Below are positions 1 through 64,000 of a stretch of 64,000 nucleotides of DNA, in pieces; the stretch's first letter is position 1; the number at the start of each line of letters is the position of its first letter. Under the pieces are notes generated by a model. The model saw only the letters and a list, made by a program, of their open reading frames with translations. It was not told the DNA's origin and made no database searches. This DNA is from a virus, in the IMG/VR virus record IMGVR_UViG_3300028608_000008, positions 32,001 to 96,000 of that record; one strand, written 5' to 3'. The position numbers and the translations under genes were made by a program.

Positions 1-2
1 TT

Positions 3-677
3 TCGCGTGCGGTGAATTACCGTCGCAACACGCTGAATCTGAACTCCAGCTACGCGGCAATGTACGCGCCGTTTGTGGAAGTGCTGGATACCGATTCCAA
101 CAAAAACATTTTCATTCCGCCTTCCGCGTTCGTCGCCGCAGCCTGTGCATTCACTGACAGCAACCGCGCCGTTTGGTTCGCGCCAGCCGGTTTGAATCGT
201 GGTCAAGTAAACGTGCGTAACCTGCGCATGCGTTACAACCAAGGCGCTCGCGATTCGTTGGATCAAGCGCAAATCAACATCATCCGCAACATTCCGGGCC
301 GTGGTTTCGTTATCATGGGCCAAGATACGTTGCAAACTTTTGCTTCCGGTTTCAGCAACTTGAACGTTCGCCGTTTGGTGAACTTCATCAAAACCAGTAT
401 CGAAGCGGCGACGATTCCGTCGGTGTTCAACCCGAACGACGAATTCGAACGTCTCAAGTTGAAAAACATTTGCGACGATTTCATGCGCCCAATCAAATCG
501 GGCCGTGGTGTTTACGAGTGGGTGACGATCTGCGATGATCGGAACAACAAACCTGCAACCATCGCAAACAACGATATCAAGCTCGACTTGATTATCGACC
601 CTGAAATCCCGGCCAAGCGCGCCCACCTCGGGGCCAACGTGCAACCGACCGGCGCCGTGACCTTCACTGAGGCATAA
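3..677 (+). CDS. Tail sheath protein, paralogue 1 (C-terminal part; gene starts before the window)
   Basis: WFAPAGLNRG, NVRRL, FNPND and IKSGRG motifs typical of T4 gp18-like sheath C-termini; collinear with 22867..24465; frame open from window start. Confidence 0.9.
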   Translation, partial: SRAVNYRRNTLNLNSSYAAMYAPFVEVLDTDSNKNIFIPPSAFVAAACAFTDSNRAVWFAPAGLNRGQVNVRNLRMRYNQGARDSLDQAQINIIRNIPGRGFVIMGQDTLQTFASGFSNLNVRRLVNFIKTSIEAATIPSVFNPNDEFERLKLKNICDDFMRPIKSGRGVYEWVTICDDRNNKPATIANNDIKLDLIIDPEIPAKRAHLGANVQPTGAVTFTEA

Positions 678-684
678 GTCAAAA

Positions 685-1329
685 ATGTCTGATCTGAAAC
701 TGCAAAAACTGATCGAAAGTCTGGAAATCGCTTCCGACGTTCGCAACATGGACGAAACGAACCCAATCGTTCACCGTCTTTCCAACCCGACCATTCGCAA
801 AGTTACCGCCATCGTTTGCGGCGTGCGTGAGCCAATGAATCTGATTCTGCCGCTCAACGTAACGTGGTTCGTTTTCGACCCACTGTCGCCGTACTACAAA
901 ATGGCGCTGCGCCGGAAATCGAAAACCACCGTCGCGAATTCCGGTTTCATTCACCAATGGGAACTGGTTGACACCATCGACCAAGTTTTCGTTGACCAAT
1001 TCTACGACGCGGAAGATACCGCGCTGCTGAATGAAAACGAACCAGTTCCAGCCGCTACCACTTTGGTTTCCGGTATCGCTCGCCTGTCGTATCCGGCGAA
1101 AGATGCTACCGATCCAATCGTGGTTGGTGAAGGCGATCCGCGTTTGACCGATGCGCGTACTCCAAAAGCGCACAGTCACCCGGAAAAACCGGCGACCAAA
1201 CTGAAAACCAAAACCAACGTTGTCACCATCGACCAATCGAAAGCCCCGGTTGTTGGTGCAACGCTGGTAGCGACAAGCCCGACTAGCGCTGAATGGCGCG
1301 TGCTGACTTCCTCCGATATCCAACGGTGA
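685..1329 (+). CDS. Virion fibre/appendage-type protein (short paralogue of the next two genes)
   Basis: GEGDPRLTDARTPKAHSH fibre-like motif; aligns by eye with N-termini of 1334..3661 and 3672..5963. Confidence 0.6.
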   Translation: MSDLKLQKLIESLEIASDVRNMDETNPIVHRLSNPTIRKVTAIVCGVREPMNLILPLNVTWFVFDPLSPYYKMALRRKSKTTVANSGFIHQWELVDTIDQVFVDQFYDAEDTALLNENEPVPAATTLVSGIARLSYPAKDATDPIVVGEGDPRLTDARTPKAHSHPEKPATKLKTKTNVVTIDQSKAPVVGATLVATSPTSAEWRVLTSSDIQR

Positions 1330-1333
1330 GCCA

Positions 1334-3661
1334 ATGCAAACTCTGACCGATTTCATCGAAGAAAAGATTGCGATTGCTGACGACTTTCGCGGTCTGGATT
1401 CGATTAACCCGGTCGAGATCGTGATCGAGGACGCGTACAAAAATAAGTACGTTGTCCTCGTTTCGCGTTTCGAACCGGACGCGGTAACTGTTCCATTCAA
1501 CGTGTGCTGGATCAACAATGATCCAAATCACAAAGACTACAAAACGCTGCAACGTCGCGTTGACGCGGAAGGCTATGACGACGGCAATTACCGTTACGTC
1601 TGGTCGGTGATTTCTACCGTCGAAGAAATCTTTACCGAATTGCAGTATTACAAAAAGGCTGCTGACCCGATTCTCGGCGAAGTCGATGATTTCGGTTTGC
1701 TGCCTGCAACCGTTTCCACTTTCGGTGCGTTCCGTGTTTCGGTCGATCCCGAAGTAGAAGACGACACCGTTTCGGTTGCCGATACCGATCCGCGCATGAG
1801 CGATGATCGTGAACCGGTTGACCATGACCACGGCGACCAAATCACCACCATGATCGCTGGCGGTTTTTCGGAAGTTGACGACGGTGAAGGTGGCACCACG
1901 CAGGAACAAAACATCGTTTACGTTTCTGCAAACCCGCCAAACAAAGGCGACATTTTTGTCGTTACCGCAGTTTCTCCAGACGGCCTGAGCTACACCGGCG
2001 AATGGAAAGCTCCGGATACTTCCATCGGTTACACCGGCCCGCTGCCAGCTTCGCTTTTGGTTGTCGGTCCCGGCGTTATCGTGGACAGCCTGACCAACCA
2101 TGTTTTGCGTGCAAACGTAACCATGGACGACGGCACCGTTTACAAATCGGTGCAGGCTGTTTGGGAAGTTATCGACAATGGCGAATGGGGTAAAGTTGGC
2201 AAAAACACTGGCGTGTTCCAAGCGCTGGAAGTTTTCGCACAACAAACCGTGCGCGTCAAAGCAACGTGGACCCATCCGGATTCCGGCGTTTCGATTTCCA
2301 ACTTCATCGACATTACCATTCGCGATGCGAGTGGCGTTGTGCGCCTGACCGGTTTGCAAATTCAAGGTCCGGGCCAGTTGGACAAAGGCGGCGCTCCGCA
2401 GCTTTATCAAGTGGTTGCAGAATACAGCAACGGCGATACCAATCTGGTAAACCCGAATTCCTTCACTTCGTCCAACGCGCAAGCGGGTACGTTTGTGAAC
2501 GGTACGCTGACTCCGCAATCGACTTTGGCCGGAAACAAAGTTACAACCCTGACCGCAAGTTTCACCAGCGGCGGCGTAACCAAAACTTCCACGCTGACTG
2601 TCACCGTGCGCGATGCTGACGTTTATCCAGACGGCATTACCATTCAGGGCGCGGGTTCGGTTAATCAGGGCACCACTTCTGATTACACCATTTCCGTTCA
2701 CTACACTGACGGTTCCACGCAAACCAAAAACGCAACTGCATGGTCGCTTTCGAGCACCACCGATGCAACCATTGCTGTTTCTGGTCGCCTGACTGCAAAA
2801 GCGATTACCGTGCCGGGCAACAAGTCGGTAACGATCAACGCTTCGCTGACCGAAAAAGGTGTGACCCTGACCGGCAGCCTCCCAGTCACCATCGTGGACA
2901 ACATCAACTATCCGGTAAGTGCGAAAATCACCGGTTCGCTTTCGGTAGCGGCTGGCGCAACTTCGCAATACACGTTGATGGTGAAATACAAAGACAACAC
3001 CGAAGTTGCGAAAACTCCTTCGGCGTGGACTTCTTCCAACACCACCAATGCGACCATCGACAACACCGGTTTGCTCACCGCGAAAAACATTTCGTCGGCT
3101 GCGACCGTTACCGTCGGTGCGACCTACTCGGAAAAGGGCGTGAATTTGTCTCCGACTTTGAACGTTCAAGTCACCGTTGCGGCACCGCAAGCGATTCGCT
3201 TCGGTATTGCGAAGTTTGCAAACAAAAACTTCACCGGTGGCATCATCGAACCGCTGACCCAACAGCAAATCGAGTACGGCGTTACCAACGACCATACTCC
3301 GGGCGGTCTGCAATACGATCATTGGGCAAACGTTCAGGCGTTCTTCAATGCCGTTATGACGCAAACCATTCCGGCAACTGGCGGCACTATTGATACTTCG
3401 GTCGGCCTCGACGAATATCTCTATGTTGCGTACCCGGCCACTATTTCCAGTCTGTCGTATCAGGATTTGGTTTCCAACTTCCCTGCGACCCTGACTGGCG
3501 TGAACTGGCCGGATGACGTAGTTGGCGAACCTTCGCCTGCGCCATCCGATGTTGCTTTGGTAAACGTCACCGTTGGCGGCGTAACTGGTCAGTGGAAAGT
3601 TCAGCGTATCGACTACGCCGGTCCGATGCAGACCAAGTTTGCTGTGACCGTAAACAACTAA
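1334..3661 (+). CDS. Ig-like (Big_2-type) repeat virion protein
   Basis: Shared N-terminal module followed by several ~90-aa Thr/Ser-rich beta repeats (e.g. AWTSSNTTNATIDNTGLLTAK). Confidence 0.75.
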   Translation: MQTLTDFIEEKIAIADDFRGLDSINPVEIVIEDAYKNKYVVLVSRFEPDAVTVPFNVCWINNDPNHKDYKTLQRRVDAEGYDDGNYRYVWSVISTVEEIFTELQYYKKAADPILGEVDDFGLLPATVSTFGAFRVSVDPEVEDDTVSVADTDPRMSDDREPVDHDHGDQITTMIAGGFSEVDDGEGGTTQEQNIVYVSANPPNKGDIFVVTAVSPDGLSYTGEWKAPDTSIGYTGPLPASLLVVGPGVIVDSLTNHVLRANVTMDDGTVYKSVQAVWEVIDNGEWGKVGKNTGVFQALEVFAQQTVRVKATWTHPDSGVSISNFIDITIRDASGVVRLTGLQIQGPGQLDKGGAPQLYQVVAEYSNGDTNLVNPNSFTSSNAQAGTFVNGTLTPQSTLAGNKVTTLTASFTSGGVTKTSTLTVTVRDADVYPDGITIQGAGSVNQGTTSDYTISVHYTDGSTQTKNATAWSLSSTTDATIAVSGRLTAKAITVPGNKSVTINASLTEKGVTLTGSLPVTIVDNINYPVSAKITGSLSVAAGATSQYTLMVKYKDNTEVAKTPSAWTSSNTTNATIDNTGLLTAKNISSAATVTVGATYSEKGVNLSPTLNVQVTVAAPQAIRFGIAKFANKNFTGGIIEPLTQQQIEYGVTNDHTPGGLQYDHWANVQAFFNAVMTQTIPATGGTIDTSVGLDEYLYVAYPATISSLSYQDLVSNFPATLTGVNWPDDVVGEPSPAPSDVALVNVTVGGVTGQWKVQRIDYAGPMQTKFAVTVNN

Positions 3662-3671
3662 GGGCAAAAAC

Positions 3672-5963
3672 GTGAACTTGAGTCAATGGGCGGAACAGCA
3701 AATCTCCATTGCTCAACTGTACCGCAACTTGTCTCAAGTGAACCCCGTAACTCTGTCCATCCAAAGCGGTGGACAGAGTTTTTCCGTTCTTGTGTCCCAC
3801 ACAGAGCCGGGGTTCAACGTTCCATTCAATGTGATTTGGGTTTACGCAGGCGAAGATTTTTACGGTGCAGTTCTCCGACGTGTTTCGGAAAACCCTTTGC
3901 CACCGTTCGCCAATGAATGGATCGAACTTGAAACCTCAGCCGAGCTTTTTTCGGAAGTGCAATACTGGCATCCGGACTTGCCCGAGCTTGGGGAAATCGA
4001 GCGATTTGCAGTTGGGCCAGCGACAACGGACAAACCCGGAATTTTTCGCACGACCACAAAGTATCGGGCCGTGGAAACCAATGCAAGGGAAATGAGCGAC
4101 GCACGCGAGGCACTGGAACACGAACACGATCAAGAACCGAATCAGTTTATTCAGGTTGGGGAATTGATAATCGACGTAAGCCAGAGCAAACCCCCAAAGG
4201 CGGGCGACGTTTTAGTAATCACAAAAATTGACGACGACGGCGTTTCAGGGGAGTGGATGCAATTGGCAGACAATGACATTCTTTATGACGGGCCGTGGCC
4301 GGTCAGTCTGCGCATCAACGGTCCGTCCGGGCCGGTAAACGAATTGACACAAGTGCAATTCACCGCAGACCTGATTTTCGAAGACGATACCGTAAAACGT
4401 ATCAAGCCGGTTTGGGAATTGAGTGACACGCTGGTAGGCACTCTTTCCGAAGACGGTATTTTTCAAGCCTACAACATCCAGCAAGATGTTACGGTAAAAA
4501 TCAAAGCGCGATTCTATCACGAAGAAACTGAAACCACGCTTTCCGCGTCGGTTGATCTTCTGGTTCGCGACGTTGACTCGAATCTGATACTCGCTAGTTT
4601 GGAAGTTTCGGGGCCGACCAACGTAAACAAAGGCGCAATCGCCACTTACACTGCGACCGCTGTTTTCACAAATGGCAGTCGTTCGCCAGTTGTTCCAGAT
4701 TACTGGCGCGTTGGTAATGCAGACGCGGGTTCGATCACTGGCGGCGGTATTTTCACTGCCAAGAAAGTTATCGGTTCGCAAGAAACACGCATCACCGCAA
4801 TGTACACGTACAAAGGTGTGACCAAGCAAGCGTTTATCGACGTTGAAGTTTTGGACACCACGGTTTATCCGCAGTCGGCGCGCATCATTGGCCCCGATAC
4901 GCTGGACGAAAACACCAATGGCACCTACAAACTTGAAGTGACGTTTATCAACGGACGTAAACAGGTTGTAGCGGTAAATGATTGGGCGCACACAAACCCA
5001 GCGGCTGGCCGCATCGGTCAATTGACTGGCACGTTTGTAGTTCCTGATCTGACCGAAAATCGCCAAACGAAAATCACCGCGTCGTATTCGCTGGAAGGTA
5101 CAACCATTGCAGCGGAGAAAGACATTTCGGTAATCGACACCACGGTCTACCCGGCCCGCATTGATATCATCGGTCCCGATTTCGTTATTGAAGGTCGCGC
5201 AGCGCAATTCAGCGCGCTGGTTTACTTCACCGATGGCACTAGCGGAACCCGTGCATTGACGTGGAAGCAAAACAGCACTGCATTCGGTTCCATTGATCCG
5301 GCCTCCGGAATCTTTACCGCAGTGGGCGATGTTGATTCTGACAAGTCGGTAAAAATCTCCACCTCGTTTACGGCAAACGGCCGCACCGTGAATGCTGAAA
5401 AAGACATTCTGGTAAAAACCACGCTCAACTTGCCAGTTAGTGCGTTGGTCACGGCACCGAGTGCTATGCGAGTTGGCGAATCGACTACGCTTTTGTTTAC
5501 GGTCACGTATGCGGACGGCACCACGGCTCGGGTTAAACCACAGTGGGCGCTTTCCAATTCAAACATTGCCTCCATTTCTGCCGACGGCCTTTTGACCGCG
5601 AAGCAAGTTTTGGAAGCGAGTGTAATAACGGTTGAAGGGACGTACAGCGCATCTGGCGTAACGATTAAAGCGCAAGCAGTCGTGACGATTAACGATTTGA
5701 TTTCGCGTCCGCTGTCCGCCAGCATTGTCGGCCCCGCTTCGGTATCCACAACCAACACAGCGCAATTCCAACTTTCGGTGAAATTCTCCGATGGTGGCGA
5801 GCGTCTGGTTGCAGGCGTTTGGCAATCGTCTGATCGCAATGTCGCGACAATTGATTCCTCCGGTATTTTGCGGCCATACGCAACGGGCGTAACCACGTTG
5901 ACGGCTGTTTATTCCGCGCAGGGGCAGACGGTTTCTTCGACAAAAGAGATTACGGTAATATGA
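3672..5963 (+). CDS. Ig-like (Big_2-type) repeat virion protein
   Basis: GTG start; shared N-terminal module; repeats such as WQSSDRNVATIDSSGILR and WALSNSNIASISADGLLTAK. Confidence 0.75.
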   Translation: MNLSQWAEQQISIAQLYRNLSQVNPVTLSIQSGGQSFSVLVSHTEPGFNVPFNVIWVYAGEDFYGAVLRRVSENPLPPFANEWIELETSAELFSEVQYWHPDLPELGEIERFAVGPATTDKPGIFRTTTKYRAVETNAREMSDAREALEHEHDQEPNQFIQVGELIIDVSQSKPPKAGDVLVITKIDDDGVSGEWMQLADNDILYDGPWPVSLRINGPSGPVNELTQVQFTADLIFEDDTVKRIKPVWELSDTLVGTLSEDGIFQAYNIQQDVTVKIKARFYHEETETTLSASVDLLVRDVDSNLILASLEVSGPTNVNKGAIATYTATAVFTNGSRSPVVPDYWRVGNADAGSITGGGIFTAKKVIGSQETRITAMYTYKGVTKQAFIDVEVLDTTVYPQSARIIGPDTLDENTNGTYKLEVTFINGRKQVVAVNDWAHTNPAAGRIGQLTGTFVVPDLTENRQTKITASYSLEGTTIAAEKDISVIDTTVYPARIDIIGPDFVIEGRAAQFSALVYFTDGTSGTRALTWKQNSTAFGSIDPASGIFTAVGDVDSDKSVKISTSFTANGRTVNAEKDILVKTTLNLPVSALVTAPSAMRVGESTTLLFTVTYADGTTARVKPQWALSNSNIASISADGLLTAKQVLEASVITVEGTYSASGVTIKAQAVVTINDLISRPLSASIVGPASVSTTNTAQFQLSVKFSDGGERLVAGVWQSSDRNVATIDSSGILRPYATGVTTLTAVYSAQGQTVSSTKEITVI

Positions 5964-7192
5964 ACATCGCCATCGCGGCAGCGCCCGCAGAATTCTCGGA
6001 ATTCACATGGTACAAAAACGCTGGGCCTGAATTCGTCTTCAAGCCCGGTAACAGCCAACACGCATTGAACGTGCAGAAAGGCGATCTGATCGGTTTGAAG
6101 AAAACCGCACGCGGCCCAACCGCAGGTCAGTATCAGGTCGTACTGGAAAAATACCCGCACATCATTTTCCGTTCGGTGAGAAAGGAAGCGGTTGAAGAAC
6201 ACCTTTCGAAATTCAAACCGTATGACGGCATTCCGGCCAAGCCTGAAAAGACTGGTCAACGCCATGCTCGGGTGAAAGTCAAAGGTGCAGACGCGCACGA
6301 CAAGCAAACCGCGCTGAAATACAAACCGGAAAAACTGCCAAAAGAAGAAGGCCAGTACGACAAAGCCAACTACCAATGGCGGGAAGTGGTTCACGGTCCA
6401 ATTCCGATTGCGACAATGCACCACAAGAAAACCCGGACGGCGCTCAAGAAAGGCGATATCATCGGTGTGCGTTTCTGGACTCCGGCGCGTGGTGGATTTA
6501 TCATCATGCCAAGCGGGGAACGCGTAAACATCAGCGAAACAACTTACGAATCTGTCACCAGCGGCGCAACCATTCTTCCGAGTGCGCGCCAGCAAGTGGG
6601 GATCGTGGTGCTGACCGACATTGCGCATCAACTGCCGAAGCGTTCGCGAATCACCAAAGTCAAACCTGAGAAGCCGTTGGAATTTGAGGATGACGACGAA
6701 TTCGAAGACGACGAGGAACACGAAACCGCGAAGCAAGTGAAGCGCGGCAAAAACTTCCTCCAGCAACACAAAGATATCGTTTCTGACTTCGAGTACGAAG
6801 ACGATGACGATGAAGACGACTTCGAAGATGACGATGATGATTTCGACGAATTCGAAGAAGACGATGATTCGGAAGAAGAAACCGAAGAATCGGAAGACGA
6901 CGATTCGGAAGATTCTGTAAATACCGAAGATGACGATACGCAATTCGTCGAAGAAGGCATGATTATTCAGTTGGCCAACGGCAAGAAACTCACCGTTGCG
7001 GCGATTGAAGAATTAGAAGTCTCCGATCTTCTGTATCTGTATGACACCGATACTGGCAACTTCCGTAAACAACCGATCCCTTCCGGGCTGGACGTGCGTA
7101 AACTTCCGGGCGGCGCCAAACTGGTTGGCCGTGCGAAAGAAGACGAACTGCAAAACATCCGGCGTCGTGTTGCTCGACTACTCCACAGGTAA
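5960..7192 (+). CDS. Hypothetical protein with long Asp/Glu tract (possible head-core protein)
   Basis: 410-aa ORF overlapping the upstream stop (ATGA); D/E tract ~6690-6940; N-terminus MNIAIAAAP. Confidence 0.6.
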   Translation: MNIAIAAAPAEFSEFTWYKNAGPEFVFKPGNSQHALNVQKGDLIGLKKTARGPTAGQYQVVLEKYPHIIFRSVRKEAVEEHLSKFKPYDGIPAKPEKTGQRHARVKVKGADAHDKQTALKYKPEKLPKEEGQYDKANYQWREVVHGPIPIATMHHKKTRTALKKGDIIGVRFWTPARGGFIIMPSGERVNISETTYESVTSGATILPSARQQVGIVVLTDIAHQLPKRSRITKVKPEKPLEFEDDDEFEDDEEHETAKQVKRGKNFLQQHKDIVSDFEYEDDDDEDDFEDDDDDFDEFEEDDDSEEETEESEDDDSEDSVNTEDDDTQFVEEGMIIQLANGKKLTVAAIEELEVSDLLYLYDTDTGNFRKQPIPSGLDVRKLPGGAKLVGRAKEDELQNIRRRVARLLHR

Positions 7193-7195
7193 CTC

Positions 7196-9160
7196 ATGAA
7201 CATTGATAAGCAGATTTTGCGGACCATTGAGCGCGATCCACTTGCCTACGCAAAGGGCTTGAAAAAGACCGCGCTCAAAAACTTCCTCAATGCGTTGGAC
7301 GATGCTTATCATGACGACGGTGAATCGCCGGTTTCCGATGAAGCCTACGATATCATGGCCGAAAACTACACCGCTCGATTCGGTATGACTGGATCGGGCG
7401 CTGAACCAAAAATTGGTGCGCCGGTAAAAGGTGGCGGGAAAGTTGTGTTGCCTGTTCCGATGGGCAGTCTCAACAAACTGAAACCCGGCGTAACCCAATT
7501 GCCGATTTTCCTTTCGGCGGGTGGGCCTTACGTTGTCAGTGATAAAGAAGACGGTATCAGCCTCGAAATCGTTTATGATTCCGGCATTCCGCAGCGTGCG
7601 TTTACTCGCGGTGATGGCAAGATTGGTAAAGACGTTTCCGGCGTGCTGCCTGCATTGCGTATTCCGCAGCGCATTTCGGAAAAAGGCGAATTCATCATTC
7701 GTGGTGAATTCACTGCTGACAAGGCGGTGTTCCAAAAACACTACGCCGAAGAATTTGCTACCAGCCGAAACCACGGCGGTGGCCTGCTGAATCGCAACCA
7801 GCCGAGCGAACACGTCACGCGTTACAAGTTTGTTGTGTACGAAGTGATGAAAGGCAAAAACGCTGGCGTGAAGAAAAGCGCGCAGCTTACTTTCCTGAAA
7901 ACACTGGGCTTCACGGTCGTGCCGTGGAAATCGTATCCGACGCTCTCCGAAGAAAAACTGGTGCAGTTGCACAACCTACGCAAAGGCGGAAAAGCAAAAC
8001 GCGATATCGACGGCATTGTTGTCGAGCGTGATATTCCGTACAAGGTCGTACAGTCCGGAAACCCGACGCACGCTTACGCTTTCAAAATCAACAGCCTCGA
8101 ATCGTCGCTGTTGGTGAAAGTGAAAGATGTTGTTTGGGAAGAAAGCCGCCTCGGCCGTTTGATTCCGCGTGTGCAGATTGAACCAACCTTGATCGGCGGC
8201 GTGATGGTCGAGTGGTTTACCGGCCACAACAACTTCTTTATCGAACACGGTTACAAAAACGAATTCAAAGGCAAGAAAAAGCCGCCGTATGAACCGCGCC
8301 CGATCAACAAAGGCGCGATGATTCGGGTGATTCGTTCGGGCGACGTGATTCCCTATATCATGGCCGTGGAGAAAGCTGCAAAAACTCCGTCGAAGCCAAG
8401 CGTTCCGTACCGTGTAGATGGTGTGCATTTAATGCACGTTACTGTCGGCATCAAAACGAATCTGCGCGTTGTAAAAGAACTCACTCACTTCTTTACCGTT
8501 ATCGAAGTGGATGGTTTGAAACAAGGCACGGTACAGAAACTGGTAGACGCCGGAATCGACACCGTGAAGAAAATCCTGAATGTCAAAGTTGCACGTCTGC
8601 TAGAACTCGAAGGGTTCCAGCGCACCAGCGCCACCGCACTTGTGGCGAATCTGGCAAAAGCGAAAGCAAACATGACGTTTGGCAATGTCGCAAAAGGCTC
8701 CGGCGCATTCGGTGACAAGATTGGCGCTACGCGTCTGGCGGCAGTTGAAGAATCCATTCCAGATATTCTCGACCGGGTTAATTTACCGGAAAGGGAATTG
8801 GAAATAATGATTCGCGGCATCAGGGGCTTCAAAGAACTGGCCGCACAGATTGCGCAGAACCTACCGAATTTCGTCAAGTTCCTCAAGCGCAACGGAATCG
8901 AACTGGTTGAAACTAAGAAGGAAGCGGTAGTCGGCGCGGCCATGAAAGGCCAAGCGGTATTGTTTACTTCTGTTCGTGATGCAGCGTTGCAAAAGTGGAT
9001 TGTTCAGCAAGGGGGCAAGATCGCTTCCACTGTGAATCAGGCAACGATGCTTATCATTAAAGAAGAAGGCGTCAGCAATAACAAAACCGTAATTGCTGAT
9101 ACTAAAAAGATCCCAATCTTAACGCTTGAGAAGTTCAAGCGAAAATACAAGGTGCAGTAA
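7196..9160 (+). CDS. ligA: NAD-dependent DNA ligase
   Basis: Domain Ia YH..GESPVSDEAYD, PMGSLNK, catalytic KEDG (KxDG), AFTRGDG, DIDGIVV, OB-fold RSGDVIP, HhH repeats, BRCT-like C-terminus. Confidence 0.95.
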   Translation: MNIDKQILRTIERDPLAYAKGLKKTALKNFLNALDDAYHDDGESPVSDEAYDIMAENYTARFGMTGSGAEPKIGAPVKGGGKVVLPVPMGSLNKLKPGVTQLPIFLSAGGPYVVSDKEDGISLEIVYDSGIPQRAFTRGDGKIGKDVSGVLPALRIPQRISEKGEFIIRGEFTADKAVFQKHYAEEFATSRNHGGGLLNRNQPSEHVTRYKFVVYEVMKGKNAGVKKSAQLTFLKTLGFTVVPWKSYPTLSEEKLVQLHNLRKGGKAKRDIDGIVVERDIPYKVVQSGNPTHAYAFKINSLESSLLVKVKDVVWEESRLGRLIPRVQIEPTLIGGVMVEWFTGHNNFFIEHGYKNEFKGKKKPPYEPRPINKGAMIRVIRSGDVIPYIMAVEKAAKTPSKPSVPYRVDGVHLMHVTVGIKTNLRVVKELTHFFTVIEVDGLKQGTVQKLVDAGIDTVKKILNVKVARLLELEGFQRTSATALVANLAKAKANMTFGNVAKGSGAFGDKIGATRLAAVEESIPDILDRVNLPERELEIMIRGIRGFKELAAQIAQNLPNFVKFLKRNGIELVETKKEAVVGAAMKGQAVLFTSVRDAALQKWIVQQGGKIASTVNQATMLIIKEEGVSNNKTVIADTKKIPILTLEKFKRKYKVQ

Positions 9161-9538
9161 ATGTCCGATCAACAAATCGTCCAAGAAACTCCTGCTGTAG
9201 ATGCCGACACCAACACCGGCAGCGATCAGCAAGTTCTTTCTTTCGAAGACCGCCTGAATGCGGCTCCTGTTTTCGCCGCTGGCAAACTGCGCCTCTCGCT
9301 CACCGAGGGCAACGCACGAATTGGCGTGACGATTTTCGGCAAGCGCGGTTCCGTCGGGATCAGCTTGAAGGAAGTTGAAAAAGCAAAACGCTACGCCGTG
9401 CAAGTCAGTCCGCACCACGCATACGGAAACAGCTTCCCGTCGTTCCCGTATTTCGTCAATCGCTCCGAACTGGACGCGATGAACCTTATCACCCGCGTGG
9501 CGATTGCGATTTACGAGGCCGATCAATGTCCGAAGTAA
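9161..9538 (+). CDS. Hypothetical protein
   Basis: 125-aa ORF abutting the ligase stop. Confidence 0.6.
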   Translation: MSDQQIVQETPAVDADTNTGSDQQVLSFEDRLNAAPVFAAGKLRLSLTEGNARIGVTIFGKRGSVGISLKEVEKAKRYAVQVSPHHAYGNSFPSFPYFVNRSELDAMNLITRVAIAIYEADQCPK

Positions 9539-9846
9539 ATCGACTTCTGCAAAGTATTGAACGGGTGCGCTCTGGCGCGCTCAACATCACCGTAGCAGAA
9601 CACGAAGCAAAAGACGGACGCGCAGAACGTTTGTCCGTTGTGCTGTTTGACCATTACGTTGTCGTCGTGACGATCAGCGCCGTTGGCAAACACTGGCAAA
9701 TCACCGAAGTAAAAGCAGACACACACTTCGACCGGATCGAGTGGCCTACTGATATGCAGGTCGCGAAAACTCCCGAAGGTGCTTTTACCATCATCGAAGC
9801 CGTTATTGATTGCGCGGCAAAGGCACATCCGCCTGTAGCTGCGTAA
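9526..9846 (+). CDS. Hypothetical protein
   Basis: 106-aa ORF, GAGG RBS upstream, operon packing. Confidence 0.6.
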   Translation: MSEVNRLLQSIERVRSGALNITVAEHEAKDGRAERLSVVLFDHYVVVVTISAVGKHWQITEVKADTHFDRIEWPTDMQVAKTPEGAFTIIEAVIDCAAKAHPPVAA

Positions 9847-9858
9847 CTGGAGAACGAA

Positions 9859-11085
9859 ATGAAAGTAGCTGTTTACGCCATTGCAAAGAACGAAGAACAC
9901 AACGTCAAACGCTGGCTCGCCAGTGTGAAAGATGCTGACGGAATCTTTGTCCTCGACACTGGCAGTTCTGACAGAACGGTTGAACTTCTGCGCGAAGGTG
10001 GGGCACACGTTTCCATCTGGCCGGTACACAAAGAATTCCGTTTTGACTCTGCCCGTAACGCGGCCATGGATTTGATCCCCGAGGATTACGATCTTTGCGT
10101 TTCGCTTGATTTCGATGAAGTCATTCTGGCCGGTTGGCGTGAACAGCTAAATTCATTTACTGGTGATGGCGCAAACTACACGCTGATTTACTCATTCGAT
10201 AACAGCGGTATCGTCACCTGTTCCTACCCTCGTTTTGCAATTCACAAACGCCGCCCGTTCTATTGGACGTACCCGGCGCACGAAGTATTGGTGCCTGCGC
10301 GTGAAGGTTTTGACATTGACCACAATCTGCAAATCGCGGTTGTGCATCTGCCGTCGCAGCCGAAACCGCCCGGCCACTATCTGAATCTGTTGCGTATCGG
10401 GTACAACGAAAACCCGAACGATCCGCGTACTCTGCAATACTTTGCACGCGAACTCATGTACTGTGGGCAGAACGCTTTTGCTCAAGACATTTTCCTCAAG
10501 CACGTTGAAGTCGAGCAACATCCGCAGTTCCGTTCCGAAAGTTTCCGTTTCATCGCTGGCATCGCTAGCAAAACGAACGAACTTGAAAAATGCGAACGCA
10601 TGTTGTTCCGCGCCATTTACGAATTCCCCGACGCACGCGAACCCTATTGCGAACTGGCCTTCCTGTATTTCGAAACGGGCGAGTACGAACAGTGCATCGG
10701 GATGCTTCGCGGCGCATTGCGCATTACCTCAAAACCAGAAGTGCCGATGATTTTCAAAAACGAGTATTACGGTTACTGGCCGTACCACTTGCTCGCGGTC
10801 GCCTACATGCGCATGGGCCTAAACAAGACCGGCGAAGAAAATCTGCAACTTGCTGTACAGCAATGCAACGGCGAATTGCCGGACGCACTTCTCCAAGACG
10901 TATTAAAGGTGGGCTTGCATGTTCGTCGCACTAGCGCTGGCTCCGGCCAAGAACAAGAAGTTGAGCAAAAAGGAATTTCTGGCTCTGTCGAAGAAGGGGC
11001 AACACTCCTATCTGGAACAGTTCCCGAAATCGAGTCACCGGTTCCTGCTGGAGAAAGCGGGGAGCAACCTGAAAAAGAAGGATGA
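9859..11085 (+). CDS. Glycosyltransferase family 2 with C-terminal TPR repeats
   Basis: AIAKNEE..VLDTGSSDRT..FRFDSARN..SLDFDE (DxD) GT-A fold motifs; TPR-like helices (PDAREPYCELAFLYF); GGAG RBS. Confidence 0.9.
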   Translation: MKVAVYAIAKNEEHNVKRWLASVKDADGIFVLDTGSSDRTVELLREGGAHVSIWPVHKEFRFDSARNAAMDLIPEDYDLCVSLDFDEVILAGWREQLNSFTGDGANYTLIYSFDNSGIVTCSYPRFAIHKRRPFYWTYPAHEVLVPAREGFDIDHNLQIAVVHLPSQPKPPGHYLNLLRIGYNENPNDPRTLQYFARELMYCGQNAFAQDIFLKHVEVEQHPQFRSESFRFIAGIASKTNELEKCERMLFRAIYEFPDAREPYCELAFLYFETGEYEQCIGMLRGALRITSKPEVPMIFKNEYYGYWPYHLLAVAYMRMGLNKTGEENLQLAVQQCNGELPDALLQDVLKVGLHVRRTSAGSGQEQEVEQKGISGSVEEGATLLSGTVPEIESPVPAGESGEQPEKEG

Positions 11086-12535
11086 CAAACCTTCTGCCAA
11101 AAAGTCGGAAAGCAAACCAAAGGAAGAACCGAAAGGTGCAGACAAACACCTGACGGTTGAACCGCGCAAGAAGTATTCCGACAAACCGGATTCCGAAAAG
11201 GAAGCCAAGGCCGATCAACTTCCTGCGGTGATTCAACGGAAAGAAGATCGGGAACAAAAGAAAAAGGGTGAGAATTATCCCACCCTGATCCGTCACAACA
11301 TCGGCGGCAAATCGGTTTCCGTTTTCAATCCAAACACGCCTTCGGAAAAGGAAGTGCGTGCCATTCGTGTGCAGGAACACGAACAGGTCAAAAACGAAAT
11401 CGCGGAGCTAAACAAAGATGGGTCTGCGGTAATCAATCCGCACTCCATCAAAGCTTTGCAGAAAATCAAACCGCACCAATTGGCAGTAGCCAGCCGCGAT
11501 ATCGACAACAACCGTGAGCAAATCATCAACGGTATTGCCGAACGTGTGCAGGAACATCCAAAGCTTTTCAATCGTGGTTTGACTGCGATGGACAAAGTTT
11601 TCCAAGGTGCGCGAAAGCTGAAACCGAAAGACGCTCAAGCCGGGAAACGTGTTCTCACGCAGATTGCGATGACAGCACTTCTCGGCACTTCTGTTTTGGC
11701 ACTGACCATGGGCGCTGCACCGCTTGCTGTTGTTAGTGCGCGTATTCTTTGGGACGTGTGGATGCACGACAAAGAGAAACGCAAAAAAGAAGACGCGCAG
11801 AAAGAGCGTGAAGAAAAAGACGTGACGCCCGGCGCCAATCCAAAGGTTGGTAAAAAGGCGTTGATCGGAAACGACCAGCTTGGCAACAAGCAGCACCAAG
11901 AATCAATGCGCAAGCAAGGGTTTGAATGGAACGACGAACAAGGTTGGATTCAGCCTGACGCCGAACCAAAACAAATCAGCGCAGAAGAATTCGCGGAGGA
12001 AGGTCGCAAGAAAGCGAAAGGCAGCGGCACTGGTGGCAAAGAAGCCAAACCGCGTAAACCGAAGAAACAAAAGCACTGGACCGAGGAAGAATCGGAAGAC
12101 GCCGAATTCACCACGGCTTCCAGCAATGAACCTTTCGAACTTTCCGATCAGCACCACGCTACAATCAACACGGTGATCGACCAACTGACCGACGTTTTGA
12201 AATATCAAGACGTTGACGAAGTTAAAGACCTCGGCAAGCAGTTGTTTGCTGGCGCCAATTCGCAATCGGACAGCCTGTACGAAGACGTTTACAACGCGGT
12301 CGTCAAACTTGCAGATACCCGTTTGCAAGGCGTGCCGGGTCGAATGTTGAAAGGCGTGTTCCGCGTCAACATTGACGAACTCGCAGAAATCACCGAACGT
12401 CTGTGCAACGTCGAGCCAGAAGTGGAAATCGACGAAGGGCAAAAGGTATTCCACTTCGAAACACCGCGTGGCCTTGTCACGTTGGGCGTGGTGGAAGATT
12501 CCGACAATATCCAATTCGTTATTACAGAGGTGTGA
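10919..12535 (+). CDS. Hypothetical, probably virion, protein (Lys/Glu-rich, one hydrophobic segment)
   Basis: 538-aa ORF, AGGTGG RBS; N-terminus MFVALALAP; overlaps the glycosyltransferase 3' end by 167 nt. Confidence 0.65.
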   Translation: MFVALALAPAKNKKLSKKEFLALSKKGQHSYLEQFPKSSHRFLLEKAGSNLKKKDDKPSAKKSESKPKEEPKGADKHLTVEPRKKYSDKPDSEKEAKADQLPAVIQRKEDREQKKKGENYPTLIRHNIGGKSVSVFNPNTPSEKEVRAIRVQEHEQVKNEIAELNKDGSAVINPHSIKALQKIKPHQLAVASRDIDNNREQIINGIAERVQEHPKLFNRGLTAMDKVFQGARKLKPKDAQAGKRVLTQIAMTALLGTSVLALTMGAAPLAVVSARILWDVWMHDKEKRKKEDAQKEREEKDVTPGANPKVGKKALIGNDQLGNKQHQESMRKQGFEWNDEQGWIQPDAEPKQISAEEFAEEGRKKAKGSGTGGKEAKPRKPKKQKHWTEEESEDAEFTTASSNEPFELSDQHHATINTVIDQLTDVLKYQDVDEVKDLGKQLFAGANSQSDSLYEDVYNAVVKLADTRLQGVPGRMLKGVFRVNIDELAEITERLCNVEPEVEIDEGQKVFHFETPRGLVTLGVVEDSDNIQFVITEV

Positions 12536-12538
12536 GAA

Positions 12539-12892
12539 ATGGCTTTGACGTTCCGCTGTGATCCGGATGAACGCCATCTGCCAATGGCTCAGCGTTCCGT
12601 ACTGTGGGTTCTCGACGGTGACAAAAAGATTGGAATGATTGCTGCTGAAAGCGGATCGAAAATGGATTCGGAAGTAAGCAGTGATCGCAATCAAGGGTTG
12701 GCAATCTGGAAAGCGCGTTTGCTGCATTCCCATTTCAGCCCATTCGATCATCACGACGAACCGCACGAATCGGAACCGCACGTCGAAATGGACGAATCCG
12801 GTTTCTCCATGTTGGTGAACCCGAAAAAGATGGATATGTCTACTGCGCGGCAGTGGGTTCGCAAAAACTATGACGCAGGTTTTCCGAAATGA
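12539..12892 (+). CDS. Hypothetical protein
   Basis: 117-aa ORF, GAGG RBS, tight packing. Confidence 0.6.
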   Translation: MALTFRCDPDERHLPMAQRSVLWVLDGDKKIGMIAAESGSKMDSEVSSDRNQGLAIWKARLLHSHFSPFDHHDEPHESEPHVEMDESGFSMLVNPKKMDMSTARQWVRKNYDAGFPK

Positions 12893-13737
12893 AAAGAGAG
12901 CTATCCCTTTCGTTCTCGCTGGGCACGCCGGTTGGCGCCCAGTTGGCGGACGGTGCATTGATCGGTGAGCAAGTTACCGAAATGCACAAAGTCGAAGTAA
13001 ACAAAAACGGCACCGTTCACGTTACCGCGCAACAGGTTGGTGATTCGGGCGGTGCTGGTCGCATTCTCGACGCCAATATCTGGCTGGGCCAAGCGGCAAA
13101 AGAATACGGTTTGAGTTCCGACATTCGCGACTACATTCTGGTGCCAGTGCCGTCGATGATTTCCGGCATTCCAAACACCAACGGCGATTCTGTAAACCTG
13201 AAAGACTTGACCAAGTTCAACACCGAGCAAGGTCAACTCGCGTACAAGACGTGGGTGGGAAAACCCATGTACGTCGAACACCGTCACAAACCGGAATGGA
13301 TTCGCGGTATCATTCTTGATACTTTCCTGCGCCCAATTCCCGGTTTGCCCAACCACGTCAAACTGGTGAAACTCGCGGCACTCGACCGCACTCGCGATGC
13401 ACCGTTGATTCAACGCGTGATCGACAAAGAACTGAACACTTATTCGATGGGTATGTATTTCAGTTCCTACACCTGTTCTGTTTGCGGAAACAAAGCGGGT
13501 CGCGGCATTGGCAAACCGTGTTCGCATACTCGCCCACAACAGCCGACGTACCAACTGCAAAATGGCCGTTTGGTTTATCGCATTTGCCACGATATCACCG
13601 GGTTCGAATTGAGCCTGCTGACCAACAAAGGCAAACGCAGCGGCGCCGATGGTTACACCGAAGGTTATGGCGATCCGTCATATGTTTCTGCAATCGGCGA
13701 TCATCTGATGGACCCGCGCAGCCTCCTTTTGAAATAA
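12889..13737 (+). CDS. Putative prohead (capsid maturation) protease
   Basis: WVGKPMYVEH (candidate catalytic His) and YSMG (candidate catalytic Ser) followed by CSVCG..CSH, a pattern I recognise from HK97/herpes-fold phage maturation proteases; upstream of scaffold and capsid genes. Confidence 0.65.
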   Translation: MKRELSLSFSLGTPVGAQLADGALIGEQVTEMHKVEVNKNGTVHVTAQQVGDSGGAGRILDANIWLGQAAKEYGLSSDIRDYILVPVPSMISGIPNTNGDSVNLKDLTKFNTEQGQLAYKTWVGKPMYVEHRHKPEWIRGIILDTFLRPIPGLPNHVKLVKLAALDRTRDAPLIQRVIDKELNTYSMGMYFSSYTCSVCGNKAGRGIGKPCSHTRPQQPTYQLQNGRLVYRICHDITGFELSLLTNKGKRSGADGYTEGYGDPSYVSAIGDHLMDPRSLLLK

Positions 13738-13747
13738 GGAAACCGAA

Positions 13748-14218
13748 ATGCCGAAACTCACGCTTGAAGAAGTCCTCAAACTGCCCGATCCGTTGCTGAA
13801 CGACAACTTCGATCTGCATGCCGTCGGCGGTTCCAAAAAGTTTCCGCTGCCAAGCGCGTTTATCGAGTGTACCAACACTTTCGAACTCGTGCGTACTGCG
13901 TTGGTTCGTGTCGATCAAGTGCAAATGCCGAAAGGTAAAAAGGGCCGGGTCACACTGGGCTTTTTCGACCAGACCGGCTCGCAGGAATTCCTTGATGCGT
14001 TTGCTGCGCTCAATGACAATTTCGGCACGCTGACCATTCAGCATTACGACTTCGACGGCGAGCCTACCCGCCACGTTATTTTCTCCGAAGTCGAATTCCA
14101 GAAAACCGTGATTGCGTATGACGCTGGTGGCGGTACAGTCGTTGAACGTTTCGCAACGTTTGAATTCGATTCCATGCAGGAACTCCATATTCCCAAGCAG
14201 AAGAAACCTACCAAATGA
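13748..14218 (+). CDS. Tail tube-like protein (paralogue)
   Basis: MPKLTLEEVLKLPDPLLNDNFDL resembles the start of 24478..24987 (MSKVTLTEVLGINDPMLNDNFEL); VERFATFEFD terminal strand. Confidence 0.65.
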   Translation: MPKLTLEEVLKLPDPLLNDNFDLHAVGGSKKFPLPSAFIECTNTFELVRTALVRVDQVQMPKGKKGRVTLGFFDQTGSQEFLDAFAALNDNFGTLTIQHYDFDGEPTRHVIFSEVEFQKTVIAYDAGGGTVVERFATFEFDSMQELHIPKQKKPTK

Positions 14219-14709
14219 AAGTCGAAGTAGCGCTGGCCTCAAACAAACTCGAATTCCTCAACCGCCGTTACCGGGAACTCAACAAAGAGAAAGAAAAGGT
14301 AATGGCCGAGTACGACGAAAAGATTCACAAGCTGTTTGAAGAAATCACCGCCGAAGAAGCGCTCATGCAAACTCAATCCGAGGACGGTTACAAGTTCTGG
14401 CTTGAGGTAAACGGCAAGAAACTCACTTCCGTTAAAACGTTGAGTGACGCGCGTGGGTTCTATCCGAATCCCGATGCGACTCCGGAAGGTGCCAAAATCT
14501 ATGCGCAGTTCCAACTGCACAAACCGGTTTTGGTAATGGAACGTTCGACGAAAAGCGAATTCGATCATCACCGTCCGGGCAAACTGATCTGGCGCTGGGC
14601 TTCGAAAGAAGTGCTGATGCGTTGGGGCAGCGAAAGCAACATTCACCTGCGCCTCGGTGCTGACGCAGCGAAAAACAAATTCTACGGGAAGGATAATCAA
14701 AATGGCTGA
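14215..14709 (+). CDS. Hypothetical protein (N-terminal coiled coil)
   Basis: 164-aa ORF; N-terminus MKVEVALASNK. Confidence 0.6.
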   Translation: MKVEVALASNKLEFLNRRYRELNKEKEKVMAEYDEKIHKLFEEITAEEALMQTQSEDGYKFWLEVNGKKLTSVKTLSDARGFYPNPDATPEGAKIYAQFQLHKPVLVMERSTKSEFDHHRPGKLIWRWASKEVLMRWGSESNIHLRLGADAAKNKFYGKDNQNG

Positions 14710-14809
14710 CGCAATCAAACGCAATCAAATGGCAATTCGGCTATGGGCACAGCGCAACATCGGTGTTCTGGAAGTAGGTTTCGGCGAAAGCATCGGCTGC
14801 GAAGAATAA
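14702..14809 (+). CDS. Small hypothetical protein (35 aa)
   Basis: Read by hand, below ORF-track cutoff: MADAIKRNQMAIRLWAQRNIGVLEVGFGESIGCEE; AAGGA RBS; fills the gap. Confidence 0.4.
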   Translation: MADAIKRNQMAIRLWAQRNIGVLEVGFGESIGCEE

Positions 14810-14821
14810 CGGGAGCACTGC

Positions 14822-15829
14822 ATGAGCATTTCGGGAAACAAGCCGGGAAGTGAAAATATTTCCGGCTGGGCAGCAACGAAAGCGTTGCAGGATGCGGTTA
14901 AAAAACTGGCGCAATTTAGTGGCCCTTCGGTTTCTACAGTGCTCGGCCAAAAGCTGGTCGATCATAGAATGCGCCACCTTTTTCCGGAGGTTGACGGAAA
15001 CGAATGTTTGAATCCGCCGCCGAAAATGGAATTCCCTGATCCAGATAAATCGTGGGAAGACCTTGGAAAACTCATGGCGAGACAAGTTTACGAAACCGCA
15101 TACGACCCGCTTCCGCACAATAACGTTCGTGGTCTTTTTCTACTTGCGGATGCGCGGGGCGACTTTAACCAGCGAGCGGCTGCCGACAAGCTGTTTAAAG
15201 AAAACTGCAAAGTATACGCGGAACTCGTCGGGCAAGACAGATTGATCGAGCGCCTGAAAGATTCCGCGTTAATCAGTGAGTGCGCAACCGAATTAAACAT
15301 TCCGATTGAATCGGTTACTCTTTCGCAAGCTGTCTCCCACCGGGATCACAAACAAATGAAAGTAATGCTCAGCCTTGCGGGCGAACAAACAACAATGCCC
15401 AACGTAATCTGTGGTTTCCCCGGTGTCGGCAAATCGACGCTTTTCCGGAATCGCGGCGACCTCAAGATTCTGGATTCGGATAGCAGTACGTTCGATAAAG
15501 CCGAATTCCCGCAAAACTACATTGCGCACATCAAAGAGAAGATTGCAGAAGGTTACATTATTCTCGCATCGACTCACGACGTGGTACGCAATGCACTGGT
15601 GGAAAACAACATTCCATTCGGTATCGTTTACCCTGCATTGAATTGCAAAGAAGAATACCTGCAACGTTACCGTGATCGTGGAAGCCCGCAAGCTTTCATT
15701 GATCTAATGGACGCGAAATGGGTTGATTTCGTAAACGGTTGTGCATCCCAAAAAGGCTGCATTTCGTACTGCATGCCGAAAGGCCAATACATGCCAAGTA
15801 TCGAAGAACTCCCGAAAAAGCTCAGCTAA
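14822..15829 (+). CDS. Hypothetical protein with C-terminal P-loop NTPase/kinase-like domain
   Basis: Walker A VICGFPGVGKST then LDSDSSTFDK, typical of small phage P-loop proteins; unknown N-terminal ~190 aa. Confidence 0.7.
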   Translation: MSISGNKPGSENISGWAATKALQDAVKKLAQFSGPSVSTVLGQKLVDHRMRHLFPEVDGNECLNPPPKMEFPDPDKSWEDLGKLMARQVYETAYDPLPHNNVRGLFLLADARGDFNQRAAADKLFKENCKVYAELVGQDRLIERLKDSALISECATELNIPIESVTLSQAVSHRDHKQMKVMLSLAGEQTTMPNVICGFPGVGKSTLFRNRGDLKILDSDSSTFDKAEFPQNYIAHIKEKIAEGYIILASTHDVVRNALVENNIPFGIVYPALNCKEEYLQRYRDRGSPQAFIDLMDAKWVDFVNGCASQKGCISYCMPKGQYMPSIEELPKKLS

Positions 15830-15847
15830 AAACTCCCGAAAAAGCTC
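15807..15847 (+). repeat. 17-nt direct repeat x2 (AACTCCCGAAAAAGCTC)
   Basis: Copies at 15807-15823 and 15831-15847 straddling the stop codon. Confidence 0.9.
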
Positions 15848-15854
15848 CAAAAAG

Positions 15855-15890
15855 AACCCGCCTTTGCCTAGTGCATTGTGCGGGTTTTTT
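15855..15890 (+). terminator. Rho-independent terminator (CTAGT loop)
   Basis: AACCCGC...TGC-CTAGT-GCA...GCGGGTT followed by T6. Confidence 0.8.
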
Positions 15891-15898
15891 GTTGCTTA

Positions 15899-15922
15899 AA
15901 AATTGTTTGAGCTAATTTTTAA
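15899..15922 (+). promoter_or_regulatory. Candidate late-promoter motif AAAATTG-N5-GCTAATTTTTAA, copy 1
   Basis: Same 19 fixed bases and spacing as 16313-16336; directly after a terminator and upstream of head genes. Confidence 0.55.
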
Positions 15923-15942
15923 TCATGGAACTGGAGGACACA

Positions 15943-16320
15943 ATGAAAGTTACCATTCCATTAAAAGCGGTTGCACGGGCCGCACCATTGCATGACTTCC
16001 ACGCTTCCGGAACGACGGACGAAAAACACCTCGACTATCATCTGGAACGAATCCCCGCCGTAAAGCAAGGTTTAGTCGGCTTGAAAGTCGATTATGACTC
16101 GCTTGGGGATAACGGAAGCGAAACTTGCCGTATCGAATTAACCGCTGACCATTGCGATGCAGTAATGGAATTGTCGATGGCTGATGACGGTTGGGCTTAC
16201 AAAGCGCAACTGAATTCGAATGGCTCGACCAGAACGTTTGAGGGAACCGGTTCGCATGACAGCAAACAGGCCCTTGTACGGAAAGTGAATGGCATGATTC
16301 GAATCATGCTAGAAAATTGA
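15943..16320 (+). CDS. Hypothetical, probably head-associated, protein
   Basis: GGAGG RBS favours ATG 15943 over 15925. Confidence 0.6.
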   Translation: MKVTIPLKAVARAAPLHDFHASGTTDEKHLDYHLERIPAVKQGLVGLKVDYDSLGDNGSETCRIELTADHCDAVMELSMADDGWAYKAQLNSNGSTRTFEGTGSHDSKQALVRKVNGMIRIMLEN

Positions 16321-16336
16321 AGTCGCTAATTTTTAA
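16313..16336 (+). promoter_or_regulatory. Candidate late-promoter motif, copy 2
   Basis: AAAATTG-AAGTC-GCTAATTTTTAA upstream of the scaffold-decoration-capsid operon. Confidence 0.55.
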
Positions 16337-16386
16337 AACAGGAATCGCATTCCTAACCTCTAAACCAATCCAGTTTAGGAGCCACC

Positions 16387-18240
16387 ATGACCAAAGATAA
16401 AGCGCAGCGTCGCGGTATCGTTGTAGTGGGTGACACTCTGGAGCAGGCAACAGGCTTTTTCACCGCTGTGGCAAAAGGTGAGAATGTTTCGGTATTCCAA
16501 AACGCTGACGGTGACGTGCAAATCGCTACCGCAAGTGCAGAGGTTTCCGGCATTCAAATCCTCGATCCGCTTTCCGGTGAGGAACTCGTTTCCGTTGACG
16601 ATCAACAGGTCGTTATCGAAAGTCTGGCGTCGGCTGTGGGACAAAGTGTCGAAGCCCAATTCGTTCAATGCACTGCGGGTTGCAACTCGTATGTAATGTC
16701 GGACGATACCGAACTTTTGCACAAATGTCCGGCATGTGCCTCTGACCTGCCCGACTTGGGAAATTCCAACGTGAACGAAAACCAAAACGCTGCACCGGGC
16801 GAAAAGCGTGAATCGCTGCTTGCCTATGCTGGCTCTTTCGAAGAAGCCAGCCAACAATTCGTTGCGATGGTAAACGGCGAAGTACAACCGCACACTTTCC
16901 AGTGTGACGACGTTGTTGTCGCTTGCGCCAGCGAAATGAAATTCAACATCTACCAAGGTGTTGAAGCCATTGGCTCTCAGGAAGCGCCGGTCAGCATGAC
17001 CGCTTTTGCATCCAGTGCCGAAGGCGAACAGAAAAACGTTCCGGCGCACCATTTCATGTGCGTTTCGAAATCGTGCGGTACTCACGTTGTAGCCAGCGAC
17101 GAATCGCCGCTGTTCTGCCCCGGTTGCAGTGCCGGTCTGATCGACCCCGCCGATATCGCCACCGCTTCCGACGACGAAGACGATGACGAAGATTACGACG
17201 AAGACGATCTGAACGACGACGAGTCGGAAGACGACGAAGAAGACGAAGACGAATCCGACGAAGAAGACGAAGACGAATCCGACGAGGATGAAGACTTCGA
17301 AGACGACGAAGAAGACGAAGACGAAGCAATCACGCTTTCCGTTTCCTCTGCCAAACCGTCCGGCGTCCGCAAAAAAGAAAAACCTTCTGCCGCTGCGCAA
17401 ACCGAACAGCCTGCCGCTGCTGAATCTCTGGTTTCCGTTGCCGCAAGTTTCGTTGCTCTGTCGAGCGGCGATATGAAACCTGAAAACGTTGACGTGGCTT
17501 ATGCCGCAAACGTTGCCGGTGACAGCCGCTGGTACGCTTTCCACGACGGCGTTCCATTCGCGCAAGCAGTGGCCTCGCAATCGAAAATCGAAAGTTTCGC
17601 TACCGATACGTTCGGTCGCACTTTCAAAGCAATCGCCGCCGAACACGGTGTAGCGACTGCCATGGCTGAACTCGGTTTCACCGAAATCAAGCCAGAAATC
17701 AACGTCGAGAAATTCGTCGAAAGCGAAGTCACTTCGCAAGTCGAATCTCGCGTTGCGCAAATCGCAGAAGCTTCCAGCCGCGATGCTGCCGAATTCAATT
17801 CGCGCTTCCTCGCCGCAATCGCTACTGCAAGCCAAGGTATCAACTCCGGTTTCTACAAAGGCGAAACGCCGAACCCGATCATCACCGCTCTGGCTGGTGC
17901 TCTGGAAGAAGCTGGCATTACCGGCGGCGCAGCACTGGCCGCGCAATGTTTCGCTCGCCATGGCGATGCGTATCACAAAGCGCTCGTTGCGAAAGCAAGC
18001 CAAATCATGCAGTACGATCTGCAAGTTCAAAACCAAATGGCGCAAGCCGTTGCGGATCACCAGAATCCGCAAACTGGTAGCGAAACTGCCGTTGCATCGT
18101 CGCTGCCTGTCGGTCGCCCTGTCGGCGGTCTGACCCACGTTGGTCTGCAACAAGAAACTCGCGAAACTGCAACCGCCGCTTCGCAACATGGTGACGATTT
18201 CGCTCAACGCCTCGCCGGTCTGAAACTCGGCCGCCGTTAA
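16387..18240 (+). CDS. Putative prohead core/scaffolding protein
   Basis: Two genes upstream of the major capsid gene; two Cys-rich ribbon-like clusters, acidic tract, helical Ala-rich C-terminus; strongly biased codons. Confidence 0.6.
   Translation: MTKDKAQRRGIVVVGDTLEQATGFFTAVAKGENVSVFQNADGDVQIATASAEVSGIQILDPLSGEELVSVDDQQVVIESLASAVGQSVEAQFVQCTAGCNSYVMSDDTELLHKCPACASDLPDLGNSNVNENQNAAPGEKRESLLAYAGSFEEASQQFVAMVNGEVQPHTFQCDDVVVACASEMKFNIYQGVEAIGSQEAPVSMTAFASSAEGEQKNVPAHHFMCVSKSCGTHVVASDESPLFCPGCSAGLIDPADIATASDDEDDDEDYDEDDLNDDESEDDEEDEDESDEEDEDESDEDEDFEDDEEDEDEAITLSVSSAKPSGVRKKEKPSAAAQTEQPAAAESLVSVAASFVALSSGDMKPENVDVAYAANVAGDSRWYAFHDGVPFAQAVASQSKIESFATDTFGRTFKAIAAEHGVATAMAELGFTEIKPEINVEKFVESEVTSQVESRVAQIAEASSRDAAEFNSRFLAAIATASQGINSGFYKGETPNPIITALAGALEEAGITGGAALAAQCFARHGDAYHKALVAKASQIMQYDLQVQNQMAQAVADHQNPQTGSETAVASSLPVGRPVGGLTHVGLQQETRETATAASQHGDDFAQRLAGLKLGRR
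17233..17280 (+). repeat. 24-nt tandem repeat x2 encoding DEEDEDES
   Basis: GACGAAGAAGACGAAGACGAATCC at 17233-17256 and 17257-17280. Confidence 0.9.
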
Positions 18241-18264
18241 GCCTTACATTCTCTGGAGAGAAAA

Positions 18265-18963
18265 ATGAACGTTCAAAAACTGACTCGTCTGTTCCGCACC
18301 GAACACCTGCCGGTTCAAACCGGCGTCATCATCGAAGAAGAAGGCACCGCGCTGGTTTTCGTTTCTGAAAACGGCCAAACCGTTGTTCGTCCTTCGACCG
18401 GCGCCGCCAACGAAATCTTCGCCGGTTTCAGCCTGCACGGTCGCAACAGCCCACCTTCCTACGTTCCGCACGCTTTCGAATCCACCGTTCCGGAATCGCT
18501 GGTTGTCGAACTGCCTCGCGTTCCGCTGACCGGCCAAGTTCTGGTCAAAGTCGCTGGCGCGAAACTGGAAGTTGTCGCTGGCGCTCCTGCCGACGCAACC
18601 GAAGTTCAACTGTCGGGCAAAGAACTGATTTTCTTCGCCGGTGAAGGCAAGAAATCGCTGTACGTGCAATTCATCTACGAACCTTCGCTGGCCGAAGCGC
18701 GCACCATTCTCGGCGATATGCCGATTGGCGGTCTGCCTGCTCACTACCAAGGTATCATCGGTGTTGCACTGCACGGCCAAATCGGCACCACCATGTACGA
18801 CGCTTCGGTCGATTGGACCGGCGTAATCAACCCGAATCTCGGCGTTGATGGTCGCCTGACTGTTGGCGGTTCCGGTAAGAAACTGGAAAACGTCACCGTT
18901 CTGGCTGCCCCTTCCACTGACGCCGGTTCCTACGGTGCTCTGCAAGTTCGCATTTCCGCCTAA
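18265..18963 (+). CDS. Putative capsid decoration/cement protein
   Basis: 232-aa beta-rich ORF between scaffold and capsid genes; GGAG RBS; strongly biased codons. Confidence 0.55.
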   Translation: MNVQKLTRLFRTEHLPVQTGVIIEEEGTALVFVSENGQTVVRPSTGAANEIFAGFSLHGRNSPPSYVPHAFESTVPESLVVELPRVPLTGQVLVKVAGAKLEVVAGAPADATEVQLSGKELIFFAGEGKKSLYVQFIYEPSLAEARTILGDMPIGGLPAHYQGIIGVALHGQIGTTMYDASVDWTGVINPNLGVDGRLTVGGSGKKLENVTVLAAPSTDAGSYGALQVRISA

Positions 18964-18993
18964 GTCTACTTGGCATTTTCTGGAGAAACAAAT

Positions 18994-20088
18994 ATGCACG
19001 GTCAACTGCGTGGTGCCAAGCTGATGCTGGCGAATGGCAACCCAATCGAAGAACTGCGTTTCGGCAAAAGCCGCGAACTGGCTCTGAGTTCCGGAACTGG
19101 CGAATTCAACGCCTACGACAAAAAAGACCTGCTGAATTCCCTGTCGGGTCTGATGCAGGCAGTGGCTACCGGCCAAATCGTTCACACACAACCGCAAAGC
19201 GATCTGGTTGCTACCGCTTCCGACCGCCGCGAAATGCTGGCCGAAGCTCGCCAATCCCCTGAAAAGTGGAACGCACTGGGCGCCTCCATCGCTCAACAAA
19301 TTTACGATCAAACTGATCGTGAAGGTTTCGTGCGGAAACTGGCTGTCGGCAACACTCTGCGTCAAGGCGAAGTGCAGCGCGTTCCAATGCCTGCTCACGA
19401 CACCAGCGCCGTTGTTGCAACTTCGGCTACCGGTGTTGGCTACCAACAAATTCGCCAGCGCGTATTCACTCCGGAAGAATTCGAGATTATCGCGAACGTT
19501 CGCGTAAACACTCTCGATCTGGAACAAGTGAACGGCGACCTGCTGGAACACGCCTACAATGACGGTCTGCAAAGCATCATGGTTGCAGAAGACCGCATCT
19601 GGAAAACTGCCGCCGACCTGACCGTTGGCGTCATGAACCCGATGGAATACATCGCGGGCGAACTGACCACCAAAAACCTCGGCCGTCTGCGTCAAGCAGT
19701 TGCAAAATGGAACCTGCCAGTTGCACACTGCCTGATCGCGAACGACTTCTGGACCGACATTATCGGTTCGAACGATTTCGCAACCTTCCTCGACCCGATC
19801 ACCAAATACGATCTGGCCCTGAATGGTCAACTCGGTACTCTGGTCGGCATGACCCTGATTACCGACGCCTTCCGTCAACCGAACCAGAAAGTTCTGGAAG
19901 CTGGCGAAATCTACGTCGTGGCTTCGAAAGAAAACCACGCTGCCTACTCGACTCGTGGCGGTGTTCGTTCCGAACCGGCTTCCAATAGCTGGGAAGGTTC
20001 GACCTCTCGCGGCTGGCTGATGAGCGAGCCTTTCTCGTTCGTTCTGGCCAACAGCCGTTCGGTCGCCAAAGGTAAGCGTGTAGCTTAA
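18994..20088 (+). CDS. Major capsid protein (HK97 fold, inferred)
   Basis: 364 aa; GGAGA RBS favours ATG 18994; gene order and capsid-like segments (FEIIANVRV..D, LGTLVGMTLITD); strongly biased codons. Confidence 0.8.
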   Translation: MHGQLRGAKLMLANGNPIEELRFGKSRELALSSGTGEFNAYDKKDLLNSLSGLMQAVATGQIVHTQPQSDLVATASDRREMLAEARQSPEKWNALGASIAQQIYDQTDREGFVRKLAVGNTLRQGEVQRVPMPAHDTSAVVATSATGVGYQQIRQRVFTPEEFEIIANVRVNTLDLEQVNGDLLEHAYNDGLQSIMVAEDRIWKTAADLTVGVMNPMEYIAGELTTKNLGRLRQAVAKWNLPVAHCLIANDFWTDIIGSNDFATFLDPITKYDLALNGQLGTLVGMTLITDAFRQPNQKVLEAGEIYVVASKENHAAYSTRGGVRSEPASNSWEGSTSRGWLMSEPFSFVLANSRSVAKGKRVA

Positions 20089-20105
20089 TTCGGCTCTGAA
20101 AAGAT

Positions 20106-20133
20106 TGCGTAGCGGGAGCGCCCCCGCTGCGCA
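20106..20133 (+). other. 11-bp GC-rich hairpin without U-tract after capsid gene
   Basis: TGCGTAGCGGG-AGCGCC-CCCGCTGCGCA. Confidence 0.6.
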
Positions 20134-20151
20134 GTTAAAAGGAGTGCGAAC

Positions 20152-20586
20152 ATGAGCGACATTCAAACCATGTTGGCAATTGCGGCATTTCATCATCGTA
20201 ACGGACAATTGGAACTCGCCAATAACGTGATTGCGCAAGCGACCACGCTGGAAGGTTTCGAAAGTTACGTTTCCGAACTTGTGCGCCGCCCAATGGGCAG
20301 CCAACTTGTCGGCGGTGCTCCGAAAGGTGAAAACACAATCGCCCCTTCGCTTCACGGCGCTGGGCCGAATGTCTCTTTGGAAAAAGCTGTTGCCATCGCT
20401 GCGAGCGTTTACGCGCACAATACGCGAATGGATGACGGTGATTTCCTTGAGTTCAATCCGTCTGCCGAGGCATTGGCCTATGCCGACGATTCGGGATCAC
20501 ATGACGATGATGAATTGGTTTCCGTCGCTAGCAATAGCGCCCCGGAAGCTACGGCCAAATCTGGTCGCGTCACAATCCAACTGTAA
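20152..20586 (+). CDS. Hypothetical virion protein
   Basis: 144 aa, AAGGAG RBS. Confidence 0.65.
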   Translation: MSDIQTMLAIAAFHHRNGQLELANNVIAQATTLEGFESYVSELVRRPMGSQLVGGAPKGENTIAPSLHGAGPNVSLEKAVAIAASVYAHNTRMDDGDFLEFNPSAEALAYADDSGSHDDDELVSVASNSAPEATAKSGRVTIQL

Positions 20587-20592
20587 CACGAA

Positions 20593-20636
20593 AAAAGGCC
20601 GTCGCGGGGTTTACTCGTTGCGGCCTTTTGTCGTTT
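20593..20636 (+). terminator. Rho-independent terminator
   Basis: AAAAGGCCG...CGGCCTTTT stem followed by TGTCGTTT. Confidence 0.7.
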
Positions 20637-20652
20637 CTGGACGGATCACAAC

Positions 20653-21399
20653 ATGCCAAATTTTGATAAGTTTGATCTGCTCGGGAAAAAGATCGACAAG
20701 AACACGCCGTTCTTTACCGGGCTGCTCGGAGCACACGCGGCTATCAAACGGTTTTTCGGTTTCCAAAAGATTCCGCTTCCAATCATTCAATCCAACAACG
20801 TGAAAGCTGTTTTGCGCCAGCAAGTTTCTGTTGACGACAATAGTGGCGATCATTACCCCTACGCATACATTTCGATAAACAACTTCGAAATGATTGTGGA
20901 CGAACAAGCTCCACGTACTGCACGCCGACACGGCCAAGGTTATGCGGACAACGGGACCAATTCTACCGTCGTGAAGTTCTACGGATTCCCGATGGTTGTT
21001 TCGCTGGAATTGCACTTCGTCACCAACGACATTTTCGACGCCGTGAAATTCGGTTTGAAAAGTCTGACGCTGCTCAATACCGGCACACTCAACTTCGATG
21101 TTGAGGATGATAACTTTGCGTGGAAGGTTGTCGTGAAAGGCGACTCGCCGTCGATTGCATTCCCGCGCACTGACAAAGACAACGAAGCTGATCCAGAAGC
21201 ATTCGATATGGTTTGTTCCATTTCCGTGCGGCTGTGGTCGGGCGTGATGAAAGAAGTTCCAAAGATCAACAACGAAGGCCGCGTGGATCGACGTGTCGGA
21301 CTTGCAACGGGTCCAAACGCAATGCAAGAAATCAACAGCGGCAAAATCCAAATCGGCGGCAACGTCATTTTCGATGACGAAGGATTAGAAGATGCGTAG
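20653..21399 (+). CDS. Hypothetical structural protein (possibly neck/tail completion)
   Basis: 248 aa; function suggested only by position between head and tail modules. Confidence 0.45.
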   Translation: MPNFDKFDLLGKKIDKNTPFFTGLLGAHAAIKRFFGFQKIPLPIIQSNNVKAVLRQQVSVDDNSGDHYPYAYISINNFEMIVDEQAPRTARRHGQGYADNGTNSTVVKFYGFPMVVSLELHFVTNDIFDAVKFGLKSLTLLNTGTLNFDVEDDNFAWKVVVKGDSPSIAFPRTDKDNEADPEAFDMVCSISVRLWSGVMKEVPKINNEGRVDRRVGLATGPNAMQEINSGKIQIGGNVIFDDEGLEDA

Positions 21400-22810
21400 A
21401 AGCGATCAATACAAGCCGACCGCAAAAACGATTGTCACGCAAGTTCGCCAAACCACGGTGGACGCCGTTCGCCGCCGCAGCACTGGCATGCAGGATGTTG
21501 CAACCGAAGTTTTGGATGCAGCTTTGACACAAACCGATATCGTAATCGGACCTGACAAACCGTACACGCTGCGCGACGTTCGCCAATACCTTTCCATTTT
21601 CACGCCGTCTCCTATCGGCCTTGAACTGGTGGCGTTTGGTGAAATTCCACCAGTGCCCGAACGTGTAGAACCGAGCCAGTTCACCACTGCAAAAATGGAA
21701 ATCGAACCGGTACTCGCGGGCCAGTTTATCAACGTCGCGGTTTTCGATCCCGATCTTTTCGGCGCGTCCGTGCAAGTGGAATGCTTCAACGTCAATAGCG
21801 GCGAGACAGAATACATCACGCTGCATTGCGTTCGCAAAAACGAATATCGCGGTTTCATCCAGTCCCTGAATAGCGCGACTGCCGGTGTAAACTTCGACGG
21901 CACCATGTACTGCAAACACAACGACATTCTGCGTTTCACGTTTACCGATCCGCACAATGAATCCGGCCTGTCGCAAGACCTGACCCAAGACGTGGCAGTT
22001 GTCAGCCCGGTGAAAGCCACCGAAATGATGATTCAGCGTTACGTCATTTCTGGTGAGCGTTTGCGCGTTGCCATTTACGACGGCAGCGATGCACCGTTTC
22101 AAAGTTTCACCGTTTTAAACAACGCGTCCGGAACCGCAATGGACGGCGCGCTTGAGCCAGACGTAAATGATCCAACCATTCTTGTCGGTAGTATCTTGCT
22201 GGGCACGATGGACACTGGCGATGAATTGGGAGTTTCGAGCAACGATTCCCTGACAATCACTTATGCAAACGGCCATGACGCAACCGGCCTTTTCCAAACA
22301 GTGACCAGCACAGCAACGGTGAAAGACCCCGGAACTGTGTTGGGCGAAATCAAAGTGGCGGCGACTACCAAAATCTACGGCAATCTGGAAATCGAAGTTT
22401 CTGACTTTGACCTTTTCACGACCGAAGTTGAAGTGTATGTCACCAACACTCGTACAAACATTTCCAAACCAGTTCTGCTTGCGGAAGTCTGGCCGGGAAT
22501 GAGCGTCTTCCGGAGTGCTGTAGAACTGGGGCCTGAATTCGGGTTGCCCGGTGACACTCTGGAAATAACGTATTCGGATTATGACGAAAGCGGGACCGAA
22601 GTGCTGACTGCACAAACCGTTATCGCCAGCCACGTCGAACACGTTGACCCTGTTCCAGAAGAAACTCCCGAACCTGTTGATACCGGAATTTCGAAACCGG
22701 TGCAATTGGTGGTTAACGGGCTGTTTATCCTGAATGGTTCGTTTGCTGGTTCGTTGAAGCTTTATTCACTCGACGAAAATGACGTGCGCTGCACTCTCAT
22801 TAAGGCGTAA
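21392..22810 (+). CDS. Hypothetical structural protein (beta-rich)
   Basis: 472-aa ORF overlapping the upstream stop; in the structural module. Confidence 0.55.
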   Translation: MRRSDQYKPTAKTIVTQVRQTTVDAVRRRSTGMQDVATEVLDAALTQTDIVIGPDKPYTLRDVRQYLSIFTPSPIGLELVAFGEIPPVPERVEPSQFTTAKMEIEPVLAGQFINVAVFDPDLFGASVQVECFNVNSGETEYITLHCVRKNEYRGFIQSLNSATAGVNFDGTMYCKHNDILRFTFTDPHNESGLSQDLTQDVAVVSPVKATEMMIQRYVISGERLRVAIYDGSDAPFQSFTVLNNASGTAMDGALEPDVNDPTILVGSILLGTMDTGDELGVSSNDSLTITYANGHDATGLFQTVTSTATVKDPGTVLGEIKVAATTKIYGNLEIEVSDFDLFTTEVEVYVTNTRTNISKPVLLAEVWPGMSVFRSAVELGPEFGLPGDTLEITYSDYDESGTEVLTAQTVIASHVEHVDPVPEETPEPVDTGISKPVQLVVNGLFILNGSFAGSLKLYSLDENDVRCTLIKA

Positions 22811-22866
22811 CGGATAATTTAAAAGTAATCCCAATCGTCTTTCGGGATTTTTATTGGAGAAACAAC

Positions 22867-24465
22867 ATGCCATTGTACAACGGTAGCAGCACAAGCGCCG
22901 GTGTTTACGGGGGTGAACAAGACAATTCGCAAACCGCACGGCAAACAGCGCCCAGCATTGGCGCGATTGTTGGTCCGTCCAAACGCGGTGTAGTCGGCGT
23001 TCCAACGCTGACCGTTGACGTAAACGATTTTCGTGCGAAATTCGGTCGTCGCGATGCGTCTCTCACGTTCGCTCACTTCTGCGCTGAGCAATTCCTGAAA
23101 TACTCGAACCAGCTTTACTTCACTCGCGTTGCGGTGAATGCTGAATACGGTTCGATCAGTGTTCGTCTGGTTGATGGCTATGCGCAAATCAAAGCCGCCG
23201 ATCAGGGTTATGCTGACCCGACTCAACGCACTCAAGTTCCCGAGGAAGTTCTTTTCCTCTACGCCGCCGACCCCGGCGAGTGGAACAACAAAATCCGTGT
23301 CGTCATGTATCCAGACGTGAACGATATGGAAAACGAAATGTTTGTTCTGGAAGTTTACGAAAACTCGCTGACTGTTGCCGATGAAGTTTATCGTGCCACA
23401 CTGCGCGACAAGGTGGATGGTTACGGTCGCCAATTGAACATTGTTGACCAACTCGTTGCCAAGAAATCGCGCCTGCGTGCAATCGTAAACGAAGACGCTC
23501 CGAAGTTTGTAGAAACCGAAGGCGCCTTCCAAGCGATCAACGCCGTAATCAGCGGCGATCTGGCATTCGGTAACGACGGCGATCCGGTAACGGTTTCCGA
23601 CATTATCGAAGGTTGGGACACTTTCGAAGAAGTTGAAGAAGTCGAAGTGACTTTGCTGATTAACGCGGGTTACACCGATATCAGCATTCAGCAACGCATG
23701 CTGGAAATCGCAATCGCTCGCCGGGATTGTTTTGCAATTCTCGACGTGCCTTCCGATCAGCAAACGTCGCAAGCCGCTTCCAACTTCCGTCGCAACGTGC
23801 TGAATGCAAATACTTCGTTTGGTGGTTTGTACACGCCGGACGTTGTAGTCATGACCGATGACGGCCAGTCCGTCAACTGCCCGCCTTCTGGCGTGGTGGC
23901 TGGTGTGTTTGCTTACAGCGATTCGCAAACTGCCGAATGGTTTGCGCCAGCGGGCGTTACTCGCGGTGCGTTGGATTCCGAAGTGAGCGAAGTTACCCAG
24001 CGTTACAAACTGGGCGACCGAAACATGATGGACCAAAACCAAGTCAACTTCGTTCACGTATTGGCCGGTTACGGTTTCTGCGTGTGGGGCGCACAAACGC
24101 TTCAAGCTTTCAGTTCCGCACTTTCCGACGTTCCGGTTCGCCGTCTTATCAACTTGGTTGAGAAACGCGCGAAATACGAAACGATGGTCGGGCTGTTTGA
24201 GCCAAACGATCCGTTCCTCTGGCAAACCCTCAAGCAAATCGTGGAAGACATTCTCGGTCCGATCAAAGCGGGTCGCGGTCTGTATGCCTACAAAGTGAAA
24301 TGCGACGAGGAAACCAACCCGCCAGAACAAATTGCTAACGGTGACGTGGCGCTGGTGTACTACATCCAGCCAACTCGTTACGGTAAACGAATTCTGTTTA
24401 CCACTTCCGTTGCGAAGACCGGGCAAATTTCCACCGCCGTTGAAGTTGTAGCGGCCACTGCTTAA
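22867..24465 (+). CDS. Tail sheath protein, paralogue 2
   Basis: GAIVGPSKRG..P, WFAPAGVTRG, WGAQTL, VRRL, FEPND, CDEETN sheath motifs; followed by tube gene. Confidence 0.93.
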   Translation: MPLYNGSSTSAGVYGGEQDNSQTARQTAPSIGAIVGPSKRGVVGVPTLTVDVNDFRAKFGRRDASLTFAHFCAEQFLKYSNQLYFTRVAVNAEYGSISVRLVDGYAQIKAADQGYADPTQRTQVPEEVLFLYAADPGEWNNKIRVVMYPDVNDMENEMFVLEVYENSLTVADEVYRATLRDKVDGYGRQLNIVDQLVAKKSRLRAIVNEDAPKFVETEGAFQAINAVISGDLAFGNDGDPVTVSDIIEGWDTFEEVEEVEVTLLINAGYTDISIQQRMLEIAIARRDCFAILDVPSDQQTSQAASNFRRNVLNANTSFGGLYTPDVVVMTDDGQSVNCPPSGVVAGVFAYSDSQTAEWFAPAGVTRGALDSEVSEVTQRYKLGDRNMMDQNQVNFVHVLAGYGFCVWGAQTLQAFSSALSDVPVRRLINLVEKRAKYETMVGLFEPNDPFLWQTLKQIVEDILGPIKAGRGLYAYKVKCDEETNPPEQIANGDVALVYYIQPTRYGKRILFTTSVAKTGQISTAVEVVAATA

Positions 24466-24477
24466 AAGGTAGACATT

Positions 24478-24987
24478 ATGTCGAAGGTAACGCTGACAGA
24501 AGTTCTCGGCATCAACGATCCGATGTTGAACGACAACTTCGAACTCACTTTCACCAAAGTTCCGGGCGGCGGCGCTGACGGTCGCCAGATGCGCCTGCAA
24601 TGCCGTTCGGGTGTGAAGCCGGGCATGTCGATTCAAGAAGTTGAAATCGAACTGTTTGGTCACAAAGTAAAACACGCTGCTCGCAAAGTTTTCTCGGGCA
24701 GTATGTCGGTTGGTTTCGTGGAATCTTACGAAGGCCGAATCACTCAAGGTCTGGAAGCTTGGGCCGAAATGATTCGCGGCACCGACACCCAGTCGGGTTC
24801 CTTCAAACGGGATTACGCGACTACCGCCGTTCTCAACATTTTCGACCAGACCGGTGCGGTTTCGTTGACCTACAACATCTACAACGTGTGGCCGACGCAA
24901 GTTCCGGATTACTCGTTCGATGGTGCAGGCGGCAGCGTGATTCAGGTGGACGTAGAATTCGCTTACGACTACTACGAGCGCGCCTAA
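24478..24987 (+). CDS. Tail tube protein
   Basis: Directly after sheath; T4 gp19-like motifs (YNIYNVWPTQV, VEFAYDYYE); 169 aa. Confidence 0.88.
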   Translation: MSKVTLTEVLGINDPMLNDNFELTFTKVPGGGADGRQMRLQCRSGVKPGMSIQEVEIELFGHKVKHAARKVFSGSMSVGFVESYEGRITQGLEAWAEMIRGTDTQSGSFKRDYATTAVLNIFDQTGAVSLTYNIYNVWPTQVPDYSFDGAGGSVIQVDVEFAYDYYERA

Positions 24988-24994
24988 ATCGGCG

Positions 24995-25028
24995 AAAAGC
25001 CCATTGCCTACGGGCCGTGGGCTTTTTT
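24995..25028 (+). terminator. Rho-independent terminator (cUACGg loop)
   Basis: AAAAGCCCA..GCC-TACG-GGC..TGGGC-T6. Confidence 0.85.
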
Positions 25029-25045
25029 AGTTTCCGAGGTTTGAA

Positions 25046-25552
25046 ATGGCAATCTTGACTCTCAAGGATTTTGCAGAACGCACGTCGTCTGAAAGCGGCA
25101 GTCCGCTGCTCGCATTCAAATGGCATTGCGTGTCCTTGCCGTTCGACCACGATACAACTTACGTCGAAACTGTTTCGTTGCCGTTCCCTTCGCTAAACGT
25201 GAAACCCGTTTTCGAAGGTGGCCGCTATACCAACTATCCGGGCTTCCTCGAAGTCTCCGCGTTTGACATTACGTTTTACGAGGATTCGAAAGCCAGTTCC
25301 AAACGTTGGCTGAAACAGTGGCAAGAAAAGATTCGGCATCCGGTCGAAGGTTTTTACTATCTGCCGGGCAACTACAAGCGGGATTTGATTTTTGAGTTGT
25401 TGAATACTCAAGGTCAGCCTGTGATGCGTGTCAAAATGAAGAATTGCTGGCCTACCACGTCGGGCAACTGGGAACTTGGTTCCGCAAACGAACGACTCAC
25501 TATTCAGCAAAACTTCTCAACTGATGGAATGGAGTATCTCGATGATCTTTGA
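25046..25552 (+). CDS. Tail tube-like / tube-initiator protein
   Basis: Tube-fold motifs (FDITFYED, MKNCWPTT, QQNFSTD). Confidence 0.7.
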   Translation: MAILTLKDFAERTSSESGSPLLAFKWHCVSLPFDHDTTYVETVSLPFPSLNVKPVFEGGRYTNYPGFLEVSAFDITFYEDSKASSKRWLKQWQEKIRHPVEGFYYLPGNYKRDLIFELLNTQGQPVMRVKMKNCWPTTSGNWELGSANERLTIQQNFSTDGMEYLDDL

Positions 25553-26321
25553 TAGCAATACACTTCCTTCGCGCACCGTGCCATATCAGGTGAAACAGGT
25601 TCATGTGAATCCGTTCCGCCCAAAACAATTGGCACTTCTCAGCAAGGCAATCTTTCTGGAAAGCATGGCGCCTGCGATTGACGCAATGCAGGAAGTGTGT
25701 GACTTCGACGTAAACCTGATGACACCGGGCGACTATTATTTCCTGCTGGGCTGGCAGCGTTTCAATTCGTTGAAACGCCCAGTGGTCGCACCGTGGGAAT
25801 GTGAGGGAACGAAATTCATTCGCCAAGGAACCGGCGAGATTTACAAAGCGCAACGCATTGTCTACATGACCGAAATGTGGAACGCTGCGGAAGGTACACC
25901 AGCACAAGAACAATTGGAAAACCCGGCTGACCTGTTGCTCGACCTGCAATATTGCGGCGCCAACAACATTGAACAGTTGCAGTTTTCCGATTTCACAACC
26001 GTTTTCCTGCCAGAAGTTACGCTCGACCCGCGCCTCGATTTTCCACGCGTGCGCAACATGGTCGAGTATGACGAACTGGTAAACGATCCGCTCTATCACC
26101 GCATTGTCGGCCCGGCCCGTTGGGTTGCGGAAGGCAAAACGCTGAAAGACAAAATCGAAATCCTGTTTGCACAAGAAGATATGTCGCTGATGGAAGCGGC
26201 AGCGGAAGCGAACGCGTCGATTGCCCATGGTATCGGTCGTCAAGTTTCGCGTGACTGCGCCGTTTGCGGAAGCAAACATTACTTCACCACTTCCATTGAA
26301 CCTGCGTCCTTCTTCGTATGA
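25542..26321 (+). CDS. Baseplate hub assembly protein, T4 gp26-like (paralogue 1)
   Basis: GGAG RBS favours ATG 25542; VNPFRPKQLALLSKA and C-terminal CAVCG ribbon. Confidence 0.55.
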   Translation: MIFDSNTLPSRTVPYQVKQVHVNPFRPKQLALLSKAIFLESMAPAIDAMQEVCDFDVNLMTPGDYYFLLGWQRFNSLKRPVVAPWECEGTKFIRQGTGEIYKAQRIVYMTEMWNAAEGTPAQEQLENPADLLLDLQYCGANNIEQLQFSDFTTVFLPEVTLDPRLDFPRVRNMVEYDELVNDPLYHRIVGPARWVAEGKTLKDKIEILFAQEDMSLMEAAAEANASIAHGIGRQVSRDCAVCGSKHYFTTSIEPASFFV

Positions 26322-27259
26322 ACGACCAATATTATCTGGATAGTCGGTTTCAGGACATAGGGGGCCTTCCAACGGAATACGCCCCTTATGATTTCGACCA
26401 CATGATGGTGCGGCATTTCACGGTTGCTGAATTGCAATTGCTGCACCATGCTATGCACAGCAACGACCGTCCGTATTTCCACATTATCCGCGCCGTGCAA
26501 TTGGCGACCAGTGTGGACGTTTCCGTTTTGACCGACGGAGATTTTGAATATCTGATGGCGTGGCTGCGCAAGCACTCATTCCCGAAAGTGCCATTGCAAG
26601 TTTCGTGGCGCTGTCAGCAAAACGTTTGGGCGCACAAAGAAGACAACCATCTTGGCGATCCGAAGATGACCGCGAAAGAAGCGGAACTCAAAGGATACAA
26701 ACGTGAATTGTGCAACCACAGCAACGTAGAAATCATTACCAACGTGCTGCCTTTGGTTCACACGTTGGAAGCCGCGCAGCAATCCATTCCGCATGACGAT
26801 CTTGATTTCCCGCGAGTGGCAACGCTTTCGGATTTCAACGATTACGTTGAGGAAAACAAATGGATGCTCCACATGGCCGAATGTGCCCGGTGGATCAAAG
26901 CAGGCAAAACCTTCAAGGCGAAGCTCACGACCTTGTTGAACCAGCCGGACAACGAACTGTACGAACGCATTTTCGAAATCCGCAACAAGTATCACCACGG
27001 CATTTCGGAACGCATGCGCCTCAACTGCAAAATGTGTGACCACACGTTCATGCACGAAAGCAGTCCGCGCCTGTTGCAGTTCTTTGCCGATAACAGCGAG
27101 ACTGACATTTTCAATATCAGTTACAACCTGCTCTCGACTTTCGGGATGCAGCCGGATATGAACATGCCAGCCAAAATTTTCCTCTATCACCACTCGACCA
27201 TGGCGAAAGCGATGAAAGAAAAAGAGTTGCGTGAAAAAGGGGTCAAGGCACTGGGGTAA
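26318..27259 (+). CDS. Baseplate hub assembly protein, T4 gp26-like (paralogue 2)
   Basis: LP.EYAPY..MVRHFTVAELQLL, LDFPRV shared with previous gene, CKMCDH ribbon. Confidence 0.55.
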   Translation: MNDQYYLDSRFQDIGGLPTEYAPYDFDHMMVRHFTVAELQLLHHAMHSNDRPYFHIIRAVQLATSVDVSVLTDGDFEYLMAWLRKHSFPKVPLQVSWRCQQNVWAHKEDNHLGDPKMTAKEAELKGYKRELCNHSNVEIITNVLPLVHTLEAAQQSIPHDDLDFPRVATLSDFNDYVEENKWMLHMAECARWIKAGKTFKAKLTTLLNQPDNELYERIFEIRNKYHHGISERMRLNCKMCDHTFMHESSPRLLQFFADNSETDIFNISYNLLSTFGMQPDMNMPAKIFLYHHSTMAKAMKEKELREKGVKALG

Positions 27260-27262
27260 GCA

Positions 27263-30200
27263 ATGGCCGAACTCATTGAAATGGAAAAGGTGGCGGGCCG
27301 CTACCAGTCGAAGCATGACCTCATGCAAGACATTCCACAAAGCCGCAATGAAAAGATTGACGTTAAGGATCACTTCGGCGACGGCAAAAAAGGTCGCGGT
27401 GGTCCGAAAACGTCTTCGAGTTCCAACGCCAAGGCCAAGGCGTCCAGCACCACGGTAAACAACAAAACCGAAAACGTCTACAATCAGGCGCAGTCGGACG
27501 ATGTTGAAATCCAAACCAAAGCAATCACGCAGCAATCCCAAACGCTGAATGAACAAACTGGTTTGATGAAGGCGCAGTCCGGCAAGCTGGACGACCTCAA
27601 CATCACAATGGACAAGCTGTACGCTTTGCTTTATCGCGAGCATACGAAACTCAGTCCGAAATACCAAAACACTCCACAGCCTATGTTGCAGCCTGATTTC
27701 TCCGGTATGCAACCTGACCAAAACGGACAGACAAATAGCTTTGCTGATCTGGCCGGAAGCATCATGGATATGATGGGCGGTGGTGACGGAAAAGGCAAAG
27801 GGAAGAAAAAACCAAAGATTCAGAAAACCGGTGGCGGCATCAAAGGGAAGTTTGGCCGCGCTTGGGGAGCAATGAAAAACGCGGGCGGTTCTTTGCTTGG
27901 CCTCGGTGCCGAAGCTGCGGAAGGCGGTTTGGGTTCGCGGGTTATGCAAGGCGCAAAAGGCATTTTCAGCGGCGGCGGTGGCGGCGGTGGCTGGCGCGGT
28001 AAACTTGCAAAAGGTGCAATGGCTGCGGGTGCGGCTGCTGTTGGTTACAAAGGTTTAGAATCGCTCGGCGGCCTCGGTGCGGTAAGTGCGCACTTTGAAT
28101 CGGGCAAAGGTGGCGTCGGCACAATCAGTACCGGTAAAGGCGACCACGGCGGCGTTTCGTATGGTGCTCACCAGTTGAGTTCCAAATCCGGAACCATGAA
28201 TGCGTTTTTGCGTTCTGAATCCGGTTCTGCATACGCTCAGGAATTCGCAGGTCTGCAACCGGGTAGCGCAGCGTTCAACCAGAAGTACAAAGAGATTGTT
28301 GCACGCGACGGTGAAGGTTTCGATAAAGCGCAATCCAACTTTATCAAAGCCACGCACTATGATCCGGCAGCACGCAAGCTGGCAAAAGACACCGGCCTTG
28401 ATGTTTCCGGTCGCAGCCGTGCGGTTCAGGAAATGGTTTATTCCACTTCCACGCAATACGGCGGCGGTTCCTCGGTAATGGCGAAAGCACTTGCTGGCCG
28501 TGATGCCAATAGCATGAGCGACGAAGACATTATTGACGCAGTGCAAAACTACAAACGCGACAACGTTGGGACGCACTTCAAGTCGTCGAGTGCAAAACAA
28601 CAAGCGGGTGTGGCTGCGCGGGCGGAAAGAGAAAAAGCCATGCTGCGCCAGATTCTTGATGATGAACGCAAGAATCCGCAAGGTGTAATGAAAGGCGAAG
28701 ACAAAAAAGGCGTAGACGGAAACACTGCGGCCGAAGTTGTCCAAGGCAAAACTGATCCGAAATCGCTTCCAGCGGATTCTGTTGCCAAAGCGCAGCAACA
28801 AAGTGTCGGCATTATGCCAATGCAACCGCAAGACGTAAAAGCGGATGAAGCGTTGGGCACCAGTGAAGACGGCGAACAATTTGTAACCGTGCAACAATCC
28901 ACTGGCGGCGTTACTGCGGTCGATGGGGCTGGTATGGCATTGGCCGGGGCTGGTATTGCAAAAGCTGGGGCCGATGGCACCAAAGCCGCAACCGCAACCA
29001 AAGCCATGATTTCTTCCGGTGAAAAAGCTACGCTGAAAGGCGCAGCAAAAGTCGGTGGCAAGATGCTCGGTCCCGGCGTTAGTGTTGCAATGGACGGCTA
29101 CCGCGCTGCGGAAGTTATCAACGATGACAAAATGTCGAGTGCGAAAAAGGAAACTGAACTCGCAGGCATTGGTGGTTCCATGGCTGGCGCTGTTGCTGGC
29201 GGTGCAATCGGTGCAACAATGGGTTCCGTTGTTCCTGTTGCGGGTACTGCGGTCGGCGGCGTCATTGGTTCCATTGGTGGCGCAATAGTTGGCGAAGAAG
29301 GTGTGAAGGCTGGCGTCAATTACGTTATGGGAACTCCCGAAGAACGTGAAGCAAAAGCCGCATCGAAAATGTATGTCAATTCTCCGTTGCTGCAAGGCGA
29401 ACATTCGACTTTGCCAACGGCGCCGGTTGCATTGCCTTCGGTAAAAGATTTGATGACGGTGCCACCAAAAGCGCCAACTGAAATCCAAACCGCTGCATTG
29501 GCCGCACCTGCAAAACCTGCGGACGCTACGCCGGTAATTCCGCCAGCGCAAAAAATGGATGGTAAATCTGTTGCGGAAACGCTCGCCCCTTCGGTTGCCG
29601 CATCTTCGACTCCGGGCTGGAATCCAACCCCGGATGAAATGGCAACTTGGAAAGCGATGACAGTTCCAGTCGCTCCAAACGCGCCGTCGTTCCACAAAGC
29701 TGCACGCGATCTTGCTGCAAAAGATAAACCGGCAGAAGTGTTGACGCCAAGCAATCCGGAAACGCAAATTGGTAAAGCTGCAACGTATCAAGCGGCTGCA
29801 CCGAAAAGCGAAACTCCGGCACCAGTACAGGCGCCTGCGCAAGCACCGACCAAAACTTTTGATATGCCGAAACAGGAAGCTGCGCCGCCATCGGTTACGG
29901 CTCCAACCTATTCGGAAATCAAACCTTTCCAGCAACCGGCAGTCGTTCCAAACACTCCGTCCATTGCAACAAACGTTTCTGCAACTCCGGTAAGCGCTGG
30001 CTCCGATGGGCTTTCCTCAAACGTTGACCGGTTAGCAACCGCTGCACAATCGCTTGCTGATTCCGCTGCAAAAATGGCCGGGGCTGGTGGCGTCAAAGAC
30101 GGAAAAGGTGATCCCACAAAACCGGGAATGCCGGGCGCTGCACCTGCTGGAATGCAATCGGTTGAAGCAAAACCAGTTGGCGCTTCTCTGTTTGAAAAAC

Positions 30201-30547
30201 TGAATCCGTTCTCGCCTGCGAGTCCGCAATTCTACAAATCGGAACCTGCAATTTCGCAACGTCCGCAAATGGCCGCACCAGTGGTCAGCGCTGCGCCTAC
30301 TCCGGTTGCAGCAATGCCAGCACGCGAATCGGCAGCACCTCAACCAATAGACAACATTTCGAATATTCGCATGGCGACACAAGCGCCAGCACCGGCTCCG
30401 GCTGCACCTGCACCATCGGCAGGCGGTGGAGGCGGCGCAGCAAAAGGTGGCGGAGGTGGTTCGGGTTCGGATAAACCGACGCTCGATGAAATCCCCGCGC
30501 TGATTAGCGATTTCGGATTGGTGTTTGTAAACTCGGGACTTCTGTAA
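27263..30547 (+). CDS. Tape-measure/baseplate-hub-like protein with lysozyme-like muramidase domain
   Basis: 1094 aa, Gly/Ala-rich helical regions and Pro/Ala-rich tail; FESG..GDHGGVSYGAHQL..YSTSTQYG domain (~28070-28670) homologous to 41122..41835. Confidence 0.7.
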   Translation: MAELIEMEKVAGRYQSKHDLMQDIPQSRNEKIDVKDHFGDGKKGRGGPKTSSSSNAKAKASSTTVNNKTENVYNQAQSDDVEIQTKAITQQSQTLNEQTGLMKAQSGKLDDLNITMDKLYALLYREHTKLSPKYQNTPQPMLQPDFSGMQPDQNGQTNSFADLAGSIMDMMGGGDGKGKGKKKPKIQKTGGGIKGKFGRAWGAMKNAGGSLLGLGAEAAEGGLGSRVMQGAKGIFSGGGGGGGWRGKLAKGAMAAGAAAVGYKGLESLGGLGAVSAHFESGKGGVGTISTGKGDHGGVSYGAHQLSSKSGTMNAFLRSESGSAYAQEFAGLQPGSAAFNQKYKEIVARDGEGFDKAQSNFIKATHYDPAARKLAKDTGLDVSGRSRAVQEMVYSTSTQYGGGSSVMAKALAGRDANSMSDEDIIDAVQNYKRDNVGTHFKSSSAKQQAGVAARAEREKAMLRQILDDERKNPQGVMKGEDKKGVDGNTAAEVVQGKTDPKSLPADSVAKAQQQSVGIMPMQPQDVKADEALGTSEDGEQFVTVQQSTGGVTAVDGAGMALAGAGIAKAGADGTKAATATKAMISSGEKATLKGAAKVGGKMLGPGVSVAMDGYRAAEVINDDKMSSAKKETELAGIGGSMAGAVAGGAIGATMGSVVPVAGTAVGGVIGSIGGAIVGEEGVKAGVNYVMGTPEEREAKAASKMYVNSPLLQGEHSTLPTAPVALPSVKDLMTVPPKAPTEIQTAALAAPAKPADATPVIPPAQKMDGKSVAETLAPSVAASSTPGWNPTPDEMATWKAMTVPVAPNAPSFHKAARDLAAKDKPAEVLTPSNPETQIGKAATYQAAAPKSETPAPVQAPAQAPTKTFDMPKQEAAPPSVTAPTYSEIKPFQQPAVVPNTPSIATNVSATPVSAGSDGLSSNVDRLATAAQSLADSAAKMAGAGGVKDGKGDPTKPGMPGAAPAGMQSVEAKPVGASLFEKLNPFSPASPQFYKSEPAISQRPQMAAPVVSAAPTPVAAMPARESAAPQPIDNISNIRMATQAPAPAPAAPAPSAGGGGGAAKGGGGGSGSDKPTLDEIPALISDFGLVFVNSGLL

Positions 30548-31326
30548 TGGCTACTGCAACTCCAAACGCAGCAACCCCAGCGGCCAAACCGTACACGTCC
30601 GATATTTACATGGCAACGCTAAACGTAAAACGGGACAACGCGGATTATCTGAATATCAGTACCCCGTTGCCTGAAAGTTTTTCGTTTGGTTTGACCAGCC
30701 ACTTTGACCGTCCGCTCGATCAGCCGCTTTCCAACCTGAACCAAGGTGGCGGCATCGCAGCAAACAGTTTGGTGAAAGCTGGTGCAACTGCAATCACCGG
30801 CCAAACAACCAAGATGAAGTTTTTGTCTGGTGCCGTTTGGTCGGGCGGTTCGTATTTGCAAATTTCGTTGCCCTTCCTTTTGCATGCGTACACCGATGCA
30901 AAAATGGACGTGATGGATAAGCTGATTCAATTAATGTCACTCGCGGCTCCAAGCGAAGACGGTTTGGGCGGGACGCTTCGTGCGCCCGGTCCGACCGTGG
31001 CAAACCTTGATGCGATTATGGAAGGCAACTTTTCGCAACAAGGCAACCCTTTGCAAATGGGCGGCGATCTGATTACTGTAAACCTCGGAAGATTCATGAC
31101 GTTGAGTCCGTGCATCATCACCGACGTAACTCCGACGTTTGACACAGTGCTGGATCAAAACGGAACGCCAATGGGTGTTTCGGTAAACGTGAGTATTGAA
31201 ACGTTCTTCACCACGACGCAGGAAGATTTGATTAAAGCTTTCCAAAGCAGTATCACTGCGGGCACCGGTGCGAAGTCTGGCACAGGCTGGGGCGTTCTCA
31301 ATCTCGCAAAACTGATTGGTGGATAA
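30547..31326 (+). CDS. Baseplate / tube-initiator protein (gp48/gp54-like)
   Basis: Follows tape measure; PCIITDVTPTFD..PMGVSVNVSIET motif. Confidence 0.55.
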   Translation: MATATPNAATPAAKPYTSDIYMATLNVKRDNADYLNISTPLPESFSFGLTSHFDRPLDQPLSNLNQGGGIAANSLVKAGATAITGQTTKMKFLSGAVWSGGSYLQISLPFLLHAYTDAKMDVMDKLIQLMSLAAPSEDGLGGTLRAPGPTVANLDAIMEGNFSQQGNPLQMGGDLITVNLGRFMTLSPCIITDVTPTFDTVLDQNGTPMGVSVNVSIETFFTTTQEDLIKAFQSSITAGTGAKSGTGWGVLNLAKLIGG

Positions 31327-31327
31327 C

Positions 31328-31660
31328 ATGGCTGACCTCGGCGACCATTCCACGTTTTTGGTGATTGACGAACTGGGCATTGATCCTTTGCGGGACAAAG
31401 CCATTGACGCAATCATGGAAACGAGAGGTTTTGAATTCTACACCGTGAAGTCGAGTGAACAGCACAACACGCCGTTGCTCGCCTACAACGTGTACCGGAA
31501 CGAAAAATTCTGGTGGCATATCCAAGTCTACAACGGACTCGACGATATGTTTGAAGTCAAAACCGGTATGCAAATCAAAATCCCTGATATGAACGAAATG
31601 GTCACGCGTCTAACTGCCGCAATGAAGCCGACCAATTCCAACAAAACAGTGAGTATCTAA
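31328..31660 (+). CDS. Baseplate wedge protein, T4 gp53/LysM-like
   Basis: PLLAYNVYRNEKFWWHIQVYNG..GMQIKIP motif. Confidence 0.75.
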   Translation: MADLGDHSTFLVIDELGIDPLRDKAIDAIMETRGFEFYTVKSSEQHNTPLLAYNVYRNEKFWWHIQVYNGLDDMFEVKTGMQIKIPDMNEMVTRLTAAMKPTNSNKTVSI

Positions 31661-34126
31661 ATGCAAGCGACTCTGAATATTGAGGGCTTGGCGTATTGCT
31701 CAATCGACATTGAAGGTTCTTCGGTTCCTCCGTCGATGAACATGCTGAGTAGCATTTTGATTATGGAAGGTTTCGGAATGGGTCTGCCCGTTCTGCAACT
31801 GATCCTCAACGACGAAAAAGAGTCGCTGTCCAAAGAACTCGCGATTGCCGACGGCTCGCGCATTGTGATTCGCATGGGCCGCGACACCAAGAATATCAAG
31901 GAATGTCCGTTTCGTGTTTTCGGGTGGCGCCGTTCGCGTTCCACTTCCGGACCGCGTTTGGAAATTGTTGGTTTGCTTGACGTTCCGGAATTCGGCGCGG
32001 GCGCTTTTTGCGAAGCGTTCCGTGTCAGTTCCAGCGACCTGATGGCGCAGATTGCCAGCCTTTGCGGTTTGACCTATGACGGTCCAGCACAAAACACCGA
32101 CGACCTGATGACGTGGTTGAATTTAAACACAACTCGTTTGTCGTTTACCGAAGACGTAGCCATGCGTGGTTACACTTCCGAACAATCGTGCATGGCGCGT
32201 ATCGTGACCATGGACAAAACCCTGCGCTACAAAAACCTGTTTGACGTGCTGTCCGATAAACCGAAATTCACTTTCGTGCATGACACCACGGGCGCAGGCA
32301 CCGAAGGCGTTGTGGTTTCTGTTCGCGAATCTCGGGACGCTTCTGTTTCGGGCATGGGCGCACACCACGTCAACTACGGGCAAAAGCATTACCAACACGA
32401 AGGCAATGGCATTGACGAAGAAATTCTGACATTGACCGCGCCGCTTCTCGGCACCGGTTTGCCATTGAATGACGACGTGTTGCAGAAACTCAAAGAGCGC
32501 GGTTCTCGCGTTTCCTATTCTGGTTTCGATCCGGGCACAGCGCCAACTGCGGACGACGCGGTTCACCAGTTTTACGAAAACGCGTATTACCAAAACCTGC
32601 GCTTCCTGTCGTTGTTTAGCGAACGCCTTGTTTTGCTGAATGACCAATGCACCGATTCGAAATCGTTTGACCCGGTTGCCTACCTGCTGAAAAACGATAA
32701 GCAGAACGGTACGCCAACTGTCAGCGCCGACGTGTCGAGCCAGTATGTGCTGGGCGGTAAATCCATTCTGATTAAAAACGGTTTGCGGTTTGCCGAAGCG
32801 CATTATCTGTATCGACCATTCCTTTCGACGCCTGCAAAGAAAGGTCAAGATTCTGGACAGGCTCCGGTTGCGCAAAACGCCAGCGCTTCCAGTTCCGGAC
32901 CAATCGCGGCAGCCGCAACGCAAACAAATGCAAACACGGCCACCAACCTTTCTTCGCAATTGGTTGCGGGTGAAGGTGGCGGCATTCCAGTTCCGGCGAC
33001 AACGGCTGCAATGGACAGCATGAAATCGCTGGATGCGTTCAACAGCGCGTTCCCGGCAGTTCCGAGCATTGCAACAAACTTGGCACCGAATGCACAAATG
33101 CGAAGTGCTATGGATGGCGTGCGTTCCAGTACGGCAGCACTCGACAACATCGGTGGGCCACTGGGCGCAAGTATCAAAGCTGCAAACGTTATTCCGGCCG
33201 ACACCTCATACTTCCAGCGCGTCACAGCATTCGGCGGCGATATGCTTTCGAATTTGACCGATGGTTTCAACATAAACCGTATTGCATCGGACATTGATTA
33301 TGCGCGAAGCAATTCTACAAGTTTTAAAGCGGCTGCTATTGGCCGCGTTAGTGGCGCTTTTGGCGATGTTACTGGTTTCCGGGTTAATAATATCGTCAGT
33401 GCTGCCACTGGTGGACGCCTCAACAAAGGCGCTATCGTCGGTGAAGTTCTCGGTGGTGGAATATGGGCGGCGGACCTTGCAACAGGCGGCATGGGAGCGG
33501 GCCAACTTGACCTTCCGTTCACGTTGCCGTTTGTGGATACGGCGGCTGGTAAAGTAACGACAAATTTCCTGATGGATACGACCGGTTTCGGAATCGGGCC
33601 GGACAACATCACAATCAACCCGCACAAAACCGCACGCGCCGTAAACGCGTTTGCAAATTCCACAAACCCACAACAGTTGCTGCTGACCCAAGGTGCAGAT
33701 TCTTACATCAAAACGTTTGGCAACGTAACGCCAACCGATGCCGCTTCGAGTCTGCAAGAACTTTCGGTAATCTCGGCCAAGGTAATGTCGCAGTACGGAC
33801 AAAACGAATATCTTTCCGACGACGCCCGAACCAACAAAGCACTGATCTACGCAGGTCGCGAAACAATCTTCTCGTTTGGCGGCAAGGGCGCAACGCCATT
33901 GCTAAACTCGGTAGAAAAAGTTTACGACTACGGCGGTTATCAAAACGTCGAGACAACAAAGCAAGCCACCACATGGGCGCGCCTTTACTCAATGGGCAAA
34001 GACGTTACCAACAAAGCCGGACAGTGGGAGGCGCCGGTGTTCCCGTCACTCGCAACCGAAACGGATACAACTGCTGGTTTGTCGAATTCGTATTCCAGCA
34101 ACGCAACGCGCTACTTTGGTGGGTAA
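31661..34126 (+). CDS. Baseplate hub protein (gp27/VgrG-like N-terminus, inferred) with long Ala/Ser/Thr-rich C-terminus
   Basis: 821 aa after gp53-like gene; function from position and beta-rich N-terminal ~390 aa. Confidence 0.5.
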   Translation: MQATLNIEGLAYCSIDIEGSSVPPSMNMLSSILIMEGFGMGLPVLQLILNDEKESLSKELAIADGSRIVIRMGRDTKNIKECPFRVFGWRRSRSTSGPRLEIVGLLDVPEFGAGAFCEAFRVSSSDLMAQIASLCGLTYDGPAQNTDDLMTWLNLNTTRLSFTEDVAMRGYTSEQSCMARIVTMDKTLRYKNLFDVLSDKPKFTFVHDTTGAGTEGVVVSVRESRDASVSGMGAHHVNYGQKHYQHEGNGIDEEILTLTAPLLGTGLPLNDDVLQKLKERGSRVSYSGFDPGTAPTADDAVHQFYENAYYQNLRFLSLFSERLVLLNDQCTDSKSFDPVAYLLKNDKQNGTPTVSADVSSQYVLGGKSILIKNGLRFAEAHYLYRPFLSTPAKKGQDSGQAPVAQNASASSSGPIAAAATQTNANTATNLSSQLVAGEGGGIPVPATTAAMDSMKSLDAFNSAFPAVPSIATNLAPNAQMRSAMDGVRSSTAALDNIGGPLGASIKAANVIPADTSYFQRVTAFGGDMLSNLTDGFNINRIASDIDYARSNSTSFKAAAIGRVSGAFGDVTGFRVNNIVSAATGGRLNKGAIVGEVLGGGIWAADLATGGMGAGQLDLPFTLPFVDTAAGKVTTNFLMDTTGFGIGPDNITINPHKTARAVNAFANSTNPQQLLLTQGADSYIKTFGNVTPTDAASSLQELSVISAKVMSQYGQNEYLSDDARTNKALIYAGRETIFSFGGKGATPLLNSVEKVYDYGGYQNVETTKQATTWARLYSMGKDVTNKAGQWEAPVFPSLATETDTTAGLSNSYSSNATRYFGG

Positions 34127-34135
34127 ACTGTAAAC
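34124..34135 (+). promoter_or_regulatory. Intergenic motif (T)AACTGYAAAC, representative copy
   Basis: TAAACTGTAAAC; further copies at 36208, 36435, 42850, 43539, 48017, 57144, 62367. Confidence 0.5.
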
Positions 34136-34162
34136 CTTCCTCAGATAGTAAAGGAAACCAAC

Positions 34163-34450
34163 ATGCACTCATGGGAAATACTGGGCGACAATCGGGTCAA
34201 TCACATACAAGAACCCGATCCCGGTAAAATCAAAAAAGAAATCTATGTCGATATGTGGCAGACTAAAGACGGGGCGCTTCAATCCGCTTTGGAGATTGCC
34301 CGCAAAGATTTGCTTCTCGACGTGGAGATTGAACAGGTTGAAGGTATGGTCTGCATCAATCTCTACGGCATGCCAAACGACGTGATTCTGTTCCATTCAC
34401 GGTTAACGTGGGAAGACGGAATCCATATCGCCACAACCAAAATCCGCTAA
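34163..34450 (+). CDS. Hypothetical protein
   Basis: 95 aa, AAGGA RBS. Confidence 0.6.
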   Translation: MHSWEILGDNRVNHIQEPDPGKIKKEIYVDMWQTKDGALQSALEIARKDLLLDVEIEQVEGMVCINLYGMPNDVILFHSRLTWEDGIHIATTKIR

Positions 34451-34491
34451 CTGTATGGGGCGCAAACCAATACGCCCCGTTGGAGAATAAA

Positions 34492-35253
34492 ATGCGTCAA
34501 CACTGGGCAAAGTTTTTCATCGACATTGCGTATATGTACGCCAACCAAGTGACCTGCGCTTCGGGTCGTAAAGTCGGTTGCGTAATCTCTCGCGGCAATC
34601 GTCAGATTTCGGCGGGCTTCAACGGTGTGAAACCAAAAGTACCACATCCGGACAAATGCGAACGTCTGATTTATGGTGTGCCCAGTGGTGGCGGCTTGCA
34701 TATGTGTGAATGCGACCACGCCGAAGCCAATGCAATCGACTTTGCAAAACGTATGGGCATCGACATTGTTGGTGCCGAAATGTATGCGACTGCGCAGCCT
34801 TGCGATTTGTGCAGTGCGAAAATCATCGAAGCGAAACTGGGCGCCGTCTATTACGACGTGCCGTATCCGGGTTCGAATTCGTTGATCGACTTTTTCCAAG
34901 CTGGCATTATGTGCGAACCTTATCACAACGTGGTTTTGCGTTCGCTCAGTGTTGGTGAACAATCCAACTACCTGCTGGAACTCACAAAGAACGAACGCGG
35001 CCTCGACCGTATCGCCAAACTGATTCCAACGTTTATCCACCTTTCCGCTGGCATGGCCGAAGCGTTTGCCTGCGCGATTGTAAACCGCTCGGGCGTTTTC
35101 GGAAAGGAAGAACCAATCACCGAATGGAACGAACTCGACTGTACCATTACCGTGAAGCTTTCCGAAACGGCAATGCCAATCAAGATCGCACCAAAGGAAA
35201 ACATCATCCTCGGTTTGCAAGCGCATTACGGGGTTCCAAATTTTCTGAATTGA
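34492..35253 (+). CDS. dCMP deaminase (with C-terminal extension)
   Basis: RKVGCVI..ISAGFNG, HAEANAI and PCDLC zinc motifs; GGAGA RBS favours ATG 34492. Confidence 0.9.
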   Translation: MRQHWAKFFIDIAYMYANQVTCASGRKVGCVISRGNRQISAGFNGVKPKVPHPDKCERLIYGVPSGGGLHMCECDHAEANAIDFAKRMGIDIVGAEMYATAQPCDLCSAKIIEAKLGAVYYDVPYPGSNSLIDFFQAGIMCEPYHNVVLRSLSVGEQSNYLLELTKNERGLDRIAKLIPTFIHLSAGMAEAFACAIVNRSGVFGKEEPITEWNELDCTITVKLSETAMPIKIAPKENIILGLQAHYGVPNFLN

Positions 35254-35262
35254 GGATTTCCA

Positions 35263-36189
35263 ATGGAAGTTCAAACTTATGGTGGCGTAGTCGATCAACT
35301 CGTTGCCAAGATTGCCGAAGCTGGCGAGCATCCCAACGAAGTACGTCGAATCGTTTTGACTCCGGCCGAAATGAAAGAAGTGCAAGACTCCGGCGCCTTC
35401 ACCACCACGGTTTCGAAATACTACGGTGATTCCTCGACGCTGATTATCGACAACATCATCACCGACCGCCAAGGCGATTACATTTCGTTTTACCTTGGCG
35501 GCGTTTTGGTTTGTCGTCATCCGGGCGACCCTGATTTCGTTGCCGGTCTGACCTACGCGGCAGGCAGCGCCCCGGCTGTTGCTGAAACCGGTTTTACCAA
35601 AACCATCAACGGCAAGAAATACATGCTGGCTGGTATTGGCAATCCGGCTGACGATTTCACCATTTCGAAAAACTCGCTGATTGAACTTGGCCTCGCCGTG
35701 CGCAAACGTGGCGACCAAACCAATTACGAAGCGGGCGGCAGTTACGACATTGCGCTCAAGCCTGACGAACTGTGGACTTTCGCAGTCACTGTCGGCTCGC
35801 TGAATCCGGATGTTCCAAACGTCTGCGATATGTATGACGTGGAACTGATTCTGGATACCGACCCTTCCGGTGGCGAAGCCAATCCAGTGAAATGGAAATT
35901 GATCTTTGACGAATTGCGTAAAGCTTACGTCTGGAGCAATGCGGCTTCCGGCCATACCGTCATTACCGATGGCACCATGAGCGAAGGCGGTTACGCTGTC
36001 CAAACAATTCAGCGTTACGACTTTGGTTTCATCAAGCCGTATCTGCAAAACGTCAAATACAACGCTGCCGGTGCGCCACTCGGTTCCTATGTTCTGGAAC
36101 TGAAAGCCACTCCGAAATGGAAAGGCAGCACTGCCGTCGTTTCCGTCGAAGTGTTGGCCGACATTTCCGAATTCGTCGAACAGCCGTGA
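35263..36189 (+). CDS. Hypothetical, probably virion structural, protein
   Basis: 308 aa, GAGG RBS, strongly biased codons, beta-rich. Confidence 0.5.
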   Translation: MEVQTYGGVVDQLVAKIAEAGEHPNEVRRIVLTPAEMKEVQDSGAFTTTVSKYYGDSSTLIIDNIITDRQGDYISFYLGGVLVCRHPGDPDFVAGLTYAAGSAPAVAETGFTKTINGKKYMLAGIGNPADDFTISKNSLIELGLAVRKRGDQTNYEAGGSYDIALKPDELWTFAVTVGSLNPDVPNVCDMYDVELILDTDPSGGEANPVKWKLIFDELRKAYVWSNAASGHTVITDGTMSEGGYAVQTIQRYDFGFIKPYLQNVKYNAAGAPLGSYVLELKATPKWKGSTAVVSVEVLADISEFVEQP

Positions 36190-36196
36190 CCAAGAG

Positions 36197-36240
36197 CCGT
36201 GCTCACCTAAACTGTAAAGGGTGAGTACGGTTTTTCATTT
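36197..36240 (+). terminator. Rho-independent terminator with AACTGTAAA motif in loop
   Basis: CCGTGCTCACC / GGTGAGTACGG 11-bp stem, then T5. Confidence 0.75.
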
Positions 36241-36254
36241 CTGGAGCCAAAACA

Positions 36255-36443
36255 ATGACCGAAGTTAAACAAGTGAAAACCAGTGAAGGTGCCTCTACTG
36301 TAATGCGCGATATGGTAATGTCGCCGGGCAACCCCGAACAGCAACAGGCTCGAATCGAAGCGCGCCAAGCTCCCCAATTCCTGACCCGCAAACCGCGTAT
36401 CCGCCCAAGCATCGCGGCCAAACTGCGTGGCGAAAAACTGTAA
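36255..36443 (+). CDS. Small hypothetical protein
   Basis: 62 aa, GGAG RBS. Confidence 0.55.
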   Translation: MTEVKQVKTSEGASTVMRDMVMSPGNPEQQQARIEARQAPQFLTRKPRIRPSIAAKLRGEKL

Positions 36444-36482
36444 ACTAGATTCATCACCAATCACCCAAACTGGAAAACTGAA

Positions 36483-37376
36483 ATGTCTCGATTCCCGGCT
36501 CGCTACCTCGGCCACGAAATGCCAGAACACACTGCCGTTTTCAATACCATTCTCGGCGTGCAGGCTGACCTGAACGACCTGATGGGCGGCGTGCAATGGC
36601 GCAACGCAACTCTGGAAAACGACCACGGTTTCGCGTATCGCCGCGCAATCAAACTGGAAGTCGCGGAAGCAATCGCGTTCACTCCGTACAAGTGGTGGGC
36701 GAAAGTCGATTTCAACCGTCCGCAATTCCGCATGGAACTGATCGACGCCGCGCACTTCCTGCTTTCGTTCACCCACGTTGTGCAGCGTAGTTCCAAGCCG
36801 TACTACTGGGCTGGTCAAATGTCGGCTGTTCAAAAAGTTTACACGCCTCTCGACGCAATGCGCGAAGGTTGGGTAAACGCCGAACACGCCTACGGCAGCA
36901 AGTACAACGACCTGTTCGCAGAAACCGAAAAAGAAACTTCGGAACACGCAGTGCAACATCTGGAGCGTCTGGTTTCCAACCTGTATGGTCGCCACATCGC
37001 AACCCAAGTGACCTACAGCACTTTCGATCTGTGCGGCGCGTGGGAAAATCTTTTCTCCGCTCTGTTCATCGTCGATCCGGATTTTACCGTTCAAAACCTG
37101 CTGACCGAATACCTGTCGAAGTCGGTTCTGAATCGTTTCCGTACCGCGAACGGCGCGAAAGAACACGGCCTCGCCTACAACAAAACCCAGTTCCTCGAAA
37201 ACCCGGCGACCTACGTGAAAGTGTGGGCCGACGACCGCGAAGACACCGAACATCTGGCCGACATTCTGGAAGGTATGCTGCTGGCTGGCGGTGAAATCGA
37301 CAACGCAAAAATCATGACCGCGCTGACCGAACGTTACGCGAAAACCATCGAAGCGTACCAGCGCATCGAACAGTAA
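36483..37376 (+). CDS. dut: Dimeric (all-alpha) dUTPase / dCTPase family
   Basis: KLEVAEA..YKWWAK, MELIDAAHFLLS, YLSKSVLNRFR..NG motifs of dUTPase_2 family. Confidence 0.85.
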   Translation: MSRFPARYLGHEMPEHTAVFNTILGVQADLNDLMGGVQWRNATLENDHGFAYRRAIKLEVAEAIAFTPYKWWAKVDFNRPQFRMELIDAAHFLLSFTHVVQRSSKPYYWAGQMSAVQKVYTPLDAMREGWVNAEHAYGSKYNDLFAETEKETSEHAVQHLERLVSNLYGRHIATQVTYSTFDLCGAWENLFSALFIVDPDFTVQNLLTEYLSKSVLNRFRTANGAKEHGLAYNKTQFLENPATYVKVWADDREDTEHLADILEGMLLAGGEIDNAKIMTALTERYAKTIEAYQRIEQ

Positions 37377-37384
37377 CAATCGCG

Positions 37385-37416
37385 AACGGGTGGCCTAGTG
37401 CTGCCCGTTTCTGTTT
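37385..37416 (+). terminator. Rho-independent terminator (CTAGT loop)
   Basis: AACGGGTGGC-CTAGT-GCTGCCCGTT then TCTGTTT. Confidence 0.75.
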
Positions 37417-37425
37417 GAGGTGCGT

Positions 37426-37980
37426 ATGGGTTTAGGACTTCCTCCGATGAAGAAAAAGCAAAAGGAAATCACGTTCACTAGCCGGACCATCAAGTACGCG
37501 TTTCTGTCGAACCCGTTCCCGGCTGCGTTCATCGCCATGTTTGGCGGCAAGCCAGTTTTGTTTAAAAGCGCTGAGCACTACTACCAAGCGCACAAGACGA
37601 AAAACAAAACCTTCCGCGCCAAGATCATCAACGCGTTTGACTGGTCGAAGGCCAAGTATTTCGGTTCCGAGAAAGGCGGGGCGCCACTCGACCCTGCGTT
37701 CAACGAAAAGAAAGACAGCATCATGCTGAATGCCGTGGCGCACAAGTTTGCACAAAACCCAATCTTGCTTCGGTTGCTGCGCGATACCGGCGAAGCTACG
37801 TTGACCGAAGACGCGACGTGGGATGAATACTGGGGAACCGGGCGCGACGGAAAAGGTAAACGCAAACTCACCAAGATTCTCGCAAAGGTCCGCAGCATGA
37901 CCAACGAGGAACTGGCGAAGTACCGCATCAACGCAAACCTCGATGATTTGAAATTTTACGAAGGGAGTGACGACAAATGA
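37426..37980 (+). CDS. NADAR family protein (YbiA-like)
   Basis: FLSN, FKSAEHYYQAHK, KFAQN, L.DTG..L.ED...D.YWG.G.DGKG...L..IL..VR; GAGG RBS favours ATG 37426. Confidence 0.9.
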   Translation: MGLGLPPMKKKQKEITFTSRTIKYAFLSNPFPAAFIAMFGGKPVLFKSAEHYYQAHKTKNKTFRAKIINAFDWSKAKYFGSEKGGAPLDPAFNEKKDSIMLNAVAHKFAQNPILLRLLRDTGEATLTEDATWDEYWGTGRDGKGKRKLTKILAKVRSMTNEELAKYRINANLDDLKFYEGSDDK

Positions 37981-38756
37981 GACCGATGATTGGCAATTTC
38001 AGCGGCACCGTTACTGACGCGCACGGCAATACCAAAAAGATTCACCACTTCCCGCAAGTCCTAGCCATTGCCCGTCTGCAAAAAGAAGCGCGCTTGCGTA
38101 TCCTGCTCAAAGCCATCGGCCACCCCGAAGCACTCGACTACCTGAAAACCTACAACGTCGGTGCGGGCAACCTGTATCACAATACACAACATTGCATTGG
38201 CGTTGCTCATTACGCTGTTGAAATTGCGGCAACCGAAACCCTAAACGATCCCCAATTTGCTGGTCTGGTACTGGGTGCCCTGTTCCACGATTTCCATCAC
38301 ACCGGTGGTAATCAACAAGTTCCAGATTCGCACAACATCGAAGCGGCTGTTTCCGGCCTGCACGAATACAAGGCCATGCTGCGCCAGAAAAATGTTGTCG
38401 AGTGGGTTAACTTCGACAAAGTGTTTCCAATCGCCGAAGAAGCAATTCGTGTAACAGAGTTTCCGTTCATACACGAACCGAAAAACATTGTGCAGCAAAT
38501 CATTCGTGACGCCGACCTGCTGTATGCGTCTGCCAGTGCTGACACGCTGTACATTCTGGAAAGCCTGCGTTGCGAAATCATGAAGAAGACCGGCACCAAC
38601 ATCACCCCGGTCGATTTCGTAAAACAGCAACGTTCGTTCCTCAAGGCTGCGACCTTCTACACCGAAGCCGGTCGCGCAATGTTTGACGCCGTGGCGCCGC
38701 TGTCGCTGGACTTGCTGGAAGCCTACGCCAATTCGCAAGAGGATCATAACGAGTAA
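37977..38756 (+). CDS. HD-domain phosphohydrolase
   Basis: YHNTQH, LFHDFHH (HD), IRDADLL. Confidence 0.85.
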   Translation: MRPMIGNFSGTVTDAHGNTKKIHHFPQVLAIARLQKEARLRILLKAIGHPEALDYLKTYNVGAGNLYHNTQHCIGVAHYAVEIAATETLNDPQFAGLVLGALFHDFHHTGGNQQVPDSHNIEAAVSGLHEYKAMLRQKNVVEWVNFDKVFPIAEEAIRVTEFPFIHEPKNIVQQIIRDADLLYASASADTLYILESLRCEIMKKTGTNITPVDFVKQQRSFLKAATFYTEAGRAMFDAVAPLSLDLLEAYANSQEDHNE

Positions 38757-38917
38757 TGGCCGAATCAGTTTTCTACCCAAAGAAAAATATTCGAATCATG
38801 AAAGGTTCGGAAGCGTGGGAAATCTATCACGACAAATCCGACAAGAATCGGAAGCGTCTGGATAAGCACCTCGACAAACTCGACCAAACGTGGCGCGACT
38901 TAGAAGGTCGCCAGTAG
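38756..38917 (+). CDS. Small hypothetical protein (53 aa)
   Basis: Read by hand: TAATG coupling to HD gene; MAESVFYPKKNIRIMKG... Confidence 0.5.
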   Translation: MAESVFYPKKNIRIMKGSEAWEIYHDKSDKNRKRLDKHLDKLDQTWRDLEGRQ

Positions 38918-38935
38918 TAATCGGAGACGGGCACG

Positions 38936-39415
38936 ATGCGACTCTATACTGTAACAATGTGGTACGACGACGTGCCCGTTGACGAACACCTGATTCCGAT
39001 TCCTTCCTTCGGCGAACCAAACTTTTATCGCTGGGGCGCCCGCTGGGAAACTTTCCGCAAACGCAACAACACTGATTTGTACAAGCGCACACTGGCCGCA
39101 CATAAACCGGGAGGCGTGTACATTCCGCCACCGATTCGTGCGTCTGTAAAAGATAAAGATGATTGGGATTGGGATCGGCAGCATTTGATCGACTGTCTTC
39201 TCAAACACAATCAGCCAATTCCGAATGAGCCGGACTGGATCAAACACGACAACATGCTGGAATTCTTTGAGGCCGTTGGTTATGACGATAAAGCGCACCG
39301 GTGGATTCGTCCCGAAGATCGTGAAGCCCACTTTTTGGCAAAGGTTGGTTCACAGATGGACCTTGTTGCGCGCAACTTTGCAAACGATGCCAAAAGGTAT
39401 TGTATCCGACGCTAA
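38936..39415 (+). CDS. Hypothetical protein
   Basis: 159 aa, GGAG RBS. Confidence 0.6.
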   Translation: MRLYTVTMWYDDVPVDEHLIPIPSFGEPNFYRWGARWETFRKRNNTDLYKRTLAAHKPGGVYIPPPIRASVKDKDDWDWDRQHLIDCLLKHNQPIPNEPDWIKHDNMLEFFEAVGYDDKAHRWIRPEDREAHFLAKVGSQMDLVARNFANDAKRYCIRR

Positions 39416-39545
39416 AGGCGAACAGGGAATTCAAGGCACCCCGCTGCGCGGTATCAAAGGCGGCAAAGTCGATCTAGAATTCGATTCGAAGTCCGTAACT
39501 TATAATCCGCGTGAATTCCGCGCCGATAAAGGACCACGTAAATGA
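39387..39545 (+). CDS. Possible small hypothetical protein
   Basis: Fills the gap before 39542; start uncertain. Confidence 0.3.
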   Translation: MPKGIVSDAKGEQGIQGTPLRGIKGGKVDLEFDSKSVTYNPREFRADKGPRK

Positions 39546-40564
39546 CTCTCATAAATCCTGATGCACAACTGACCAAGCGTGCCCCATTCACAATGCTGAC
39601 GCCGAAACCAATCCTCCTTGACGGCCCGATCAAGGAACTGGATTTGGAAAAGCTGAAACCGCTGTGCTACTACATTTACGCCGACGCTACACCATTCGTT
39701 AAAGAAGACGTGTACCGCGATCCGAAAGAAGTCATTCCGGGTTTGCTGACGGATCACTTCAATCTCGTTTACAGCGAGCACCTTCCAAACTTCTGGCGCA
39801 CTCTGAATCTGCCGTACCGGTTTGCAAATCTGGCCATAGCAACCCGTGATACGCTAATCAGCAATCGCATCAACTGCATTACCAACTATCCCGGCCGTGG
39901 CCCATTAATGCAAGGGCGCGAACTTTTCGGAACGCATATCACAGTTCCAGAACTTACTGTGTTTGCTTCATTGTTGTCGGAGATTTTCAATTTCGCTGAC
40001 CACAATCCGAGCCTTGCCAACAACCTCGACGCACTTGCGCCAGACGGTAATAAGGTGGCGTTGCATCACGTTTTCCACCATCTGGATTCGATGGTTCACA
40101 ATTTGAAAGCGCGGGGCTTTCTGCCATTCGGCGTGAACGCAAATGTTTCGCTAAACAGGCACCCCACGCTGGTCTACACCCGTACAGCAACGGCAGAAGA
40201 ACTTGCCGCCGATCCGGACACGCTTTCTTTCGAATACACAATTAGTCCGGGTGGCGTTCTGATTCAGGTCGGCACCATGGTCGCCTGTTTCAACTGCAAC
40301 ATGGAAAGTTTCGACCTGATTATTTTCGGTGATGCCAACACGCTGATCGAAAACGTATTCGGTTACGACACCTTCGGTTCGTGGATGGACGAACAGACCG
40401 GTCAGCGCTACGTCCGTGTTTTCAACCACAGCATCGAAGTCCGCCGCATGCAACAGATGAAAGACGCCTGTGCGATTGCGGCCAATCTTGCTTTCCTGAA
40501 TCCACTGGAACGCAAAGACGTAAACATTCCACTCAACATCACCCACGCTGGAGTTCCAAAATGA
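39542..40564 (+). CDS. Hypothetical protein
   Basis: 340-aa ORF, AAGGA RBS. Confidence 0.65.
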   Translation: MTLINPDAQLTKRAPFTMLTPKPILLDGPIKELDLEKLKPLCYYIYADATPFVKEDVYRDPKEVIPGLLTDHFNLVYSEHLPNFWRTLNLPYRFANLAIATRDTLISNRINCITNYPGRGPLMQGRELFGTHITVPELTVFASLLSEIFNFADHNPSLANNLDALAPDGNKVALHHVFHHLDSMVHNLKARGFLPFGVNANVSLNRHPTLVYTRTATAEELAADPDTLSFEYTISPGGVLIQVGTMVACFNCNMESFDLIIFGDANTLIENVFGYDTFGSWMDEQTGQRYVRVFNHSIEVRRMQQMKDACAIAANLAFLNPLERKDVNIPLNITHAGVPK

Positions 40565-41061
40565 GTAAACGCTATAAAAGCCGTCGCACTCTCACGGGCG
40601 AACCAACCGGTAAGCGCGTTCGCTGGTTGACCATTTCCGGCCGCAAAGCCAGTCTTTCGAAATCGGTCGTCAACAAAGATTTCGACCGCGAATTCCAAAC
40701 CGAACTGGTGGCGCTGAATCACGTTTTCGGCATTTACGAAATCACCGCCGACGGTTTGAAGTACGTGGCGTGGACCGGTCAAGTTGGCGTGTGCAAAGTC
40801 AAAGGCGAACGCCGCCATTGCGTTGCGGGAAATCTGTTTGTCAACGATGACCCTGCGCGTGTCGTAATCTATTCGATGTTTGTTCCGTTTGGTTTGGAAG
40901 CTGAAACCGCAGCCGGTTACGCTGAGCGAATCAACAACGGCATGGCTCGCCCGCTGTTGCAGTGGATGCCACCAGCCGGTGCCATACTGGGCCGAGTCCA
41001 GTTGAAAAGTTTTGGAAAAGAAATCAGCGCTGGGTACAACGCCCTGAAAGCCACCGAGTAA
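40561..41061 (+). CDS. Hypothetical protein
   Basis: GGAG RBS and ATGA overlap favour ATG 40561. Confidence 0.6.
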   Translation: MSKRYKSRRTLTGEPTGKRVRWLTISGRKASLSKSVVNKDFDREFQTELVALNHVFGIYEITADGLKYVAWTGQVGVCKVKGERRHCVAGNLFVNDDPARVVIYSMFVPFGLEAETAAGYAERINNGMARPLLQWMPPAGAILGRVQLKSFGKEISAGYNALKATE

Positions 41062-41121
41062 AAACGTTCGATTTCCTCTGATTTGAAGAATTTAATGGTA
41101 GTGACACAAGAGGCCACTACC

Positions 41122-41835
41122 ATGCGTTCTATCATCGACCTGATCCTGTCTCTGTTTCGGAAAGCACCAGAACCAACCCCGGTTCCTGCTCCCGAACCTG
41201 CGCCGGTTACGGAAGAAAAATCTGAGGAAATCGAAATGCCTACTCCAATCATCGTGACCGGCTTCGTTAGCGAAAAGTTTGAATCGGGCGGTCGCGGCGT
41301 TTCCACGGTGAGCACCGGCAAAGGTGACAACGGCGGCGTTTCCTACGGGAAGCACCAACTGAGCACCAACGCTGGCACCATGGCTGCGTTCTTGAAATCG
41401 GAATTCGGGAAACCGTTTACCGAGTTCAATGGTTACACTCCGGGCACCACTGCTTTCAACGCGGTTTACAAAAGCGTTGCCAGCAAACGCGCTGATGAAT
41501 TCGCGGCAGCACAAGCGGCGTTCATTCGGAAAACCCATTACGAGCCCCAAGCCGCAACGCTTGAAAAGGCCGGGTGGAATCTCGGTAAACGCCACCAAGC
41601 CGTTCGCGAAATGGTTTACTCGACGGCAGTGCAGTACGGTCCAAACACTTCGGTTCTGCTGAATTGTTCTTGGCTTCCGTCTGATACCGACGAACAACTG
41701 ATTATCAAAGCGCAGCAATTCAAAAAGCGCAGCGTTCCCACCTACTTCAAGAAAAGCAGCATTGCGGTTCAGAAGTCGGTCGAAGATCGCTGCCAAAACG
41801 AACAGGCCGTTTTGCTGGCCTTCCTGAAAGGGTAA
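41122..41835 (+). CDS. Putative endolysin (lysozyme-like muramidase, VgrG3-effector-like family)
   Basis: FESG..GDNGGVSYGKHQL..HYEP..YSTAVQYG; stand-alone homologue of the tail muramidase domain; GAGG RBS. Confidence 0.75.
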   Translation: MRSIIDLILSLFRKAPEPTPVPAPEPAPVTEEKSEEIEMPTPIIVTGFVSEKFESGGRGVSTVSTGKGDNGGVSYGKHQLSTNAGTMAAFLKSEFGKPFTEFNGYTPGTTAFNAVYKSVASKRADEFAAAQAAFIRKTHYEPQAATLEKAGWNLGKRHQAVREMVYSTAVQYGPNTSVLLNCSWLPSDTDEQLIIKAQQFKKRSVPTYFKKSSIAVQKSVEDRCQNEQAVLLAFLKG

Positions 41836-41839
41836 CACC

Positions 41840-42319
41840 ATGCTCAAACTTCCGGCGCACGTTGCGGAATGGCATTACAAATCCGTTTCTGTTTGCGGGA
41901 CCGACGTGGGGCTTTTGTCCGACGAAGACACTTGCAAACATTTGCAGGATCGCCAAGTATTCACCGATGCTGTTTGGGGACCGGATCGCAGCGACGAAAA
42001 GCCTATCGGTTTTCGAATCAAGAACCCGGTCGGCCTACTCGCCATTGACCCGGACCTAAACGCACTGGCGCAACTGGCAGTGCGTTCCGGAAAGAAGTCG
42101 GATTCAGTTTTCGAACTGTTTACGCATTTGTTGATTCTGCTCAAGATACCAACGGGCAAACAATCGCATACCGTGGTGCCAATCATTCGTGAAGCGTTGA
42201 AAGAACGTTACACGGTTGAATCGCAACACACTCACGAACTGTCTTTGCTCTGCGCAAACGTGGTTCGGGTTTTGCGGCGGTTGACCCCGAAGCTGTTGCT
42301 GGAAATGCCGAAAGGCTGA
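41840..42319 (+). CDS. Hypothetical protein
   Basis: 159 aa, follows the endolysin in the same operon. Confidence 0.6.
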   Translation: MLKLPAHVAEWHYKSVSVCGTDVGLLSDEDTCKHLQDRQVFTDAVWGPDRSDEKPIGFRIKNPVGLLAIDPDLNALAQLAVRSGKKSDSVFELFTHLLILLKIPTGKQSHTVVPIIREALKERYTVESQHTHELSLLCANVVRVLRRLTPKLLLEMPKG

Positions 42320-42329
42320 CGAAGAACCG

Positions 42330-42365
42330 AAAGGGTGGCCCTAGTGCCGCCCTTTCTTCGTTTCT
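42330..42365 (+). terminator. Rho-independent terminator (CCTAGT loop)
   Basis: AAAGGGTGGC-CCTAGT-GCCGCCCTTT then CTTCGTTT. Confidence 0.75.
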
Positions 42366-42388
42366 GGATTCTGGAAAAACGCGTCGGG

Positions 42389-42505
42389 AAACCTCCCTTA
42401 GTCCGTAAGGGTAAGTCATTTCAAACCGAAGACGGCTATGGGATAATGTCAATACTGGGGAGAAGCCTAGCCCGGAACATTACACTTACGAGTTAGAGGA
42501 AGTTT
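42389..42505 (+). promoter_or_regulatory. Inverted-repeat-bracketed sigma70-like promoter cassette 1
   Basis: Arms 42389-42409 and 42485-42505; -35 TTTCAA 42419-24, 17-bp spacer, extended -10 TGg-GATAAT 42439-47. Confidence 0.75.
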
Positions 42506-42509
42506 GAGC

Positions 42510-42812
42510 ATGAGCAAGAAGCCGAGCGTTTACATTGACCACACCGCCGACGAATTGTTTGTAGATTGCGCCGACGATTTAACCTACCGCGTTTCGGACC
42601 TGATCGAATCGCTGGTTGAAGACGGGTTCTGTCCGAGAAGCGCAGCGCTAGTTGATGCCGCGTGGGAATGGTCGAAACTTTGGGAAAGCGCGCACGACAC
42701 AACCGGCACGCTGACCGCGCAATACCGAATCAACAGCGGGTTCTTCCACTGCGCGCAACCGTCACAGCGCACAATCGAACGCCGCGCAATCGCTGCATAC
42801 TTCGGCGGGTAA
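42510..42812 (+). CDS. Hypothetical protein (first gene after cassette 1)
   Basis: GAGG RBS lies inside the right arm; ATG 42510. Confidence 0.6.
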   Translation: MSKKPSVYIDHTADELFVDCADDLTYRVSDLIESLVEDGFCPRSAALVDAAWEWSKLWESAHDTTGTLTAQYRINSGFFHCAQPSQRTIERRAIAAYFGG

Positions 42813-42822
42813 ACATTCGCCA

Positions 42823-42838
42823 CGGGGCTTCGGCCCCG
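42823..42838 (+). other. cUUCGg hairpin without U-tract
   Basis: CGGGGC-TTCG-GCCCCG. Confidence 0.6.
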
Positions 42839-42887
42839 ACTCAAACTCGTAAACTGCAAACAATTCAGATTTTTCGGAACTCATATC

Positions 42888-43031
42888 ATGTACGCCACTC
42901 AAGTAAAAACCAAGAAAGTCGCTGCAACAAAATCGTGGGAATGGGACGCTGTGTTTGTGCAGGCTGATTCTGCGCACCAGAAAAAAGTGCAGGATGCCCA
43001 GCGCCGTTTCCGCAACGCAATCACCCGCTAA
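42888..43031 (+). CDS. Small hypothetical protein (47 aa)
   Basis: Read by hand: MYATQVKTKKVAATKSWEWDAVFV...; its stop lies in the junction repeat. Confidence 0.5.
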   Translation: MYATQVKTKKVAATKSWEWDAVFVQADSAHQKKVQDAQRRFRNAITR

Positions 43032-43295
43032 CTGTTTGGAAAACTGACCATGCCTGACCAAAAACCGACCTGCCCATTCAGCACGCACATTTACCACTGC
43101 GATGATCCACGTTACGACGGAATGTGCGTTAACGGTGAATTGCTGGAAGAAGAATTCCCCGGCCAAGGTGTTTACGTGTGGTACAACGAAAACGGTGATG
43201 CTTTGGGTCGCGCTCGTATCGACGGCGCCAAAGCGTTTAAGGGCCAGTACGTCACCCCGATTGTTCGCGACTAACTGTTTGGAAAACTGACCATG
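43028..43295 (+). repeat. Identical 25-nt stop/RBS/start junction repeat x2
   Basis: CTAACTGTTTGGAAAACTGACCATG at 43028-43052 and 43271-43295. Confidence 0.9.
43050..43274 (+). CDS. Hypothetical protein
   Basis: 74 aa, bounded by the junction repeats. Confidence 0.6.
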   Translation: MPDQKPTCPFSTHIYHCDDPRYDGMCVNGELLEEEFPGQGVYVWYNENGDALGRARIDGAKAFKGQYVTPIVRD

Positions 43296-43541
43296 ATTAT
43301 TCTGACCATCCTCCTTTGGGCCGTTATTGTTTACCTGTTGCTGGGCTGCGCTGTTGTCAGCCTCGCTGTTTGGTTCTGGTACAAGACCGAGCGTGAAAGC
43401 GTCGAGTACCAATTCGACTGGTTGAAAAATGCCAGTTGGAAAATGCGTGGGGCCGCTGTTTTGTTGGCCGTGTGGTACGGCGTCATTTGCTGGTTGCCGA
43501 TTGCGGCAGGCTGGATGACTCGCCCAACTAAATTCCGCTAA
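43293..43541 (+). CDS. Small membrane protein
   Basis: Two hydrophobic segments. Confidence 0.6.
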   Translation: MIILTILLWAVIVYLLLGCAVVSLAVWFWYKTERESVEYQFDWLKNASWKMRGAAVLLAVWYGVICWLPIAAGWMTRPTKFR

Positions 43542-43575
43542 CTGCAAACATTTCGATTCGACAAGGAGCCACACA

Positions 43576-44781
43576 ATGTCCACTAAAAGCATCGTCGCTG
43601 CAAACGATATCCTGCGTGCCAAACACCGCGTTGAAATTGTCCCGCGTGGCCGTGGTTTTGTTTTCCATCACATGGACCCGCACATTCTGGAACAAGACAA
43701 AGCTGTTCGCGAATACGCGCACGGCAAAAAGACCGCCGACCTGACCGTCGAAGAACTGGTGCTGTACGGCGAACAATTCGCTTCGATCAAAACAGGAAAA
43801 GAACCCGTGACCACAAACATCGCACTCGCAAACATTTCGCTTAAAGAACACGGCGTCGAGATTCGCAAAACTGGTCGCACGTTTGTTTACGCGCATATTG
43901 ACCCGGAACACGAAGCGCGTCACCCTGCGCAAAACCTGCGGGTCTACATTGGCGAAAACGCTTCGATCAATGGCATTCGCCCGGTCGAGTTGATCGCGCA
44001 CGGCGTCGAGTTTGTAGATTCGCTGCCTGACGAATCCCCAGTCCAAGGTGGCTCGACTGCCGACCTGAAATACAAAATCGAAACGACCGAAGTTGAAGCC
44101 GGTTGGAACGATTCCGGATTCCGTCACCGAGTTGTTTGCAGTGACGGGCGTGTTTCCCGCTGGGCGCCGTACAGCGTGATTTCGTTCCTTGATGATTGCG
44201 CCAGCGTGCCGCCGTATTTCACCGATGGTAACGACAACAAAATCATGACCGTGCGCGAAGCGTTTGCGCTGGTGGCCTACGGTGAAGAAACGCAAACAGT
44301 TGCGCAGCCGGGAACGCAAAGCGCTGTCGAAATGGAAGCGGTGGACGAAGCCACGCCGACCGAACTGTCAGAACATCCGACCGCCCTTGTTTTCCGAAAC
44401 ATGAACGGCACCCGCGCCGGGTCGTTTGAGTTTGGCTGGATGTGGGGAGGCAGCGCCGTTGACAAACAACTCAACGTTTTGGCCGAACCCGACCGATTCG
44501 GAAAGTTGACGGATGCGGGTTCGCTTGTTTTGCCGGTGCATGAATACCTGTTGATTCTGGACGACACAAACCACTACTGGGGCACTGGCAAAACAATTGA
44601 ACAGGCAATTACCGCCATGCCAAACAACATGGACACGCTGCCAAACAATTGCTGCATCTACACCAGCCCCGCACCGATGACCGTGAACGAAAATGGTTGC
44701 GTGCGCGGAACCGGCAAACATATTCCGGTGCAAATCATGAGCAAGCTGGGCAAAACAATTCGCCCGGTGATGCCGAAGTAA
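43576..44781 (+). CDS. Hypothetical protein
   Basis: 401 aa, AAGGAG RBS. Confidence 0.65.
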   Translation: MSTKSIVAANDILRAKHRVEIVPRGRGFVFHHMDPHILEQDKAVREYAHGKKTADLTVEELVLYGEQFASIKTGKEPVTTNIALANISLKEHGVEIRKTGRTFVYAHIDPEHEARHPAQNLRVYIGENASINGIRPVELIAHGVEFVDSLPDESPVQGGSTADLKYKIETTEVEAGWNDSGFRHRVVCSDGRVSRWAPYSVISFLDDCASVPPYFTDGNDNKIMTVREAFALVAYGEETQTVAQPGTQSAVEMEAVDEATPTELSEHPTALVFRNMNGTRAGSFEFGWMWGGSAVDKQLNVLAEPDRFGKLTDAGSLVLPVHEYLLILDDTNHYWGTGKTIEQAITAMPNNMDTLPNNCCIYTSPAPMTVNENGCVRGTGKHIPVQIMSKLGKTIRPVMPK

Positions 44782-44783
44782 AC

Positions 44784-44831
44784 AGATAAACCCGTCTGGC
44801 GATTTGTGAAAGTCGCCAGTCTGGTTGAACT
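44784..44831 (+). repeat. Conserved intergenic hairpin element, copy 1
   Basis: AGATAAACCCGTCTGGCGATTTGTGAAAGTCGCCAGTCTGGTTGAACT; near-identical to 53930-53976. Confidence 0.85.
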
Positions 44832-44873
44832 GTCAGCCATTGGACATTCAAAACTGTTTGGAGGAATCTGTAA

Positions 44874-45317
44874 ATGATCTTTATCGCCGCGCTGGTGGAC
44901 GCGCAAATGTCCAACGAAGATTTCCTGTTTGCGGTAAAACACAACCCGCAATTCAACGGCATGAAATTCAAAGGCAACGTGGAAATGGCCGAGTGTTCGC
45001 AACCGGCTGGTCGCATGCGCCGCTTCATCTGGAAAATCTCTGACGAAGAAATCCATTCGACCGACGTAACGCTGGTTATCATGTTTAACCAAACCCTTGA
45101 CCAGCGTTCGGTTGTCGATCACCAATTCATGCTGAGCCGCCGTCAATCCGAGATTCAAGAATGTTTGGATTGGCTGGCCGACCAACTTCACCCGGTCGAT
45201 GTTGAAACCCAGTTCCTCGAAAACGGCAACATCGCCTATCATCTGCGCGCCTGTGAAATCGAAAAGCTGTCGTCGGCATTCGCCTCGCACAAGCGCAAAC
45301 TACTCAAGGAAGTCTAA
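44874..45317 (+). CDS. Hypothetical protein
   Basis: 147 aa, GGAGG RBS. Confidence 0.6.
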   Translation: MIFIAALVDAQMSNEDFLFAVKHNPQFNGMKFKGNVEMAECSQPAGRMRRFIWKISDEEIHSTDVTLVIMFNQTLDQRSVVDHQFMLSRRQSEIQECLDWLADQLHPVDVETQFLENGNIAYHLRACEIEKLSSAFASHKRKLLKEV

Positions 45318-45319
45318 TA

Positions 45320-45583
45320 ATGCTGCCTCAAACTATCGTAACCATTTTGCAGGTCGTGTTGGTGCTGTCGTTGGTTTTGACCATCGTGACTAAAACCCGC
45401 CATCACCAAAAGATGATGGAGATTAAAGATCAGCATATCAAAATGCTGCGCGATGCCAATCAAAAACTGATTGTAGAAAAGGCCGAAATGAATGCGGCGC
45501 TGCTTGAGTCCCTCGTAAACATCGAACGGACCAAACAGGAAATGCGACTAATCTCCGACAAACTGGACAGGTTGAATGGATAA
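45320..45583 (+). CDS. Membrane-anchored coiled-coil protein
   Basis: N-terminal hydrophobic helix plus heptad-like tail. Confidence 0.55.
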   Translation: MLPQTIVTILQVVLVLSLVLTIVTKTRHHQKMMEIKDQHIKMLRDANQKLIVEKAEMNAALLESLVNIERTKQEMRLISDKLDRLNG

Positions 45584-45927
45584 TGGAATGGTCGAAAGTT
45601 GTAGAAATCGCCCGAGCAATCACAATCGGCACGGCCCCGATGTTGTCCCTTGCTTTGATTTTGTTTGCGTGCAAATGGCGCAGCGCTTCCAAAGAACTGC
45701 GCGCTGTCCGCAAAGAGCGTGACGCACTGCAAAAGGAATTGGATGACACCAAGCTTGCCGAACAAGCTGACTTGCGGATGCGTGCCCGACTAGACACGGC
45801 TCGCGATTACCGTGCAGCAAACCGTTTGGCTAAAGTGCTGGACGAAAACGAAAAGTGGGATAAGCGCGGAGAACCCATTACTCCCCAACCCCGAAAAACT
45901 TGCAAAAAGAAAGGTGAACTGGAATGA
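45583..45927 (+). CDS. Membrane-anchored coiled-coil protein
   Basis: TAATG coupling; hydrophobic helix then K/E-rich helix. Confidence 0.55.
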   Translation: MEWSKVVEIARAITIGTAPMLSLALILFACKWRSASKELRAVRKERDALQKELDDTKLAEQADLRMRARLDTARDYRAANRLAKVLDENEKWDKRGEPITPQPRKTCKKKGELE

Positions 45928-46844
45928 GCGATTATATCTATCGCGTTGTATTGGCAAATGGTGAAATCGTTTCGGTGAAAGGGCCGCTGTCCTACGTCTC
46001 AAATTGTTTGGAGGGATTGGGTGCCCAATACCGCTCCTACACTCCGGCCGAAACTCCGGTAAACAATTGGGCCGACGTAAACTCTAGAGAAAGCATAGAA
46101 TTTCTGAATGCTCGCGCAATGCGGGCGCAACTGGAGGTGTTGAAAAAGCAAAAGCCGTTTGCCGAGGTAGTCCAAAATCTTTGCGTGATTGCCCATCTGC
46201 CGTTCGATCCAAACGACGCCGAAATCACTGTGCAGAATCTGATTCAGTGGAACGTGCAGGTTGCGACTGATCCGACCGTTTCGAAAGACGCGTACAACCT
46301 GCACCGACAAATCACCGCACGCAATGAATTTCTGGCTCGCGATATTCTGCCGTTGACCGACAAACTCGACGGCGTTGATCCGCGTATTCTGGATAAGCTG
46401 CGCCACTACATTTCGGAAAGCCCCGGCGACACGCCATACGATCCGACCGAATTCGAAAACTTGGACGTTTCGGAATTCGACCGGCAGGATCGTCACCCTG
46501 ATCCAGAAATGGAATCGGATGTTGCAGCCGGTCGCGAAGCGGCCCGTCGTCGTTTGGAAAAGCGCAAAGCTCCAAACGTTTTGCGTTCGCAAGCGCAGGC
46601 AGACGCCCCGAAGTGGTTGGTACGACGGCAAGAGGAATTGCGGAAAGGTGCCGCACTTGCCGCACGCCGCAAAGCGCTCAACCTGAAACGTGAACAACTG
46701 GCTGCGCTGATCGGCACCACTGCGCAAAAAATCCGCCGCGTTGAATGCGGCCTGTCCCTGATCGGCACCAAAACGATTCGCCCGCAAATGGCACGCGAAC
46801 TGCGCCGCCTTGAGGAACTGAAACGGGAAAGCGAAAACGGGTAA
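45924..46844 (+). CDS. Protein with C-terminal XRE/Cro-C1-type helix-turn-helix
   Basis: RRKALNLKREQLAALIGTTAQKIRRVECG matches the HTH_3 pattern. Confidence 0.7.
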   Translation: MSDYIYRVVLANGEIVSVKGPLSYVSNCLEGLGAQYRSYTPAETPVNNWADVNSRESIEFLNARAMRAQLEVLKKQKPFAEVVQNLCVIAHLPFDPNDAEITVQNLIQWNVQVATDPTVSKDAYNLHRQITARNEFLARDILPLTDKLDGVDPRILDKLRHYISESPGDTPYDPTEFENLDVSEFDRQDRHPDPEMESDVAAGREAARRRLEKRKAPNVLRSQAQADAPKWLVRRQEELRKGAALAARRKALNLKREQLAALIGTTAQKIRRVECGLSLIGTKTIRPQMARELRRLEELKRESENG

Positions 46845-55137: not shown

Positions 55138-57146
55138 TGCAAACTCCAATGACCAAAGGCCAACGCAAACAAGCCCGCGACGATTGGCATCTGCGCTGGA
55201 ATCAAGCGCTCAAACATACCGGCCTTGACCGCATTTACAAAACCAATCTGCGCTTTGATATGACCACAAACAAAGCCAACAAGGAAACCCGGTTCACGGC
55301 CATTGGCTTTGCCCATATTCAGAATATCCCACAAACGTTTACCATCGTCGGCTACGCAACCGGCGAGCAGAAAAATGGCCGCGCCTGTTTCGATATCTAC
55401 GACCTATCCTATAGCCTCGGTTCGGATGTTGAAATGCAAATCGACACCGACGCCGAAGATATGCCGCCGTTGGCTGGCGACCTGACCGAAATCGGCCCGG
55501 CCATTCTCAACCGCATTTTCGAAAGTTTGCACGCGCAGTTGCCAGCGGTCGAACGCTCCAAAGCGGAAGCCGAACAAGATCGCCGCGCCTGTGACGAAAC
55601 CCTGAAAAAGTTGGTACAGGCAGCGGTCAAGAAATGCCACGCTAAAGGCATCGCGTTTCAGTTTATTGAAGCGTACCGCTTTTTCAGTGACACCCGCGTA
55701 GAACAACCGTACTACGCAAAAGCTGTTTTCAAGATCAACGAACAGCACAGCGACATTCGTTTCAAGTTTAAGCGTATCGGCACCGAACAGGAATTCGTTC
55801 TGGAATCGGTCACGGTTGACGGGCGGGATCGCGAAATCAATTTCCGCGTGTCGCCGTTCACTGTTCAAAACGCAATCGTTGTCGGTATGCGCAACGCAAT
55901 CAAATGGATCAAAGAGGGATTCAAGATGGACTCCACTGCAATCGAAAAAGACCCGGTAGCCGAACAAGTTGGCGCCAAGAAAACCCCGGCTGCGAAAAAG
56001 CCAGCCGTGAAAAAGACCGCCAAGGTTATCGAAAACGGCGAACTGAAAGATGCGCCAAAAGGCGCGGTCAAAGTCGTGAAGAAAAAGCCAGCCGTCAAAC
56101 GTGCAGCCCGTCCGACCAAAGCTGAACTGGCCGCGAAGCCAATCCCGAAAATCAAAACCAGCCCGGACGATTTCAAGAATCTGGCAAACGGCATTATGGG
56201 CAAACCTCCGGTGGAAGAACTGAACGAAGACCAGCAACAGATTGTTCGCGTCTTTGCCGATCAACTCGGTGAGCCAGTTTCGAAATTCACAATGGCGACC
56301 GAACTCACGGCGACCGGCGCTGACGAACTCGACCTCGTTGAAATCGTGATGCAAATCGAAGAAGAATTCGAGTTTGATATGCCCGACAACATCGAGCACG
56401 AATGCAAAACCATTGGCGACCTGTACACCCACGTCGCCGAGAAAAAGGCCGAACTCGCCGCAGCCGCCGCAGCACAACCCAAAACCAAAGCGCGCCGCGC
56501 TTCGAAAGCGAAGGTCGAAGCGGAAACCGGCAAACAACCGCGCATGACCACGCCGAAACCGAAGGCGAAAGGCAAACCGAAAGCCGCTGGTTCTGCAAAC
56601 TTCGACGCGGTTAATGACGGCAAGCTGGCGAACCGTTCGAACAACCAAACGGCGAAACCTTTGCCTGCGCCGAAAACCAAAGCCGATTCGCTCAAGTGGG
56701 ATTCGCTGGACGAGGCGGAACTGGTGCGCATGCGCAAACAGTTGGTGACGACCGCCACCCGAATCAAACTGTTGGAACGGGCGAAAGAAAACGGCGTGAC
56801 CGCCTCGGTTCAAGTGACCGCTGACGTGAAAGCGAAAATGAAAGACGAACTGTTGATTGCCGAAATCAAACAGTTGGCAAACCTCTACGGCTTCACGTTC
56901 TACAAAGCGAAAAAGGTCGAAGACTTCGCCGACAAGTTTACGCTCAAGCGCACGTATATGGACGGCACCAAAGTCGCAATCGTGATTCATTACGACGACA
57001 GTTCGCAACACCGTTTCGTAATGGAAACCGATAAGCTGCCGAAAGGCGCGAAGAACAGCCTCCACACGCTGCCGGTCGAACTGAAAACCAAAGCGCAGAT
57101 GTTGGCCGTACTGCGCAAGCTGGGCGCCACCAACAACCGGAAGTAA
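55137..57146 (+). CDS. Multidomain protein: unknown N-domain, Ala/Lys/Pro-rich linkers, central acyl-carrier-protein-like domain lacking the Ser, unknown C-domain
   Basis: IVRVFADQLG..TGADELDLVEIVMQIEEEFEFDMPD..CKTIGDLYTHV (~56241-56444) aligns with ACP; TAATG coupling to the TraR/DksA gene. Confidence 0.75.
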   Translation: MQTPMTKGQRKQARDDWHLRWNQALKHTGLDRIYKTNLRFDMTTNKANKETRFTAIGFAHIQNIPQTFTIVGYATGEQKNGRACFDIYDLSYSLGSDVEMQIDTDAEDMPPLAGDLTEIGPAILNRIFESLHAQLPAVERSKAEAEQDRRACDETLKKLVQAAVKKCHAKGIAFQFIEAYRFFSDTRVEQPYYAKAVFKINEQHSDIRFKFKRIGTEQEFVLESVTVDGRDREINFRVSPFTVQNAIVVGMRNAIKWIKEGFKMDSTAIEKDPVAEQVGAKKTPAAKKPAVKKTAKVIENGELKDAPKGAVKVVKKKPAVKRAARPTKAELAAKPIPKIKTSPDDFKNLANGIMGKPPVEELNEDQQQIVRVFADQLGEPVSKFTMATELTATGADELDLVEIVMQIEEEFEFDMPDNIEHECKTIGDLYTHVAEKKAELAAAAAAQPKTKARRASKAKVEAETGKQPRMTTPKPKAKGKPKAAGSANFDAVNDGKLANRSNNQTAKPLPAPKTKADSLKWDSLDEAELVRMRKQLVTTATRIKLLERAKENGVTASVQVTADVKAKMKDELLIAEIKQLANLYGFTFYKAKKVEDFADKFTLKRTYMDGTKVAIVIHYDDSSQHRFVMETDKLPKGAKNSLHTLPVELKTKAQMLAVLRKLGATNNRK

Positions 57147-57160
57147 CTGCAAACATTTTT

Positions 57161-57181
57161 GCGGCTCGCAAGGGCCGCTTT
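57161..57181 (+). terminator. Weak terminator or GNRA-loop hairpin
   Basis: GCGGCTC-GCAA-GGGCCGC then TTT. Confidence 0.5.
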
Positions 57182-57198
57182 CCTACGGGGATTCCGCC

Positions 57199-57417
57199 AT
57201 GGACGTTTTTGTTTATTCAAACGTTTTCGCGCTGGTAGGACTGCTGACAATGGGCACGGCTGCCCTGATTATCATTCTGATTATTCAGTCACTCCAACTT
57301 CGCGATTGGCGCAAACGGGCGCTCATTGCGGAATCCGAATGCAAACAAATGTACTCGCTGTACGGGCCACACCACGCCAAGGATATTTCCCCAAATGGAA
57401 AAAGTTTCTCGCTCTAA
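57199..57417 (+). CDS. Small membrane protein
   Basis: N-terminal hydrophobic helix. Confidence 0.55.
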   Translation: MDVFVYSNVFALVGLLTMGTAALIIILIIQSLQLRDWRKRALIAESECKQMYSLYGPHHAKDISPNGKSFSL

Positions 57418-58315
57418 GGTTCAATACGCCCCACAAATTGAACGCATGCGTGATTCGTTTGTCACTGACTTCGAACACAACGGCCATCCTGAGTACCGCA
57501 TTCCACAGGCCGACTTCGAAAATCGCGCAGCACTCTTTCTTCGCTACGGCGAAACCGAAGAAGGCCGTTTCAAAAACATGATGCGCGACCTGATGAAAAC
57601 CGCGCAACTGAAAATCAGCTTCCTTGAAGGTGAAGTGATTTTCACCAAAAGCACTGCGCCGGTTCCGCAGGCAAACAAAACCCGCGCCGCTGATTACCGG
57701 ACCCGCATTCCGCGTCCGCAGTGGCAAGGCATTCTCGACACGGCAATGCCACGGATCATTGCCGACCTGAAACACCGGACGGCACCAACCACGTCGTATA
57801 CGCACGCGCAGTTTTTCGACCTGCTGACGTTCTGGCCTAGCGATGCAATGTTTGTCGAATTGCTGGAAATACGTTTGGGCAAACTCGGTTACGATATCGA
57901 AGTGCTCAAGTCGGTCGTGCGTCTGAGCAACCGCAACGCCGGGGCTGCGAAGGTTACGAAAACTCCGAAGCCTCCAATCATCAAAATGTTTAACGCGCAG
58001 GAACTGTTTGCGGTTCTGGAGAAAACCTTCTGCCAGACGCTTGAGGAACTGCGTGAAATGAAGTTTGCAGGCGCGTACAGTCACGTCGTCACCCTGCAAG
58101 ATCACCCGACGGATTCCGAAAAAGGTCCGCAAAAGATTTTCTTTGTTGACGAGGATATGCAAGTCGTCGGCGGGCGCAAGGTTGACGAAATCGAACTGCG
58201 CGTTGGCGATATCGTGCTGACCAATGAAGCGGGCGCCAAACAATTCCGCAAGGCAGTCCGCTTCGTCAACGAATCACCACGCCGCATGTGCAGCGTGCGC
58301 AAAATCAAATTCTAA
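57395..58315 (+). CDS. Hypothetical protein
   Basis: AAGGA RBS suggests ATG 57395 (ORF open from 57326). Confidence 0.6.
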   Translation: MEKVSRSKVQYAPQIERMRDSFVTDFEHNGHPEYRIPQADFENRAALFLRYGETEEGRFKNMMRDLMKTAQLKISFLEGEVIFTKSTAPVPQANKTRAADYRTRIPRPQWQGILDTAMPRIIADLKHRTAPTTSYTHAQFFDLLTFWPSDAMFVELLEIRLGKLGYDIEVLKSVVRLSNRNAGAAKVTKTPKPPIIKMFNAQELFAVLEKTFCQTLEELREMKFAGAYSHVVTLQDHPTDSEKGPQKIFFVDEDMQVVGGRKVDEIELRVGDIVLTNEAGAKQFRKAVRFVNESPRRMCSVRKIKF

Positions 58316-58333
58316 ACAAGAGGACGCAATACA

Positions 58334-58699
58334 ATGAAAGCTGTTTTTGAATTCAGCGAAGATGCACTGTTGGTAATTCTCGAAGGCGCAAAAGAGCGCG
58401 GCCTGAGTCCGGAAGATTTCATCATGGAAGCTGTTATCAAAGCGGACCCACAACAATCCACCAGCACCATCGAAGTTGTTTGCGTGGAAGCCGTGCGCGC
58501 AGCGGTCAAGCTGGCACCCGGCACGGAGTTTATCATTGACGACGTTGTTCCGAATTTCCGCGAACAGCTAAACGTGCGTGACCGTCAAGCACTGGGCCGG
58601 ATGTTCCGTGTCGAAATCGAAGCGGGCGAGGTTGCAACGTTTACTCGCCGCAATACCCGCAACCAAGCCATGTACCGCCGCAAAGGTTCGCGTGTTTAA
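58334..58699 (+). CDS. Putative DNA-binding protein (RHH-like N-terminus, DUF1413-like C-terminus)
   Basis: LEGAKERGLSPEDFIMEAV and GTEFIIDDV..RDRQALGRMF patterns. Confidence 0.5.
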   Translation: MKAVFEFSEDALLVILEGAKERGLSPEDFIMEAVIKADPQQSTSTIEVVCVEAVRAAVKLAPGTEFIIDDVVPNFREQLNVRDRQALGRMFRVEIEAGEVATFTRRNTRNQAMYRRKGSRV

Positions 58700-58817
58700 A
58701 ACGTAAACCGGACAAGCATTAAGGCCACGGTCGGCCTGTCACCGAAAATATAAGGCAGTCAGAATGACAAACACTTAGGGCCAAGGTTGGCCCCTACACT
58801 TCCTAATGGGGCAAACA

Positions 58818-59045
58818 ATGTTTAATAATCCTGAGTTGATGTTTCTAGCGTTCATGCTGGGCTTCGCAATTATTTTCGTGGTCGGCTGTGTCTACACGAT
58901 CACCGTTTTAGTTTGGAAGGTTGACGCATTGGAGCGCGAACGCTCCTTGCTGCAACAGGAATTGCTTCACGCAAACGGCGTGATTTTCCGCCTGCGTAAA
59001 AAGCTGCACGACGAAAAGTGCGCAATCTGCATTGGAGATATTTAA
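58818..59045 (+). CDS. Small membrane-anchored protein
   Basis: Hydrophobic N-terminus plus coiled-coil tail. Confidence 0.55.
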   Translation: MFNNPELMFLAFMLGFAIIFVVGCVYTITVLVWKVDALERERSLLQQELLHANGVIFRLRKKLHDEKCAICIGDI

Positions 59046-59528
59046 ATGGCCAGCCTCATGACACCGCATTCCGCGCAAGGCCGCATTCGTGCAATGATGG
59101 CCCGTCCAGAAAACGAAGCGAAACTGGTTTTGCTTCACACCGTCGCCGCCTACATTTTCGGCACCAACTTTATCGGGTCGAAGGATGGCGAAGGTATCAC
59201 GCTGGAAGCGTTTGATAGTTTGCAGAAAGAACTGAACGCGCTCAAACGCCAATTGCCGTTCCTGAAAATGGACGTGAAGGCTGGCGCCTCCGCTGATATG
59301 AAAGCGTCGTCCCATTACGAAGACGTTTACGACCAGCTTTGCGAACTCTGCACGCCGCACGTTGTAGAACTGGCAAACGGCTGCACAACCATTTCCAAAG
59401 ATAGTTTGTGTGGTTCGGTCGTGGACAACCTGAGCGCGCTGATCGACTATTGGCTCGCTACCAAAGACGAAACTAAATTCGAACTTGGCGACCACATGAT
59501 CGTCGGCGTTCACAGCGAAAAGGAATAA
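59046..59528 (+). CDS. Hypothetical protein
   Basis: 160 aa, GGAGA RBS. Confidence 0.6.
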   Translation: MASLMTPHSAQGRIRAMMARPENEAKLVLLHTVAAYIFGTNFIGSKDGEGITLEAFDSLQKELNALKRQLPFLKMDVKAGASADMKASSHYEDVYDQLCELCTPHVVELANGCTTISKDSLCGSVVDNLSALIDYWLATKDETKFELGDHMIVGVHSEKE

Positions 59529-59530
59529 TC

Positions 59531-60016
59531 ATGTTTCAGGTAATCACTTCGAAACCCAAACAGTTGCAAGCTCTGCTGGAACAGATTCTGTTTCGTCCAG
59601 ACAACGAAACAGACGGTGCAGAATTCACTGCTGTTCTGTCCGTTTCCGAAATCCAAACCTTTCTGCAAATCGACGACGACGTTTTGATTGCTTGGCTTGA
59701 CGCAAACAAGCTGCGTCCCCACGAAGACCAAGACCCAATCGTAAACATGCTGGATGACGTTTGGGAAATTTGCGACAAGTTGCTGCTCAAACGTTATGCA
59801 ATTGGCGAAGCGTTGACACCGCTGCTTACGCATTTCCAGCCGGGTTTGCTGACGTGGGAAATCGAAGACCGGTACGACCGCGAAGGCGGTTCGACTACCC
59901 GGCTGTTCCGCTACACGCCTTTGGAAGAACTCGACTTCGACAATCACATGGACTGGTACGCGCAATTGCAAAAAGAGTATCAGGAAGCAAACGAAAAGGA
60001 AAATGCAAATGGGTGA
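59531..60016 (+). CDS. Hypothetical protein
   Basis: 161 aa, AAGGA RBS. Confidence 0.6.
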   Translation: MFQVITSKPKQLQALLEQILFRPDNETDGAEFTAVLSVSEIQTFLQIDDDVLIAWLDANKLRPHEDQDPIVNMLDDVWEICDKLLLKRYAIGEALTPLLTHFQPGLLTWEIEDRYDREGGSTTRLFRYTPLEELDFDNHMDWYAQLQKEYQEANEKENANG

Positions 60017-60248
60017 CGAAACTTTCACCTCTCTCGACCTGTACATGCTGCGCCATTCCGCGACCATGCTGTACGTTTCAATCATCAAACCAACTGACGT
60101 GGCGTTGACCAAACATTGGGGCGAAGCAATGTATTTCCCTTCGCGTGCCGTTGCATTGGCACAGGCCGACGATCTTATGCGCGCACGTCTCGGGCACTTC
60201 CAAGTCGTATCGTCGCAAATGGAATTGCAAATTGTAGGGAGCCGTTAA
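60003..60248 (+). CDS. Hypothetical protein
   Basis: 81 aa, AAGGA RBS. Confidence 0.55.
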   Translation: MQMGDETFTSLDLYMLRHSATMLYVSIIKPTDVALTKHWGEAMYFPSRAVALAQADDLMRARLGHFQVVSSQMELQIVGSR

Positions 60249-60590
60249 ATGCTGCGTCGCACTCCCGAACAAGTCGCAATTCTGCTGGCCGTGCTGTTGG
60301 GCCGCGCCCCAAAATGGCGGGTCATAATCAATCGCGAACAAATCCGTCAATTGGGTGGGCGCAAAGAAGCGCCCGAAAGCTGGTACGACGAAATCAATCA
60401 GGAACTGCGCGAGCATGACGCGGTGATGTTTCCGTTTGGTGAAAAGTTTGCAATCTACAGCACGGTCAACACGCACAACTGTCACAAGATTCCCGCGTAT
60501 GCAGTAGACAAAGTTTTGGAGAACGTGTCTTACAGCGAGTACCTGCGCGAAATCCAATTGGGCAAACAAAGCAAAGGCAGTGACACATGA
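60249..60590 (+). CDS. Hypothetical protein
   Basis: 113 aa, GGGAG RBS. Confidence 0.6.
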   Translation: MLRRTPEQVAILLAVLLGRAPKWRVIINREQIRQLGGRKEAPESWYDEINQELREHDAVMFPFGEKFAIYSTVNTHNCHKIPAYAVDKVLENVSYSEYLREIQLGKQSKGSDT

Positions 60591-60832
60591 GCCGGAACGA
60601 ACAGAAAATGTTTGTAGTCGAAGTGGAAATCGACTTGGGCAATCCGTTTGAAACCATCGAACTGAATCGGTCGTATCCGAGCCACGATGCCGCAGACAAC
60701 TTCCTGCCGGACAAGCTCTCTGACGTTTTGATCCGCGCCGGTGAGACGTTGCAGGAAATGATTTACGACAACAAGTTCAACGAAGATCAAGTTATGAAAA
60801 TCGTTGTTCGCGAATTGCGTGAGGGTGAGTAA
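60587..60832 (+). CDS. Hypothetical protein
   Basis: 81 aa, ATGA overlap. Confidence 0.55.
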   Translation: MSRNEQKMFVVEVEIDLGNPFETIELNRSYPSHDAADNFLPDKLSDVLIRAGETLQEMIYDNKFNEDQVMKIVVRELREGE

Positions 60833-61197
60833 TGCGACTGCACAGCGGCGACGACGAATGGCACGCCAAAATGAAACGGGAACAGGAAGAACGCGACCGC
60901 ATTTTCAACCTTCCCGAAAACGTGAAAGCCCGTGCGTTCCGTAAAGACCTGCGCCGGGTTTTCAAAAAGCACGGCCTGTCCCTTGCGCACCAAGATATGC
61001 AAGGCTCGTTGATTATCACCAATCAGCGCATGGAACAAAACCTGCGCTATCTGGACCACGCTTCCGTAGACATTCGCGACAACCCGAAAGAAAGCGATCC
61101 GGGTCATGATCCGAATTTCAATCCCGATCCGGCGCAACTGAATCACGATCACGCATTCCTTTACCAAGAAGACGAGGACGAATCAAATGCAAGTTAA
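60832..61197 (+). CDS. Hypothetical protein
   Basis: 121 aa, TAATG coupling, GAGG RBS. Confidence 0.6.
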   Translation: MRLHSGDDEWHAKMKREQEERDRIFNLPENVKARAFRKDLRRVFKKHGLSLAHQDMQGSLIITNQRMEQNLRYLDHASVDIRDNPKESDPGHDPNFNPDPAQLNHDHAFLYQEDEDESNAS

Positions 61198-61564
61198 TGC
61201 CACTGTTACCATTGACGAATCGGCAATCGCCAAGAAAGCCGAAGCGCGTATGCAGGAAGCAATCAACGAAGAATACGGCCATTGCGTTTCGTCCCTGCTT
61301 TCCGACAACAAACGCTGGGGCGCAAACCTCGGGCCGGTGCGTGCGCAAATCCGCAAGAAAGTCGAGTCGCTTGTCCTCGAAGCTATGACCGAGGAAAAGA
61401 TTGATCCGGAAATCGAAAAGCGTTACGCCACCGCTTACGCCAAGTATTATCAGGAAGCGCTGGACGAGGCCATCGAAAACCAAGCACGCAAAGCCGCTTT
61501 CGCCGCCGTGCGTAAACTCAAAGTTTCGGAGTTACAGAATGCAAATTCATCAAGCGATTCTTGA
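61187..61564 (+). CDS. Hypothetical helical protein
   Basis: 125 aa, GAGG RBS. Confidence 0.6.
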   Translation: MQVNATVTIDESAIAKKAEARMQEAINEEYGHCVSSLLSDNKRWGANLGPVRAQIRKKVESLVLEAMTEEKIDPEIEKRYATAYAKYYQEALDEAIENQARKAAFAAVRKLKVSELQNANSSSDS

Positions 61565-61823
61565 TGCGCTGGAAGAAGGCATCAATATCGAACTGACCAA
61601 AGACGCAGTTGGTTTCCAGTTCGAAATGAACACCGGCGCGAAATCCGATATGCAAATTCGCCCGCGTGCTGACGGCAGGCTCGACGTGTTCCAGCGCTAC
61701 AACGAAGAAAACGTGGTCGATACCTTTGACGAAATCTGCGATCTGGTTCGTGAAGGTATGTTTAACACCAAACACGTCGCGGAGTGTTGGGAAAAGGCAC
61801 TCAAGAAACGCGACCTTCTGTAA
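61539..61823 (+). CDS. Hypothetical protein
   Basis: GGAG RBS favours ATG 61539. Confidence 0.6.
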   Translation: MQIHQAILDALEEGINIELTKDAVGFQFEMNTGAKSDMQIRPRADGRLDVFQRYNEENVVDTFDEICDLVREGMFNTKHVAECWEKALKKRDLL

Positions 61824-61833
61824 GGAGACGGAA

Positions 61834-62355
61834 ATGGATAAGCAACCAAACGAAAAAGGCACCAGCTATTCTTCTGCTGACGAAATCCGCGAATTGAAAG
61901 CGCGTATTGTCGAACTGGAAGAGGAGTTGCAGCCGTTCCTCGACAAAGAGTGGTTGAAGAACCGCGTCAAGCTGATCGTCGGCATTCTGTTTCCGGGCGG
62001 CAAGTACGACGCTCCCGGCGCGATGATTCCAAAAGAACATCGCCACCCCGAAAAATACTGGTGGTGGAATGGCGTTGACCACACCATCGACGATATCGAA
62101 AACTGGGAAATGGGCGACGGGGTTTCCCTCGAACTTGAAACCTACACGGGCGGCGGCGATACCGACCGTTACGGTTTCGACATTCCGCGAGAGTGGTTGA
62201 AAATCGAAAACGATTGCGAGTGTGTCCGTACCGTAATCGAATGGGCGAAAGCCGGACACGAAGCAAAAGAAGCCGCCAAACGAAAATCTGAACTGGCGGC
62301 TGCTGAGCGTGAATTGGAAATTGCGCAACGCAAAGTAGCTCAACTCAAAGGGTAG
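61834..62355 (+). CDS. Hypothetical protein
   Basis: AAGGAG RBS favours ATG 61834. Confidence 0.6.
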   Translation: MDKQPNEKGTSYSSADEIRELKARIVELEEELQPFLDKEWLKNRVKLIVGILFPGGKYDAPGAMIPKEHRHPEKYWWWNGVDHTIDDIENWEMGDGVSLELETYTGGGDTDRYGFDIPREWLKIENDCECVRTVIEWAKAGHEAKEAAKRKSELAAAERELEIAQRKVAQLKG

Positions 62356-62357
62356 GG

Positions 62358-62519
62358 ATGAAAATGACTGTAAACATTCGTTGGCTGTTTTGGGCCTGTG
62401 TCGCTGGCCTCGCAGCCGTAATGCTGCAACACTCCCCCGCTACGCCGTCGAATGTTTGCGGTTACACCGCGCTGTTCGTTTCGGCAATGGTTTTGGTTTA
62501 TCGGTATAGGACAAAGTAA
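62358..62519 (+). CDS. Small membrane protein (53 aa)
   Basis: Read by hand: MKMTVNIRWLFWACVAGLAAVML..YTALFVSAMVLVYRYRTK; two hydrophobic segments. Confidence 0.45.
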   Translation: MKMTVNIRWLFWACVAGLAAVMLQHSPATPSNVCGYTALFVSAMVLVYRYRTK

Positions 62520-62521
62520 AA

Positions 62522-63493
62522 ATGGAATCTCAAATGACTCCGCAACATCAACTCGCTCGCCTCAACGCAGCGCGGATGCAAACCTTTTTCGGCAAAGTGT
62601 ATCCCGGTTGCCGCGTGCATCTGGTTACGTGCGAAACGGACGGCCTGACCTATCTGCAAATCGACGGCGTAGTTGCCTTTCTGATCGAACGTTCGAAAGG
62701 TATCGTCTCTACCAAAATCTTCCGTCACTCTGACGGCGGGCGTTTGTTCCTGTTTGACAACAGCCCGAAAGAAGGCGACCGCGACCGCCGCCTGAAAACG
62801 CACGTCCGCATGTGGCAACTGTTTGTGAACTCGCAGCAAGGTAAAGACGTTTTGTCACGCTGGAGAATCCCAACCGGCAACGCCACGCTGAACCGCATGC
62901 TGGAAAACGGAATGCCAACCACTACTCTACGCATGGTGGCCAAAAGTCCCGAACCTGATACCGAATCAGAATACAAAAAGTATGTGCCGCGCCAGCCTGT
63001 GGTAAAGCCGCGCAAGTTTCCGGTGCAGCGTTTCAACATTTTGGTAGTGCAGGACGGCAAGCACGGGAACCAACACCTCGACGCGTTCCTTGACACCACG
63101 ATCCAGTTCCGCAAAGTGGCCGAACAACGCATTATTCTGTTTACGCAAAACCCACTGATGGAAAATCTGGTTCACCGGTTGAAACAGCGGCAAGATCACG
63201 CGAAGTTTGATCTGACGTTCCAGTGGGCGCAAACTCTGGAAGAACTGACCGAGTGTTTTGAAACTGCGCAAACCGACAAAGCGGATTACGTTGACCTGCA
63301 CCTGATCGTGGATGCGCCCGATCTGGTTGAAGTACAGGTAGAACGCCGCAACTGGTTCAACACGCGTTCGCAAACTTTCAAAGCCATTGCACTGCAAGAC
63401 GTGGCCGAAGCGTGTCCAATCATTTCGGTAATCATCCCCGAACCCAAAATCGAAAAGGTTGGTGAACAATGGGCGGATCATTTGGCGGAATGA
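62522..63493 (+). CDS. Hypothetical protein
   Basis: 323-aa ORF. Confidence 0.6.
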   Translation: MESQMTPQHQLARLNAARMQTFFGKVYPGCRVHLVTCETDGLTYLQIDGVVAFLIERSKGIVSTKIFRHSDGGRLFLFDNSPKEGDRDRRLKTHVRMWQLFVNSQQGKDVLSRWRIPTGNATLNRMLENGMPTTTLRMVAKSPEPDTESEYKKYVPRQPVVKPRKFPVQRFNILVVQDGKHGNQHLDAFLDTTIQFRKVAEQRIILFTQNPLMENLVHRLKQRQDHAKFDLTFQWAQTLEELTECFETAQTDKADYVDLHLIVDAPDLVEVQVERRNWFNTRSQTFKAIALQDVAEACPIISVIIPEPKIEKVGEQWADHLAE

Positions 63494-63807
63494 TGATGCG
63501 GCACGCTATGCGACTCGGTATGGGTGGCGTATCTAGTGGCCTGCAAAAAAGCGAAAGCGTGCCTGCCGATGTTTCGTGGGCGCGCATTGTAGATCGTGAA
63601 ACGAAGCATGAACTTGAGCGAATCAAACGTGAACGCGAAAGCGACCGTGACCACGCAATCGACACGTTTCAGGTTTTGCTTTTGCGGCACCAGCAAGAAC
63701 TGTACGACGCGGGTTTGCTGAAAGACGGCGACACCTTGTACAAAATTCTTTGCCGGGCCGCTGGCATCCCGTACAGGAAAAGGAAACGCAGAAATGGGAA
63801 AGGGTGA
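63469..63807 (+). CDS. Hypothetical protein
   Basis: 112 aa; start may be 63490. Confidence 0.5.
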   Translation: MGGSFGGMMMRHAMRLGMGGVSSGLQKSESVPADVSWARIVDRETKHELERIKRERESDRDHAIDTFQVLLLRHQQELYDAGLLKDGDTLYKILCRAAGIPYRKRKRRNGKG

Positions 63808-64000
63808 AATCCTGTTGCCCGTTGCAACACCAATCGTCAAGCCTTCGCGTCACCTGACCACGCCGATGTTTACCGATTCGAAAATGTTTACCCACATTTT
63901 CCTGTCCCGACATTACGTTTCGGTTTACGGTGAAGCACTGTCGTACTACATCGTGCAGGACAACGCTCTGAAAGAAGCCCGGCGCAAAGCAGACAGTAGA
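63794..64000 (+). CDS. Hypothetical protein (truncated by window end)
   Basis: AGGA RBS, ATG 63794, frame open to the end. Confidence 0.5.
   Translation, partial: MGKGEILLPVATPIVKPSRHLTTPMFTDSKMFTHIFLSRHYVSVYGEALSYYIVQDNALKEARRKADSR

Follow-up and report, generated by a model that had tools for sequence, protein, structure and literature searches.

A serine-less acyl-carrier-protein-like domain inserted into the basic linker of a jumbo phage protein

What an acyl carrier protein (ACP)-like domain might do in a phage protein when glutamate stands in place of its phosphopantetheine serine is the question raised by a gene in the window, as we term the whole 64,000-nucleotide stretch of viral DNA analysed here. 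The earlier note on this DNA, prepared from the letters alone, had described a 669-aa protein with an ACP-like peptide at 56241-56444. When the coordinates were re-read, the peptide was indeed found to correspond to residues 369-436 of that protein, the layout of which is given below.

55137..57146, + strand: 669-aa modular protein bearing the ACP-like domain (open reading frame)
55137..55928, + strand: N-terminal domain, residues 1-264, a tandem pair of units of one helix and a four-strand sheet (AF2 model)
55929..56213, + strand: basic disordered linker 1, residues 265-359, net charge +13 (pLDDT about 30)
56214..56474, + strand: predicted ACP-fold domain, residues 360-446, net charge -17, pI 4.05 (Pfam, phmmer, Foldseek)
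56319..56420, + strand: helix II, loop and helix III, residues 395-428, corresponding to the partner-recognition face of ACPs, where conservation within the domain is highest
56325..56327, + strand: GAA codon of Glu397, in the column of the phosphopantetheine serine (Ser36 of E. coli AcpP; HMMER alignments)
56475..56702, + strand: basic disordered linker 2, residues 447-522, net charge +13 (pLDDT about 30)
56703..57143, + strand: C-terminal domain, residues 523-669, two long helices, a four-strand sheet and a helix (pLDDT about 80)

Both linkers were predicted to be disordered and consist of Ala, Pro and Lys to 47-51%, in keeping with the Ala/Lys/Pro-rich flanks that had been noticed before; linker 1 additionally holds a conserved motif, PTKAELAAKPIPK, which is also present in P0005, P0009 and P0010. 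The N-terminal domain (AF2 pLDDT 81.8) is present in every member of the protein's family, with 51 invariant positions across the family, and is 73% identical to that of P0003, the only close homologue that bears the ACP domain. In a fold search with the N-terminal domain alone, the best Z was 7.5 (phage P1 head chain), so that no family could be named, and the next matches were generic capping-protein, UBC/RWD-like and NTF2-like folds. VirB8-like OrfG, considered as a fold relative from Foldseek, was rejected owing to a very poor superposition (rmsd about 20 Å). The C-terminal domain, conserved in six of the eight family representatives (the two shortest being the exceptions) and 60% identical in P0003, matched no known family and gave weak fold leads, and atlas searches with the N- and C-terminal domains returned weak structural neighbours only.

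Those eight representatives were retrieved among 1.8 billion proteins searched, and the 669-aa protein is a member of a small family of uncultured jumbo phages, which are distant relatives of the Pseudomonas phages PaBG, Lu11 and HRDY3. The ACP insert was present in only two of them, the window protein (P0001) and P0003; the rest have a bare basic linker, and the linker of P0005 carries another insert unrelated to ACP. The modular protein itself is conserved, and the ACP domain is a lineage-specific insert in its disordered basic linker. A scan of viral contigs for the family yielded one locus only. No match was obtained by tblastn of the whole 669-aa protein against 50,697 phage records or by megablast with a 20-kb portion of the window, nothing was found by a word-index search with the ACP domain alone as the query, and metagenome-contig scans with the family alignments found no relative.

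The identity of the insert was examined by profile, sequence and fold comparison. Pfam PP-binding (PF00550) matched residues 367-433 over model positions 1-67 of 67 with 33.1 bits (cut-off 20.8), and scored 37.9 bits in a six-frame search of the genome; phrog_5934 'acyl carrier protein' matched with an E-value of 9.7e-16, and the best solved match of phmmer against the PDB was Aquifex AcpP (2ehs, E 3.4e-10). The ACP likeness proposed in the earlier note was thereby upheld, and the Foldseek comparison with ACPs that it had suggested also pointed to an ACP-like fold: the domain model (pLDDT about 75) superposed on solved ACPs with TM-scores of 0.86-0.89 and rmsd values of 1.2-1.5 Å, while VIA fold comparison gave Z values of 10-12.4 over 73-82 residues. 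Judged by these matches and by the predicted structure, the domain is a true ACP-fold module derived from AcpP. It was rejected as an AcpP equivalog, for TIGR00517, which requires 70.45 bits, gave 46.6 bits, and each of the remaining NCBIfam ACP models also scored below its own cut-off. A search of the 124-kb partial record returned no second carrier domain; another ACP-like motif at residues 522-530 (DSLDEAELV) was dismissed as a chance match because it scored 1.1 bits, lies in a long helix of the C-terminal domain and is not kept in P0003.

With the bacterial AcpPs of Aquifex aeolicus (2ehs/2eht) and E. coli (1l0h), especially in the apo form, the window domain has the four-helix fold in common, together with the G-A-D-x-L-D motif, the acidic/LVM face of helix II, the EEEF stretch and the I/M-P-D turn, and its identity to 2eht/2ehs is 34%. 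Unlike AcpP, it has Glu for the cofactor serine, its loop before helix II is one residue shorter with the conserved Leu32 position lost, and it is internal to a 669-aa protein between basic disordered linkers.

As the earlier note had read, DSL is replaced by DEL: GAC GAA CTC (Asp-Glu-Leu) occupies 56322-56330, and GADELD of the window was aligned column by column to GADSLD of Aquifex AcpP 2ehs. Glu397 also fell in the Ser column of an HMM of Ser-type domains, and DSSP on the model placed helix II at residues 397-411, with Glu397 as its first residue. A single sequencing error, which that note had considered unlikely, was rejected, since every Ser codon is at least two changes away from GAA. 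No Ser stands at or beside the modification site of the window protein (T-A-T-G-A-D-E-L-D), and its domain is, as read from the sequence, not phosphopantetheinylatable at the canonical site; because Glu replaces the residue bearing 4'-phosphopantetheine, a role of the window domain as an acyl carrier appears impossible and was rejected.

P0003 presents a different situation, since a DSVD motif precedes its Glu by four residues. When P0003 is aligned to the HMM of Ser-type ACPs, the serine of this motif (A-D-S-V-D) is preferred for the Ser column, followed by a four-residue insertion, which implies that P0003 might still be modifiable and that the window Glu could stem from a four-codon deletion rather than a substitution. 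This alignment is what speaks for the scarcely credible reading in which carrier function persists, the modified residue being a non-canonical one or, in P0003 and similar relatives, the DSVD serine. Besides the missing serine and the score below the AcpP equivalog cut-off, that reading is opposed by the 124-kb partial record, in which neither a phosphopantetheinyl transferase gene (PF01648), an activity that a host enzyme could supply, nor acyl-transfer genes were found.

Replacement of the serine by an acidic residue was not confined to this family. Glu or Asp also occupies the serine site in five Ackermannviridae genera (GGDELD or FDELD), in gp353 of Pseudomonas phage Lu11 (Asp, GVDDLD) and in a domain at the N-terminus of rIIB in Aeromonas phages Aswh_1 and ZPAH1 (GLDELD); cellular serine-less ACP-like proteins were found with DUF4190, LmeA-like or trypsin-like domains or with signal peptides, several of them having signal peptides, lipoboxes or membrane anchors. 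The Ackermannviridae proteins, annotated 'putative acyl carrier protein' (Dickeya phiDP10.3 HQ82_0156, Salmonella Maynard_88, Shigella AG3 gp126, Klebsiella UPM2146 gp148 and Serratia phiMAM1 gp092), resemble the window domain in the Glu at the serine site and in the conserved helix II and EEEF, but differ from it in standing alone (90-108 aa, with an N-terminal extension) and in a divergent helix III-IV region; four of the five genes come after a vWA-domain gene. Their identity to the window domain is about 34% over the matched part only, which suggests that the serine was probably lost independently. Lu11 gp353, the rIIB fusions and the cellular fusions are likewise AcpP-like, with an acidic serine site, an intact helix II and unrelated partner domains; unlike the window insert, they sit N- or C-terminally, in different host proteins. 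As to gene context, Lu11 gp353 lies among hypothetical genes and the Aeromonas domains are fused to rIIB.

The closest relatives in isolate phages, at about 35% identity, were canonical ACPs of the phrog_5934 type, namely ORF083 of Ralstonia phage phiRSL1 and the ACP of Achromobacter phage Motura (the latter a BFVD fold match with TM 0.85), which, unlike the window domain, keep the serine (GGDSLD and DLDSLD) and stand alone at about 80 aa. The best-scoring relatives of the window domain are of the Ser type and Glu-type matches rank lower, the domain being too short for a reliable tree. The window domain combines the features of an informal class of serine-less phage ACP look-alikes, namely an ACP fold, an acidic replacement of the serine and a preserved helix II docking face. 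In the open-access literature, no study of serine-less phage ACPs was found, including those of Ackermannviridae, rIIB fusions, mimics and anti-defence proteins, and the window domain is a further variant of a recurring and apparently unpublished phage theme.

If the domain is not a carrier, its pattern of conservation may indicate what has been retained. Between the window protein and P0003, identity is 62% in helix II-III, 26% in helix I plus the loop and 43% over the entire domain; the difference between 62% and 26% points to a retained binding surface and not to decay, an argument that rests on a single pair because only one close homologue bears the domain. On the helix II face, the alignment revealed that D396, D399, E402, I403-V404-M405, E408-E410 and F411 are kept, and a non-canonical IEHE-K stretch is common to the window domain and P0003. 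Docking residues (D35, D38, E41, M44, E47-49, F50, P55 and D56 in AcpP numbering) were at least as conserved in 29 domains of the Glu/Asp type as in 149 of the Ser type, both groups being matches to the window domain itself and hence biased toward its motif. As judged from the alignments and the model, the domain retains, on helix II-III, the acidic and hydrophobic surface with which ACPs bind the basic patches of their partners. I403-V404-M405 of the window domain correspond to the L42-V43-M44 triplet of AcpP, which mediates binding to SpoT and fatty acid synthesis (FAS) enzymes (PMC3340395). Furthermore, apo- and holo-AcpP are equally effective in activating MukB, one of the AcpP partners (PMC8602292), which makes it plausible that a serine-less mimic could bind such a partner.

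Separately, it was observed that the ACP domain evolves faster than the flanking domains, for which relaxed constraint could also be an explanation.

A functionless relic, that is, a captured ACP domain that is drifting, would accord with the 43% identity of the domain against 60-73% for its flanks and with its absence from most family members. We nevertheless regard this as very unlikely, since the reading frame is intact, the fold was predicted with reasonable confidence, the conservation is uneven and centred on helix II-III, and the acidic replacement recurs in many lineages. Because the non-carrier domain is still ACP-folded with the helix II-III face kept, a docking role appears the most likely, and we consider it probable that the AcpP-like domain inserted in the linker acts in docking without a cofactor while tethered to the remainder of the 669-aa protein. 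In the proposed course, a type II AcpP-like domain would have been inserted into the basic linker in the lineage of the window phage, and the tethered module, as its conservation suggests, may offer a recognition helix of the AcpP type to a partner, candidates being a host AcpP-binding protein, a phage protein or the basic linkers of the protein itself. In such serine-less domains the recurrent replacement, an acidic residue where helix II begins, may cap the helix or imitate the phosphate of the missing cofactor.

The position of the insert in the basic linker of a conserved protein also opens a rival reading, electrostatic action within its own protein. According to this reading, the domain of charge -17 between histone-H1-like linkers of +13 would serve as a built-in counter-ion, as an autoinhibitor or as a mimic of nucleic acid, thereby tuning the binding of the basic tails to DNA, RNA or membranes, with the ACP fold as a mere compact acidic scaffold. 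It is favoured by the charge order of +13, -17 and +13, by the linker net charges in the family (+15 to +31 in relatives without the insert and +11 to +13 overall in those bearing ACP) and by the location within a disordered linker, which in P0005 has taken up an unrelated insert too. However, the conserved I-V-M core of helix II and the IEHE-K stretch shared with P0003 suggest a defined interface rather than bulk charge, and the stand-alone serine-less ACPs of other phages have no basic tails; we hold electrostatic action to be improbable.

Whether the docking module has a wider context was considered from the neighbouring genes.

54006..54848, + strand: 280-aa protein with a Lys/Ala/Pro-rich middle and a C-terminal KTSC domain (Pfam KTSC, 57.5 bits)
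54864..54887, + strand: terminator-like hairpin with an ensuing T-run, directly ahead of the TraR start (consensus scan, a pattern match only)
54895..55137, + strand: 80-aa TraR/DksA-type C4 zinc-finger protein (Pfam zf-dskA_traR, 40.8 bits, cut-off 24.9)
57326..58315, + strand: downstream gene, start uncertain, a conserved neighbour with a homologue at L004

The hairpin has a 10-pair stem with five GC pairs and is followed by TTTTTT. The stop codon of the TraR/DksA gene, TAA at 55135-55137, overlaps the ATG at 55137 (TAATG), with AGGA about 10 nt upstream; the TAATG coupling of the two genes was therefore read just as it had been reported. In the related phage locus L004, the homologue of the KTSC protein (62% identity, C-terminal part) lies directly upstream of the family gene, and the gene downstream of the family gene is 42% identical to that of the window (E 1e-82), for which no Pfam, PHROG or NCBIfam match was obtained. 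A complete related phage, G001 (275 kb), keeps the KTSC gene, the homologue of the 669-aa protein and the downstream gene in synteny, and has neither the ACP domain nor the TraR family, both of which are present in the window phage; this single comparison is compatible with a module of TraR and ACP.

Such a module would fit the idea that the domain is a non-modifiable AcpP decoy titrating a host AcpP-binder (SpoT, an SMC-type complex, AcpS or a lipid enzyme) and, with TraR, rewiring the stringent response and transcription. The TAATG coupling, the joint presence in the window phage and joint absence in G001, the retained helix II residues for SpoT and FAS enzymes and the acceptance of apo-AcpP by MukB all agree with it. 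The co-occurrence, however, is one genome against one, and the coding region of the conserved N-terminal domain lies between TraR and the ACP insert, which implies two separate insertions; TraR does not accompany the other serine-less phage ACPs, and tethering inside a 669-aa protein with basic tails would be an odd design for simple titration. In addition, the SpoT-ACP interaction is reportedly lost in ACP S36T, and Pseudomonas, which relatives of the window phage infect, is not known to possess MukBEF, both counting against a decoy, which we deem unlikely. A bolder version is quite unlikely: the tethered AcpP mimic would capture a cofactor-independent partner (an SMC-type chromosome or defence complex, or SpoT) and would have been acquired with TraR/DksA as a two-part takeover module, the Glu/Asp pseudo-ACPs forming an unrecognised docking class across many phage lineages and bacterial envelope proteins.

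ACP is among the most connected of bacterial proteins, interacting with enzymes of fatty-acid, lipid A and phospholipid synthesis as well as with SpoT, MukB and IscS. Databases label genes of the present kind 'acyl carrier protein' and count them as auxiliary metabolic genes, which is wrong for the serine-less forms. The window instance indicates that a larger protein can take up an ACP module within its disordered linker, and the theme now extends to rIIB fusions and membrane-anchored cellular proteins. Phage domains that are unloadable but carry the ACP docking helix would be a probe of the cofactor-independent part of the ACP network, and the serine-less phage ACPs would likewise be a candidate for a new strategy of host takeover or counter-defence.

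The 669-residue protein P0001 and its surroundings comprise the following features.

55137-57146, + strand: ORF encoding the 669 residues
56241-56444: residues 369-436, the peptide quoted in the earlier note
56325-56327: GAA codon, inside GAC GAA CTC (Asp-Glu-Leu)
56085-56130: short linker motif PTKAELAAKP-I/V-PK
54864-54887: terminator-like hairpin and T-run, downstream of the KTSC gene and ahead of the TraR start

The earlier note had recognized in this protein an acyl carrier protein (ACP)-like domain bearing Glu in place of the phosphopantetheine Ser, and this reading was confirmed by Pfam, PHROG and phmmer searches as well as by the GAA codon itself. Residues 367-433 matched the full 67-position Pfam PP-binding model with 33.1 bits (gathering score 20.8), PHROG 5934 'acyl carrier protein' was matched with an E-value of 9.7e-16, and the phmmer search of solved structures returned acyl carrier proteins only, with Aquifex aeolicus AcpP (2ehs, E 3.4e-10) at the top. 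As GADELDLVEIVM of the window protein and GADSLDVVELIM of Aquifex AcpP were aligned without any gap, Glu397 lies exactly at the phosphopantetheine serine, and any Ser codon is separated from GAA by at least two base changes. The other sequence-level details, namely the ORF, peptide span, linkers and TAATG overlap, were all likewise borne out. The AcpP equivalog TIGR00517 was rejected as an assignment (46.6 bits against a cut-off of 70.45), and the domain reached the cut-off of none of the NCBIfam ACP models.

In an AlphaFold2 prediction that used the family alignment as input, the protein has folded parts at 1-264, 360-446 and 523-666, separated by disordered stretches at 265-359 and 447-522. 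The middle part, whose helix II was predicted to start at residue 397, superposed on solved ACPs with TM 0.86-0.89, rmsd 1.2-1.5 Å and Z 10-12.4, so that the proposed ACP fold withstood the comparison. Ala, Pro and Lys account for 47-51% of the stretches flanking the domain, and the charge layout of linker 1, ACP domain and linker 2 (+13, -17, +13) makes it possible that the domain serves the histone-H1-like tails, within the same protein, as a counter-ion or as a mimic of nucleic acid. The N- and C-domains, built of units of a common type (a helix with a four-strand sheet), had no family match in Pfam, PHROGs or NCBIfam; the best match in the N-domain fold search reached only Z 7.5, with no family assignable, and an Atlas search with both domains returned weak neighbours only.

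The window's source is a 124-kb IMG/VR virus record judged to be about 44% complete, with its long ORFs all on a single strand. Tail proteins, an NAD-dependent ligase and an ATPase are among the PHROG matches; the ATPase shares 38-40% identity with its counterparts in the Pseudomonas jumbo phages PaBG, HRDY3 and Lu11. Two adjacent paralogous genes (1334-3661 and 3672-5963, about 770 aa each) both matched phrog_13325 and a tail-protein PHROG, and have an HNH-like N-terminal stretch.

Relatives of the 669-aa protein were very few: four in a word-indexed search of 5.8 billion proteins, five strong matches among 1.84 billion cluster representatives, one locus in viral contigs, and none in isolate phages or JGI metagenome contigs. 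The N-terminal domain is conserved across the family alignment (51 invariant positions), the Lys/Ala/Pro-rich linker varies in length, and the C-terminal domain occurs in all representatives except the two shortest, P0010 and P0011. Within this otherwise variable basic linker, PTKAELAAKP-I/V-PK is kept in four members (alignment A2) and may be a linear binding motif. The ACP domain was found only in the window protein and the representative P0003, which are 58% identical overall; the other members have the basic linker alone, with a net charge of +15 to +31. As P0005 carries a different, seemingly folded insert of about 100 residues at the linker start (A2 columns about 280-390), accessory domains may be inserted preferentially into this linker.

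The P0003 motif, A-D-S-V-D-A-E-I-D, can be aligned in two ways. With helix II as the anchor, the Glu of P0003 falls on Glu397; the HMM of Ser-type domains instead places the Ser of A-D-S on the serine column, with V-D-A-E as a four-residue insertion, so that P0003 may retain Ser at the start of a helix one turn longer. Since removal of S-V-D-A from P0003 yields A-D-E-I-D, close to the A-D-E-L-D of the window protein, a small deletion, and not substitutions, may have produced the window Glu. The non-carrier conclusion for the window protein is unaffected, because it has no Ser at or adjacent to the site.

Judged by its sequence, the domain cannot act as a carrier at the canonical site. No phosphopantetheinyl transferase gene was found in the 124-kb record. 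Conservation between P0001 and P0003 was uneven across the protein.

Identity between P0001 and P0003 by region
N-domain: 73%
Helix I and its loop: 26%
Helix II - loop - helix III (395-428): 62%
Helix IV: 39%
C-domain: 60%

The faster evolution of the ACP domain allows it to be regarded as a relic, against which stand its intact predicted fold, the focusing of conservation within it and the recurrence of acidic replacements of Ser. The conserved face carries the AcpP-type residues D396, D399, E402, I403-V404-M405, E408-E410, F411, P416 and D417, together with a non-canonical IEHE-K stretch common to P0001 and P0003 only. I403-V404-M405 corresponds to L42-V43-M44 of E. coli ACP, the helix II core that, with its acidic surround, is recognised by SpoT and fatty-acid enzymes (PMC3340395). 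Moreover, apo- and holo-AcpP activate MukB equally (PMC8602292), and therefore cofactor-independent ACP partners exist. From this pattern of conservation, the window domain would most likely work as a cofactor-free docking module.

Over the aligned domains of the 150 representatives that matched the query best, with the query's own cluster included, Ser occupies the serine column 140 times, Glu 14 times and Asp 6 times. Docking residues were kept at least as well in Glu/Asp forms (29 domains) as in Ser forms (149), both sets having been chosen by similarity to the window domain. Many Glu/Asp forms are parts of larger cellular (metagenomic) proteins (e.g., P0025, P0052, P0119, P0149, P0081 and P0029), and one, from a Chthoniobacterales genome, is annotated plainly as 'acyl carrier protein'. 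In these proteins the ACP-like domain is joined to a DUF4190 membrane anchor, an LmeA-like or trypsin-like protease domain, a signal peptide or a lipobox, which suggests that the serine-less domains sit at or beyond the membrane. P0013 and P0020 contain Ser-type domains inside 245-268-aa proteins with Pro-rich linkers, P0020 ending in an AbrB/SpoVT-like segment, and show again that ACP domains occur in settings other than those of classical carriers. In isolate phages, the serine site was read directly.

Residue at the serine site in isolate phages
Glu: Ackermannviridae, five genera (Dickeya, Klebsiella, Salmonella, Shigella and Serratia phages)
Glu: rIIB N-terminus, Aeromonas phages Aswh_1 and ZPAH1
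Asp: Pseudomonas jumbo phage Lu11 gp353
Ser: phiRSL1, Motura, phiCbK, ICP1 gp97, Vibrio phage helene
Ser: HRDY3 (two genes), Yersinia fHe-Yen9-04, Erythrobacter R6L

In Aswh_1 rIIB (MH791414.1, L015:1390-2634), the ACP-like N-terminus with GLDELD precedes an HTH-like stretch, after which comes the rIIB core; the ZPAH1 N-terminus is 97.7% identical. In Lu11, which is distantly related to the window's phage, gp353 (L017:1240-1662) is 140 aa long and annotated as 'hypothetical protein'; it has an ACP-like C-terminal half, with the Asp in GVDDLD.

The 80-aa gene upstream of the 669-aa gene encodes a TraR/DksA zinc-finger protein (40.8 bits), and the proposed coupling was upheld: its TAA shares a base with the ATG at 55137, and an AGGA precedes this start by about 10 nt. 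Because the hairpin separates the KTSC gene from TraR, expression of TraR and of the 669-aa gene may be independent of the KTSC gene or may depend on read-through. The same genes flank the homologue at L004, its locus in the complete 275-kb relative G001: upstream a KTSC-domain protein (62% identical over the C-terminal part) and downstream a protein 42% identical to its window counterpart (E 1e-82). This KTSC-domain protein (L004:6844-7917) contains the middle module, ending in ERNNRGNLRVKP, twice, and the KTSC-domain protein of the window has it once. No TraR gene sits between these flanking genes at L004, and the whole G001 genome contains neither a TraR/DksA zinc finger nor a PP-binding domain. 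Hence both the TraR gene and the ACP insert belong to the accessory content of the lineage from which the window comes; about 1.1 kb, with the conserved N-domain coding region, lies between the two. Their joint absence from G001, a comparison of one genome with one, fits the 'module' of the earlier note, whose specific version, a non-modifiable ACP decoy acting with TraR, is a possible but less probable candidate.

A search of the open-access literature found no studies of serine-less phage ACPs, and such look-alikes form a recurring class that is apparently uncharacterised. The window domain, a variant of a known fold family, is one more of them: a real and correctly observed feature, in which an AcpP-derived non-carrier domain is grafted into a modular jumbo-phage protein.
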